64,000 bases of DNA. It comes from Paragordius varius. Its lineage: Eukaryota; Animalia; Nematomorpha. The number at the start of each line of letters is the position of its first letter. Positions within the stretch are counted from its first letter, which is position 1. Shown here piece after piece: positions 1 through 64,000 of the stretch. The notes below the pieces were generated by a model. It saw only the letters and a program-made list of their open reading frames with translations, was not told the DNA's origin and searched no databases. The stretch covers positions 10,478,001 through 10,542,000 of the forward strand of contig OZ176051.1 of the NCBI GenBank assembly GCA_964247055.1. The letters are read 5' to 3'. Both the position numbers and the translations under genes were made by a program.

Positions 1-59
1 TATCTATCATACTATCATGAAAATAAATAAAACATAACATCAATACTCTTTATAAAGGG

Positions 60-1345
60 GTTTAAAATGACTTCTCTTCACTTGTTTCTTCCCCATCCTA
101 TTTCCTTCAATTCACTTCATCGGTCTTCCTTTTTTCCTTTTCTCTGTAACTTTCCCAAATATCAAATCTTTCTCAAGAGATTTACTTCTTAAAATGTGCC
201 CTATGGCAAATTTTCCTATTATTATAGCTCCCATTAAGTGACTCTTAATATTTAATTTTTCTCTAATTGTTTCATTCTTAACCTTGTCGGACCACCTTAT
301 ATTAAACATTTTCCTCTAACACCACATTTCAAATAGCAATTCTTTTTATTTATGTTTAATGGCTATGCATTTCATTACTCTCACTTTAGTTATCATAGAG
401 ATATCTTTACTTTCCCATAATTTGGCCAACTTTTTCGCAGCTTAGTTCTCTAATGCTATGCGGCTTTTATTATATGGCGTGTAAAAGCCGTTGATATCTA
501 CAGAGAGCTTAATAATAGGATTTCATTTACTACTTCTACTGTGGTGTCATCTATGACTATATTAGGTTTATTATTTGATGATCTTTTACTTTCTTCTCTT
601 ACTAACCTTATCATATTATTGAACCTCCTACATTATCTGAGATCATCGTCGTGTCATCTCTGAATCTTCCAGTCTTCCAAGTTCTTCCTTTTCTGTTTGT
701 GGAGTCTGGAATTCAATTTTTTAACCATATTTAATTCCCCTCTATTCCTAGCTCTTTTTCTTTCTTCAATTATTTTTATACATGTTTTAATTATTCCACT
801 GGGTTTCTGAGTGATATTATCTGTCTTATTAATAATTAAAATTTATTGGTCACTTCTATCTTATATCTTAAAGGGATTCGTTCTACGTTGTATTTGCATT
901 CTTTACCCTTCTTCCCGGATTTTATCATGCGCGTTTTAATTGTTGTTATTAATGCTTGGTCGCTTGAGCAGTTACAACATTTCTCGGTATTAGAATTTAT
1001 GAAAAACTTTTTTCATTTTTGTTGTCCTATAAAATAATTTATTTTGTTTTTCCCACAAGGGGGGTTCAGGTGATACCCGTCTTTTATGTTGTTTATACCC
1101 ATGTATTCACAACAAACATTTGATTAATCATACTGAGTCAATCGTTAACCAGCTTCGTTTCTTAAGGCTAATCCGTGTTTTCTTACAATCATGTCGTACT
1201 ATTGATTTCCAGCCTTACTATTCCAATCATCACCTATTATAATCATATTCGTTTTCGGTAAGGAGTTTATTAAGTCTTGAAGCTGTTCATAAAATGCATC
1301 TATTTTTTTCTTGTTCGGAGTCCGTGGAATACACAATGATTCTCA
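60..1345 (-). mobile_element. Degenerate, internally deleted RTE-clade non-LTR retrotransposon (LINE)
   Basis: Minus-strand translation across stops/frameshifts gives APE endonuclease motifs (IDAFYEQLQDLINSLPKTNMIIIGDDWNSKAG; ..CSSDQALI), the RT 'DDTT' near 647-658, and the RTE C-terminus (ORF 112..309: GHILR..GKVTEKRKKGRP). The N-half of RT is missing. Confidence 0.8.
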
Positions 1346-2059
1346 TGATCCTAGAATTATATTTATAAACGTATTGATTGGGGATAAATTTTTTATAATT
1401 ATTTTAGCTAATTTATTATCAAGATTCTTATTGGGAAATTTGTAGGGTTTAGGAAAAACACAGATCTTCATCAAATTCTACAATTTAATTAACCCAGGCC
1501 ATGAAAGTTTTAGGGAAAATGGAACCAAACCGGAATGGTTCTGAAAAACCCAAATAATATAGGAACCGGCTTTCGAAATTCCTGATTATATTTACTAATC
1601 AAATAATATTTTGGTTATGATTTAAAAACAAACATTTTTTAGTATTTTTTTTGATAAAACTAGAATTCTTTAATATACCTATTTTTATTAAATAAATATA
1701 CATTTTAAAGTCTCGTATTTCCTCTCAAGATATTGTCCATCACATTTAAAAAATATGTTAAATCGAATTCCTTATTGGAGCAAAACCAAAAGCAAATACA
1801 TTTAATTTATGATTATATATTACTATTCTTTAATAGATAATGAGTGTAAAAATATTTCAACGTGATTAAATCCTCTCTCATATGAATATATATGGAGTCA
1901 AAAGCCATCAATTAACTCCTTATATATGGGTATGGCCTACATGACCAAATGATATTTAAGCTAGAGTACCCGTACATAATCGCATTTATCAAATTCATAT
2001 ATATATTACAAAATAATTTTGTATGAGTTACTTTACCCGAAATTATAATTTTTATATCA

Positions 2060-4824
2060 ATAGCGTACCGCAGGAAGTCCTTCGGACTTCTTATAGAGGG
2101 CAGATTTTTTGCCTTTCTAGTGGTATGATCTCATAATTTTGGCGATAAATAGCCTCTATTGTTGAGCGGGTTTAAGGGTTTAAAGGCCTCAAGCACACCA
2201 AATTAAAACAATGTTAACAAAAATATTTATTCAACCATGATCTTAGTATAAAAAACATAAGCAATTGGTAAAACGTGCAAAAAAAGCTTTATTTTTGACA
2301 TCGGATGTATAAATATTTAAAAAAAACATGTATAATTATATCCTTAAGAAGTAAAGAGGTTTGACTAACACACATTTGTAAAATTTCTATATATATATAA
2401 TGCATAACCTGTGATGCAGTTGATCGCTGTAATGAGTGTAATTTGTCCATATGGAGTAAAATATGGCTTACTCACAAATGGATTGGAGCCTGCCGCTATT
2501 TGAAAAAAAGCTTAACAAAATTGTGATTTATATATGTGGATTATTTCGAACCATTATTTTATAGTTATGATCTCATCGGATTTTAAAAACAGTGCCTCAT
2601 AGATTTTCATAACGGTGCATTCATACTAATATATTGTTTACTAATGTGATGGCCCCAAATTGTCGGCTAACATAAAAAACCGTTATACCATAATTCTTTT
2701 TATAGGTATTAATTAAAGTTTTTATTGAACTCGTATGGCTTCTTATGTTTTTTCAAAATTAGCTCCAAAACCAGGGCCATTTTATATGGCAGATTTAAAC
2801 CGGTAGACCCCAACCCATAGACTTATATGGATAAAGCACTGAGTCAAATTCTTTGCCTTTACAGAGCAAATATTTCGAATCATCTTTCATACCATCTCTC
2901 ATGGGTTATTCAAAAAAAACCCAACACTATAAAATTGTTATATGATGGCGTATTTTTAGGGCATAAAGGCCCCAAATTAACGGCTAATAAAAAATCCCTA
3001 GAACTAAAATTACCTGGTTTACGGGTAATTAAGCCTTTAATGAGCTCATATAGTTTTATAATTTTCTCTAAATTAGCTCCAAAACAACGCAATTTTTATA
3101 TAAAGGTGCAGTTTTTGGCGGGTAGCTCCTTACCCAGGGGCAGGCATAAAAAAGCGCTGGACAAATTTTTTCCTTTATATGGGGAATATCTGGAATTATC
3201 ATGGATTCTATATGTTCCTATAAGTTTTTTGAAATATTGCTTCAAAACTAAAAATTGTTATATGGCAGCGCATTTTTAAGGGCGTAAAACTTTATTTAGC
3301 CACTCATTAAATTAACTCCCTATACCGAATTATTTATTTTTTAAGGGGTATTAAATTTTTAAGCCCTTATTGAACTTGCATCTCATAGGTTTTCCAAAAT
3401 TTGGCTCCAAAGGCATGCTCTATTGATATGAAGAATTTTTACGCGAGTTGCCATCTAACCAGGGGCGAAACAAAAAAACGTTCGATTAAAATTTTGCCTT
3501 AATTCGGATAATACCTTAAACCGTGATTGATTCCATATGCTCTAGTTGGATTTTCTAAAAAATGCTTCACATTCTATGGTGGCGCATTCTTCAGGGCAAG
3601 GGCCTAATCAAGGGGTAATTTAATAAAACCGCTCTGCATAAATTTTTCCTTTTTACCGGTAATATTTCAAGCCCTTATTGAACTCATATTATTTGCCTTC
3701 AAAGTCACGTTGTATCGATATGGTGGCACAGTTGTAGGCGCGTAGACCACTACCCAGAGGCCAATATAAAAAAGACGTTCGATAAAAATTTTGGCCTTTA
3801 TGGGTGAATACCTGAAATCATCATTTATTCCATATGTTCTTATAGGTTTTTGGAAGAATGGCTTCAAAACTAAATAATAGTTCAATGATAGTGCATTTTC
3901 TAGAGCGTAAAGGGTTTAATTAACGGCTTAAAAAAACTACTCGACTTAAATTTTCGCCTTTTTATTTCAGGCCCTTATTAAACTTATATGGCCTGATAAG
4001 TTATCTGAAAATTAACTCCTAAACAACGCAATTTTGATATGGTGGTGCAGTTTTAGGCGGGTAGCGGCCTACCCAGAGGCTGATACAAAAAAGCGCTTGA
4101 TTAGGCTTTTTGCCTTTTTACGGAGAATACCTGTAATTATGTTAATTCCATATGCTCTCATTAGTTTTTGGAAAGATTGGCTCGAAATTGAAAAATCCTT
4201 CTATGGTGGCGCATTTTTCAGGTCGTGAAGGGTCTAATTGACGGCTAATTTTAAAAAACCTCACAACCTAAATTTTTGACTTTTTACGGGTAATATTTTA
4301 AGAACCTATTAACTCATATGGCCTGATAGTTTTTTTGAAATTTAGCCCCAAAGGAACGCTATTTTGATGTGACGGGGCAGTTTTTAGCGGGTATCTATTT
4401 ACCCAGCAGCCAATATAAAACGCACGACCAAAATTATTGTCTTTTAACAGGAATACCTGGAATACTCATTGAATTTTTACGGTCTCATACCTTGGGCGAT
4501 AAATAGATTCAAAAAATTATTTTTGTGAGCCGACTATGTTTGGCGCAATCGAAAAAAGCAAAAAAAATCATATTTGAAATCGAATGGTCCAACACGTTTT
4601 CCAGAAAATTGTATCAAAAACACGATTTTTGTGGACTGTTCAAAAAAAACCGTTTTTTACATGGGGTGGGCCCGACCTAGGGGCCTAATTTAAAAAAAGG
4701 GCGAAGCTATTGTCGGGGCATTCATTAATGATTATATCTATCCGGCATTTTATTTGAATGGGTCTCTTTGTTTTCCGGAAACAGATCACAAGGCCAGCAT
4801 TTTCCATTTTTATAGATATATAGA
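2060..4824 (-). mobile_element. Non-autonomous Helitron, copy 1
   Basis: On the minus strand the 5' end is A|TCTATATATCTATAAAAATGG at 4824. The 3' end has hairpin GAAGTCC-GAA-GGACTTC followed by CTGCGGTACG-CTAT|T at 2060 (CTAG mutated). No TSD. Both termini match the copy at 49358-50859. Confidence 0.8.
2730..4450. repeat. ~315-bp tandem repeat array (about 5 diverged units) inside Helitron copy 1
   Basis: Anchor ATGG..GCATTTTT..GGGC recurs at ~2942, 3262, 3576, 3885 and 4203. ORFs 2827..3279, 2910..3092, 3667..3885 and 4034..4228 are by-products of this array. Confidence 0.85.
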
Positions 4825-5805
4825 TTTATAACGATCATTTATAATATTTTAATTAAATCCCCCCAAGACGAAGCAGCCCGAGATTTACTCTTATACTAAA
4901 ATTATTTATTTATATAAAAATGTTTTAATTAATTAATTATATATTTATTTATTTTGATGTATGCTTTAATTTTTGTTTTGATTAATTGAGTTCAAGTGGT
5001 CCAATTTAAAAATTTATTTACTTATTGGAATAATAGCTTTACTATATACTCAAACAACTTCGAAAATTAGGAGTGAATAATTCCATTGCTATAATAGGTA
5101 TTTATAGATGTAGTTATGCAAACGTAAGCCCTCCTCATAACTAGCTCATATAGCACATCACAACCTTATAGAGTAACCTTAAATTACCAAATCAATGCAA
5201 ATTTAAATAAAAAAATATTTTTAGTATATGGCCAAATCTATCTGGTTTTAGCCTTTTCGGAGCATTTTTAAAAAATGTAAAATTGTAAAAAATCTTCATG
5301 TCATACTAATTGGCCGCCTCTTTTTTAATTTTTTATTAATCGCTAACACAACCGGCATAAAAGTATATTATGGTTAGAAAATGCAAATAATTAACTTTTC
5401 AGGCTGTTTTTACCGGCAAATACTTTATATGTATTGATCGAAATCCCTGTCTATGGTTCTTTAAAGCTGTCCCAATTTTTAATTCTAAAAATTAATGTTA
5501 AAATCTAAGTGGTTTGATATTATACAGGAGAAGAAGTTTTTTTTATTTTAAAGAGCTTTTTAAGTTTGTTTAATACTTTAATCTTTGGAGGAGAAAACAC
5601 CAAAATGTCATTAAGTACAAAAAGAAAATAAAGTTTCGGGGCGTAGATTACACTCCAAATTTTATAAGGCTAGGTCATTTTATGATTGCGCAATAAAAAA
5701 TGATAAAATATAATAAATTGTGTCAAAAAATAATACTTTTTAGTAAGCTCATAATAATGAAAATTATTTTTATATCTTGTTTAATATTTATACTAAAAAC
5801 TAACC

Positions 5806-5905
5806 GTTTTTATTGACTGGAAAAATGTTTTGATTGGGAAAATATTTTATTGACTGGAAACTCGTTTGAATTGATTGGGAAAACATTTTGATTGATTCCT
5901 AAAAT
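5806..5905. repeat. Short minisatellite (~17-bp units TTTATTGACTGGAAAA / TTTGATTGGGAAAA)
   Basis: Five to six alternating diverged units visible directly. Confidence 0.6.
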
Positions 5906-6399
5906 AGTTTTTTATACTCAGTAATGGTATATTTAGTTTAATATTAACTCTGCAACGAGTTAATCAGCGTTGTTTGAAAATTTAGATCCTTTGGCTGTAT
6001 GAAATGATTGGTAATGCTTGTGTTGAAATTTTTCAAATATTTTTCAAACATATAAATGGTGCACACAATTTTCGATTTGATTGTTGTTGTTGTTGTTTAA
6101 GGTCGATTCCGACCAACTGCAACATTGAAAATATAGCTTCTCCATTCACTGCGATTACCGGATCTGGTGTTTAGTACGGATAATGGTTTATTAACACCAA
6201 ATTTAATTTCGAAGCCTTTTTATGGTTTTTTCGGCAAAGATGAAATAATAACGGTAAAATATAAAAAATATAGTTTGATGCCGAATATTGCTACTTTTGA
6301 ATCAATTGATATTGATAGCCGGTCCTCAAATTCTTAAATAGATCATATTTATTATTATTACATATGTTTTGCTTTTTACATATCATTTATATTACATTA

Positions 6400-7152
6400 A
6401 AACAATATTGTTTAGCATTTGCCTTCTACACATATCTTCAGCAAATTGTGGGCAGACAATTACCAGTGGACTGAACTCTCATAAATGATAGATAGCTCCA
6501 AACCTAAAGCACCGTGAAAACTTTTATTCGATTTTGTCCAAATAGTTTTTACATTTGTGACCTTGTTACTAGCCACGGTAATGAAGGACGATCATTTTCA
6601 ATAAATTAAACCACGGGGGTTCAACACAAATGACTTTGCGGGCGATATTTTCAGCTCAAAAAATTGACTCGATACATCGAAAAATATATAAGAAATAGAC
6701 ATCAATTTTAATCACAGGACTGTAAAAATGATACATATACTAATTATTTTAATCTTAATTTATTCCAACGGCAAAATTTGTAAAATTGTGATTTGCCTAC
6801 ATTTTAAAAATCAAGATAATTCTTCAATGAAATATTTTAATCTACTAACCTTTATGGTTTTCGCAGATAAAAATTTATAAATAAATAATATTTTTACTGT
6901 AAAGCATAGTGTTTACGAAATCAATAATATGTGGTATATAATATATACCTAAAATAACCCTTTAAAGAACAATTGATGGCGTTTAATAAACAAAATAAAT
7001 ACATTTAAGAATACATATACATTAAATAATATTTTAAAGTAAATGATAATAATTTTATAATTTTGTCTAGATTTTTAGATCATAAATGTTGTTTTGCAAA
7101 TTTTTCAGGGCCAGTAAAATTTCTTCGGAAGGTCGCGTGTTGGACGCCCCTG
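6400..7152 (-). mobile_element. Possible hAT (Buster/Charlie-like) relic
   Basis: Minus strand begins CAGGGGCGTCCAACACGCGACC at 7152, resembling Buster/Charlie TIRs. Weak VNF..R / H..RWLS-like traces at 6560-6670. No partner TIR or TSD found. Confidence 0.3.
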
Positions 7153-8496
7153 CACCAAACCATTGGTTCTATTTTTGCATGCTATATGATATGTTTTGAT
7201 GCGTTATAATATGTATAAGATTAATAATTAAAATAACGATATAAATATCAAGCGCGTTAATAATAAATAATATTTTAAAATTTATAGCTGCGAACTTTGA
7301 TAAACTGTGGGTAAAGATATTATTGAGCCATTTTTTGCATGCGAGATTATTGGGTAATTTTAAAATTACCTCGACTGATACTTAAATGTGACTTTGTTAT
7401 TATTAAATAATCCCAATTTTGATTATTAATATTGGGTAAAAACTGGTATTTTTATATGATTTCTAGTGAACTGAATGATTCATGTTATTTTAATATGACA
7501 TAAAGGTAAATTTGCCAATATTTTTTAATTATCTAAATTGTTTAAAAAGAGTGTTTGAATGACTGGATAAAAATTGCTAAAAAATATTTATTTGCATAGA
7601 AAGGGTATATAATTTTTAATGGCAAAAATATATTTATTCCCGAATTCGGACCTAATTTTACACAATTAGAAAAAATATAATTGATGTGGTCATGTCATCT
7701 CAGTCTGAATAGATTTTTTTGTAGTTTATTATTTAATTAATTATTAGTAAAGATTTACTGTATATAGCTAGTATCTCTCCTAATATTTATAAGAAAAGGG
7801 GGATTTATTTATGATATGATCTTCATAAATATATAATAAGCTTATCCAATAGTCATTTTCCAAACATTGCATATTATATTATATATTATATAAGAAATGT
7901 TAAGGCATCTTTACTCATTAATATTGATTTTGGGAAATTTTATTCCTACCTTGATTTTGTTTCGTTTCCTATAAAATAATTCCCTAATGTAATTCATATT
8001 AATTTCAATTAGATAAGTAGAATTTGGATTTTAGAAAAATAATTTGCCGTAATTTAATTGCTGACAACATTTTTGTTAATATGAAATAAAAACTATCAAC
8101 GTGTTAATTTTACTGAAAATAATCAGTAAAGTGTCACACAAATAGAATTATTTATCATTATTTCGGAAAACAATAAAAGCGATTTTCGTTATAGATACTT
8201 ACTCTCATATGGAATAGATTAAAAACCAATATTCTTTTCCTCTTACTCTATGCTACAATTTCTGCTTATTTTGTGTAGTATTTTGATTTTCTATATGAGA
8301 CATGCATTTATTTAGTAATTACAGGTAGAACGATACACTTAACTAATGCACATATAATGCATACTCGCGATTATTGAAAATTGCCCTCAAAACCCAAAAT
8401 AAAAATTTATAATTGGTTAAAGCTTATTTTTTCAAATTTTATCATAATCCGATTCGTTCAAATAGCCAACATACTAATTGAAGGAATATTTATATA

Positions 8497-11400
8497 ATGT
8501 TAACCTTCTCAACTTCAACCCTAAGTGAAAACGATTGGAAAATTATTTGGTTATTCTCCTATGGCCTATGTATATTCCTAATCATAGTTTGTAATGCGTT
8601 GACACTCTTAACCATTTGGACACATAAAATTTTACAGAGTACGACATATTACTTCATAAGTTCCCTGGCAATTGTATACTCAATCAGAGGTAATTATAAT
8701 AACAAAATTTATATATAAAGTGTTTTTAATATATAATTTTAGTTGTTGAGAATAAAGGCAAACTCATTTTCCTTTTACTTTTGGGATTGCCAAAAACTAT
8801 TCATCTGTTAATAAATCTTAATCCCAGATTAATCATAGATTTTATGTATGCATCTTAATTTGTTTCATTAAGCTAAGTTATGGAAACTTGTACCAATGTT
8901 AACAAATTAAATGAAAAGTTTTTCATTTACCATATAATATAAATTTAAGCAGTTAAGCCTAGTCATCATATTTATTTATAGTGCAGAAGAAAAAAATTAC
9001 GTTTACGAGTTATTAAGAGTGGCTATTAAAAGATTAAGAAAGGAATTATATGGATATGTATTCATTTTGATTATTAACATATTTACCCATAGTAATTTCA
9101 TTAAATTTTTCCAAAATGGATTAATATTTTTTAAACCCTTTTCGCGCTATATAGTCCAAAATTAAAGTTGGTTTTTTCAGCTCAATTACATCCTATGCTA
9201 TTTGTTATAGTACGTGCTTGACACTTAAACCATAACATTAAATGGGGGAAACTATAACCTTATTTTCTGCTGAGTCAGAACTAATGAAACTTTGATAAAA
9301 GTTTTACCGTAACTGTCCAAAAAATCTTTTTTAAACTTGATAAATATTTTTATTTACAATTAAATGAAAAAATATCCAAGTCAAGATCACTAAAATACTG
9401 GAGCAATAATAAATTGAAAAAAATTATCAATTTATTTCAATTAATTAAGTTAATTAAAAGGAAATCGATAAATTCCCCGCTGTGATAACAGAGAGACGCA
9501 CAAAACAGAAAATAAAATTGATAATAAACTACTAATTTAATTTAAATTATCGTGAACCAATCAATATAATTTTGAGTCTCAATGATAAGTCAAAAGATTA
9601 ATAAAAAATATTAAATATAAACCAATCTATGGTTTATTAAAGAAACATTTTGATACCTTTGAATATTTAAAATAAATAAATTATAAACAATATTTTTAAT
9701 TCCTTTAAAATAATATGATTTTTAAAAGATTACATTATTAATAGGATATTAAATTTTTTTGAAAAGGGTTTTGATGCGGAAATTGACCCTTTTAAGAGAG
9801 ACTGGATGTATCTCGGATAGGCCAACATAACCTATTAAGAAAATTATTTTCTATTAATGAAATTTTTTTTAAAATGGACATAACTCCCGGATATTAAGCT
9901 TGTTGTTTCTTATCATTTATTAAGTAAATTAAATAAATAATTTGAGGAAATCAATTATGTTTTTAATGAATTAATTGTTTATTAATTATAAAAGGATAGC
10001 TTACAAAGCTTATATCAACTTAGGGCACACCGGAATTACTAAATTAATTAATGTATTTCGTTTAAATATATATTATATAGAATTAAAATAATAATCATCT
10101 GGTTTTTGTCGCAAATTATTCGGCAAATTTATAAATCATCCAGATATTATGTGTTAACACGCCGTTTGAAACTAAGTTTTTTTACAACCATATATAAATC
10201 AATTTTATGGCTAAGGTTTAGTTATGTAAATTTATAAAAAATAAATGCTTAAAAATCATATATCATTTGATGGCCAAAAAATCTCAGTATAACTATATAA
10301 TAATTAAAAATGTGGAAATAAGAAATTATTTTATTATCCAAAATCTAGAAGTCGTATGTATCTTGTGCGCACATTATGTCAAATTAAAATTATTTTAAAA
10401 TATATATTTTAAGCTTCGCTCCTTTACGTAAACTTTCAACCAAATAATTTGCTATTATGGTGTAAAAGAATTATAACCTATAGTAATTTACTATAATATT
10501 ATATTAAGTTTAACCAATAATCGGTTCAAAAAAATGAATTAAGCTTTATATAACTAAAAATTTGGGTTCGGATTATGAGTGACGTATAATTTTATATAAT
10601 ACTTCTCGATATAATTCGATGCAAAAAACTTCTATCACTTTACATTTTGGATTTAAATTTTTTTATAGTAATATTTCCAAACTATTACTTGAATATTATT
10701 AATATATTTTTCAAGAGGATATAAAAACTATAAATGGACATTTTTAACCGTAACCTCGGTTTTGAATCTAAAATTTCTGAAACCGTTTTTGTTTATTAGT
10801 AGGGTTGCAAAATAGTTTCAACAACAGCTAACTGATTATCTATTATTCCCTGTTAATTATTAATATTTAATTATAATGTTTATATATTCAATAAATTTTA
10901 AGGTAGAAGAATTTTATAAAATTTCGTAGCCAAGCATATTCTTCATATATCCTTTTTATATAATATTTAATATATATTCAAAAAGGTTTTTTTAATATAT
11001 AAACCAAAACATGATATTAACATTGTTAATATTTAATTAAAACACCAATTTTATTTGGGAATTTTCAAAGGGATCTATCCAATATTTTCAGTTCACAAAA
11101 TAATGTTAAATCCACAGCATTATATAAATATTAATTAACGAGAAAATCTGCAATAATCATCTCTATCTTTTTATGTTTGATTAATTAAAAAACTGCTAAA
11201 AATTGACTACTGAAACGACAAAGTCTATTACAAATGACGAGTATGTCTTTGGCGGTCTTTTAATTAAAATATATAGTATAGTATATAAAAGTAGTAGTTA
11301 ATTTTGGAAATGATTATCAAACTAAACAATATATTAATCATTTATAAATCGAAACTTTGATGATTAAAGGCAACCATATTTTGATATAGTCTAGCATTGA

Positions 11401-14400
11401 AAATTGTTTAAAATGCATAGCTCTTTTGAATTTTAATTAACATATGCGCTTCTATGCACTTACTTAATTAATGGTTCCTATTTTTAATAAATGTTAAGAT
11501 GCGTTTTCGGGAAAACGTTAAAATTTTTCTAGCCTATTGCTATGAATTCCGAGTTGTTTAATCCCATTGTTTGAATGCCACATTAATATTTGAATGAGTT
11601 TGCACTTTTTCCGAAAATGGTATGAGTGAAAATATATTACATCTTTTTTAATATAAATGGGGTATAGTTACAATATCGGGAATTTAGAATTTTAGCTTTA
11701 GAAAATAAATTTTTGTTTAAGCATCATCTAACAATCTAAAGTCAATTTTTTAAGCATACATATCACACTAAACCCTGGGTCTAATACTTTATAAGGTATT
11801 CGTTCGGTTTTGTACATTTTTAAACTAAATATATATATTATATATGAATGTGATTTGAATGGGCTGCAAAGTTTCGGCTCTTTCAGAAACTCCTAAACAT
11901 ATCTGGCCAATAACAAGCGCCAGATCAAAAAAACATTTAGGATCCCTGGATTTAATTAAACTATTTTTATAGATAATAATGGGGCATATGCGAATTTTCA
12001 CAAATTGTCTTAAAGCAATCATATTTATTCTTTGATCGATTTTGTATGTCGTAAAATGTTTTTCTAAATTAACATACTGAATGCAGCATTAAAAATATAT
12101 GATTTATTAGGAAAAGTATTTTTGAGCGTGTATCACATTTATTCTGGATTATTATTTATATTGTCATCAAAAATTAACAATATTTTATTGAAGAAATCCG
12201 GATAAAAAGTTTTTAAATAAAATATAAATATCAGATACTGCTTTTTTATAATTATCAGTATAATTTTTAGATAAATTTTCTTCTATTTAATTAATATTTA
12301 TACGGGGGAAAAATGATAAACATATAAATAGTTTAGGCCAAAAAATATATCAAAATTTTGTATTTTATGGATATAATGGGCAAAAATTATTTTACTAAAT
12401 AATTAAAAAAGAACAAATTCAGTCCTCACAAGAATACTGTCATTTTTTTCTCCTATTTTTCGAATAAGGAAAAAACTATTATGGATGGAGAATATTCGTT
12501 GGCGCAAAATACATATAATATTGATGATATTTTTATATTATATATATATATATATATTATCCGTTAGGTTTCATGATACCGATGTATATTGCATTAGCAT
12601 TCTACCCGCATCTCTTTAGTCCATTACATAAATGTAGCCTGATTATGTTTATTTCCCTCATAAATAGCTTAACAGGTTTTTGTGGAGCTTACACTAATAT
12701 GGGTATCGCTGTTGATAGGTATCGTTCCATAGTCCAATGTACAGTTATGCACAGTGGTTCCTCACCTGATAAACGAAAAAATCACAAAACGAATCCAATA
12801 GAAACCAGCAACTCCAATAAAAAATTTAATTTATCAAAGTTGGAATGCGTCTCAAAACTCAATAATATAAAATATGGTATAACTAATACGTGTCTCATGT
12901 TTTTGCCCATACGATCCTCGCCTGTAAAAAGTAAGAAAAAGATGACGCGTGGCGTTTGCCTTAAAATAATTTATGGTATTTGGTTATGTGCCCTATTATA
13001 TTGTCTACCCGAATTTTTATTACTGCTCACTAAGCGAATAAGAAGTGGCCAACCCATGAAACATAAGTTGGGCCAAATGCACCTTAAACAATTATACCAA
13101 CCCCTTGAAATGGATATGAACCACAAAGCTAATGCATTACGACTCCATGTACCATTAAAGAAATCCGGCGATGGATTTAAAGAATCGATGGCAAAAAAAC
13201 TTCAAACTATAATAGACAAACCACAAAACCAGTTGTTGTCACAAAATTATTCCTTCTATCATGATTTGCCACAAGTTATAGGGACATCGCTCTTTTTTCC
13301 ACAATACATACTTATCTTTTCAAATCCGCATTCCAAAGAATCTCCCGAGATAGCATTTTTAGATAAAAACGGTAGTCAAGTCAATGCAAAGACAGATAAT
13401 TTGGCATTATCTGCACTATATTCAATCAGGAATTGGTATGATGGGTCCAAAATCATGCCTTCTGATAATAAACATTTCCATAATAGGACCGTTTTAAATG
13501 TCGAAAAAATTTTCCCGAATCCTAGCACTTACATTACATATAAGTGTGATATCATAGTCAATGATAAAACAAACCCAATAAAGACAAAAGATAATATATT
13601 GATAAAGCATCATTTGTTTAAATGTGTTGACCCTATACTTTTTGACCATGAAAGATATGTCCGTATCCTGGGCAAGCTATTTAAACACAATCACTTTGTA
13701 ACAAATTACATGTGGGATAAATATCGGAGACAAACAATCGAAACAGAAAAAAGGTTTAAACGATCTCCTAAATCCAAAAATGGTAATATATATTCTAACA
13801 TTAAACGTAAATATAGTAACGCAAATCAACTCGGTCAATATGATATGGATTTGAAACAATCACATTTACCTAATAGAACAAGTATAATTAAAAAAATACG
13901 AGGGAAAATTGATCTCAATAGTATATGGCTGAAGAAAGATTATAATTATCCATTCATGCCTTTTATCTTTTGTTTTAATTATACGCGTGCTAATACTAAT
14001 AACATTATTTTTGCGATCCGCCGTCCTACTTATCCTTATCCAATGAATGGAAAATATGAAAATATTATGAAAAATATTTTTCAAGATAAAAATATTATCA
14101 ACTATAATCTATACCAACTTATTCTTCCATACCATAAACACAAGTCTAAAAGTTTCAATAATAATGATGCTGATGATGATAAAAATGAGGGAAAATGCAA
14201 GGAAACATTTTTCATGACAAATTGTTACCACTTGTCAAACCAAACATGGCAAGATAAATCTTGGTTTCAAAACAATTATAATTGTTGTAATATTACAGGA
14301 AACTACGGTTGGACAAGCCAAAAATCTACTGTTCATTTAAATCGTACAACAATGTATTATTATTATTATTATGTAAACGTTTCCTCTATAATTAATGAGA

Positions 14401-17400
14401 TAACGAAACTGAAAAATAAGAAAACGAATGGTGCTAGTAGATATAAGAAACAGAGATTACGAAATAACGCACTTATCATTATGGATGATTGTGACAATAA
14501 TTTGCTAACATTACGGTATAATGTTTGCAAGGTAATCTACTGCGATATGCATGATGATAGATATCAATGTAATCATAAAACAAAAATTTCTTCACACATC
14601 TTAAACAGAATCGCTCGCGATGATAAACAGAGATCACCAAGAGCTGTAAGTGATATACCCCTGTTTGGTACAATACCTTCGAAACAAAGAGCAATGGCTT
14701 CAATAAAAAGTAACCAAGTTTCATTTTTATATTTTGTAATCAATCTTTTATTGAGAGTTATCGTAGCTATAAGGCATAGTAAAGAAATATAATATGAAAT
14801 ATATTATAAAGTTAGTAGCGAACATTTAAAAAAGTCTGTACCTTGGGTTAACTTTGAGCTGCCTTCGTCAGGGGCCAAATATAGGGGTGTTATAATAAAA
14901 TACATGTTTACGTATTTTATTAAGAAATAATCTATAATATAAATATTAAAATTAATGAGATTTGTGTTGCTGTCATTATTTTTTACAAATATTTTACTCA
15001 CATTTTCGTAAGTAGATGTCACCATAGAAAGTTTGGAAATTATAGTGCTTAATACAGCTCGAGATAAACCATTTTTGATTAAAGCCCTATTAAACTATGC
15101 AAGACTATTCAAGGGGCTTACAAGATAGGGGGAGGGGAATGGGTATTCAAAAAGGAAGGGATCGGAATCAGGGTGTATTAATTAATAATTCCAAATATTA
15201 TTTTTACCATGCGACCATTAACGATCAATCAGTGGATGAATGCATATTTAACACATAATATGATAAATGTTTAGGAGTTGGAACAAAAAATTCCCAAATA
15301 AATTGGCATTATTTTTAAATAATAAATTACCATTTTTTTCTGAAGGTTTAATCAATTAACATAGTTTTTTAATTTTGACTAATTTATTACAAAACGGTTT
15401 GCCATCAAAAAACCATAATTAAATTGTATTTTTCAGATTTTAGGTTCACTGTGAAATTGTTTGCCCAAATATATTTACAATTTTAGACAAAAGGGGATGT
15501 GAAATGTTTAAAGCAGTGATTTCTAAAAGTGCTTTTTTATGGCCTTAAAATATTTATTTGATTAGTTGTATTTGAATATAAATGTCTGAAATGTGTCAAA
15601 CAGCTTTGAATTTTTTATCGGTATTATATGGTCCTCGGTTTAAATTTTTTTAGTGGGTACCACTGGCTTGGAGCTTGCCCTTCTGAATTTATGATTGTTC
15701 ATTATACACAGGCTTTCAGTTGTAATAAACGTTAATCCTTCAATGAATATCGCTTTTTAAAATGTTCAAAAACATATAAATAATTTTGTGTTAATTTATT
15801 TAGCAAAAAGTTCGACCATATTGAATGGTCAAAATGATTCAACGTTTGGTTTCATAGTATACCTCAATGACACAGAACTGTTTTATGCCATATCAAAGAC
15901 AGCGATTAAAAAACTTCGGCACCATCTGCAAAACATAATTGGTAGCAATGAATATGATAACTTTGATATATCACCCCAAAATCAAGTAGACAAAGGATTT
16001 TTGCGAACTGGATTCATATCATCTCTTAAACAACAAATAAATAATAGAAGTAAGGAGAATAAAAAGGCTAAAATACCCACATCCCCTCTAAACTATGAGA
16101 TTGCTCATGAATGCTTACCCAGTGTAGTCCACAATATAGTCATTTTAAGTATCCACCTTATCATTGGATGTACACTACCCATAAGCATAGCATTTATCCT
16201 CTATATACTCACTATGAAACATTTATGGATGAATAACATCCATTTGGATACCGAGAAACCGAATGAGTTGCGAAACTTACAGGTAATATTCATTTATTTA
16301 TCCTTAAAAGTATTGCATATAATAACCAACTATAAGTTTTATATAAATAAAAAAAATGTTAATCATATAAAACAGTTGCTATTAGTGTACATGTGGTTAT
16401 TTAATTTTAAATCAATATTATAAAAAATTATTTAGCTGATCTCTTTTACATATTTTAATTCCTTCTTATGGCTTACCAGCATTTAGCTCAACATTTTTGC
16501 ATTCAACATCATTATTTTTTACTCGATCAAAAAATTATTGATTAAAAACTTTAATTCAATTAAAAATAAATGATAAGGAACAATTTTGATTAATAAATAA
16601 TGTTTGTTCATTTAAAAATAATTTGTAGCTTGTAATAGTTTTAATAAAATATTTTACTCGCAATAAAAATTTAGCGATATCCTGATAAAAAAATTAATCA
16701 TTTTAAATTCGTCTATCTTATTAATGAATTATAAGCAAATGGAAAATTATTTTTTTTAATATTAACACCCGATTAGAACAGTTTTTAGTTTCGTTTCTGT
16801 TTTTTTCAGATACTAATCGGTTCAATTTAAAAATATTTTCGGCAATTAAATAAAGATTAGGTTCCATTTGAATAGGCCCAAAAATTATAAAACGCAAACA
16901 AAACTCATTAAGGCTTTTTTTCGAAATTCTGATCTCCTTTTTAGGACAGTTTTTTATTTTGGAAAAAAAGTTTAAAAATCAAATTTCTAGATTCTTAGTC
17001 TATGTTAACAATTGAAATACTAGTAATGGTTTAATAGAGTTTCATAATCCCTAATATTTAAGCGATCTAATTGAAAAGTGTTTAATGAAAAGGATTGTAA
17101 TATTATTTGAATAAAAAATTTGACTTAAACAAAAAAGTATTAAGCTTGGTTAAAAATTCTGAAATTTAATTATATTAATATTTATTTCAACAACCACATA
17201 TGTTATTCCCCCAATAAGTGTTCTACTTTTGACTAGTGCTCTAATTGTTATTGGTATTTACCTTAATGTTTTCCCTGTTTAGATTAGGGAATAAAACTTT
17301 TTATATGTATGTACAAATTAAATTTTATTTATATTTTAGGTGTAAACTTTAATCAATCAATTAGAAATTTAAATTAGTAAGGTGTGGAAAGATACTGTCT

Positions 17401-20256
17401 GTGAAAGTGTTTTGGTTTATAGGCTGGTAAATTAATAAATTATTTATAAACTCTCTCGTGAAAGGTAAACATAAAGATACCTTTTAATTGAGACGAGCAT
17501 TATCACGTTGTTATTTATCAGAAAATGTCGGGTGATTATTGATTTTTTAAGTCCAATGAAATGTCACATAAATCGTAATTTAATTATTTGCAACTCTAAC
17601 ACTGCGTCCATCGGGGAGTATAAAAAAATAACCACAGGAAATATTTATTAGCTGATAGGAAAATAGGATTATTATGGTGCTTTTGGCTTTTACGAGTCTA
17701 AAAGTGATTTACACTTTGGTTAATGCTCCATATCAGAAAATGGTTATATTAGCGCATATTTATTAAAATAATTTTTTTGATAAATTCTAAATGCTTCATT
17801 CCGAAAATATCGCTAATCATTAGCTGTATAAAAAGCATAAAAATGTTTTTAAAAAAAATTATAGTTGTGAGCTCGAAAGTCCCAAATTTTTTCGCCCTCC
17901 TAAAATGGGTTAGTTCTCTAAAATAAACCCAAAAATGCCGATTGCGCGATAAAAATAATAATTATATATTCATTTCGATATCAACTAAAAATATTTTTTA
18001 AAATGCATATTTTGCAAAAATATTGAAGCCCACTTAATACTTTAATTTTAAAACATGATTGAAACGGTATTATAAAAACTCTTAAGACATTGTAAAAACA
18101 CTTTTTATACATATTATATGATGATTAACATTCAGTTCAAAATTTTAAATTACAATATTAGTAAATATATATTGCTAGAAAGTTATCAATTATTACCATA
18201 TAGCATATGCAGCACAGAGATTTATTTTTGTCTAATAAGAGTAAAAATACAAAAAAATAACAATAAGCCAATAATACTGCCCTTTTTTATATGCTATTTG
18301 GCAATAATGAATAACTTTTACCCATGTATACTTACTCATACTGTAAAAGTTCGTTTGTTATAAAATTTTGGTGCAAAAACAATATATAATTGACATAATT
18401 TTGAAGAATATCCAATATTTTAATTCTGAGGTGAATGTTCATCATCATTTATAAAAAATGTGTTCTTATGGTAGAAAGCGTTTTAAACCGTTTCCATCAT
18501 GCCTCGAAATAATGTGAAGTAGGCTTCAACAAAATTTTACTAAATATTAAATTTAGTTGATATCAAAGTTTAGCATATGTTTAAAATTTTTATCGCGCAA
18601 CTCGGCATGGTAACTTTTATTAGTGAACTAGCCTATTTTTGCAAAAAAATGGAACTTTATTGTTTTGTTTTTTCATATGTAATTTATAATATGGTTTAAT
18701 GATATCTTTTGAATTGATGAATTTAGCTTTTACCAATTTATTTAAATAAACGTGTGCAAATTTTGCCAATTATTAATATGGAGCACTTACCAAAAAAGTG
18801 TAAATAACTTTCTTAAATAATTGTGAGGGCCAAAATCAAAAGCGCCATGATTATCCTGATTTATATTTCTATCAGATAATATATATTACTCCAGGTTATT
18901 TTTTTGTGGACACTATATAATATAATGGATTATTGTTTTATTTTAAAACAATAAATGTGGTGATTATTTAATAGTAAAATGTAAATAAGTTAATGAGTAC
19001 TTGCTTGAAAAATTAATGAATAAAGCACTTGAATATTCTGGTAGGTTTCTACTAAGTTGTCATGATTATGTCATTATACTTGATTCAAAGAAGATAACAT
19101 AACTTAAGCATAACTATTTTCTATAGGTTTTATAAGTTAGCCTCTAAGATTTTTCGCGCACTGTGTATAAAAATGAATCCATTTAATTTTATAATTATTT
19201 TATCTTAGTATTTAGCTATATCTCGAAGCCTTTCAGCCATCAGAATGATGTTAGCTCTGTTGACACTTTATGCGGTGTGCACTATCCCTTTCTATTTGGT
19301 AGCATTTTTGGAGGTGTTTGACCGCTTAGATGTCAATTACAATTTTATTTACCTGCAAAACCTGTTGATTTTGACGGATCATTGGTTACATATTGGTCTT
19401 TACGTATATTTCAATCACACCTTTCGTAAATGTTTCCTAGAAACACTAAAATGGTTATGGTTAAAAACCCGTATACCTATGGCTCTTTCACTATGTGGCT
19501 TTCCAATCCCTCAAAATATTGAATATCAACGGACCAGGTCACAAGATTCTACTTATAGGCAACATCGTAAGAATGGCAGGACCTCATCGTTATACAGCAG
19601 AATTTTGAGGTTTGGCATAGTAACCATGTATTGAACAAAAAAATATGTTATTAGGATATACTTAAATACTTGTAAATAATTTTTAAACACCATTGTATTT
19701 TAGAATTAACCGAGAACATCCTTCATTCAGTTTGTTTCAAGGGCGAGCCGTTAAAAGCAAATCTCGTTTGAGTGATTTGCTTAACATGAACCCGACAATA
19801 TTTTTACATCCAGAAAAATCGGATTATGAGGAAACTGAGATGAATATTAAGGGATTGTCAGAAGAAAATAATAAAAATTTACTAAGTTTTCCCAAAAGAA
19901 GTAGAACGGTTTCTTTTACCCATTCTATTGTGATAAACGAAGAAGACAAGCTACAATCCTCATCTTCATCATCCAGAAAACATGATAGTTTAAAAGATTC
20001 GATCGGGCCATATTTAATTAAACCTGATCCCAACTCGAGTAACAACAAATTATACCAGGATAAAACTACAGTAAAAACTGATGACAGTAGCGAACCATTT
20101 ATATCAGGGCAATCTAAAACATTGGTTAAGCTCATGCCAAAATCTCACACTAGCAGGAATAGCAGTATAAATTTGAACAATATAAAAAATATATTTGTAA
20201 AAACTAAAGCGTCTCAACTCCCAAAAATACTTATTACAAGTCCAGAAGATGAATAA
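8497..20256 (+). CDS. Class A (rhodopsin-like) GPCR, neuropeptide-receptor-like, with giant ECL2; ~1255 aa
   Basis: Exons 8497-8689, 12568-14709, 15804-16282, 19209-19609, 19704-20256. All junctions GT-AG and phase-compatible; 3768 nt total. TM1 YGLCIFLIIVCN; TM2 TTYYFISSLA..GFMIP; TM3 IAVDRY; TM4 IYGIWLCALLYCLP; ECL2 Cys HEC; TM5 GCTLPISIAFILY..HLW; TM6 YAVCTIP; TM7 HIGLY; helix 8 FRKCF. The exon 2/3 junction is the least certain. Confidence 0.85.
17599..18916. mobile_element. Tc1/mariner-type MITE with ~450-bp TIRs (complete copy, in GPCR intron 3)
   Basis: 17599-18060 is the reverse complement of ~18450-18916. Termini TA|ACACTGCGTCC ... GGACACTATA|TA, family consensus TA|CACAG(T/C)GTCC..AAATAACCTGA. 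No transposase inside. Confidence 0.75.
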
Positions 20257-21244
20257 ATCACCTTAAAATAATAGAAAAAAGATTTATTCTTCTGAACATA
20301 CAACATCATTTAATAATTTATGAGATAGTTTTTTACAAGATCTTATACATACATTTACAAATCAAAATTTATTTGTTTTTATTGTTAAAATGCAAACTTA
20401 AAAACGCTAAATGTTAATTCCGGGGATCACGCACACATTTTATACCAATAAATTAACTTTAATTCAATTAATTTCTAAAATAAGTGAATGTTAGTGGCCA
20501 TTAGGTTTATATACTAAACAAAATTTATCATTATTAGTGTATCCATCCAAAATAAGTTAATGTGGTTTTGCCGCTTTATTCAGAAAAATTAATTATAAAA
20601 TGGTTAAAAAAATAATAATTAAAACTTTGTAATGTATTCTACAATAAATTAAAAAATAATGATTAGTTAAGAAATGGAAAAAGCTTCTCAATCCATAATG
20701 GAAATATTAATTTAGTTCGTTTGAAGCAATGAAATTATTTTTTCATTACAGTTTAAATTAATAATTTGCCGAAATCAAATATTAAAAAAATAGAAATCTA
20801 TCCCTAAAATAAATTATGAGTATGACAACCAACAGAATTGTTTAATGACTTTTAACCTTATCTAATAACAAAAGTACCAAACATAATATTTATAAACACT
20901 GTTCGTTATTTTATAAATTGTTAAAATTTTTGAAATTTTTGTTAAAAATCTTTGAAAAATGTCGGCAAATATGAAGGATTGTATATCGTAATGTGTACGC
21001 GTATAGATTTTATTTTTAAGTATAGAAAATTAAAAAATCTTTTGAAACATACTGTAACTACATCAACAACTTGCGTGCCAATCTTTAAAACTAGAGTATC
21101 ATATGATATCTCATAATATAGAATTAATTTTAATAGTTTTAAACAAAATTATTTTAAAGTATTGTTGTTAAAACTTTAGGTAGATTAAAAACATTAATTA
21201 ACATTTTTCAAATTTAAAATATCAGGTTTAATTTCATGTTTTGA

Positions 21245-22581
21245 TGGAATTTTTAGAAAAACTAATGAGAGCATATCGAACAAATATTGATTCCAGGTAT
21301 TCTCCGTAAAAAGGCAAAAATATTAATCAAGCGCTTTTTTAATTAGCCTCTGGTAGGGTGTTACCCGCCAACAACTGCACCACCATATCGATACAGCCCG
21401 GATGGCAAATTTTAGAAAACTTATCAGGCCATATAAGTTTAATAAGGGCTCGAAATATTACCCGTAAAAAGGGAAAAATTTAATTAGCTTTATTAAATTA
21501 CGCTTTAATTTGGCCCTTGCCCTAAAAATGCGCCACCATAGAATGACTTATTGGCATTGAGGCCATTTTTCGAAAATCCCACGAGAGCATATGGAATCAG
21601 TCATGATTTCAGGAATTACCTGAATTAAGGCAAAAATTTTAATCGAGTGTCTTTTTGTTTCGCCCCTGGTTAGGGGCTGCCCGCATAAAACTGCGACACC
21701 ATATCGATACAGCATGCTTTTGGAGCCAAATTTCAGGAAACCTATGTGTCTAATAGGAACATATGGAATCCATGATTATTCCAGATATTCCCCAAGAAAG
21801 ACAAAAATTTTGTCCAACGCTTTTTTTACCCCCTGGGTAAAAAGCTACCCGCCAAAAACTGCGCCACTGTATAGAAAATGCGTTGTTTTGGAACTAATTT
21901 ACAGATAATTTATGAAGCCATATGAGTTCATTAAAAGCTTGAAATATTACCCGTAACTAGAAAATTAAGGTCGGCCTTTTTTTAATCAGCCGTTAATTTG
22001 GGGCCTTTATGCCCCTAAAAATACGCCATCACATAACGATTATTTAGTCTTGAGGTATTTTTTCGAAAACTCCATTAGACGATGGTATCAAAGATGATTC
22101 CAAATATTTTCCATATAAAGGCAAAGAATTTAACTCAGCGCTTTTTCATATAGGTCTATGGGTAGGGGTCTACCGGTTTAAAACTGAGGCGCCCATACAA
22201 AAATGGCGTGGTTTTGGAGCCGATTAAAAGACTTATACGAGTTCAGTAAAAAACATTTCTGGCGAATTTGTATATCATTCTTTCCTTTAAACAGCGACCA
22301 AAAATGAGTTTTATATCCCTTGGTCCCAGCTGTGTGAACACAATATAAAAATAAAACTTTTAATCATAATTTCGTGAAACGAAAATCTCAAATTAAATCC
22401 AATGAATATTAACTTTCATAAGGGACAGTTTAAATATGGTCAATTTCGAGTAAACAATATTTAAGCCTATGTAAAACCCGTAAAAGATTAATTAAAGACA
22501 TTTTTTTATTTAATATGTTTTTTATTATTTTATCTCCATTTCATCCATTTATTGTAAGCGGAGCGTTACAGGGCCAGCTAG
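21245..22581 (+). mobile_element. 5'-truncated non-autonomous Helitron, copy 3, with a different 3' terminus
   Basis: 21245-22252 is the reverse complement of the ~315-bp array in 2760-4180. It ends in hairpin TGTAA(-)GC-GGA-GCGTTACA then GGGCCAG-CTAG|T at 22578-22582. Confidence 0.75.
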
Positions 22582-22669
22582 TTTTTTAAAATTCACCAAA
22601 TCTTTAAAAATAAACCTTAAAAATAAAATCCTGAGGTGTTAAATAGCAGCCTCATCGAATTAGATATAA

Positions 22670-23175
22670 AAAGTGGTTTTATAATATATATCTTAAAACG
22701 TTTTTAAACCGTTTCTAACTACGACTCAAAATAGCATGAAGTACCCTTCAACAAAATTTTGTTAAAATTAAATTTTTGGAAAAAGAACGCACGCATTGTT
22801 TAAAAATATTATTAGTTGATATCAAATTTTAGCAAATATTTTATATTTTTTATCGCTCAATCCCATTTTGCATTTATTTGTAAGTGGACTAGCCCATTTT
22901 AGAAGAGCAAAATAATTTTGTGACTTTCGGAGCCCACTAAAAATATTTTTAAATATTGGTTTGCTTTTTATGTGTAGTTTGTGATGCTCAGGGCTATTTT
23001 TTGGAATGAAGCTCCCGGCTTCAATAAAATTTAATTTTCATTTTCTGATATGAAACACTTACTAAAAAAGTGTAAATACCTTTTTAAAAATCACTCGTAA
23101 GAGCCAAATCCAAAAGCACCACAATATTCTGATACGTTTTCCTATCCGAATCAGGTTATTTTTGTGGACACTGTG
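22670..23175. mobile_element. Right arm of the same Tc1/mariner-type MITE family
   Basis: Similar to 18450-18916; ends TCAGGTTATTTTTGTGGACACTGTG|TA at 23175. Confidence 0.7.
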
Positions 23176-23297
23176 TAATATATTGTTTGTTAATTTTATC
23201 TTATATTTAAAATTAGGTTGATAAACAGTTAAAAGCCAATGTAGACCCTTTATATATTAAGGCATAATATTTAGAGATTTGTTGATAAATATGATTT

Positions 23298-23606
23298 CTA
23301 GGGAAGGAAGAAGTCAAAAAGATAATTTATTTATACGGTAAATGCCATATCTGGTGAAATAAGTATTATGGGAATCAATTACACCAAAACCTCCCACCAA
23401 AATAGGCATAATAGCGAAAAAAATCATAATCAAAGCATATGATGTAATTCCATCATTATAAAAAGACCCTGAATTTCGTAAATAAGGTGAATGTCTAAGT
23501 TTCTTCTATTGATTACTCCTAGAGTTTTACCCTGAAATGCTTCTCAAAACCTGAAGATATATATTATACCAATATCTTTATGTGAAGTAGGAAAAATTCA
23601 TCGCAT
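23298..23606 (-). pseudogene. COX1: NUMT: degraded 5' fragment of mitochondrial cox1
   Basis: With TGA=Trp and small frameshifts the minus strand reads MRWIFPTSHKDIG..Y ... ALIMIFFAIMPILVGGFG(N)W ... PDMAF.R.NKLSFWLLP, the canonical COX1 N-terminal motifs. Confidence 0.9.
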
Positions 23607-24283
23607 ACTATTTATGTTAAAATCTTGTCTTGGCTACATCTAACGAATTTAACAAAAGCTTTGCATAATAAAAAAATCCTTATTCCAAGGTATTTGCGAT
23701 AATTTTTTGACATTACTACTAAACTTACCGATTTATCCTATTGTCCCTGCAATTTTTCAGATATGTTTAATTTTGGGGTATGTTGTAAAAATATACATTT
23801 ACCGTCCTCGTGCGTGATGGAATGACATTAATGGAATAAATAATCAATATGGCTTTATACAAATATATATTTTTAGTTTTAACTAAGGAACATTTTTAGA
23901 TGGGATTCGTTTAGCGATCTGTAATTTTTTAAATAACCCAATTTTAACTTTGACACTATTTTATTACCCCCCATAACCATTTAACCCTGCGATTTTTTAT
24001 AAAATATCGTACCAATTCAGATTTATAATAGTAATTACCTTACTAAATTAAAATAAATGTTGGAAAATTTTTATATGGCTCCAATATATTTCGATTTCGA
24101 ATCTATCTTTTGCTCATCCAAATCAATTTTATATTTGAAAGCAAATCCTAAAATAGACTATGATATATAAACATAAAATAATAATTTATAAATAATTTCC
24201 ATTTACAACATAAAACTAATGATTGATGCAATAAATGTGATTAGGGAACAAAATATATTTGGTTTTTTATAGTTATCAACACA

Positions 24284-27200
24284 TTATAGTTCATCATTTT
24301 GAGCTAGGCGCTTTTTCCGTTCTTCAAACTGCTGAACAAATTCGTCGTGATAATCATCGTTTTCTGGTTTAGTGTTGAAAGGTTTATAGTAATCGAAAAT
24401 AGCATCAGTATCATTATCAATTTTGGCTTTTTTGTTGGATAACATATCATCGGCTTTGGGGATTGGTGGTCGACCTGAATTAGTTTTTGACATTGTAGCC
24501 GAGTCTGTGGTTTTAAACGTTGTATCTCGGTAACTATTCTTATGCGTTGTGCTAGTATCTGGAACTATTGTAGAACCAGTCGTATAATAATGAGGCTCAT
24601 TAGATCTAACAGAGCCCGCCGCATACGACTCATCTACCACTTCTATTTCAACGTCCTCCTTGTCATTACTATCAATTTTATTGGGTAATGGCTTATCCTT
24701 ATGACTTTTGTCAGTATCCTTTTTAAAGCTTTCAGAATTGTCTACAGTTTTAACGGTAGAGACGTCTGGTGCAGGGATTGTGGTGAATGATTCATCATTT
24801 TTTGCTTCCATTTTAGTTTTATCACTTTTCTTCTTTTTCTTCTTTTTGTTTTTCGCCTTTTTCTTTTTCTTATTTTTGAGCGGTTTACTACTGTTGCGAA
24901 CTTTTATAGTGGCTCTCTTCATATCTTCAGCTGACATGTCATGTTCAATTTTCTCATCTAAAACCATGTTACTCATGTAACCCATAATTTTGTATTTGAA
25001 TCGATATTCATTGTATAAAGCGTCCAGTCTCTCTTTTTCCTCATCTGTAAGCCCATTCTAAAACATATCCATATAAATATAGAAATTAAATATTTTGTTA
25101 TATATCATTTATAATTTTTATACAGCGGCCCCTTCCCCCATTATTTCCCCGATTGTGGGAAGTGCATGGCTCAATATCCGAACCATTAGTTTAATATATA
25201 TTTTAATATTAAGTAATAAAAATCATAAATTTATTTTTAAGTAGAGAAATAAAAAAAATTATTTAATTTTCTTTTTTGGCTTATTTCAAAACACAACAAA
25301 CTATAAATAGTAATTTATTATAGATTTAACCTAAATACTAAGGCCTTTTAAAATAGTCCATGATGATCGGGTTAAAATTTAACGCTATTTATTTTATAAC
25401 AAAATACAGCGGGTCCCACGTTCCATTTCAATTTTTTAAAACAGGCGCGGTTTTATTAAGATATTACAATTTTAAAATTATGTTTGTTGCCAAGGAGGGC
25501 AGTATAACTTCCTATTTTACAAATTTGCCTTGCTGACTCATTTCGGTTTTTCCATAACGTGCTTTTAATTAGGTATTTGTTAGTGATTGTGTTGTGTATT
25601 CACTTCAAATGTTCATACTGCTTTGGTACCACCAGCACAATGCATGGTTTTTAGCCGAAGCGATTTGGCATTGGTCCTGAGAGACCGGTTTGCAAAGGTG
25701 AGTTTTATTTAAAATATAAAGCCATTTCTTATCACCCTGTTCTAAATCAATGAAATTTTTTCCTTGACTGCAGAACATTAGTCACTTAGCGAATGATTTG
25801 ACGTCCATTCAAATGTAGAACAATTTACTTAGTTTTTTGGATTTTTTCATGACTTGTATACAATTTTTGATTGTTTTTTGTGATACATGTATTGCTTCTG
25901 CCGATTGCCGTTAGTTTCAGTTGCATAATCATTCAATAAATCCTGCATTTAAGCGTTTTTGCAATTGTGTCAGAGCGCGCACGCCTTTTCACATGAAATT
26001 ACAACTTTTGATATTCGAAACCATATTTTACTACAGTATTAATGAATAGAGTATGTTAACCACATATGCTAATTAAACGATTACTTTCAACAACCTTATT
26101 CTTCTGATGGCTCTGGTACTGCAAATGTTTTTTTTTTCATGCACAAAATTTGTCCTGATTACTGAATAACACTAGTTTTTGGTTTAAATATGAATGTTTG
26201 TAGTTTATTGTTAGATGAATAAAATGGGATTTACATCATACTCTCTCTGACGTTATCTCTTAGTTACACCCCATAAAAATTTAAAAATGCGCCTGATATA
26301 TCCAATTATGAATACAAAATAAATAAATATATTGCAATGCAAATATTCAAAAATCGAATTAATAAGTTAAGTAACCAAATTTAACCAAATTATCATTGCA
26401 TTCATTTGGGTCAGTCGTGTTCTTGGCAACTGCTCTTGATGCGTCTCTTCCCGCCATATGAAACATTGGTCCTCCCGGACTAAAATGCTCTATTTGTATA
26501 AAAAATGTGCGTAAATTCATTCCAAATTAATTATTACTTTTTATATATATAATAATTTTGTATTTTGAATAAATAAATCAACATACGTCGCTATAATAAA
26601 AATTCATTTAATTTTTTTATTACCGTAGTCGGATGTCACATCGAATACTACTCCACGGATGGATATATACACCGGTTCGTTGAGCTATATTTATGTAATA
26701 AAAATGAATATTCGAGAATTTTTGGAAAATAAATAACAAGGGACTAATTGTTACTAAATAGTGTTTTTTAGCTAAAATTACATTAAGATGGTGATATTTT
26801 TAAATGTAATATAGTCAAGAATCACACTGCTTAGAAAAAATAATCGTGTAAACTATTAGGATATATACAATTTACAAATTGTTAGTTTCAAATAATAAAT
26901 ATCGGTTTTTAGTTTAACGAAATATACATAATTAATCTTAATTTTTAAATACTGCGCAAAATAGAGATTTTTTCGATTTTGACTGATAGAAACACATAAT
27001 CTTTCTCACTAAGCACTAAACATTTATCATTATAATTATAGAATTAAAATGCCACCCACAATGCTATTAAAATTTAAACATCAAAAGTTTAATTATCTAA
27101 TTAATATATAAACCTACATTCGAGCCATCGAATCGTGCCAAAAAGGGTTCGGTAAATATCATGGTAGGTTGATTATCACTCGATGGTTCCATGTGAATTT

Positions 27201-27369
27201 TTTGAAATTCATAACTGGATATTTGTAGGGGTAATCTCTGTACTAAAATAATTAAGGTTGTTAATATGGGCAAAAGAACAATAGCGTGATGTATGAATTG
27301 AGCAAATCGAATAAGAATGGTAAAAATATTATTTAACAACAAATTGCAGATATATTTTTTGTAAATCAT
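24284..27369 (-). CDS. MAPR-family (neudesin/PGRMC-like) cytochrome b5-like haem/steroid-binding protein, 396 aa, with Lys-rich C-terminal extension
   Basis: Exons 27369-27118, 26684-26624, 26489-26386, 25057-24284; phases 0,1,0; 1191 nt. Domain reads IFTEPFLARFDGSN-LNEPVYISIRGVVFDVTSDYEHFSPGGPMFHMAGRDASRAVAK..NGLTDEEKERL..FKYKIMG. An N-terminal hydrophobic stretch is present. The start codon is less certain. Confidence 0.85.
25500..25990 (-). mobile_element. Degenerate mariner transposase fragment in MAPR intron 3
   Basis: Frameshifted minus-strand motifs: IAEAIHVSQKTI, GDKKW (mariner TGDEKW) and PNRFG*K.MHC(V)WWYQS, matching Mos1-type PNRFGKKTMLCVWWDQS. Confidence 0.75.
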
Positions 27370-27565
27370 TAGGAATTATAGTATTCCATAAATTTTTCAC
27401 AAGAAAAATAGGTAAGCGAGAAAAGTTAATAATAAACTTTTTCTTCCGTTATTTCACGATAAATTAAATAATTTAATTTTTTTGATTATTCAATATTTAA
27501 TCATGATAATGTTAAAGATACTTTATAATACGGAAATAAAATTGTTATAAAAAATAATGTACAAT

Positions 27566-27603
<38 letters not shown>

Positions 27604-28140
27604 GAATATAACAATTACAGTAAAATTAGGTCGCGAAAGAAATGTCTCAACAAGAATTTTTTTTAAAATAAGAATAAAGCATAGAAAAGCATGATTATAA
27701 GCTAATATAATGTTTTAATAAATTACAGCTTTAGGGGTTTCTCTTGATAAAGTTTTTAATCATACTATAATAATTATGTTAAAAATATATGTAAATATAA
27801 AGTTCGAATCAAAACAACTTTTGCTTTTTTAGATTTAAAGCATACATATTTAGATGCGTTGAACTATTTGTACCTTTTCAAAATGTTATTAATATATTAT
27901 CACTGTGTGCAAAAAAGAGGGTTAATTTTTTGTGATAAAAATTTTTTTTATGAGACTTCCAGCGAATTCATTTGACGCAAAATTATTATTTGTTGGCAAC
28001 CTAATTTTTGAAATATTGATAGAAATTCGAAATCGGGCAAAAAGTGAAAATTAAGGATAATTAAAGATAATTTAAAAAATAATAATAAAATTTGAGGTAT
28101 TATGGTTTAATATTATTTTAGAATATATTTTGTATATATA

Positions 28141-28613
28141 GTCTTGACATTCATATTTTATTCAGTAAAAAAACTTATATATCAAAATAAAACCAAAAAT
28201 ATTGTTTTTTATTTTTGCATTTTTTTGTCATCTGGTTTATGAGTGTATAAAAAATTTATACTGTTTAATTTTAGATTCTTACAGGAGTGGGAATTTTATA
28301 TAATTTGTGCAAAAAAGGATTTAAAAGTAATGGAATATCACCCAACAATCCTTACGAATCCTGTAACAACTCTGTTTTATGACAAATTAATATTTTTATT
28401 GGGATATGTACGGATTGTTGGTTGATAATCAACTACATTTAAATTTTTTGCAAATTATATACTTTTTCGCACTCTTGTAAGATTCCAAAATAAAACAGTA
28501 TAAATTTTATATACACTCATAAACCAGGTGACAAAATACAAAAATAAATAACAATATTTTTTGGTTTTATTTTGATATATAAGTGTTTTTATTGAATACA
28601 TGAATGTTAAGAT
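28141..28613. repeat. Foldback/palindromic MITE (~225-bp arms, ~35-bp spacer)
   Basis: 28141-28365 is an imperfect reverse complement of 28400-28613 (e.g. CTGGTTTATGAGTGTATA / TATACACTCATAAACCAG). Confidence 0.8.
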
Positions 28614-28689
28614 TTTAATAGTGAGTTTAGGTAGTGAATAATTAAAAAAGTCCTCTTAAAATAAACGAAATAAGAACAATTTTTTAATA

Positions 28690-29444
28690 TCTGCTAAATA
28701 TTGATATCAACTAAAAAATATTTTTATGGCAATATTTGAAGCTTATTTCATACTATTTTAAGTCATGATGGAAACGGTTTAAAAACGCTTTTAGATTTAC
28801 AAACACTTTTTCTTTATAGCTGAACTATCGCTTCAAAATGTTCTTTTGACTAAAAATTTTGGTTCATTTTATAAAAAAACACAATTTTTATTTATTATAT
28901 TAAAGAATGCATATTTTAATAGAAATTCGTAAGTGATAGAAATGTTTAGCAACCATCAATTATGGAAAAGTGTTTTTAAGTCTTAAAGCGTTTTTAACCG
29001 TTTTCATCATGATGCCTTAAAATAGATTGATGTACGCTTGAACAAATTTCGCTAAAAATTTATTTTGAAAAATCATGCATTTTATAAAAATATTGACATC
29101 AAAATTTAGCATATATATCAAGTTTAGTTCGCGCAATCCGGCATTTTTGCGTTTTTTAAAGAGGACTAACCCATTTGAGAAGAGCAAAAAATTTGAAACA
29201 TTCGTAACGCACATCTAAAAATGGTTTTGAAAATATTGTTTTCATTTTTATAATTGGTTATGTATTTTAAGGACATTTTTTGTAATGAGCCTCTAGATTT
29301 CACCTAAAAAATATACTCACCACAAAAGCGTAAATAACTTTCTTAAAATCACCGTAAGGGTCAAAACCAAAAGCACTAAAATAACCCTAATACATTTTTC
29401 TTTACAATATATATATTTTATCAGGTTATTTTAAGGACGCTGTG
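28690..29444. mobile_element. Partial copy of the Tc1/mariner-type MITE family (truncated left arm plus full right arm)
   Basis: Similar to 17599-18916; ends TCAGGTTATTTTAAGGACGCTGTG|TA at 29444. Confidence 0.7.
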
Positions 29445-29942
29445 TAATGCTTAAGATTTCCATCATCTCAGCGATTAAATAATAGTTTGTTATGAAATCA
29501 GAGATAAATGCTACAGTTTTAATCAGATCTGATAACGTATTTAATAATAGAGGTTGTGGTGTCTATCATACTTTACACTTAAATACGGACCAATAAATTT
29601 TCCCAAATAATTTAAAGCGATATCCCAAAAATTTATGTTATAACTTAAAAAGATAACAAAAAAAGTTATCTCACAAACTTAGATTATTTTCGTTCACAAA
29701 ATCCTTGAAAAATTTAGCATCAAAATATATGAAAGATACACAAAAAAAATTTCATTCAAATAATATTAACACCTTATTAGGTTATGATATATTTTAAAAG
29801 AATTTAAATTAGAGCCTCTCCCAAATTTTAATATTTTTAAGTACGCTAATTAGCATTATTTTATCTGTAACTAAATAATTTTAGTAACGCCCAAAATCAA
29901 AATATTATATCAATTAATTATCATTAAGATATTAGGATACAA

Positions 29943-30498
29943 CACACTCATTTCGATTCAAATTGGGGTAGTTGTATACCCCAGGCTTGTTTAAAATCAA
30001 ATACTCTAAAAAGTATGGAAGGAATCGAAACCATGGCAAAATTTTGCACTTATATAACATAAATAAACCTAAATTTAAAAAAAAAATTATTCAAAAATAT
30101 TTGATATTAAATATTTTAAGCTAAAACCTAAAGGTAAAAATTTCGTCAACGTGACATGTGTCAAATGGTAAAATTAAAAAATAATACAAAATAAACCGCT
30201 TTTTCTATTTTTATCAATGTAAGATGTAATTTATATTAAAATTTATCTTTAGTTTTAACCTTAAAATTAAATGAAGACGATATTTTCCAAAAATTTTTTA
30301 AAATAAAAATGGCGTCTAGTAGTTTGAGATGGAACATTTTTTTTCAAAACAAAACTTTATCAAGATATTTTGGCATATTTATATAATTTTTATCAGGATA
30401 GTAAATTTAAATTGGGACCGTTTCCTACAGTATTTTTTAAAAAATCCCAATTTAAATTTAGTCTGGGGTATTTAGATACCCCAATTTGAATCGAAGTG
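29943..30498. mobile_element. Probable piggyBac-type MITE
   Basis: Inverted termini TTCGATTCAAATTGGGGTA..TACCCCAG at both ends. Right end GAAGTG|TTAA; left end degenerate. Confidence 0.45.
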
Positions 30499-30707
30499 TT
30501 AATCATCAGTATGATACCTTTTTCGACATATGTATATTTTTCGGTGGAACTCCTAATTTTTTAAATATTTATAAATAGAAATAACCAACTTATCTTTGGC
30601 ATTTGAAAAAATTTTGCTGAACCATATTATAAATTTAACATTTACCCCATAATCTAATAGCTCGCGATCATTTTAACATGTGTTAATTTTAATAAAATTA
30701 GAAACTA

Positions 30708-33700
30708 ATGGTAGTTTCTACGGAAGACGAAAATCAGGATGATCTAGAAGCTGAAACTTATAAAAACACCGCAAAATCAGAATATAATTTAGATAAACAA
30801 CTACCCCTTTTAAGAGGTTAGATAATATTTTACGATTAGATGTTGTCGACAGCGGCGAAAAGAATAAATTATTGGAATTAAAACTTTGTCAGTGCTCTAA
30901 AATGTATGATTTTGTTCAAGATCCCCTAAGTGATATCAAGGGAAAAGAAATTAAACGCATGGCTCTCAACGAATTGATAGATTTTACTATGGATGAAGGC
31001 TTAATACCTACTTTTCTATACTCAAACCTGGTTGAAATGGTAAAATTTATTTTTAAATACTTTATAGTTTAAGGTTAATGCTTATCGTACTTTACCACCA
31101 TCATCAAACATACATGGCGTCGAATTTGATCCTGATGAAGATGAACCAACATTGGAACCGAGTTGGCCTCATTTACAGGTTTTTTGCAAATCTATAGATA
31201 TGATATTTTATTATTTAATTATAGTAATTTGTTAATACACTTTAATAATTTAAACTGATTATATATCTTTAAACAAAAAAACTATATATACGGATACATA
31301 TTTTGTAACTTTTTTTGTTATTACGCAACCTTTTTAATTTACAAAAGGTAGTGAATATATACGACCTTGATGCTCTGCACGCTAAAACAATAACTAAAGA
31401 TAAAAAATTTTTATATTAGTATTTTTATTAATGATCTTTACGAATTATGTACTAAAATGATTTCCTGATCACAAAGACTCTATATTAATAAAATAATTTT
31501 CTAACAGCTTGTATATGAACTTATGTTGCGGTTTGTGGAATCTACAGATTTTCAAGTCCACTCTGCAAAAGCATATATTGACCAGCCCTTTATAATCAAG
31601 GTTAGTTTTAAAATATTAATATTGATACAATTACATTTAAAATCTTTTTTAGCCGTAAATTTTCCGAAAAATTCTTGATTATGGTGATGGAATACATAAT
31701 ACCATATGAATTATTTAAAATTTTTATTGGTGCACATTTTTATCCTTTAACTAGAAAGTGTTTAAAAAATTTAATACACCTAAAACTTTTTTTAATCCTT
31801 TATGGAATCAGTTATTGGCCTTGTTTGATAGCGAAGATCCCAGAGAAAGGGATTATCTAAAAACGCTATTACACCGTCTTTATGGCAAATTCCTAAATCT
31901 CCGATCATTCATACGTTCGCATATAAATAACATCTTTTTCAGGTAATTTTAATGATATACCTTTTGTTTTAATATGTTTTTTTTATTTAAAAAGTATCTA
32001 AAATATATCGATAAAACATTGTGGTAAAATATTTTAACACTAACATATTGAGGTGATCATTTTGATAAAACATATTAAAACATCTCAAAAAGCTTCAGTA
32101 TCAATTGTTTTCTTACCAATTTTAACATTAAAGTAATATTCAATCAAGGATTATATAATAATTTAAACATAAAATATTAATACTTCCTAAAAAAAGTAAG
32201 TAAGTTGATGATGTTATAAGATTGATTGATGTTCTATCTATTTAATTATATATAGTAAATTAGTTTATTTCACATGATTTACACGTATACAATGTTATTA
32301 ATTATAACTGTAATCTTTTTAATCAAACTGGGTTAACATTTTGACATGCTTTATGTTATTCATTGTGCATTTATCATGTATTGCATATATATAATATAAA
32401 TTTTATAATTCTATTTTTATAATCGATTATAAAAATTTTTGTATAATTAAATATCAATTTATTTATATACCGCTATAACATATTTTTTGCAAAATCATTT
32501 ATACAACCACACTTAAATTAAATACAATAATTAATTAACATATCAATTATTTCTTATTATTAAATTATTATTTTAACAAAAATGTGATTGATTTTTTTGT
32601 ATAATTTTCTGTTTCTTTAAAAATATAATTTGTTTTTCCTCCAGTTAATTTTAAATGACGATCTCATAATTTACCCTTTTAATGTGCTCTCGGCTATTTT
32701 TGGGTTTTTTCGATAACTTTAAAATGTTGCAATATTTAAAATGGACCTATTTATATTACTTAACTATTTTTAATTTATTTTATTGAGTAACTGCTATATA
32801 TTTGCTCCAATTTATAATGTAAATTCATAAAAATGTTAATTGTTTGAAGAAATATCCGATTTTAATGTTTAACAAATTAAGTGGGTTAGGCATTTTAATA
32901 TTTTTTGTATTAAACATTTATAATAAATTTTTGTGATATTACAGCCGAAACCTTGTTTGGATTTCGGTTATTCAAACATTTGATTTGTGGTCCCGTAGTT
33001 GTTTAAATGATTCAAATTCGGTTTTTTTTAATTTACAGAATGTCAATGAATGTAATGAATATATAAATAACGTAATTAATTAACTTAGATATAAATCTAA
33101 TTATTTGAATATATTTCAAATAATATAGGAAACGATACTTAAAAAGTATAACTGCATTAATTGTAAAAAAATTGCATTGGCATCAGTGATCGAATAGTCG
33201 CTACAATTAATAGCATCCGTTAATGTCTATAATTTTTTTATACAAATTGTCAATTAGATCTTATATGTGAATGTTTATTAGTTGTTGTAAATTACTAATG
33301 ATTTGATATTGGTAAATTTCTTGCCAATATATCTTTGGAAATTAATTTATATTTAATTGTTATTGTCTTTACAATTGCCTAGATTACAAAATGCTATAGA
33401 GCTTGTTCTAACCTCTTAAAATATTATCGACCGTTTATAATTGTATTATAATTATAGTTACTACATGTATATATCATAACTTATTACCATTTAAATTAAC
33501 CCACTGATTTTTTATACTTAAACTTTTAACAATTTTACTAATAGTATGCATTTTAATAGTTGCTTATTTTACACTCTGAGTTGAATTTGCAACTAAAAAA
33601 AGCATGCTGAAATTTTGTGAAAATTTATAAATAATTGCATAGCATTTCTCACAGAGAGTAAATATTTTGCCTCTGCTTTCTTTATTTAACACATCAATCG

Positions 33701-36700
33701 AATAAATAGGAATATCAGATTGACTGCTTTAGTTACAAAGCATTATATATTTTAAAATCAATCTTTCCCAATTCTTTTAGTTATATCTATGTAAATTAAA
33801 TTCCCACAAATTTAACCAAAATCCTGTTTTATATGTGCTTTTTATTAATTAACATTTGAATAATTGAATTTATGGAATGTAATAAATCCATTTCAAAAAA
33901 AGAAAAAGTTTGCCCCTATACGACATTAATGTGTCCCCATAATTTTTAAAAAATCATCCAAAATGACACTTGATTTATTTCACGGCTTAGATTGAAGGCA
34001 AAAATTTAGACAGCATTAAATGAGTGCATAAGGTAAAATATGGTTATTGGTAATTTAACCGCCCTCTTTTATTCTAATTATTGCTAAAAGGTTTATTCAT
34101 TTAGTCCTATTTAAATCATAACCCCCCTTCCCCATCTTAAAAATAATTTATTGGAATAATGATTTTGTAATAGGTTAATATATGCCGCATCCAAATATTT
34201 TTTACTTTTATATAAATTATTTAGAAGCATACAGATCGGGACTGCCCGCTTCTATTAGTTTAAGAATAATGTAATTTAACTTAGCCTGGGGTATTAGTTA
34301 CCCGATAATAAAAAAAGCGGTTAGGCTCTCTTCATTGATGCCTTTTGAAAAAATATGGATATAGATTATTGAGCTGGAATATCTAAGAAAAACTTGTTGA
34401 GGAAAATGGATTTTAATCATAAATATATATAGCTTAAATGAGCTGTGGCACGTGTTATTGTTAATTTTATTTAATTCTATTTTTTCCATTCATTTTTTTA
34501 TATTTTGATAAAAAATATCATTTTAGTTTCATTTATGAGGAGGAATCACACAATGGTATAGCAGAATTGTTGGAGGTTATGGGCAGGTAAATATACTTTT
34601 TATATTTTTTGAATTATTTTGGATTTTTCCTAATATTATAACAATTATAAAATTAAATCTAAACAAATACCTACCGTTTAAATATTTTTGCCAAATATTT
34701 TACACCTTTATGTTGAATATCACATCTTAGCAACCTTTCATCATATATATTATATTGTAATTTATGAAAATTAACAATTAAAAAAATTCAAAATTTACCT
34801 ATTTCAAAATATTTGATCAATTTTTAATTCAACGATTTGTAATTGACATAAAACCTAGAAATTATATGTGTCAGCAAGTTATAAAGCATAATACCGAAAA
34901 GGGTATATTTTTTCAATCATTATTTTATGCTCTGGGCTAGCTAGTTTTGAACCATTCATAAGTTAACTTTGAACAATCTAAATGGGTATTATTGGTTTGG
35001 CTCAGATACTGGGATTCCATGGATTAATTTACGATATATATCTCTATCTTTTGTTGCGTTGCAAGGTATGTTTAGGGATTTAAAATCTTGTTCTATGATT
35101 TGAGTCTAAATTGTTTTAGGCCACTCTTTTCGGTTGGGGGCGGGGATATCTAAAACAAGAATTTCTTTGACAGATGAGTCTATACTAGATCTGTTTATGC
35201 TGATAAAAGCTGTTTTGGTTTTAGAGATCGTTTATGGTAGTTATTTTCATATGTTTTAGCATTCTGTCTTGTGTTCGTTTCAGTCTTGATTCTAATGCTT
35301 TTGTGATGGCTTAAATGCATAAGTAAAATGATAAATTACATTTTTCCAACTTATGCAAATTTTGTGAATATACTTTATATGTTACACGAACTTATAATAG
35401 TATTATAAATGGATTTGCCCTACCCCTCAAACCGGAACATAAGCAATTTTTAATTCGTGTCCTCTTGCCCCTTCATAAAGCCAAAAGTTTGTGCTTTTAT
35501 CATCCACAACTTGCTTACTGCATAGTTCAATTTTTGGAAAAAGATTCAAATTTAACTCAACAGGTGAGATTTCTGATTATGAAACTTTTTTTGTATCATA
35601 TATTTCAAATGGATAATATGCAATTCATTTTGCAATATTTACTATATACCATTTTTACATCAATGAGTATTTTGGTGAAAATTTAGTGATCCAGAATATA
35701 AATTTGGCAGACGTATAAATCTCTAATTATTACAAAAAAAATATTTATTAATAGAATTTATATTTCGATCATATTAGTATGATCTTGATCACAGTGGTGA
35801 GAATGAAATTGAACTGATATATACCAGTAAAAATTTAAAGTAATAATTGAAAATTATTGGAAATAAGTAGTACATATAAATAAGTGGATTTAGTGGATTT
35901 TTATAAGTTGTAAGTAGTATAATAAAGTGTGTTGTTATCGTGCTAATAAAACATGAGTCCAGTTGAGGATAGATTGAATCCATCAGCTCTGTTAAGTAGA
36001 GCATTAATTTATTGCTTCTAAAATTAATCTTTTAAAAGGGTTGTCGATATGGTGTAACACTTCTGTTTTAATTATATGTTGATCTTCGTTGCAGACGTGT
36101 ACTGCTAAGTCAGAGTTAAATTTGTTTTCCTGGCTATTTGCTCTTGCAATGAAGTTTTATAGGCGGGACAAACATCCATCAATATTAGATTGAAAGAACA
36201 TCAACAGTATATCAAACAATAAATCTATTTCTGGCTTAGTAGAACACGTCTGCAACGAAGGTCACTAAATAATTAAAACAAAAGTCTTACACAATATTGA
36301 CAAGCCTTTTAAAAGATTTATTCTGGAAATAGAAATAAAAAAGTCCTCTACTTAATACAGCTGATGGATGCAACCTATCCTACTGGATTCATGTTTTATT
36401 AGCACAATAACAAAATAATCATTATCTATTATGATTACTGAATATAATGATTACAACTTATAAAAATCCATTATATTCACTTATTTATGTGAACTAGTTT
36501 TTTCCACAATTTTTTAGTTACCCTTTAAATTTCTGGTATATATAGTAGTTATTCATTTTCACCTGCTAAGATTATATTAATATGATAAAAAATATAAGTT
36601 GTTTTATTAACATTTGTTAATAATAAAAATTCAAATGTTTGCCAAATTTATTTTAGTCTTTGGGTAAATTTAAATTTCTGCTAAGGTTCAAGGATACATG

Positions 36701-36950
36701 AAATTATAACAAAATTATGTTGATTATTTATTAATGTGCTTTAAATTAAATTTTTTAAAATTAGGGTTGATTAGTAATATTATGTAAAACATAAAAATTA
36801 CATAATGCACACATTATTATGCTTAATCGGACTTTATATTTTGCATATCTTAAATTAGACTTAAAACAACTTTTATTAATTGTTTTATTTTTTCATCCCA
36901 GGTTGTTAATGGATTACTTAAATTTTGGCCGAAAATGCATTCTCCAAAGG

Positions 36951-36999
<49 letters not shown>

Positions 37000-39900
37000 T
37001 AATTAAATAAATATAATATTTTAAAACTTTTTATGTTTAACTAACAGGTGATGTTCCTTAATGAACTTGAAGAAATTTTGGATGTGATAGAACCGCCTGA
37101 ATTTGTAAAAATCCAAGTCCCACTTTTTACACAATTGGCTAAATGTGTTTCAAGCCCACATTTTCAGGTATTTGGGTGAAATTTCTATTTTTCATCCACA
37201 AAAAATGTTTTGATTAACATTGATTTTCGGTGATAGCCGAATCGCTTATATTTTAAAATCAACACCATGTACAGTCATCTATCCTTTATTTTATAAATTT
37301 ATTTTTTTTTTTCGTTAAATGGGTATAAATATTTGGTAAAGAATGGAAAAAACAAGAGCTCTATGGTATTAATAAAATCATATTTATCAAAAAAGTATAA
37401 GAATTACCATAGAGCTCATGTTTATTATTTACCAAATTTTTATACACATGAGATAAAATAAAGGATATATGACTGTTAGTTAAGGTGGACCTTTTTATTT
37501 TCACCTACGAAAAAAACTCCTAAAATATATTTTTTTTGCGCAACAATCAAAACTACTGACCTTTGGCTTTTAGGTTTATTAAAGTGTTCTACAGCCAATA
37601 TCACAGTACCACTTGATAAATTTATTAATCTGTTTTTAACTACAGTGTTTGTAAATTTCTGACTTATTTATACATATGAATAGGTATCGGAACGTGCCTT
37701 ATATTTTTGGAACAATGAATACATTATGAGTTTGGTTAGCGATAATGTTAAAACAATACTTCCCATCATGCTTCCTAGCATTTACGATAACTCAAAATCC
37801 CATTGGAATAGGTTTAAAATTTTGGGTTTGTTAAAACTAGGTTATGTTCATAATTTGATTAAAAAATATTTTTTTGTTAAATTATAGAACGATAATTGGA
37901 CTTATTTACAATGCCATGAAATTGTTTATGGAGATGGATCAACGATTTTTTGATGAATGCGTACAAAATTATGAAAAAAATCACAAAACGTAATATTTAT
38001 ATACATATATAATATATACAATATAATTCCTTTTATTATTATCATGCAATAAATCCCAAAATCAAAAAATTTTACCCTAAATTTTTGGCTAATGTACAAT
38101 GACATAAATGATTTTGCGCGGAAAAAATTCGCGCTTAATATTGAAAAATAGGCGCAATCATGTTATTTTACTCTAAAATAGTATATTCTTTTTCTTTATT
38201 TTTTTCATCATAATTGTTTTTGGAATTAAAAAATATATATTTTATCAATATTATATATACATTTACAACTCAAATTTACTCTTGAACATATCATGTCCCC
38301 CTAAAAATAAATTACGTATTTTTGGCCTAATATATTAATAATGAAATATTTTCTAATTGGATAGTTGATAGTTTTAATTATTTTGATTAAAAATGATTTT
38401 TTTTAAATATAAAAATTTGTAATTTCCAATATTGAACATATAATTATTAGGATAATTTTAGAAATGGTATATCTTATATGAAAAGTATTGAAAAATGTCG
38501 TTAATACATTATCATTAGTTTTTAAAGAAATGAAATTACTGATTAATTTGTAAAAATGTTGACACAGTACAAATTTTTTTATCTCTCACAGAGCACATAG
38601 GCTTAGAAAACGGGAAAAACGACAAGCATGGTCCACAATCAAGGCTAAAGCTAAACAAAATTTCACATTTTTATCTTCTTTGACGACGACGACCGCCATC
38701 ACACCTTATAATTACGACAAAAAAGACATTAAATACGATTTATTACCAGATACTACTGATACGGATAATACAAGGTTAAATGATGATGTTGATTCTGATA
38801 TTGACAGTGAATATGATGATGATAGCCAATGTAGTGAAGATGAGTGTAGTGAGGAACTTAAAACAAAATCGAATCAACATGAATCTACTAATGGATATGG
38901 AAAAGGTTAGTGACATATATTTATATATACTTGAGCGCTTTTAATTATCCTTATTTTCAATTTTATATTTATACCATTTTCCAGTTCATAACGTTTGTCG
39001 ATTGACTGATGTATTTGTTTTTTCATATTATATCGGGGAAATACGCTGCTTGAATCAAATTTTCCCATACACTTGATTAATTATTAATGTTAAAAATTAA
39101 ATATTTTATAATTATCTCCTATTAATATATGTATAATACCATCAATTTTAGCCTTAAACAACAATATCTATACAACAACTTCCACAAATCGATATCAACT
39201 AAATGCTCAGAAAAATAATGCGGACAGCAACATAGGTGCACCAAAATATGTTAACGGTAAAACTTTTAAAAAATATATATGTTTGATAATTTGGAGTTTT
39301 ATTATGTAATGTCCAATTTTATATATTGATGTAATTTAGAAAAAAAAGTGTTGATTCTATTAAATTTATTTTCAATTACAAAATTAAGGTGTTCAGCTTT
39401 GGTCTTCGTCTTTTGTGCACAGTCATAAGGTTAATATTTTTTCTGAATGTTGGTCTATGACAGCAATTCACAATTTTTCTTAGTCAAAATATTACAAACA
39501 ATTTAAATTCCTTTCTTTTACAAATTCAACAAGACGTGCTCACAGATTATGATTATAATCGATAAAAATGTAAGTATACCTCTAAGGTTTTAAGATCTTA
39601 AACAGTCGCCCGTGTTACACTCATCTTTTCAACAAAAAGGGTTATTATAAAAATTGGTAAATAAAAAAGAAATTTGGTTAATTTCAATTTAAATTTTTAT
39701 GTTAAATTCGATTGAAAATATTATACTATAAATAACACCCTATGATTCAGGAATAACGAATTTCCAATACAAAATCATAATATTACACCGAAAATATTAC
39801 CAAAATGTAATTCGTGGTGCAAAATTATTTAGTTGTATTTTCTTTAATATTCAATAAGTTATTAAAAATTAAATCTGATTTTCTATTGAAATCAATAGGA

Positions 39901-41342
39901 GAGTTAATATCAAAAACTATTAATCATCAGTGATTCGTCGTAATTATTTAACTTGAAATAATCGCACATTATTAAATATGCATTGTCATATTAATGCAAC
40001 CAACTTATTTAAACTTATTTCAAATCAAATAGGATATACTAATTGTGATTCATTATATATCATCTGTTTTTTAGTAACGAAACCAATGTACAAAATGGCA
40101 ACTACCACTAATTTGGTAACACAAACACGCACCTTGAATGACACAAAAGGCTTTTTATCTTCAACGCCTTCTCACACAAACGGTAAAAAGATTGTAACGA
40201 ATCCGTTTCTCCTTGATTCTCAACAATCTTACAACTCTTTAGATAACCAAAAGGGTATAATAACCTAGCAAAGCACCATGCTTTATTTAGAAAGGCACAT
40301 ATTTAAGATATCATAATTTTGATTTCAGTTTGTACTTCTTTTTTAGCATTCAATTGTTTAATAGAGTGTATAAAAATGACCGACACTTTATACATTTTTT
40401 TAAAAGAGCTTTTTACTATCTTGTCGATAAATATATAAGCTAAAGTTACTTATTAACATAAAACTAATTTAATTGATATAAAAATACGTTTATATGAAAA
40501 AATGAAAATTATTGGATCAATTTTCCAAATATTATTGTAAATAATAATTTGTTTATTATAAAAAATGCAGTTGAAATTTTATGCAGCTGTTTTTTGGATT
40601 TTTTGAATTTTATTATTTTAACATACTAATTTACTCTTAAGGTTTTGGCTTGACTTTAGTTATTAAGGTACAAACTGAATCCTTACACTTTGTAAAAATA
40701 TATTAAAATACGATATTGATAAAACTTATTCAATCAGTCATTAAATGTTGTCTATTTTAGTAATTTACATTTTCCAAATTCATTACATATAATTTATTTC
40801 GTTTTGCTAAAAAAAAATTTCTCGTGATAAATTAAAAATAATTAATGTGAAAATGAAAATTAGAACAACAACACCGATCTCTTACAGATATTACAACAAA
40901 TTTTAACATAACAACAACCCTTCTTTATACTACTTCGAATGATGTCACCACTGATACAAACAATACTTTTATTACAAATGGAAATATTAATGTCAAAAAT
41001 AACGATGAACGATCTAAAAGTTTTTCTGGTCTTTTATCATCCTCAACTGTTGGTGGAAAAAATCAAAAAAATATTTTCATTGAATCAAACAATCTTAATA
41101 ATAATGGTAATGATAATGAGCAAGACCCCAGTTTTGATGTTAATAATAATGCAGTATATAGTCTAATTTATATTTAGCTTTGATTTAAAAAGAATTATAC
41201 CTATAAGCTGTAATTGAGTGGGTAACGACGAGGGTTTGTAATGTAAACGGCCTGGAAATCGCGTAAAATAACGTAAAAATAAAATATTTATTGGTCCTCA
41301 AATTTTTGCCATAGGTATCATCAGGAGATACAGTTAAATATA

Positions 41343-41378
<36 letters not shown>

Positions 41379-42272
41379 CAATAAAAATAAAATAAAAATG
41401 AATAAAATCAAGAATACTACTTATATAGGAAAAATTCGCAAAGAAACCGTAAATGGACAGAAAGTTAATTGCAGATTCTTTTTTTTATAACTTAACGGTT
41501 TCTTTGTGATTTCCTACTTTCATTCTTTTGTCCATTAACGGTTTATTTGTAATTCTTTCCTATATAAGTACTATCAATCATGTATTTTATACAATTTTTA
41601 ATTTAATTTTTAATGCATTATATCTATATTTTTTAACTGTTCTTCTAATGATGCCTATGACGAAAATTTAAGAACCAATAAAATATATTTTATTCGTACG
41701 TTAATTTCCGGCGATTTCCATATCGTTAATGATTATACATATGCACAGGGTCCCTCGTACCCCGATTAATTTAAAATGCATAGCTTAATATTCGCACCAT
41801 TAAACTTAAATTTTAAAATTAATTTTTAATAGGTATTCATTTTTTATGATGAATAATAGAAACACATTTTGAAATAATTTTTGGCTCATTATAATGCCTC
41901 TAAATTATAAAGTAAAGTTTTAGAAAGCAAGATCTAAATTCAAACACTTTATATTTGAGTGTTTTAAAATTTTATTAGCTTTTTTTGTTATGTTTTAAAT
42001 GATTTGCTTTTGGAATATATTTTAATTAATGCCGCTTTTTAATATACAGATTATAAACTCTCAATTTATTATCCAAGATTTACTGATCATAATTGCCTTT
42101 TCACATTTAAAAGCAATATATCAAAAGTTTTAGATAAATTAAGTTTTAATAATATAATTGGGAAAAAAAATTTTTTGAAAAATTTTAGTATAAATAAATC
42201 ATATAATTATTTTAGATTAGATCAAACTCCTTCTCCTCAGCAACTCAAAGTTCTTCGATAACAGCAACTTAG
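30708..42272 (+). CDS. PPP2R5: Protein phosphatase 2A regulatory subunit B'/B56 family, ~737 aa
   Basis: Exons 30708-30816, 30840-31039, 31068-31178, 31508-31600, 31812-31942, 34527-34586, 35401-35563, 36902-36952, 37048-37167, 37684-37811, 37888-37989, 38592-38905, 39152-39256, 40075-40254, 40864-41153, 42216-42272 (2214 nt, phases consistent). Hallmarks: [68 protein letters not shown]. The last four exons are low-complexity and less certain. Confidence 0.93.
35757..36597. repeat. Large foldback element (~350-bp arms) in a B56 intron
   Basis: 35757-36115 is an imperfect reverse complement of 36230-36597 (inner stem CTTCGTTGCAGACGTGT / ACACGTCTGCAACGAAG). Confidence 0.85.
36954..36993. repeat. 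(TA)n microsatellite starting at a splice donor (other TA tracts at ~12537, ~27569, ~41347)
   Basis: Directly visible. Confidence 0.9.
37271..37476. repeat. Small palindromic MITE in a B56 intron
   Basis: ACAGTCATCTATCCTTTATTTT ... AAAATAAAGGATATATGACTGT, with inner stem GAGCTCTATGGTA / TACCATAGAGCTC. Confidence 0.75.
41218..41763. repeat. Foldback element (~245-bp arms) in the last B56 intron
   Basis: 41218-41465 is an imperfect reverse complement of 41525-41763; termini GGGTAACGACGAGGG / CCCTCGTACCCC. Confidence 0.75.
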
Positions 42273-42825
42273 AGTTGTTTGTTTGCAATATATACATATG
42301 TTAAAATTGGGATTTTATTTATTATTTTATAATAGTTTTAATAGACCAATTTTTATATTGTACATATGTATACATGTATTTGAAACTACTTATTTTTGTC
42401 CCACACAAAACTATTTGAATGTTTATTACTCATGACAAAAAATATTTAATATTTATACATTATTTATCAATTTTACCTAATGATTTTCTGTATTTGTTAG
42501 GTCATTAATGAAGGAAAAATATATAAATAAATGATTATTCTCTTCACCCCTAATAAATATCGTATTGTATAACTTATTCATAACGATTTGACGAATTTAA
42601 CCTGAATATAATGGAATTTGGTAAGGAAAAAATTTATAATTTATAATTAATTAAGAAATTAATATAAAATATAAAGATATATTTAATAATTTATTGTTAT
42701 TGATTTGGGTTTTTATTGCTAGCTCTCAAAAGTTTTGTTAATATTTTGGATCTTATTGGCTTTAGAAAACGAAACAAAATGTTGCATATTCACGCATGGT
42801 AAAATGATTGATAATTCTGCTTTAA

Positions 42826-43299
42826 CCCTTTCGTTTACATTTACGCATGGTAAAATGCGAATAGGTGCGGCTTTTCGTAAAAAATGGGCATAACTTCAAT
42901 TGAAATAAATATTTTTTGGTTAATTACATATTTAGGCCTAAAAATATATTATAAAATTTGTGATTTTTTATTTGCATTAGTTATTTAATTACGGTAGCTC
43001 CCAATTTGACAATTTTCATATTTTAACCTAAGACTTTGTAATTTTCTTGGACAATATTCAAATACGACCCAAATTGTAACAAATATATTTATTCTAATGC
43101 AGCTGATAACATTTAATGTAAAGGATTTATAATTTTGTATGCCATTTGTAAGAAACAAAACATGACTAGTGATAAATTAATAAATGTATATTGGTTACTG
43201 TAAATTTTTGAATTTGACATAACTTGCATAAATATACAATCTGCAAATGTAATTCAATAATGGTGTTTTCAGTTTGGGTGTTGTGCGTGATAAAAGGGG
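42826..43299. mobile_element. piggyBac-type MITE
   Basis: TTAA|CCCTTTC ... AAAAGGGG|TTAA (TTAA at 42822-42825 and 43300-43303). Confidence 0.55.
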
Positions 43300-43817
43300 T
43301 TAAATAACATCGTTAAATGCCTTAAAAAGTATTTAAAAATTAAAGTTTCCGAAAATTATCTAAAACAAACCAAATCCGAAGGTGAAAGGTAAATAAATAA
43401 GTTACGGTGGATATAAAATTCTGAAAATTGGTAATCTATTGAGTCATTTTTCTAATATTCCATTCGTTTATTATCTGTTTAAGATTTTAATTAAATAGTA
43501 CTTTTTTAAGGTGGCGAATAATGCAAAATGTAAAAAAAAATAATTATTTTTAATGGAAAAATATCAATACATTTAACATTATATATCTCGTGATCGTGTT
43601 CTTATAATTATTTTTATATTGAAGTTTTATAAATTTAATTATCATAATATGGGTGAAGTTTGAGACTTTGCAATGTTAATAATGCTTAAAATAATTTCGC
43701 CCCAAAACAAAAACATCCATTTTCGTTTTTTATCGCAATATCTCGTTTTCTATTTCGCATGCTGAGTCAAAATCCATTCAAACAAGGTTTTTAATGAGTA
43801 TAGAAACAAAAATCAAG

Positions 43818-45500
43818 TTATCCGATATTTCCGTAATTGTAACCCAAACCTACTCCTGCCCCATAACCAGTCGGAATTGACGGTGGAAAATACCTTAAAG
43901 GTGCAAGACCGACTGATCCATATGCTCCGAAATTCCTAATACCTCCACCTCCTATACCCTGAGAAGCTGCTATTCTGTTCCCTGCAAATTCCAAGTTTGC
44001 TAAACTATTACCTATACTTGGGGCAAAAGATGTACCCCCGGGTGAAAACGGTATGTTGTTATAGAAAGCCATGTTATTGTAACGCAGTCCGGCATTCGTA
44101 AATGCTAACTGATTGATGGGATTTGAGCGCATAGCTAGTAGGCTGTTGAAAGCATTGTAAGCTAATGGATTCAAAGCTGGGTTTATAAAGGGCAAGGTTC
44201 CAGTACCTCCAAGCATCATAGCTGCTGGATTTGCAAAATTGGAATTCAAAAGATTATTATTATTATTCCCGAATGCCATATTAGGTATGCCAGGTATAAG
44301 GCCTATTCCTGTGTTTGCGTTCGCTAACATAACGTTATTATTATAAAATGGTGAATTAAGCGGCACCATACCATTGTTCATAACGTATGGGTTGAGCATG
44401 TAACCACCGGTGAGGGGATTTGAGTTTCTTACACCTGGCCCTCCAAATCCCTGGCTGCCAGCATACATACTAAACGTTGGGAGATAGGAAATACCTCCTT
44501 GGATAGGATCATTAATCATAATTTGTCGGCGTTGGATAATGGTTGGATCTAAATTACTTGAATTACCATTAGGATTCGTATTATTCTGCAACATTTCATT
44601 ATTGTTTTGTATCAAGTTTGTGGATTTTCGATTTGAATGTATATCGCTGGGATGCGATGGCGGCGAATCTAACATACGAAGGCGTTGTGATCTTGATTGA
44701 GGTTTTAAGTCACGTTTGTGAATTTTGAATTGGTAATGAAGTCTCTATGTAAAGCGAAAAAGGATATTTATTTTTCTAGTTTTTTCAATTATTTATTGAT
44801 TGATTTTTTTCAGAGTTTTATTAAAAATATAAAAACTGTCTATAATTTATTCCTATCCAATTAGCACACCGTTATTCAATATGGATATTAAATGAATTTG
44901 CTGTTAATTCAATCATTTAATATAGCATTAATTAAAAATAATTTTAAATATATACCATATTATTAAAAACATATTAGTTACTAAAATTTTGGATTTTTGA
45001 GTTATAGATGAATAAAAAATTTAAAAAATTATTATACCATTTACAGTTCAAATTCACCCTGTAACAGTTTATATTCACCCTCGAACAATTCGAATTCACC
45101 CTAAAAATAAATTATGTGTTTTTGAAAATATAACTCATTATTAATATGAAATATATCTTTATGGCATAGTTTATTATTTTTTCAGTATTATTTTAATATA
45201 AAATAAAATATTATTTTTTAAAAATATATAATCTAGTTAATTTTTAAAACATATAATTTATTTTAGGATGAATTTGAATTGTTCAAGGGTGAATTTAAAT
45301 TGTTTAAAGGTGAATTTGAATCGTAAATGATATAATAGCTATAAATATGGATAACTAGTAATTATTACCTTGCTATTTTTTATATTCTGAAAAATGTTTG
45401 ATTTTTCGTATCCAATGGTCCCTCGTTTGATCATAATTTTATAAATTAGGCGACTTTCCATTTTTTCTCCTATTAAGGAAGCCAGCTTATCACAGAATAT
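43818..45500 (-). CDS. Orphan Gly/Asn/Pro/Met-rich low-complexity protein; 5' exon(s) not identified
   Basis: Last exon 44744-43818 (acceptor CATAG, extends ORF 43818..44675 by 23 codons). Upstream open exon 45500-45369 is bounded by AG and GTAATA in phase 0. An 858-nt GC-enriched open frame in very AT-rich DNA. Confidence 0.7.
45031..45336. repeat. Palindromic MITE with 3x ~21-bp subterminal AATTCACCCT repeats per arm
   Basis: ATTATACCATTTACAGTTCAAATTCACC ... GGTGAATTTGAATCGTAAATGATATAAT. Confidence 0.8.
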
Positions 45501-46699
45501 CTACATCAAGATATAATAAAAAAATATATTGCAATCTTGAGATTTTTAAGACAGGTTAAATATTTTTTTATTTTTGATTTTATGTATCAAAAATCTAAAG
45601 TCGTTAAAGACATAATCCGATAAAATGTGATTTTCTGATTTGTTATGAGACTTTGAAATTAATCAAATAAATTTAATTAAATTAAAAATCAAAAATTCTA
45701 ATGCTAATTGCTTACCGAGATATTAATATACTTTTATTGAATAAACTGATATCGAGCATTATTATAGGCCACATCTGCATTTTAAATGTCTAAAGTGGTA
45801 TATAATTTACATGTCTGTTGCCATGTGTGAATTTTTTCTTTTATTAGTCACATATTAATTGAACACTGTATTTTTTCGGGACAATTTTAAAAATGTAATA
45901 AATAAATTAAAAGATTACATGGATAATGACATGTTAATAAGTACCGGTTTAGACTTTTTACAGATATGGCCTATGATAGGATCACTGTCTGAAAAAAATC
46001 GCTCAAACATCGTCTCTTAAAAGCGCCATGCATACCATATCAGAAAGGATGATGTAGTTAGTAAACGCATCGATTAGTTTAAAATAAATACCATTGTATT
46101 GATAGGTTAATTTTTAATAATTTTGTGTCATACCGAATATCATATAATCATAAATGTTAAAGGCTTAAATAAAATAATAAAATAACTGAAATTCCATATT
46201 TAAAATTAAATTATTATAAATATAAAGGCAGGACTTTGAGAACATACTCAAAAATACAAGGCCCCCATAATTATTAAAAAGACAATGCGAAAAAGTTTTT
46301 AAATCTAAAGATATAAACGACATCGAATTATAATGTTTTTATACTAATAGTTATCAATCTATTTTTATAATTCAACTTTACTTTCTAGTTTTAGGTAGAT
46401 TCTCGCATGTGATTTAATTTATAATTAATATTTATTTAAAATTAAAACATATATATTATTGCGCAGTGATTTTATTTTCCAAATTGAATGAAAACAGCGA
46501 TTTTATCCCAATATCACAATTGGATTGTTCGGAAAATATTTATTTCTCTCTTAATTATATATTGTCCAAAATACCAACAAAAAAGTATAGCATTTTTGCT
46601 TTTATTCGACCGAAAGTAATAATAGTTGCCACAATTACTAATATCATACCAGGAGTATTTTCAAGTTTTTAACGGCTTAACTAACAGAAGACGTCAGCG

Positions 46700-47700
46700 A
46701 AAAGTAGAAACACAATTAATTGGATACACATCCCATGTTATCGAACACAGACAATTTGAATGCACCCAAAACTACCCCCTTATTATCATTTGATAGTCAT
46801 GTAGAATTTCGGGGCTGAAAAAAATCAGAACGGATTCCCATACAAGCATTATCATTTGCTGGCAGAAACTAATGATGAGTATGCTCTCACATGGGTAACA
46901 TGATTCCGAAATAGTAAAAGCTCATGTGAAAGATGGAGTTTCTGGTCGAGCATACAAATGTCAAGTCGCTTAAGTGCAAGATTTATGAGATGATGATCCG
47001 ATTTAAACTCAATGCCAGTCAGTGGAATCCTTACATTTATCACAAAAATCAATCGGTAGACCTTTACAAGCAATGGAAATGATAAATAAATACGTTAAAT
47101 AGATCTTACAGAATCTAATTTACCGTCAAATCAAAAATCAATCCTGCTTCCATGTGAAATAAATTTTCAATTGAATTATGCGGGTGATGAGCTGTACTTT
47201 ATTTTGTTAATATATGGTCAATAAAATCGGCACCTAGTTAAGCCAGTTTATTAGCATTAAGGCCGCAGCAAGCAAATCAGTCTCTCGGTGTTGGACCAGA
47301 TCGGTTTTTGTGTATTAACTTTTGGAGCCCGGTGAAACCGGATAGACAACGCTTTCTCCAAAAATTAAATTTAATCTAAAAATCAATTAGAAAACGACAG
47401 GAATGGGTCAGAAGACATGGCAAAGTAATCTACTACATATCAATGCCCCGTAACACAGAGAAAAAAACGCCTTTGAAGAGAAAACTTCCGCATCCGCCGT
47501 ACTCTCTAAAATAGGGGCGTCTGTCTATTACCTCAGATGGAGAATACGCTCACAAGCACCACTTCCAGAAAACGCATGAGAAATCGTCCAATGATTTGCA
47601 ACCAAAGACAATCAGTTTTTTGCCATACATTCATATCTTATCTGAGAGTTGGGCAAAATGATTAGAAGGCGATGAACAATATTTTAAATAAAAGAAATTA
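46700..47700 (-). mobile_element. Possible highly degenerate non-LTR reverse transcriptase relic
   Basis: Locally higher GC with weak minus-strand traces (KAFF~KAFD, SKVNTQK~GLKVN..K) and thumb-like ORF 46852..47073. Not conclusive. Confidence 0.3.
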
Positions 47701-49357
47701 TTGCCTTTCAAATACGTGTTTCTATAAGAACCGATGAATATTTTTGGCTAGACACGGAAATTTATTTGTTTCAAAATATTTGGAACATTACTATTCTTAA
47801 TGTACGGATAAAATATTTGATTTTGACTAGCTTGGATAATGAAATTTTCCAATGGCTTCAAAAAAGTTTTAGCAAAAATTAAAAGAAAAGTTAATTTAAA
47901 TATGAAAAACTCCCAGTTAACTTTTTATTATAGTTTGTTACATTCCTAATATTAAAAAATTTTGATAAAAAACTTAATTGTCTTAAATTTTTACATATAT
48001 TTATATAAAATTTATAAAATGTTTAGTCATTATGACTTTTATTCAGTTTAAAATTTATGATTTTTATGAGCAGACAATAATTATTTTTAATACAAATCGA
48101 AGAATCTCAAATTAATTTTTTTAAATATTATTTTAGTTAAAATTTAATTATCAAAAATTCTTCTCATGTATTTAATAACAAAACATATATTTTAGTTTTG
48201 TGAAGAGTGCAAAATTGTTACAACTCCGAAACACAATTGAAACAAACAGTTGATATCAATAAGTTTTGGCTGGTAAAATGTAACCTGAAATTTTTTCAAG
48301 TTAATTATTTACCTTTTTATAGCCATATTATACATTTGTCTGTTGCATTAGTGATTTAAAAAAATTTATAGAAAAAAGAGGTAAAAAAGTTTGAGATGGA
48401 TATTTTTACAGTTTTATATTTTTAAAAAATTTTATGTATAATGCGCCTAAAAGGTTAAGAAAGCTTTTTTAAATTCGGCTTAATACCTCATGTACTTTTT
48501 ATGATATTCAATTTTTAAACTGTTCTGGGATGTAAACCACCCCAAAAGGTAATGCAGCGTTAAAAGCTTGATTTTAGAGCGGTAATAAAACAAACCTTTG
48601 GTTATTCGATGTAGAGATAATTAAAAAATTTAACTTTTTTTATTAATAAAGAATTTAGATCCGAAATATTTAGTTTGTATCAATTTTGGTTTTTTATATA
48701 AGCTTTTGATATAATTGAAATCATAAATGGTATGTATCAATAATTAATAATTAAACAAAATTTAAAAAAAGGAACTTTTCGTCAAATATCAGATCTAAAT
48801 ATAATATTACCAAAAATAAATACGTTTTTAGAATTAATCCAAAAATCATCGAATTCGTTTATCACATGAGTTCATTAATGTATTTCAAAATAAGGACAAT
48901 CTTAGATAATTATCATCATCATTTCCTCACAAGTGTCATTATTTTTTGTTATATATTTGTAGTGCATGAAAAGAATAATGCAATGTTTCAGGTCTAAATA
49001 TGAATGGTTATAAAAATTTAATAATATCAATATTTTTTATTTTTATTCATATAATGTGTGAAAAATTGTCATATAGGTGTGTTTTCTCGTTGTGCGTTAA
49101 ATAAATTTTATATAATAATTAGGAGAAAGTAGACTTTTATTATATAAGGTTTATCCTTGAACCAATAATTAGTATATTGTTTATTTAACTATAAAATGCA
49201 CTATTTTTTATAGATTATTTCGCATTTAATATTGATTATAGATTAATGTCTATTACCTGAAAAGGCTTAATATATTGATCTAGAGATATATATAATCATA
49301 ACACATCTTCCACATATTAGGCATTAGTTTGTATAAATGAATCGTTTTTATTAGTTA

Positions 49358-50859
49358 CTAGCGTCCCGAGGAAGTCCTTCGGACTTCTGGGGGGGAGGGG
49401 GGAGGGGGGGGGGGGTAGGGCTATTGGAAATAAGGGACAATAAAATGATCCACTTATGTGGATTATTTCGAACCATTATTTAATAGATATGATTTTATAG
49501 GAATTTTAAAACGGAGCGTTCATACTAATATATTGTTTAATTGGGGAAAAATAGATTTAAAAAATTATTTTTGTGGTTTTTTTTGAAAAAAATGGCATTT
49601 TACGGGAATGGCGGGTAAAAAGAGGGCCTCAATTAAAAAAGTGAGACGACTATGTTCGGCGCGATCAAAAATAAGTAAACAAAAATCATATTTGCAATTG
49701 AATGATCCAACACGTTCTCCAGAAAATTGTCTCAAGGGCGAGTCGGGACATTTATTAATGATTATATTTTTTCGATATTTGGATTTGAATGGATCTACCG
49801 GTTTTCCGGTACCAGATCACCAGCATTTTCCATTTTTATAAATATATAGATTACCATAAATAATGTTTTATTATCCATATATTTTTTAACATCCTATGCA
49901 TAAGATAGATACTCCTTACTTAGCAGCTATCAAAGAAACGCTTGGCTAAAATTTTGCCTTTTAACAGGGAATACGAATCCTTATTGAATTTTTATACCTT
50001 GGGCAAAAAAATACAATCAAAAAATTATTTTTGTGGACTTTGTTTTTTTTTAAAAAAATGGCATTGTACGGGGGTAGCGGGTAAAAAGAGGGCCTAAATT
50101 AAAAAAGTGAAACGACTATGTTCGGCGCGATCAAAAATAAGTAAACAAAAATCATATTTGAAATTGAATGACCCAACACGTTCTCCGGAAAATTGTCTCA
50201 ACCTGTTTTTGACACGGGCTGGGCCCGAACTGGGGGCCTATTTCAAAAAAAGGGCGAAGCATTGTCGGGGTATTCATTAATGATTATATTTTTTCGATAT
50301 TTGGATTTAATTGGGTTTACCGGTTTTCTGGAAACAGATCACAAAGTTACATGATGAATCAGTTTTTAGCGGGTAGCTCCTTACCCAGCAGCTATTATCA
50401 TAGAAACGCTTGACTAAAATTTTTGACTTTTATCAGGGAATACGTGGTATCCATATTGAATTTTAACAGTTTACTTGGGCAAAAAATTACAATCAAAAAA
50501 TTATTTTTGTGGACTTTGTTTCTTTTGAAAAAAATGGCATTTTACGGGGGGAGCGGGTAAAAAGAGGGCCTAAATTAAAAAGCGAGACGACTATGTTTGG
50601 CGCAATCGAAAATAAGTAAACAAAAATCATATTTAAAATTGAATGATCCAATACGTTCTCCAGAAAATTGTCTCAAAGACACGATTTTTATGGACTTCTG
50701 TTTTCAAAAAAACGCGTTTTTCACACGGGGTGGGCCCGAACTGGGGGCCTATTTCAAAAAAAGGGCGAAGCAATTGTCGGGACATTTATAAATGATTAAT
50801 TTGAATGGGTCTACCGGTTTTCCGGTACCCAGCATTTTCCATTTTTATAAATATATAGA
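49358..50859 (-). mobile_element. Non-autonomous Helitron, copy 2, with triplicated 5' module
   Basis: 3' end: hairpin GAAGTCC-GAA-GGACTTC + CTCGGGACG-CTAG|T at 49358. 5' termini A|TCTATATATTTATAAAAATGG at 50859 and again at 49850. Three tandem ~300-500-bp modules similar to 4400-4824. Confidence 0.85.
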
Positions 50860-52714
50860 TTACATTGTGGATCATGTCAAATTATTGTATTTGGCCACAA
50901 GCTAACACAGTAGCGTTTGGGAAAAGGAACAAATTGTTCAAATTAAACACTTTACAACATTTTATTAAATTATGACAATATATCCTCTGCTATATTAGCA
51001 GTTGGCCAACAAAATATGTGACGAGCACAAATGTGCTATAATACTATCAGGGGAATTGTCATAGAGATTGATATGCCATGCGTAAACTATATTCTCCGTA
51101 TATAGGATTTCATACTATAAACAAGGGTATCTATCATACATGAAGGTGGAATAGGATTAATCTATTTAGTAAACTAATGAAGCTGATCCGGTAAGCCCTC
51201 ATATAAAGGTTGGCAATATATAACACGATTATAAGCGTCAATTAAGAAGTTATTAATATAGAAGTTCCATCATATCTGCTAGCCTATTTACTGGCACGGA
51301 ACAAATTATATTGAATCTTTTAGTTTAGTATATTCAAAAGTAGATGAGTCCCCGTTCATAAAGATTTTTTAAAAAATTTGGCCCTATTTAAGCAATAATT
51401 TTTTAAAGGTAAGAGTGTTATAAAATCAGCGATATATCTTAAACCATCATTAATTCTAGTCACGTAATCTGGGAGAAAATTACTTTAAAGCCACCTTAAT
51501 TTTATATGGCGGGGTAACAGAGAATAGACTATCAAGGAGTTTAACAAAGCAATCGAATAAAATTTCCATATAATACACTTAATAGGTTTGCAAAATGTTT
51601 CTTCCAAGTGCCATTTTTTGGAATATCATACAAGAGCACTAACTAGCTCCCTATAAAAAAGGGCTACATTTTTACCTTAGTTTGGAGGATAACTAAAAAA
51701 ATATCTATTTCTGAATAAATTTAAAACTCGAATATTTCTTGTATTTAGTAAATACCTAGCATTTTGATGGATATTATATGGTCACATAGCTTACCCAGAA
51801 AGTTGCAAAGCGTTATTTACAGCAGCTAAGTCAAAAAATTTGACTGAAATTCATTTTTATGAGGAAATTAAACCCGTTATTTAAGAATTTCATAACTTAT
51901 TCAAAAATGGCTTTTTTTGTTTTTTTGTGTATTTTTAAAGGGGGGAGGAGGGGAGGGGCCTCTAAATACAAAATATATTTATAAAATAACCTGACAATGT
52001 TGGGTGCTTTCAGAAAATATCAACACTATTTCGATGTCTCTATATTATTTTCAGTAGCGCTTATTAAGAAAAAAGATATCCTATAACATTGGCTAATAAT
52101 GGTGCTTATATATATATTTCACATTAGAATTTACACCTTTTCCGGATGACCCAATTTGAGTTTTTTTCTTTAATATATTTAACCAACATCTAAAATGCAT
52201 GCAATATCAGTAATTCAGGTAATAAAGGGTAAAGTCTATGGAAAGAATTTAAGCCCACTCGATTTCCAAGATCCCTAAATTTAAATAAGGAGTATTTATT
52301 CATGGTAAGGCATTATATAACATACTAACCTATTACTTAACCCAGACAGTGATAAAAATTATTCTGATGAATATATATTCTTATATGAAAATTCAAGATT
52401 ATCACGATGCTTTTAAAGTTATTTACATTATGGTAGTGCTCCATACTAGATGGCAAAATTTGCGCATATTTTGATTAAAATAGTTTTTGAAAAATTACTT
52501 TTTGATATTATAAATAAGATATTTATAGATCTTTTTCAACATAATTCAATGACGTGAACATTTCAATGTCGTAAAAATTTTATAATGTTTGTTTGTTAAA
52601 TTTAAATAAATTTATGTACACATATTTTTACCATTTTTAATTGAAATTCTGCGCTGATAGATATGATCAACATTATAAGATATAGAAAACAGATTTAAAT
52701 AATATCTTAGACTT

Positions 52715-53135
52715 TTTTTACCGTTTCTCATACCAAATAGTATGAAACGTACTTCAACAAAATTGTGTTAAAATTTAAATTTTTTAAAAAGTATGCATTT
52801 TTCAAAAAATATGTTTAAATTTACTATTGATTTTTATTTATCCCATAATCTCGGCATTTCGTGTTTATTTTAATGGAACTAGCCCATTTTATACTGGTAA
52901 AAAAATTTTCGAACTTTCGAAGCCGACATGTAAAAGAGTTAAAATTTAATAAAAATATTGTTTTTTGTGTTGTTGATATATTTTAGTAATATTTTTTGGA
53001 ACGAAGCACTTAGCTTTCACCAAAAAATTCTTATTTCAAAAAACGCGAAAATTTCATCTGACAACCACTGAAGTATAAAAAACTTTCTTACATCACTTGT
53101 AAGAGCAGCCAAAAGCACAATTATTATCCATTAAT
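52715..53135. mobile_element. Truncated right arm of the Tc1/mariner-type MITE family
   Basis: Similar to 22670-23130 (CTTCAACAAAATT, GAACTAGCCCATTTT, CCAAAAGCAC); terminal end missing. Confidence 0.6.
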
Positions 53136-53488
53136 CTATCAGCGTTGTATTTCATCATGCTATTTTTAATACCCCATTTCAGAGATTCTTGGGTAATAGC
53201 CAAGATGCACATCCACTAATGAATAACGGTTTTCTAGATGATTTATCAATTATAAACCTTTTACTGGAAGAAATAGAGCCAAGTCCATCATTCTTTTGCG
53301 AACAATATCGATAGGTCAACATATTCAGTCAAGATGCGTCAAGAAGAGGGAAAACACACACACACATTTAAAGATTTTTTAAAAACAAATAAGTATGTCA
53401 GTAATAGCCGTTAATTTATTTTATATACATATAAATGCATAAAAATAAATCTAACAAATATTAAAATGCCCTGACATATGTTATACAC

Positions 53489-56305
53489 ATGTATGAAAAT
53501 TTGGCATGTTTTGCAAATTGTTCACCGGCTCTTAAATCCAAACTTATAAAGGGTAATGCAACTATAAAGAATATAGAATTTACATCACTAAAATTCATAA
53601 AGAAAAAGATAAATGAAAATATCTACGAATGTGAAATTTCAAACAAATATTATAAAGCTGATATATTTATATCATTTGAAATTGTTTTACCTTGTGAGAT
53701 ATACATTTATTTCTTAAAAAATAATCAAGACACCGATATAAATGCCTATTTTGATCACATAAAATCAAATGTAAATATTTTAATAATTGATTGTCCGGAT
53801 TTGGAGGAGAAGTCTGGTTTAATATATTTAACAACCAGATCTTGTCAACAAATACTGTGTGGCTAATGATATCCAAATTATATATTTTGATGGTATGCTT
53901 TAATAAATAATTTTACATTAATTTAGATAATGGAATCGAAGACCTTATAAATTCGTTTCATGCACATAAATGGAAAAATATTTTGAAATTTAAAAATGAA
54001 TCTCAAACTATTCCTGCAAAGGAACAAGATTTTACACAAATGGCCAACCAAATTAAACTTTTACGAGGTTTTTATATCTGAAAAGTACTATTAATAGTGA
54101 ATTATAAAAATAATAACTTTATTGCAATGGGTAAACCAGGAGTTGGCAAAATTTTCCTCTTTATTTCACATCTTTTTTTTTTCAACTAATTCTGATCCAA
54201 AATATTTTTTTTAAAAAAATTTACGCAGAGTTCTGAAAATATATATCATATATTTGAATTAAGAAATCAGTCTTAAATAATAAGGTTGAAAAATTTGACA
54301 TATTTTTTGGATTTTGGAGGGGTTTGAATCCTCCCATAAGTCAAATAACACGGTTCTTTAAAAAAATAAAATTATGGACGATTACACAAGACAACAAATT
54401 TTAACTTTTTTTAACTGCCATTCTTGTAAATTTAAAATTTATTTCATTAAAGTACATAATTGGTATATCTGAAAAGAAAATTGGTCTAGCATGCAAGAAT
54501 TTTTTTTATATTAGAGTTTATCGATAATTTTTGGCCCCGATTTAACATTAAACTCGAAATTTCGAAAATTTAAAGTTTATATGAAGCCATATATTTTATA
54601 TCATTCGAAAGAGCGCAAAAAACTGCATCTTTTAAATGGTAGTAAGTCAATTAAATTAATCGGATGGAAAAGTTATTAGGATTTAAATGCTCGAAATTTT
54701 CAATCCTTAAATAAGTCAAGAATTTTTACAGACAAACTAATTTGAAAATCATATAAATTATTTTAATATAATTATTAGGGTTATATTAGTATTTAATTTA
54801 AAAAAAAATGTTTGAAAAAGCTTTTGGTTTGCTTTTTTAATAAAAATTATTATTATCATAAATATTTTACCTAGTGGATACTAAAATGCATAGATATAAC
54901 TGTAAATTTATTACATAATGGCTATAAAAGATCAAAAATACCTTGAATTATCTTTAAAATTTCGAAATTATCAGCCTCGTAAAGAAAATAAATTAATATT
55001 GATGAGATGGTAATTTTTAAAAAACAAAAAACTAAAAAATGGCTGTTCTTAGTGATATAAAAGCAATAAAAAACGTTTTAATCAAAAAAAACTTTCTTGT
55101 GTTATCTTTATTTGACATTCATCACCATCTAAACAAAGTTTGAGCGATTTTCATCCATTAGTTTTAAAAATATAATAATTAAAAAAATGCTCTCGCTTCG
55201 CGCGTTTGTCGCTCTTTGTGTCCAATATTAACTGTCGATGTAATACATAATAGTATGCATATTATAAAGTTTTTATTAATCTTTCGAATGATATATTACA
55301 AATGGGCATTACTTGTATATTTTCAAAGAAAAACATTTTTTAGTAAAATTTTGATAAAGAGGGCGCATAATCAAAAAAATCAAATTATACAAAATTCTTC
55401 CATCGAGTTATAATTATTATTTCAGATTTACTGTTAAAATGATACTAAATATCAGAAAATGCAAAAAACTCGAGTGGCAGAAAAATTTGTTGTCCAGTGT
55501 TATTTATCCTCAATTTTATTTTAAAAGATTAATTAATGAAGGTTAATTTTTTATTATAATATATAAAAATATTATTGTATATTGTGCTCTATAAACTATG
55601 AAAAAAATAAAAAACTTAAAATGGTAAAATTGAAAAAAATTCTCCCAGTACTGGCTTAGGCCAAATTTTTTATAAAATATTTATCAAAGATTGGTCATAA
55701 AATATGCATATAGAGATAAATTTTGTGATTTAAATTGTCAATTTACTAAAAGTTTTATGAAAATCTATTTTAGCAATTTTAACGTATTTTATTTGCAAAT
55801 TTTACTTTTTTCAAGATTCTATTTTTGCAATTATTTAGCCAATAATTTAAAGCTATATATTTTAATTATATCTTTCAGTTTCAAAATTATTAATTATTTT
55901 ACATGTCACCAATCAAAAAACGTTGATTAAGATATATCTACTTTTCTATGTCGCCTTTATTTAAGTTATGTTCGGTTATATGAACATTTATCACGTAATC
56001 ACAAATTTTAATTTTGTTATTAGATCAATCCCAAAACTTGAATGATGACCAGCGCAAGGATTTTGCTGAAAAAGTATTTTATATTTTTAAAAAATATTTT
56101 TTGTTTTTAGTTTATTAACAATGTAGGCCATTAAAGTTAAATTTAATTGATCGAATCATTTTGATAGATATTCATCATTAGAATTATATTTAATTTTATT
56201 ACAAAGTTTGTGGTTGATTTATGGAAATACCTTGATGGCGATATTGATGAAATTGAAGATGGACATGAAAATTCTACAGTAGATAAAATTCCCAAAACAT
56301 CATGA
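53489..56305 (+). CDS. AAGAB: Alpha/gamma-adaptin-binding protein p34 homolog, 223 aa
   Basis: Exons 53489-53816, 53839-53892, 53927-54067, 56024-56073, 56207-56305 (672 nt). Motifs EISNKYYKADI, GIEDLINSFHAHKW, LNDDQRKDFAEK, LWKYLDGDIDE. Confidence 0.8.
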
Positions 56306-56489
56306 TACCGACGAAAAAATATTATAATTTCTTTGACATTTTATAATAGATAATAAATTATTTATTACATAAAAAATTATCATTAATTTGTTGACTATTT
56401 GCAAATGTATTTCATATAAAGCATATATGGTTTAAAAACAAAATCATTCTAATTAACATAATCAAACAAACATTAATCAGTATTAGTTA

Positions 56490-59400
56490 TCAATCTTTGT
56501 TTTGTTCAATTTGAGCTTGAGCAAGTTTGAGTATCAAACTACGTATATAATTTCTTTTCTCAGTGCCTATGGTTGAAGGAAAATTCCAATGTTCTTGACC
56601 AAACTCTTGACGAACTTTAAGTTTTAAATCGGTAAGTGTAATTAAATTTTTTGCATCTCTGTTAAACTCAGATAAAGATGTATGCTTATTATCATTCGTT
56701 ACAATTTGTAAGTTTTCAAAGTTAGGAGGATATGAGAAAAACGTTTCAACATAATGCAACAAATAAATGCCACAATCATGAAAATTATCTTGTTGAGCCA
56801 CGTGCGGAAACAGACACCTGGTATTGAACCGGTTGAATTTTATAAGGAAGTGCGATTTTTGTAGATTTTTTCCCATTGTTTTATCTTTTACGCTTAAAGC
56901 GCCGTTATTTTCACATCTATTACCACCATATATATTATTCCATTCTTCGTTTAAATAAGCCCTTAGATGACGACTAATTGCAAGGCTTTGGTATGTTCCA
57001 GGCTTGTACATTGAATCAAAAATGAAAATAAAGGTGGTGGGATCAATAACAGGGGATTTTGAGTTTGACCGTTGTTGATTATCCGTTTCTATTTAGTATA
57101 AAAATATTAAAATTTAATTCGCATACTGTTTTTCATTCTTATCCATCATTTCCAAAGAATTTAAATATTTAAAAGTTGTAATGAATATAAATGTTTTAAT
57201 ATATTATGATAATCGAAAATTTTGAAATGTTTGATAAACATCCAATAATAGTGGTTTTATTGACGTTTTGAAGAAAATGCTTTTGCTTAATTAGCCCCAA
57301 CAGAAGCAAAATCAGTAAATGGTACATTATTATAGGCATTTAGAGTGACTTCTAATTTAAGAATCATCCTATAAAAGGGTGAGAAAAAATAATAAATATA
57401 TAAATTATCATATTTTTAACTCAATTCCCTTTTATACGGTTTAATACACTAAGTTTTTACATAATTGAAATGAGTATATTGGAAAATCCAAAAATAATAA
57501 TTGAAGAATTTTTCGCTTAATAAATAATATTTGCGGAAATTGTGTGGCTTTATGTGATAAGCAAATTAATATGGAAATTAATAAAAGAAAAGGGGATAAT
57601 AGAAACCGGTGCCAAACTTTGACAACTAGAAACCGTTTGAAACTAACCTGGTTTCATAATTCCTAAAACTATCTTAATTATAGTTTTAAAGTTTCTAAAA
57701 CTACCCTGGTTAGATCTTAATTTTTAGAAAAACCTGATTTCTGCTAAGTCAGCCGCGCATATAAACCTCGTCTTTCAAAAATTATATATCGCTGAGGGCT
57801 TGGAAAATTTTAAAATCACATAATTCTTAGTTAACCGGAGTTTGTTTGACCAGAACCAGAACTGGATTGGTTTAAAAAAATTAAGTTCTTAAATTTTATT
57901 ATAGCATGTATGTATTTATTGACTGTGGCATATTCCCTTAATTATGAAAATATAAAATGATTCGTGAGCTAAAAACAAATTTTTTCTTAAATTAAAATAT
58001 ATTAATTTGTTAAAATCTACCAAATTATATAACGCAACAAACATTAATCAGTTTGGTACTTTCAATAAGGATATATTTGACCGACAGTATAGTTGATACT
58101 TTATAACTATATCAAGATAGTCAAAAAAATATATGTATATATGTACCATGTCCGTTAATTATATTTTGAGGGAGCATGATTATAGCTACAAACCAGTGAG
58201 AATCCTCATTGATGGGTATGATAAGGAAACGCCTTTCAAAAATGTTGATATGTTTAGTCCACTTTTTAACAGCCGAATGGATGTCAGGGCCCAGTATGTC
58301 TCTTTCATTGTCCACAATCTTATCAGCAGTAAAAGGTTTTGATTGTGACAAGGTAGGTGCTTTATTTGTTTCTATTTGTTGTTCTTTACTTTGTTTATCA
58401 ACTAATTTTGTCTTGTAGTTCGATAAAAATGTGTCATAAATATTTTGTAGTCTGGGAAATGGATCCTCCCTCCTACGCTTTTCCATAACCTTATCATAAA
58501 TAGTATCACCATTACTCTGTTGTAAATCATCCATTGATGGTGTGTTTAAAGGTTTAAACATGCTTATTGTCGATGAAGGTGTTTTATGCATATGATGTGA
58601 ATTGTTGGGTGAATTAGGTACTGTATTATTAATAAATAATTTTGGGTCGGTTGATTTTTTCTCACATCTTTCATTTAGGGATTCAGTTGATGATTGTGAT
58701 CTAACCATATAGTTTGCAGGAGGTGTTAGTGTATCATAACTTTTTTCACCAATTGTTGACTTATTTTTATTTTTTTCTTTCCTTAAATTATCACGCTTAG
58801 CTTTAACAGTTGACATAATTTTAGTAAAAAAGAATGAATTAAAAACGTGTATTTGACAGCTAAAACACTTTTTAAACGTTTCATATGCCAAGTATTTAAG
58901 ATAAAATTCAATGATAGTGTCATTCAAGAATTCGTTGGGATATAAACAATTTATATCATTATTCGTTATTTCAAGCGATTCTTTGATTCTTTTGGCGTCA
59001 GTCGTGCCATTTGAAGTTTGTATATCAAATACATGTGTTAATGGTTGTTTCAAAGGCTTTTCTAGATCGGAATAAATATTATTTGATGAATTCGCAGAGG
59101 GTTGAGATGGGGGAGATTCATACATTAAAGGTAGTGCGTTAAAATTAAAATTGTTTTGCTCGATATTTTGTATGGTTTCAGCCAAAATAGCATTTCCTGA
59201 TACGTTTGAGTAAAATTTGGTTATTAATAGCGAAAAATTCCCCCTCAATGTTTCATTTGGTGTGCCAACAGTAATGTATATTTTATATATACCGTAAAGT
59301 TTGTAAAATAAAGATGATTTTCTAAGAGTTATGAATATTTTTGTGTTATTAGAGCCTTTTTCAAAATCTGTTATAACATTTAATGCATAAAGTTCATTGT

Positions 59401-59681
59401 TTTCTAAAGCAATTTCAATAGGTAAGCCGTTTACTTGAGTCCAAAATTTTAATTTTGATAAATTCTCGATAATTAAACATTTTTTCTCGCCTAAAATTTT
59501 CAACGGAAGTGTTTTATCCGATATATCAATAAAGGATGCGTCTAGAATCGAAAATTTTTGATTAGATTGGTCGGTAGTTGAGATAGGTTTATATATTAAT
59601 AGCGGACGACTATACGTTTTTACTTCTTTGAATATAGCTAAATTATATGATGTAAAACATACTTAATTTTTCTTGCAGCAT
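56490..59681 (-). CDS. SENP6/7-like SUMO protease (Ulp1/peptidase C48), ~702 aa
   Basis: Exons 59681-59663, 59637-58147, 57088-56490 (2109 nt). Motifs EFLNDTIIEFYLKYL, FNSFFFTK, VKKWTKHINIF, catalytic His (EDSHWF), Asp (FIFDSM) and Gln/Cys (QQDNFHDCGIYLLHY). The first micro-exon/start codon is less certain. Confidence 0.9.
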
Positions 59682-59755
59682 AACATCTAATAATTCAACT
59701 AAAAAATCTGATTTAATCCATGTAAAACTTTAAGCCTGCGCATGTAACAACTGAT

Positions 59756-60274
59756 ATGCCAGCCTTAAGGCCTCGAAACAAATGTGGACAAAATTTACAA
59801 TCTTTGAATCATTTGGGTATAAATTGGAAGGAGGAAACTGCTATACGAAAGGCTCAATTAGCCTCTCTTCAAGATAATCGAAAATGTATTACTCTAATAT
59901 ATAATTAGGTCGTAAAAATGTAACCGTATCGTCTATCAAAAAATTTGATATCGACTCCGAAAAGTACATTTTAATACCATCTAGAAAATATTTTTTGGCA
60001 CAAAGAAAGTACGCATTAAATGATTCTCCAATTAAAACAGAAAATAAAATGGAAACCAATTTTGATGCAGAATATAAAAAAATGCCCAAAAAGGTTTTTC
60101 ACTTATTATATTAAAGAAATCAGAACGGTTATATGTAGAATTTAACTTTTCTGCATCAGATTTTTTGAGTTGGTTATATATGAGACGTATTTAATTATTT
60201 AATCTTTAGATGTAAAAAATAATGATATAAAAATTAAAAGTATTGAAACTCAAATAGCCAATATAATGTATTGA
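59756..60274 (+). CDS. Hypothetical 149-aa protein with three 23-nt introns (absent from ORF track)
   Basis: Exons 59756-59885, 59909-60093, 60117-60186, 60210-60274. Three GT-AG introns of exactly 23 nt restore one continuous frame from ATG to TGA (MPALRPRNKC...IANIMY). Confidence 0.7.
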
Positions 60275-60374
60275 TCTTCCTGCTTGCAATATAATATATT
60301 TTTTATACTAGCAATTTTTAATTAGTAAAAATTCTGCTTAATAAATTTAATTTATTTTATACATTTATTGGTTT

Positions 60375-60605
60375 GCAGGACTTGGAACCAGAACCGGTTC
60401 TTTGATGGAACTTTTGTTTTGCGATGAATACCGAGACATTAATTATCAGATATTTGGATATGTGAGCTGAACCATATTAGGAACACGTGTTATTCTGCAG
60501 AGAACCGGTTCTGGAACCGAAATGCGAGAACCGGAACCCTAAAAGTTTTGAAATATAAGAACCGTTTTGTAACAGGTTCCTTTTTTTAAAAAAAACCGGG
60601 TTTTA
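60375..60605. repeat. GAACCG/AACCGG-rich dispersed repeat (similar patches at ~1520-1575 and ~57600-57880)
   Basis: Multiple direct and inverted AACCGG/GGTTC motifs; probably subterminal repeats of a DNA transposon. Termini not defined. Confidence 0.35.
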
Positions 60606-60699
60606 CAATGGAAAATATAAACAAACTTCTTTATACCCGTCGACAAAATATCCAAAAAGTATTTTTTACATCACAATTTTGATGTATTTTTAATAAAAT

Positions 60700-63565
60700 A
60701 TATATAATATGTCTGACATAACACGTCACAACAAGAGAATTATCCAAATGCTAGTGGCTCTCAACAATACAACCCTTATCCATCTATCCCCTGAACAGGG
60801 TCCAAATGAAACTACCAAGCATGTGGAATCATTTTTCAGATTGCACAAAATGTTTCCACAAAGTATATATACTTTTGATCGGCGGAGATTTTACTGGACT
60901 TATTGGGATGCACGCCGATGGTTATAAAGGTATACACAGGTATAGGTTCCGGCAACAAAGAGGGTGAAACGCTTTTAGAATTCTGCAGTGCTGTAGACCT
61001 ATTGATTTGCAATACACATTTAACAAAAAAATCAGTCTAATACATACATACATATAAAAGTGGCAACACATCTCAAATAGATTTTGTGTTATTGAATAAA
61101 CAATTCAGAAAACTTATAAATAACATCAAAACCTATGAATATGATAGACAACATAAACTAGTAGTTGCTTTTTTACAATAAATAAGAACCGACCTAGCCC
61201 TAAAAAATTGCCTTAACTTAACGTTGCTATTTAGTGATCCTATAATAAAGCATCATACATTAACCATATTACATCTGAACTAATATCGTACAAGACGGCT
61301 GGGAACATTTAAAAATCACACTTCTCACAAACGTTTCCAAAATTTGCTGAAGAAAACGTGCGAAAACGAAATCCCAGTGGTGGTGGCAAAGGGATATTAA
61401 ACCCTTATTAAATAAGATAAGAGATGCCTTTAAAAAATGGATGTTAACACGATGATGATTAGGGTTGTGCCTATTAGTCAATGACCTCGACCACGAAAAA
61501 AAATGACCTAGGTCAATTTTTTTTATTTTTTTAATTTTACAATCTTTAGGAAAACAACATCTTATATTATTTATATATGAATTATTTTGTTTTAAATACA
61601 TATGATACACATCTTTTCTTTACTTTCTAAATCATAATGAAATCATTGTGGAAATTTTTCGATCAAAAAAATCAAGTTACATGCAAGAAATGTTACACTA
61701 TATATTATAAAAACCGAATGAAGAAACATCTAAAAGAAGTTGATGAAATAAATTATATGACAAAGGTGATGGTCGAAAGCAAGCTAAGTATTTATTTTTT
61801 AAGTTTAGCCTTAAAAAATTTCTGCTTCAAAAGAAATTAGCCAGAAACATATAGCAAAATTTATTTTTACATCCTCAACTCTTAACATAGTTGAAAATAA
61901 TGATTTTCGGTTTCATTGATAGTTTAAAACCCAATTATGCTATTCCGTAGAAAACTTTCCAATGAATTACTAGATTCATGTTATGAAGATATTAAATTAG
62001 AATGGAATATGTAAAAATAATATTTCATTAATCGTCGATTCCTTTACCAATATTCGTAGGGAAATTAATATTATTGATCAAGGATCCCAAAAATCCTTTT
62101 TTATTAACTATTGACCCATTTTATCATAGTAAGACTGCCGAATATTTTAACATAAAGGAACCAAAAACATAAAATTTAAAAATTAATGCCATTGTGACCA
62201 ATAATGCAGTGAACATGAAGACTGCTGAAAATTTGATTAATACAGAATATTACCATAATATGGCATGGATGCCAATGTCATATTTTAAATAATTTGATCA
62301 AAGAATATATTAAACTTATTAAGATTACTGAAATTTTAAATGTAGTGAGCACGATTATATATTGCATTAAATCTAATAAATCGTATAAAAAATTTAAAGT
62401 ATAAAAAAATCTGAACCATCCTAAGTTAACGTTAAGTTGATGGATGACTCGTTTTTACCCAATCTAAATAATTAGAGCTTTAGGTTTGAATAAATCCATA
62501 TTTTCTCGTTAGTATTAGCTTTCTGTGATTTGAAACTTTCTATAAGTCTTTATGTATGATTCCAGGAAAGATCGTTAATTGTAGAAATTTAATTTATCAG
62601 GATTGGTGAAAGTATAATTTAAAAAAAGATATACTTTATGTAAAAACCTTTTTTATGATATTTAATCAAGTATTTATGTATGTAGTTATTTATTATTGGC
62701 ATAACATATGGTATGACCTAGGTCAGACATAGGTCTGACACCTTTTTCAAAAAAGGGGGTCAAAATCACAACCCTAATGATGATAAACATTTTCACATGA
62801 GGGTTAAAAAAAGAGTAAAAAAAATAATAGCTGACAAAATGAATGAAAAATTGAAAATGGCCAAAATTAAAATATTAATAGTAATAAAAAAGATATTCGG
62901 GTAGTGAAAGCTATAAATGATAAAAATAATAACACAGTTATTGATATTTTTAGCAATAAAATGTATTGACACAATACATGCAAAATATACTAATTTTCTA
63001 GCATTCAAACTTCGAGATACCAAACTTACCTCCAGTTATTGGGCCACCCCCAATCATTACCACAGAAGATGTTAGCTTAGCTATGCAAAAATGTAAATTT
63101 AATAAAGCGCCTGGTCCCATTGAAATTAAAACTGAAATGTGCGAGAATATTCCTGAAGCAATTTCCTAATTCACTGAGCCATTTCTGATTACAATGAAGG
63201 AAAAAATCTAAATTCCTGGAACCAAAGTATCATAATTCCAATATATAAAAACAAAGGCGACATGCTTAACTGCGACTCCTGTAGACCATTAAAATTATTT
63301 GAACATGCAACATAATTCTTTATTATAATAGAAAGGTAAATACCTCATCTTCGCAAAACCCAATTTTCAACAAGGTGTCAGCAGCTCTGACGCCATATTC
63401 ATTCTTAGTAGGTTACAAGAGAACTACCAAAGCGAAAATAAATATCAGATCTTTATTGATTTAAGCCGTGCATTCGACTGCATCCCGCGGTCCATGATCA
63501 TATTTGCTTTACAAAAAAAGAAATTCCGGAATGGATAAAAATAATAAATTTACTATATGAGAACG
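60700..63565 (+). mobile_element. Degenerate RTE-clade LINE interrupted by a hAT element
   Basis: Endonuclease: GGDFTGLIG..GNKEGETLLEFCSAVDLLICNT..TYKSGNTSQIDFVL. RT after the insertion: NKAPGPIEI, IIIPIYKNKGD, SDAIFILSRLQE, FIDLSRAFDCIPR. Confidence 0.85.
61460..62776 (+). mobile_element. Internally deleted hAT DNA transposon with intact TIRs and 8-bp TSD
   Basis: ATGATGAT|TAGGGTTGTG ... CACAACCCTA|ATGATGAT (TSD 61452-61459 and 62777-62784). Relic BED finger (ORF 61637..61840: LWKFF..C..C..MKKHL) and transposase motifs IVTNNAVNMKTA and CQCHILN. Confidence 0.9.
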
Positions 63566-63569
63566 TTTC

Positions 63570-64000
63570 CAGTTGCGTAAGAACCCAACCGCGAATATAA
63601 TCCATAAAGTAAAAGAAACATTTGCAAGGGGGTTTGCAAGAGAGATCGTTAGCGATAACGCTTCGGATTTTAGTAATGAGTACTTCATGTCTACTTTAAG
63701 TACGTTAGGGGTGAAACATATTAAGGTTACCCCCTACCATTCTAAGAGTAATGGGATGCTAGAAAGGTTAGTTGGTACAATAAAAAATAAATACAAAAGA
63801 ATAAAAATAATGCGATATCCACCCACGAAGTGTTTACTAGCCTATGGGCGTATAGAAACTCTATACACTTTAGAACAAGAGAGACCCCGGCCCAATTAAT
63901 GTTCAAGCGTACACCCCATACCCCCTTAACCTGGTTAGAGAGTTTAGCAAGATTGTTAGATGAAACCCCGACGTCAGTTTGTGAGCAATGAACCAGTATT
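63570..64000 (+). mobile_element. Gypsy-like LTR retrotransposon integrase fragment (runs off window)
   Basis: rve core EIVSDNASDF..LGVKHIKVTPYHSKSNGMLERLVGTIK; frameshifted continuation ..ETPAQLMFKRTPHTPL. Confidence 0.85.

Follow-up and report, generated by a model that had tools for sequence, protein, structure and literature searches.

A candidate gene for a divergent rhodopsin-family receptor with an outsized second extracellular loop in the horsehair worm Paragordius varius

Introduction

The longest open reading frame in 64 kb of Paragordius varius DNA (the window, the whole stretch analysed here) runs for 739 codons from 12573 to 14792; the runner-up has 460 codons. It spans transmembrane helix 3 (TM3), an enlarged second intracellular loop (ICL2) and TM4, and then continues as a stop-free, non-hydrophobic run to 14709/14710. 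Does this run belong to the second extracellular loop (ECL2) of a class A receptor, and if so, is it a binding domain, a sequence that is spliced out, the remains of a broken gene or filler? To our knowledge, nematomorph receptors are essentially unstudied. In our reading, the gene at this locus is intact and encodes a highly divergent orphan GPCR of the rhodopsin family (class A, peptide-receptor-like) with an inflated ECL2; we assign this reading a probability of about 0.6.

Results

The receptor gene on the + strand would comprise 5 exons between 8497 and 20256 and encode a product of 1231 aa; its splice junctions and expression are predicted from the sequence (Table 1). Six codons before the ATG at 8497, the frame is closed by a stop. 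Beginning at the start codon and continuing to the final residues, the 5-exon model is colinear with an uncharacterised 7tm_1 protein of Gordionus sp. m RMFG-2023 (LOC135930825, XP_065323686 / CAK9293717; 806 aa, here P0003), with 48% identity over 324 core columns. By tblastn, exon 1 matches P0003 residues 7-61 (E 1.6e-12), exon 3 residues 400-478 (E 8e-14) and exon 4 residues 466-548 (58% identity, E 3e-27), and the per-exon search of exon 2 with the Gordionus relative gives E 2.3e-17. The exon 5 tail has two motifs in common with this relative, LLNMNPTIFL and the C-terminal PKI(L/Y)(I/V)T.

Table 1. Features of the predicted receptor gene, in positions of the window; a slash within letters marks a predicted splice site.
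Feature	Position	Strand	Details
Exon 1	8497-8689	+	start codon, N-terminus of ~14 aa, TM1 (N1.50 in CNALT), ICL1, first half of TM2 (SLAIVYSIR)
Exon 1 donor			CAGAG/GTAATT, phase 1
Exon 2	12568-14709	+	2142 nt; rest of TM2, TM3, ICL2, TM4, first 559 codons of ECL2
Exon 2 borders	donor at 14709/14710		acceptor CCGTTAG/, donor AAA/GTAACC, phase 1
TM3	in exon 2		Cys3.25, and DRY at 12714-12722
ICL2 insert	~12744-12929
TM4	~12951-13028	+	GIWLCALLYCLPEFLLLL
ECL2, exon-2 part	13029-14709	+	stop-free, 11 Cys, 9 N-x-S/T sequons, one RFKR furin-type motif
(TAT)6 run	14355-14372		encodes YYYYYY
Predicted intron in ECL2 coding region	14710-15803	+	1094 nt
Acceptor of this intron	15803/15804		TTATTTAG/, brings the frame back, phase 1 on both sides
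Exon 3	15804-16282	+	last ~104 ECL2 residues, HEC (16106-16114), TM5, start of ICL3
Exon 3 donor			CAG/GTAATA, phase 0
TM5	~16124-16204	+	GCTLP, P5.50
Exon 4	19209-19537	+	end of ICL3, TM6 (CTIPFY), ECL3, TM7, helix-8-like FRKCF
TM7	in exon 4		TDHWLHIGLYVYFN, without NPxxY
Exon 5	19704-20256	+	C-terminal tail; stop at 20254-20256

Exon 2 alone matches the Pfam family 7tm_1 (PF00001) over ORF residues 116-158 with 26.3 bits (E 6.4e-6) and exon 4 alone with 17.5 bits (E 0.003), both under the gathering cut-off. P0003 matches the same family with 88.2 bits (E 8e-25) and its paralogue P0005 with 110.2 bits (E 2e-31). Because the receptor is colinear with these two 7tm_1-matching proteins, it is placed in class A. 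Seven TM helices occur in canonical order. Kyte-Doolittle peaks mark TM1 to TM6 at model residues 23-41, 57-84, 87-105, 193-222, 890-908 and 953-971; TM7 (~residues 985-1005) is below the threshold and was placed by alignment. Aligned to a Limulus RYamide-receptor-like protein, N1.50 (CNALT), Cys3.25 (HKC, residue 87), DRY (AVDRYRSIV), W4.50 (GIWLC), the ECL2 Cys (HEC, residue 882) and P5.50 (CTLP) occupy canonical positions.

Outside Nematomorpha, the best matches of the family are receptors of the peptide type (NPFF, tachykinin, PrRP, RYamide). NPFF receptor 1 matches P0005 across TM1-TM4 with E 1.4e-14, and the Limulus protein gives E 7e-9. Identity to these receptors is only ~25%, and orthology to any named receptor was not found. 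The family appears to be restricted to the phylum, with relatives detectable among 1.84 billion proteins only in Nematomorpha, namely the two Gordionus receptors.

The class A fold is not defined by D2.50, CWxP and NPxxY, typical as these are of the class. Here D2.50 is replaced by Tyr (LAIVY for LAxxD) and W6.48 by Thr (CTIP for CWxP; Ser in the Gordionus relatives), and TM7 reads GLYVYFN and leaves 7 alignment columns empty at the place of NSCYNP, N7.49 and P7.50 being absent. Both Gordionus relatives carry the same changes, which are therefore a trait of the family.

The receptor and P0003 have in common the motifs LAI(V/A)YSIRGF in TM2, C(T/S)(I/V)PFY in TM6, TDHW(L/F)H(I/V)GLY(V/L)YFN in TM7 and LNMNPTIFL in the tail, as well as two intron positions, one of phase 1 in TM2 and one where ICL3 meets TM6; one of the two is missing from P0005. 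P0003 starts at the same place as the ATG at 8497 and also has an oversized ECL2, but it lacks the 62-aa ICL2 insert, and neither its ECL2 nor its C-tail is interrupted by an intron. A tblastx comparison of the 10-kb Gordionus flanks with the 64-kb window gave no match, and no shared DNA was detected. The receptor is the closest counterpart of LOC135930825, its best and almost sole match, and probably its orthologue, although synteny of the flanks gives this no backing.

In the model, ECL2 covers residues 219-882, that is 664 aa. Exon 2 supplies 559 of its codons and exon 3 supplies 103, ending with the ECL2 Cys, and one further codon is split between the two. Within the loop, Kyte-Doolittle values over 19-residue windows stay below 1.3, so no TM-like segment appears, and there are no internal repeats apart from the (TAT)6 run. 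The whole loop contains 12 Cys and 12 N-x-S/T sequons, the latter near the ~8 expected from composition by simple arithmetic, and ~33% of its residues are hydrophobic or aromatic. The sequence-only reading had described a class A GPCR with TM4, TM5 (GCTLP) and HEC just before TM5, and all these landmarks lie where it had placed them. Its estimate of ~610-670 aa for ECL2 encloses the modelled length, and its ~65 extra ICL2 residues become 62 when counted against the relatives. The N-terminus of ~14 aa also holds, given the upstream stop and the matching start of the Gordionus relative.

The loop sequence is coding. Its exon-2 part has 0 in-frame stops versus 23-81 in the other five frames, and 1000 shuffles have a mean of 44 in-frame stops and a minimum of 25; the flanking introns contain 0.077-0.087 stops per codon. 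Codon position 1 is depleted in T in the loop, and likewise in the C-tail. In the sequencing runs that contain this stretch, all of them DNA runs, neither lineage shows frameshifts or stops in the loop: in a diverged strain (runs X4/X5; ~4-6%), the exon contigs differ in length only by +6, +3, -3 or 0 nt, within 13339-14654, while intron indels of 1, 2 and 5 nt are not multiples of 3. The 26 listed, best-supported SNPs of the loop fall on codon positions 1/2/3 as 11/3/12, with the second position depleted, and no stop is gained among them. Fifteen are non-synonymous (1607 sites) and 11 synonymous (385 sites). The resulting pN/pS of ~0.33 is rough, as it comes from the best-supported SNPs only, and with transition bias the synonymous excess is only marginally significant.

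The mature ECL2 would be much shorter if one or more in-frame introns within 13029-14709 were spliced out, or if another donor/acceptor pair were used. The loop centre (~13700-14500) is intron-like in GC (0.25-0.30) and gives no frame-specific composition signal by a crude score. A frame-compatible alternative pair also exists, GCT/GTAAGT at 14645/14646 with AAAAAG/ at 15811/15812, and would remove only 22 residues. However, at 0.08 stops per codon, 100 codons would stay open with a probability of ~2e-4 and 270 with ~1e-10, and the length changes of the diverged strain keep to multiples of 3. The four predicted acceptors are all T-rich (...TTAG/), and none of compatible phase was seen inside the exon. 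We regard a much shorter loop as improbable; by sequence logic, the 2.1-kb exon should be free of small in-frame introns.

The predicted intron within ECL2 raises the possibility of a dead or truncated gene, in which a 1.1-kb insertion at 14710-15803 broke a TM3-TM5 exon, leaving a four-helix product that ends at 14792 and, further on, relic exons. In both Gordionus relatives, TM3 through TM5 indeed lie in one exon, without this intron. The interruption holds a high-copy repeat around 15446-15642, with a read depth ~13x that of neighbouring bins, and is flanked by the 7-nt direct repeat AAAAAGT (14705-14711 and 15805-15811); terminal inverted repeats were not found at 14710-15803. Its donor, GTAACC, is weak, and canonical microswitch residues are absent from the receptor. 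On the other hand, the interruption has GT...AG ends with matching phases, and a 14709/15804 junction would join the two parts of the loop in frame. The downstream exons are intact open reading frames with 40-58% identity to P0003 up to the final residues. The insertion is older than the ~5% strain split, yet no stops or frameshifts are seen in either lineage, and the motif losses are family-wide and therefore not signs of decay. A dead gene thus seems decidedly improbable.

The loop has no match by phmmer among 1.84 billion proteins or among PDB sequences, and Pfam gives none for the loop and three sub-pieces at E up to 10. The 739-aa ORF finds only two matches among the 1.84 billion proteins, both from Gordionus and both aligned to the TM3 end (residues 1-58). 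A language-model feature search placed the loop nearest to parvovirus VP1/VP2, anellovirus ORF1 and papillomavirus L1 (score 0.93, 193/256 features), as if the loop came from the captured capsid gene of a virus, such as an endogenous jelly-roll protein resembling those of parvoviruses or anelloviruses, inserted into ECL2. In the same search its recognition value of 1223 is in the range of shuffled sequences, where high scores mean little, and PF00740, PF02956 and PF00500 are unmatched at E up to 10; together with the empty phmmer searches, this makes a captured capsid extremely unlikely.

Discussion

The main question is then what kind of loop this is. The sequence-only reading had proposed a domain that replaces an N-terminal ligand-capture module. 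Indeed, a folded ectodomain on ECL2 that captures ligand, mediates adhesion or supplies a tethered ligand, in the role of an N-terminal domain, would suit a domain-sized loop of this Cys and sequon content next to so short an N-terminus. The share of hydrophobic and aromatic residues, about one third, is not typical of disordered regions, second-position changes are depleted, and the reading frame is kept in the diverged strain. But no homologue of any kind turned up in Pfam, the PDB or the 1.84 billion proteins, and the number of sequons is near that given by composition. A single-sequence AlphaFold2 model yields no confident fold; its mean pLDDT of 30 is uninformative on foldedness, not negative. 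The loop shows no significant similarity to the 245-aa ECL2 of P0003 (E 0.45), and a conserved binding domain is disfavoured because it should stay alignable at 48% core identity.

The family argues in the same direction. The ECL2 of 664 aa compares with ~245 aa in P0003 and ~20 aa in P0005; the N-terminus is ~10-14 aa in all three members. Since P0005 pairs a short N-terminus with a ~20-aa ECL2, a short N-terminus and a long loop are not coupled. Enlarged loops at other positions, such as the ICL3 of ~140 aa in P0005, argue for a general process. We therefore do not retain the replacement of an N-terminal module, and consider a folded functional ectodomain unlikely, if still credible. Of the unusual architecture that had been claimed, the long coding insert, the short N-terminus and the enlarged ICL2 stand, and the ectodomain is not supported; relatives with the same insertion are found only insofar as P0003 also has an oversized ECL2, as the loops are unalignable and that of P0005 is short.

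A more specific version, which we hold to be slightly more doubtful, is that the ~660-aa ECL2 is a structured module evolved within Nematomorpha for ligand capture or autoregulation, with possible processing at RFKR to a disulfide-linked two-chain receptor.

The pN/pS, the 12 Cys and the proportion of hydrophobic and aromatic residues are also compatible with a folded domain that is too lineage-specific to be recognised.

The loop looks like a lineage-specific, filler-like inflation rather than a recognisable binding domain. For this inflated receptor, we propose that the stretch of ECL2 from the TM4 end up to the disulfide Cys45.50 grew to ~664 residues of unique, fast-evolving, lineage-specific sequence, and that ICL2 gained its 62 residues in addition. 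The seven-helix core would do the work of the receptor together with the final ~10 residues of the loop, which the Cys3.25-Cys45.50 bridge ties to TM3. The rest of the loop would be an extracellular, probably glycosylated appendage, mostly filler in function. With TM5-7 encoded further on, its frame has to remain open, while its sequence may be only moderately constrained. Its origin is most likely progressive insertion and expansion, as GPCR loops of this AT-rich genome seem tolerant; we consider it less likely that an existing domain was acquired.

If transcribed as modelled, the gene extends the size range of class A ECL2 from ~170 to ~660 residues. An insert on the TM4 side of the disulfide Cys tests how much polypeptide the ligand-entry lid can bear while the receptor folds and traffics. 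The ECL2 and ICL3 loops of ~140-245 aa in the Gordionus relatives point to a tolerance, or a drive, for loop inflation in horsehair worms. The joint loss of D2.50, W6.48 and NPxxY in the family raises the question of how such receptors switch on. Were the loop a structured module, no larger ectodomain carried on a loop would be known in class A, and it would be one case of a phylum-wide, functionally meaningful gigantism of GPCR loops. If it is neutral filler, its chief lesson is one of care in annotating genes and in inferring domains from length alone.

C3aR is the textbook long-ECL2 receptor of class A, and it keeps the canonical microswitches. An anaphylatoxin-receptor type of long ECL2 was considered for the nematomorph receptor and rejected: C3aR and C5aR are absent among the best 60 PDB matches listed for the family, and the insert is upstream of the Cys. 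The ECL2 of human C3aR is ~172 aa long, flexible and mostly unresolved by cryo-EM; its disulfide cysteine C172, in the resolved 159-175 hairpin, precedes the insert (PMC10518620). Both receptors are class A members with a short N-terminus and an outsized ECL2, that of C3aR being glycosylated. They differ in that the C3aR insert lies downstream of the disulfide Cys, whereas the nematomorph loop is ~4x longer and carries its insert wholly between TM4 and that Cys.

Structure of the receptor gene

The window is AT-rich (GC 22–33% in 2-kb bins), and its longest ORF, at 12573–14792 on the + strand, comprises 739 codons, the second longest having 460. It lies over the second exon of a five-exon model of a class A GPCR gene. 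The predicted introns are GT...AG throughout with matching phases, the acceptors follow a T-rich pattern ending in TTAG in 4 of 4 cases, and the predicted product has 1231 residues. Splicing and expression of the gene are thus far predictions; the sequencing runs found to contain the stretch are all DNA, and the four aligned to it cover introns and exons alike. No part of the stretch occurs in the runs tagged as potentially RNA. A sequence-only reading had described a class A GPCR with a giant second extracellular loop (ECL2), and its coordinates and landmarks were all correct against the five-exon model.

Predicted features of the receptor gene and its product (window coordinates)
Feature	Position	Strand	Description
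Exon 1	8497–8689	+	five-exon model
Exon 2	12568–14709	+	five-exon model
ECL2 intron	14710–15803	+	1094 nt, predicted; within the ECL2 coding region
Exon 3	15804–16282	+	five-exon model
Exon 4	19209–19537	+	five-exon model
Exon 5	19704–20256	+	five-exon model
Switch-residue changes	8660–8689, 19270–19290, 19395–19420	+	same in P0003 and P0005
N-terminus			about 14 aa
TM1			CNALT
TM2			SLAIVYSIRGF
TM3			Cys87 and DRY
ICL2			62 residues longer than in Gordionus relatives
TM4			GIWLCALLYCLPEFLLLL
ECL2			664 residues, without hydrophobic segment; C-terminal end HEC (Cys882)
TM5			GCTLP
ICL3			short
TM6			CTIPFY
TM7			TDHWLHIGLYVYFN
C-terminal tail			about 215 aa

ICL2 is usually a short G-protein contact, and therefore the 62-residue insert is unusual by itself. 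The insert is in-frame at 12744–12929, is rich in N, K and S, includes a short hydrophobic patch, ITNTCLMFLPI, and is missing from both Gordionus relatives. An in-frame mini-intron is rejected as its source, since neither candidate GT/AG pair has a length divisible by 3 (203 and 193 nt).

Elsewhere in the window, two − strand ORFs (56493–57011 and 58124–59503) match the Ulp1/SENP C48 peptidase domain with E values of 2.8e-6 and 6.9e-14. Both probably belong, as exons, to a single SUMO-protease gene whose N-terminal region is long and of low complexity. Two other − strand ORFs, one of 285 aa rich in N, G and P (43821–44675) and one of 233 aa rich in K, D and S (24287–24985), have no Pfam match and fit a genome with frequent low-complexity coding sequence.

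Relatives and family identity

The 739-aa ORF gave no match in a word-indexed search for homologues. Exhaustive phmmer comparison of this ORF with 1.84 billion representative proteins gave two, both covering the TM3 end only and both from the horsehair worm Gordionus sp. m RMFG-2023. This worm has been described as G. montsenyensis, with a GC content of 26.9% and RNA-seq hints in its annotation (bioRxiv 10.1101/2023.06.26.546503).

P0003, the full-length 806-aa isoform of Gordionus LOC135930825, aligns with the model over its whole length, both ends included. The TM cores display 48% identity over 324 columns, and common motifs are found in TM2, TM6, TM7 and the tail. The P0003 gene has three coding exons and shares with the model the intron positions in TM2 (phase 1) and at the ICL3/TM6 border; the gene of P0005, a 502-aa Gordionus paralogue, has the TM2 intron alone. 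Neither flank synteny nor shared DNA was found between the window and the Gordionus locus, and the window is therefore probably from a different nematomorph species. The model is likely the orthologue of LOC135930825, judging from these protein and intron alignments.

Beyond their own isoforms, searches with P0003 and P0005 reached only one Limulus RYamide-receptor-like protein, the best match outside the phylum (E 7e-9). Both contain Pfam 7tm_1 (E 8e-25 for P0003 and 2e-31 for P0005), and their closest solved structures among the matches listed are the NPFF, tachykinin, PrRP and β-adrenergic receptors. Sequence comparison places the receptor gene in a small, highly divergent orphan class A family, detected in Nematomorpha only.

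Alignment to the Limulus protein demonstrates that N1.50, DRY, Cys3.25, the ECL2 Cys, W4.50 and P5.50 are kept in all three nematomorph proteins. All three carry Tyr at 2.50 and Thr or Ser at 6.48, so that D2.50 and W6.48 are lost, and a 7-residue gap in place of N7.49-P7.50. Since these losses are common to the three proteins, they are a family trait and not decay, which speaks against a dead or truncated gene, a reading we consider very unlikely. The retention of DRY despite the loss of D2.50, W6.48 and N7.49-P7.50 raises the question of how such receptors activate.

Coding status of the loop

The loop is coding, as seen from four independent signs: the open frame, the codon-position asymmetry, the frame kept between strains, and the SNP pattern. 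The 558 loop codons of exon 2 contain 0 in-frame stops; the five other frames have 23–81, and shuffles average 44, with a minimum of 25. The introns of the gene have 0.077–0.087 stops per codon. The frequency of T rises from 0.22 at the first codon position to 0.39 at the third, an asymmetry resembling that of the hydrophilic C-terminal tail and differing from that of introns.

Strains were compared with four DNA runs over window 11900–17800, of which X4 and X5, from a different sample under the same species label, diverge by about 2–6%. Within the loop, the length differences of the X4/X5 contigs are −3, 0 (including 6 gap letters), +6 and +3 nt, and the intron indels among those listed are of 1, 2, 1, 1, 1, 5, 2 and 3 nt. 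The 26 loop SNPs among the best-supported listed are distributed 11/3/12 over codon positions 1/2/3. They comprise 15 non-synonymous changes over 1607 sites and 11 synonymous changes over 385, giving a pN/pS of about 0.33, a partial value since it is computed from the best-supported SNPs listed. None of the 26 introduces a stop. The loop frame must stay open because TM5–7 lie downstream, and this need by itself suffices to explain why the ORF is long and why indels come in multiples of 3. Some additional constraint on the loop, such as solubility, glycosylation or avoidance of aggregation, is suggested by the moderate pN/pS.

The loop centre (about 13700–14500) has an intron-like GC content, and a crude sliding composition score, too weak to separate frames, gave no frame-specific signal there. 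Amino-acid composition against base-composition expectation was not diagnostic (r of 0.86 in the loop against 0.88 in the TM core).

Over 11900–17800, X1 and X4/X5 stand about 2–6% apart under one species label, with two haplotypes in one sample, a pattern that points to cryptic species or deep population structure. A 2026 preprint reports misidentified species among the open data for Chordodes.

The predicted intron inside ECL2

The ECL2 intron is absent from both Gordionus genes, in which TM3 to TM5 lie in one exon, and is present in the diverged strain (one X4/X5 contig). It may be a gained intron. A short repeat within it, at about 15446–15642 with loose ends at 15589 and 15632, has a read depth about 13-fold the local one. 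A 7-nt direct repeat, AAAAAGT, lies on both sides of the intron, and the frame is also kept if the intron and one AAAAAGT copy are removed. The gain could be transposon-derived; no terminal inverted repeats of the intron were found, and the direct repeat could be a chance product in DNA so AT-rich. Hidden splicing that yields a shorter mature loop is improbable; the alternative in-frame splice pair 14645/15812 would make the loop only 22 residues shorter.

Origin of the loop

P0005 combines an ECL2 of about 20 aa with an ICL3 of about 140 aa, whereas ECL2 reaches about 245 aa in P0003 and 664 aa in the model. The N-terminus is about 10–14 aa in all three, hence its shortness is no correlate of a big loop. 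The proposal that the loop replaces an N-terminal capture domain is not borne out, the short N-terminus being also found in P0005 with its small ECL2. To the extent that DNA can show it, the architecture put forward by the sequence-only reading is supported; the functional ectodomain role is not supported.

The loop has no match in Pfam (whole and in pieces, E up to 10), in PDB sequences, in the 1.84 billion proteins searched with phmmer, or in the rest of the 64-kb window. It has no significant similarity to the P0003 loop (E 0.45) and no internal repeats apart from (TAT)6. With a net charge of +47 it is basic, it is rich in N, K and I, and it contains 12 cysteines and 12 N-x-S/T sequons, where composition predicts about 8 sequons. 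AlphaFold2 prediction of the 558-aa exon-2 part without an alignment gave a mean pLDDT of 30, which decides nothing on fold. We consider it unlikely that ECL2 bears a real, folded ectodomain.

A language-model feature search of the loop points to capsid clusters of ssDNA viruses. However, its recognition value is within the range of shuffled sequences, a captured viral capsid has no sequence support in the phmmer, Pfam or PDB sequence searches, and we give this origin almost no credence. The same feature search with the P0003 loop gave no usable match.

Gradual, lineage-specific loop inflation is favoured over domain acquisition, with a probability of roughly 0.6, because the loop changes rapidly from one relative to the next and because family members differ in which loop is enlarged. 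The insert lies entirely on the stretch from TM4 to the disulfide cysteine. About the last 10 residues before TM5 would stay tied to TM3 and could still form the lid of the binding pocket.

A furin-type dibasic motif, RFKR followed by S, is encoded at 13704–13715 (model residues 444–447) and is single in the loop, where about 0.2 such motifs are expected from composition. If the site is used, the receptor would be cleaved into two chains joined by the TM3–ECL2 disulfide.

Comparison with known receptors

Searchable literature yielded no report of a class A ECL2 longer than that of C3aR, nor of nematomorph GPCRs. The C3aR loop, the long-ECL2 case, is about 172 aa, flexible and largely unresolved, and its insert is C-terminal to the ECL2 cysteine (PMC10518620). 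The model ECL2 is about 4 times longer, its insert is on the opposite, TM4 side of the cysteine, and the two loop sequences are unrelated. Inflation of receptor loops may extend across the phylum, and this receptor would be an extreme case of it.
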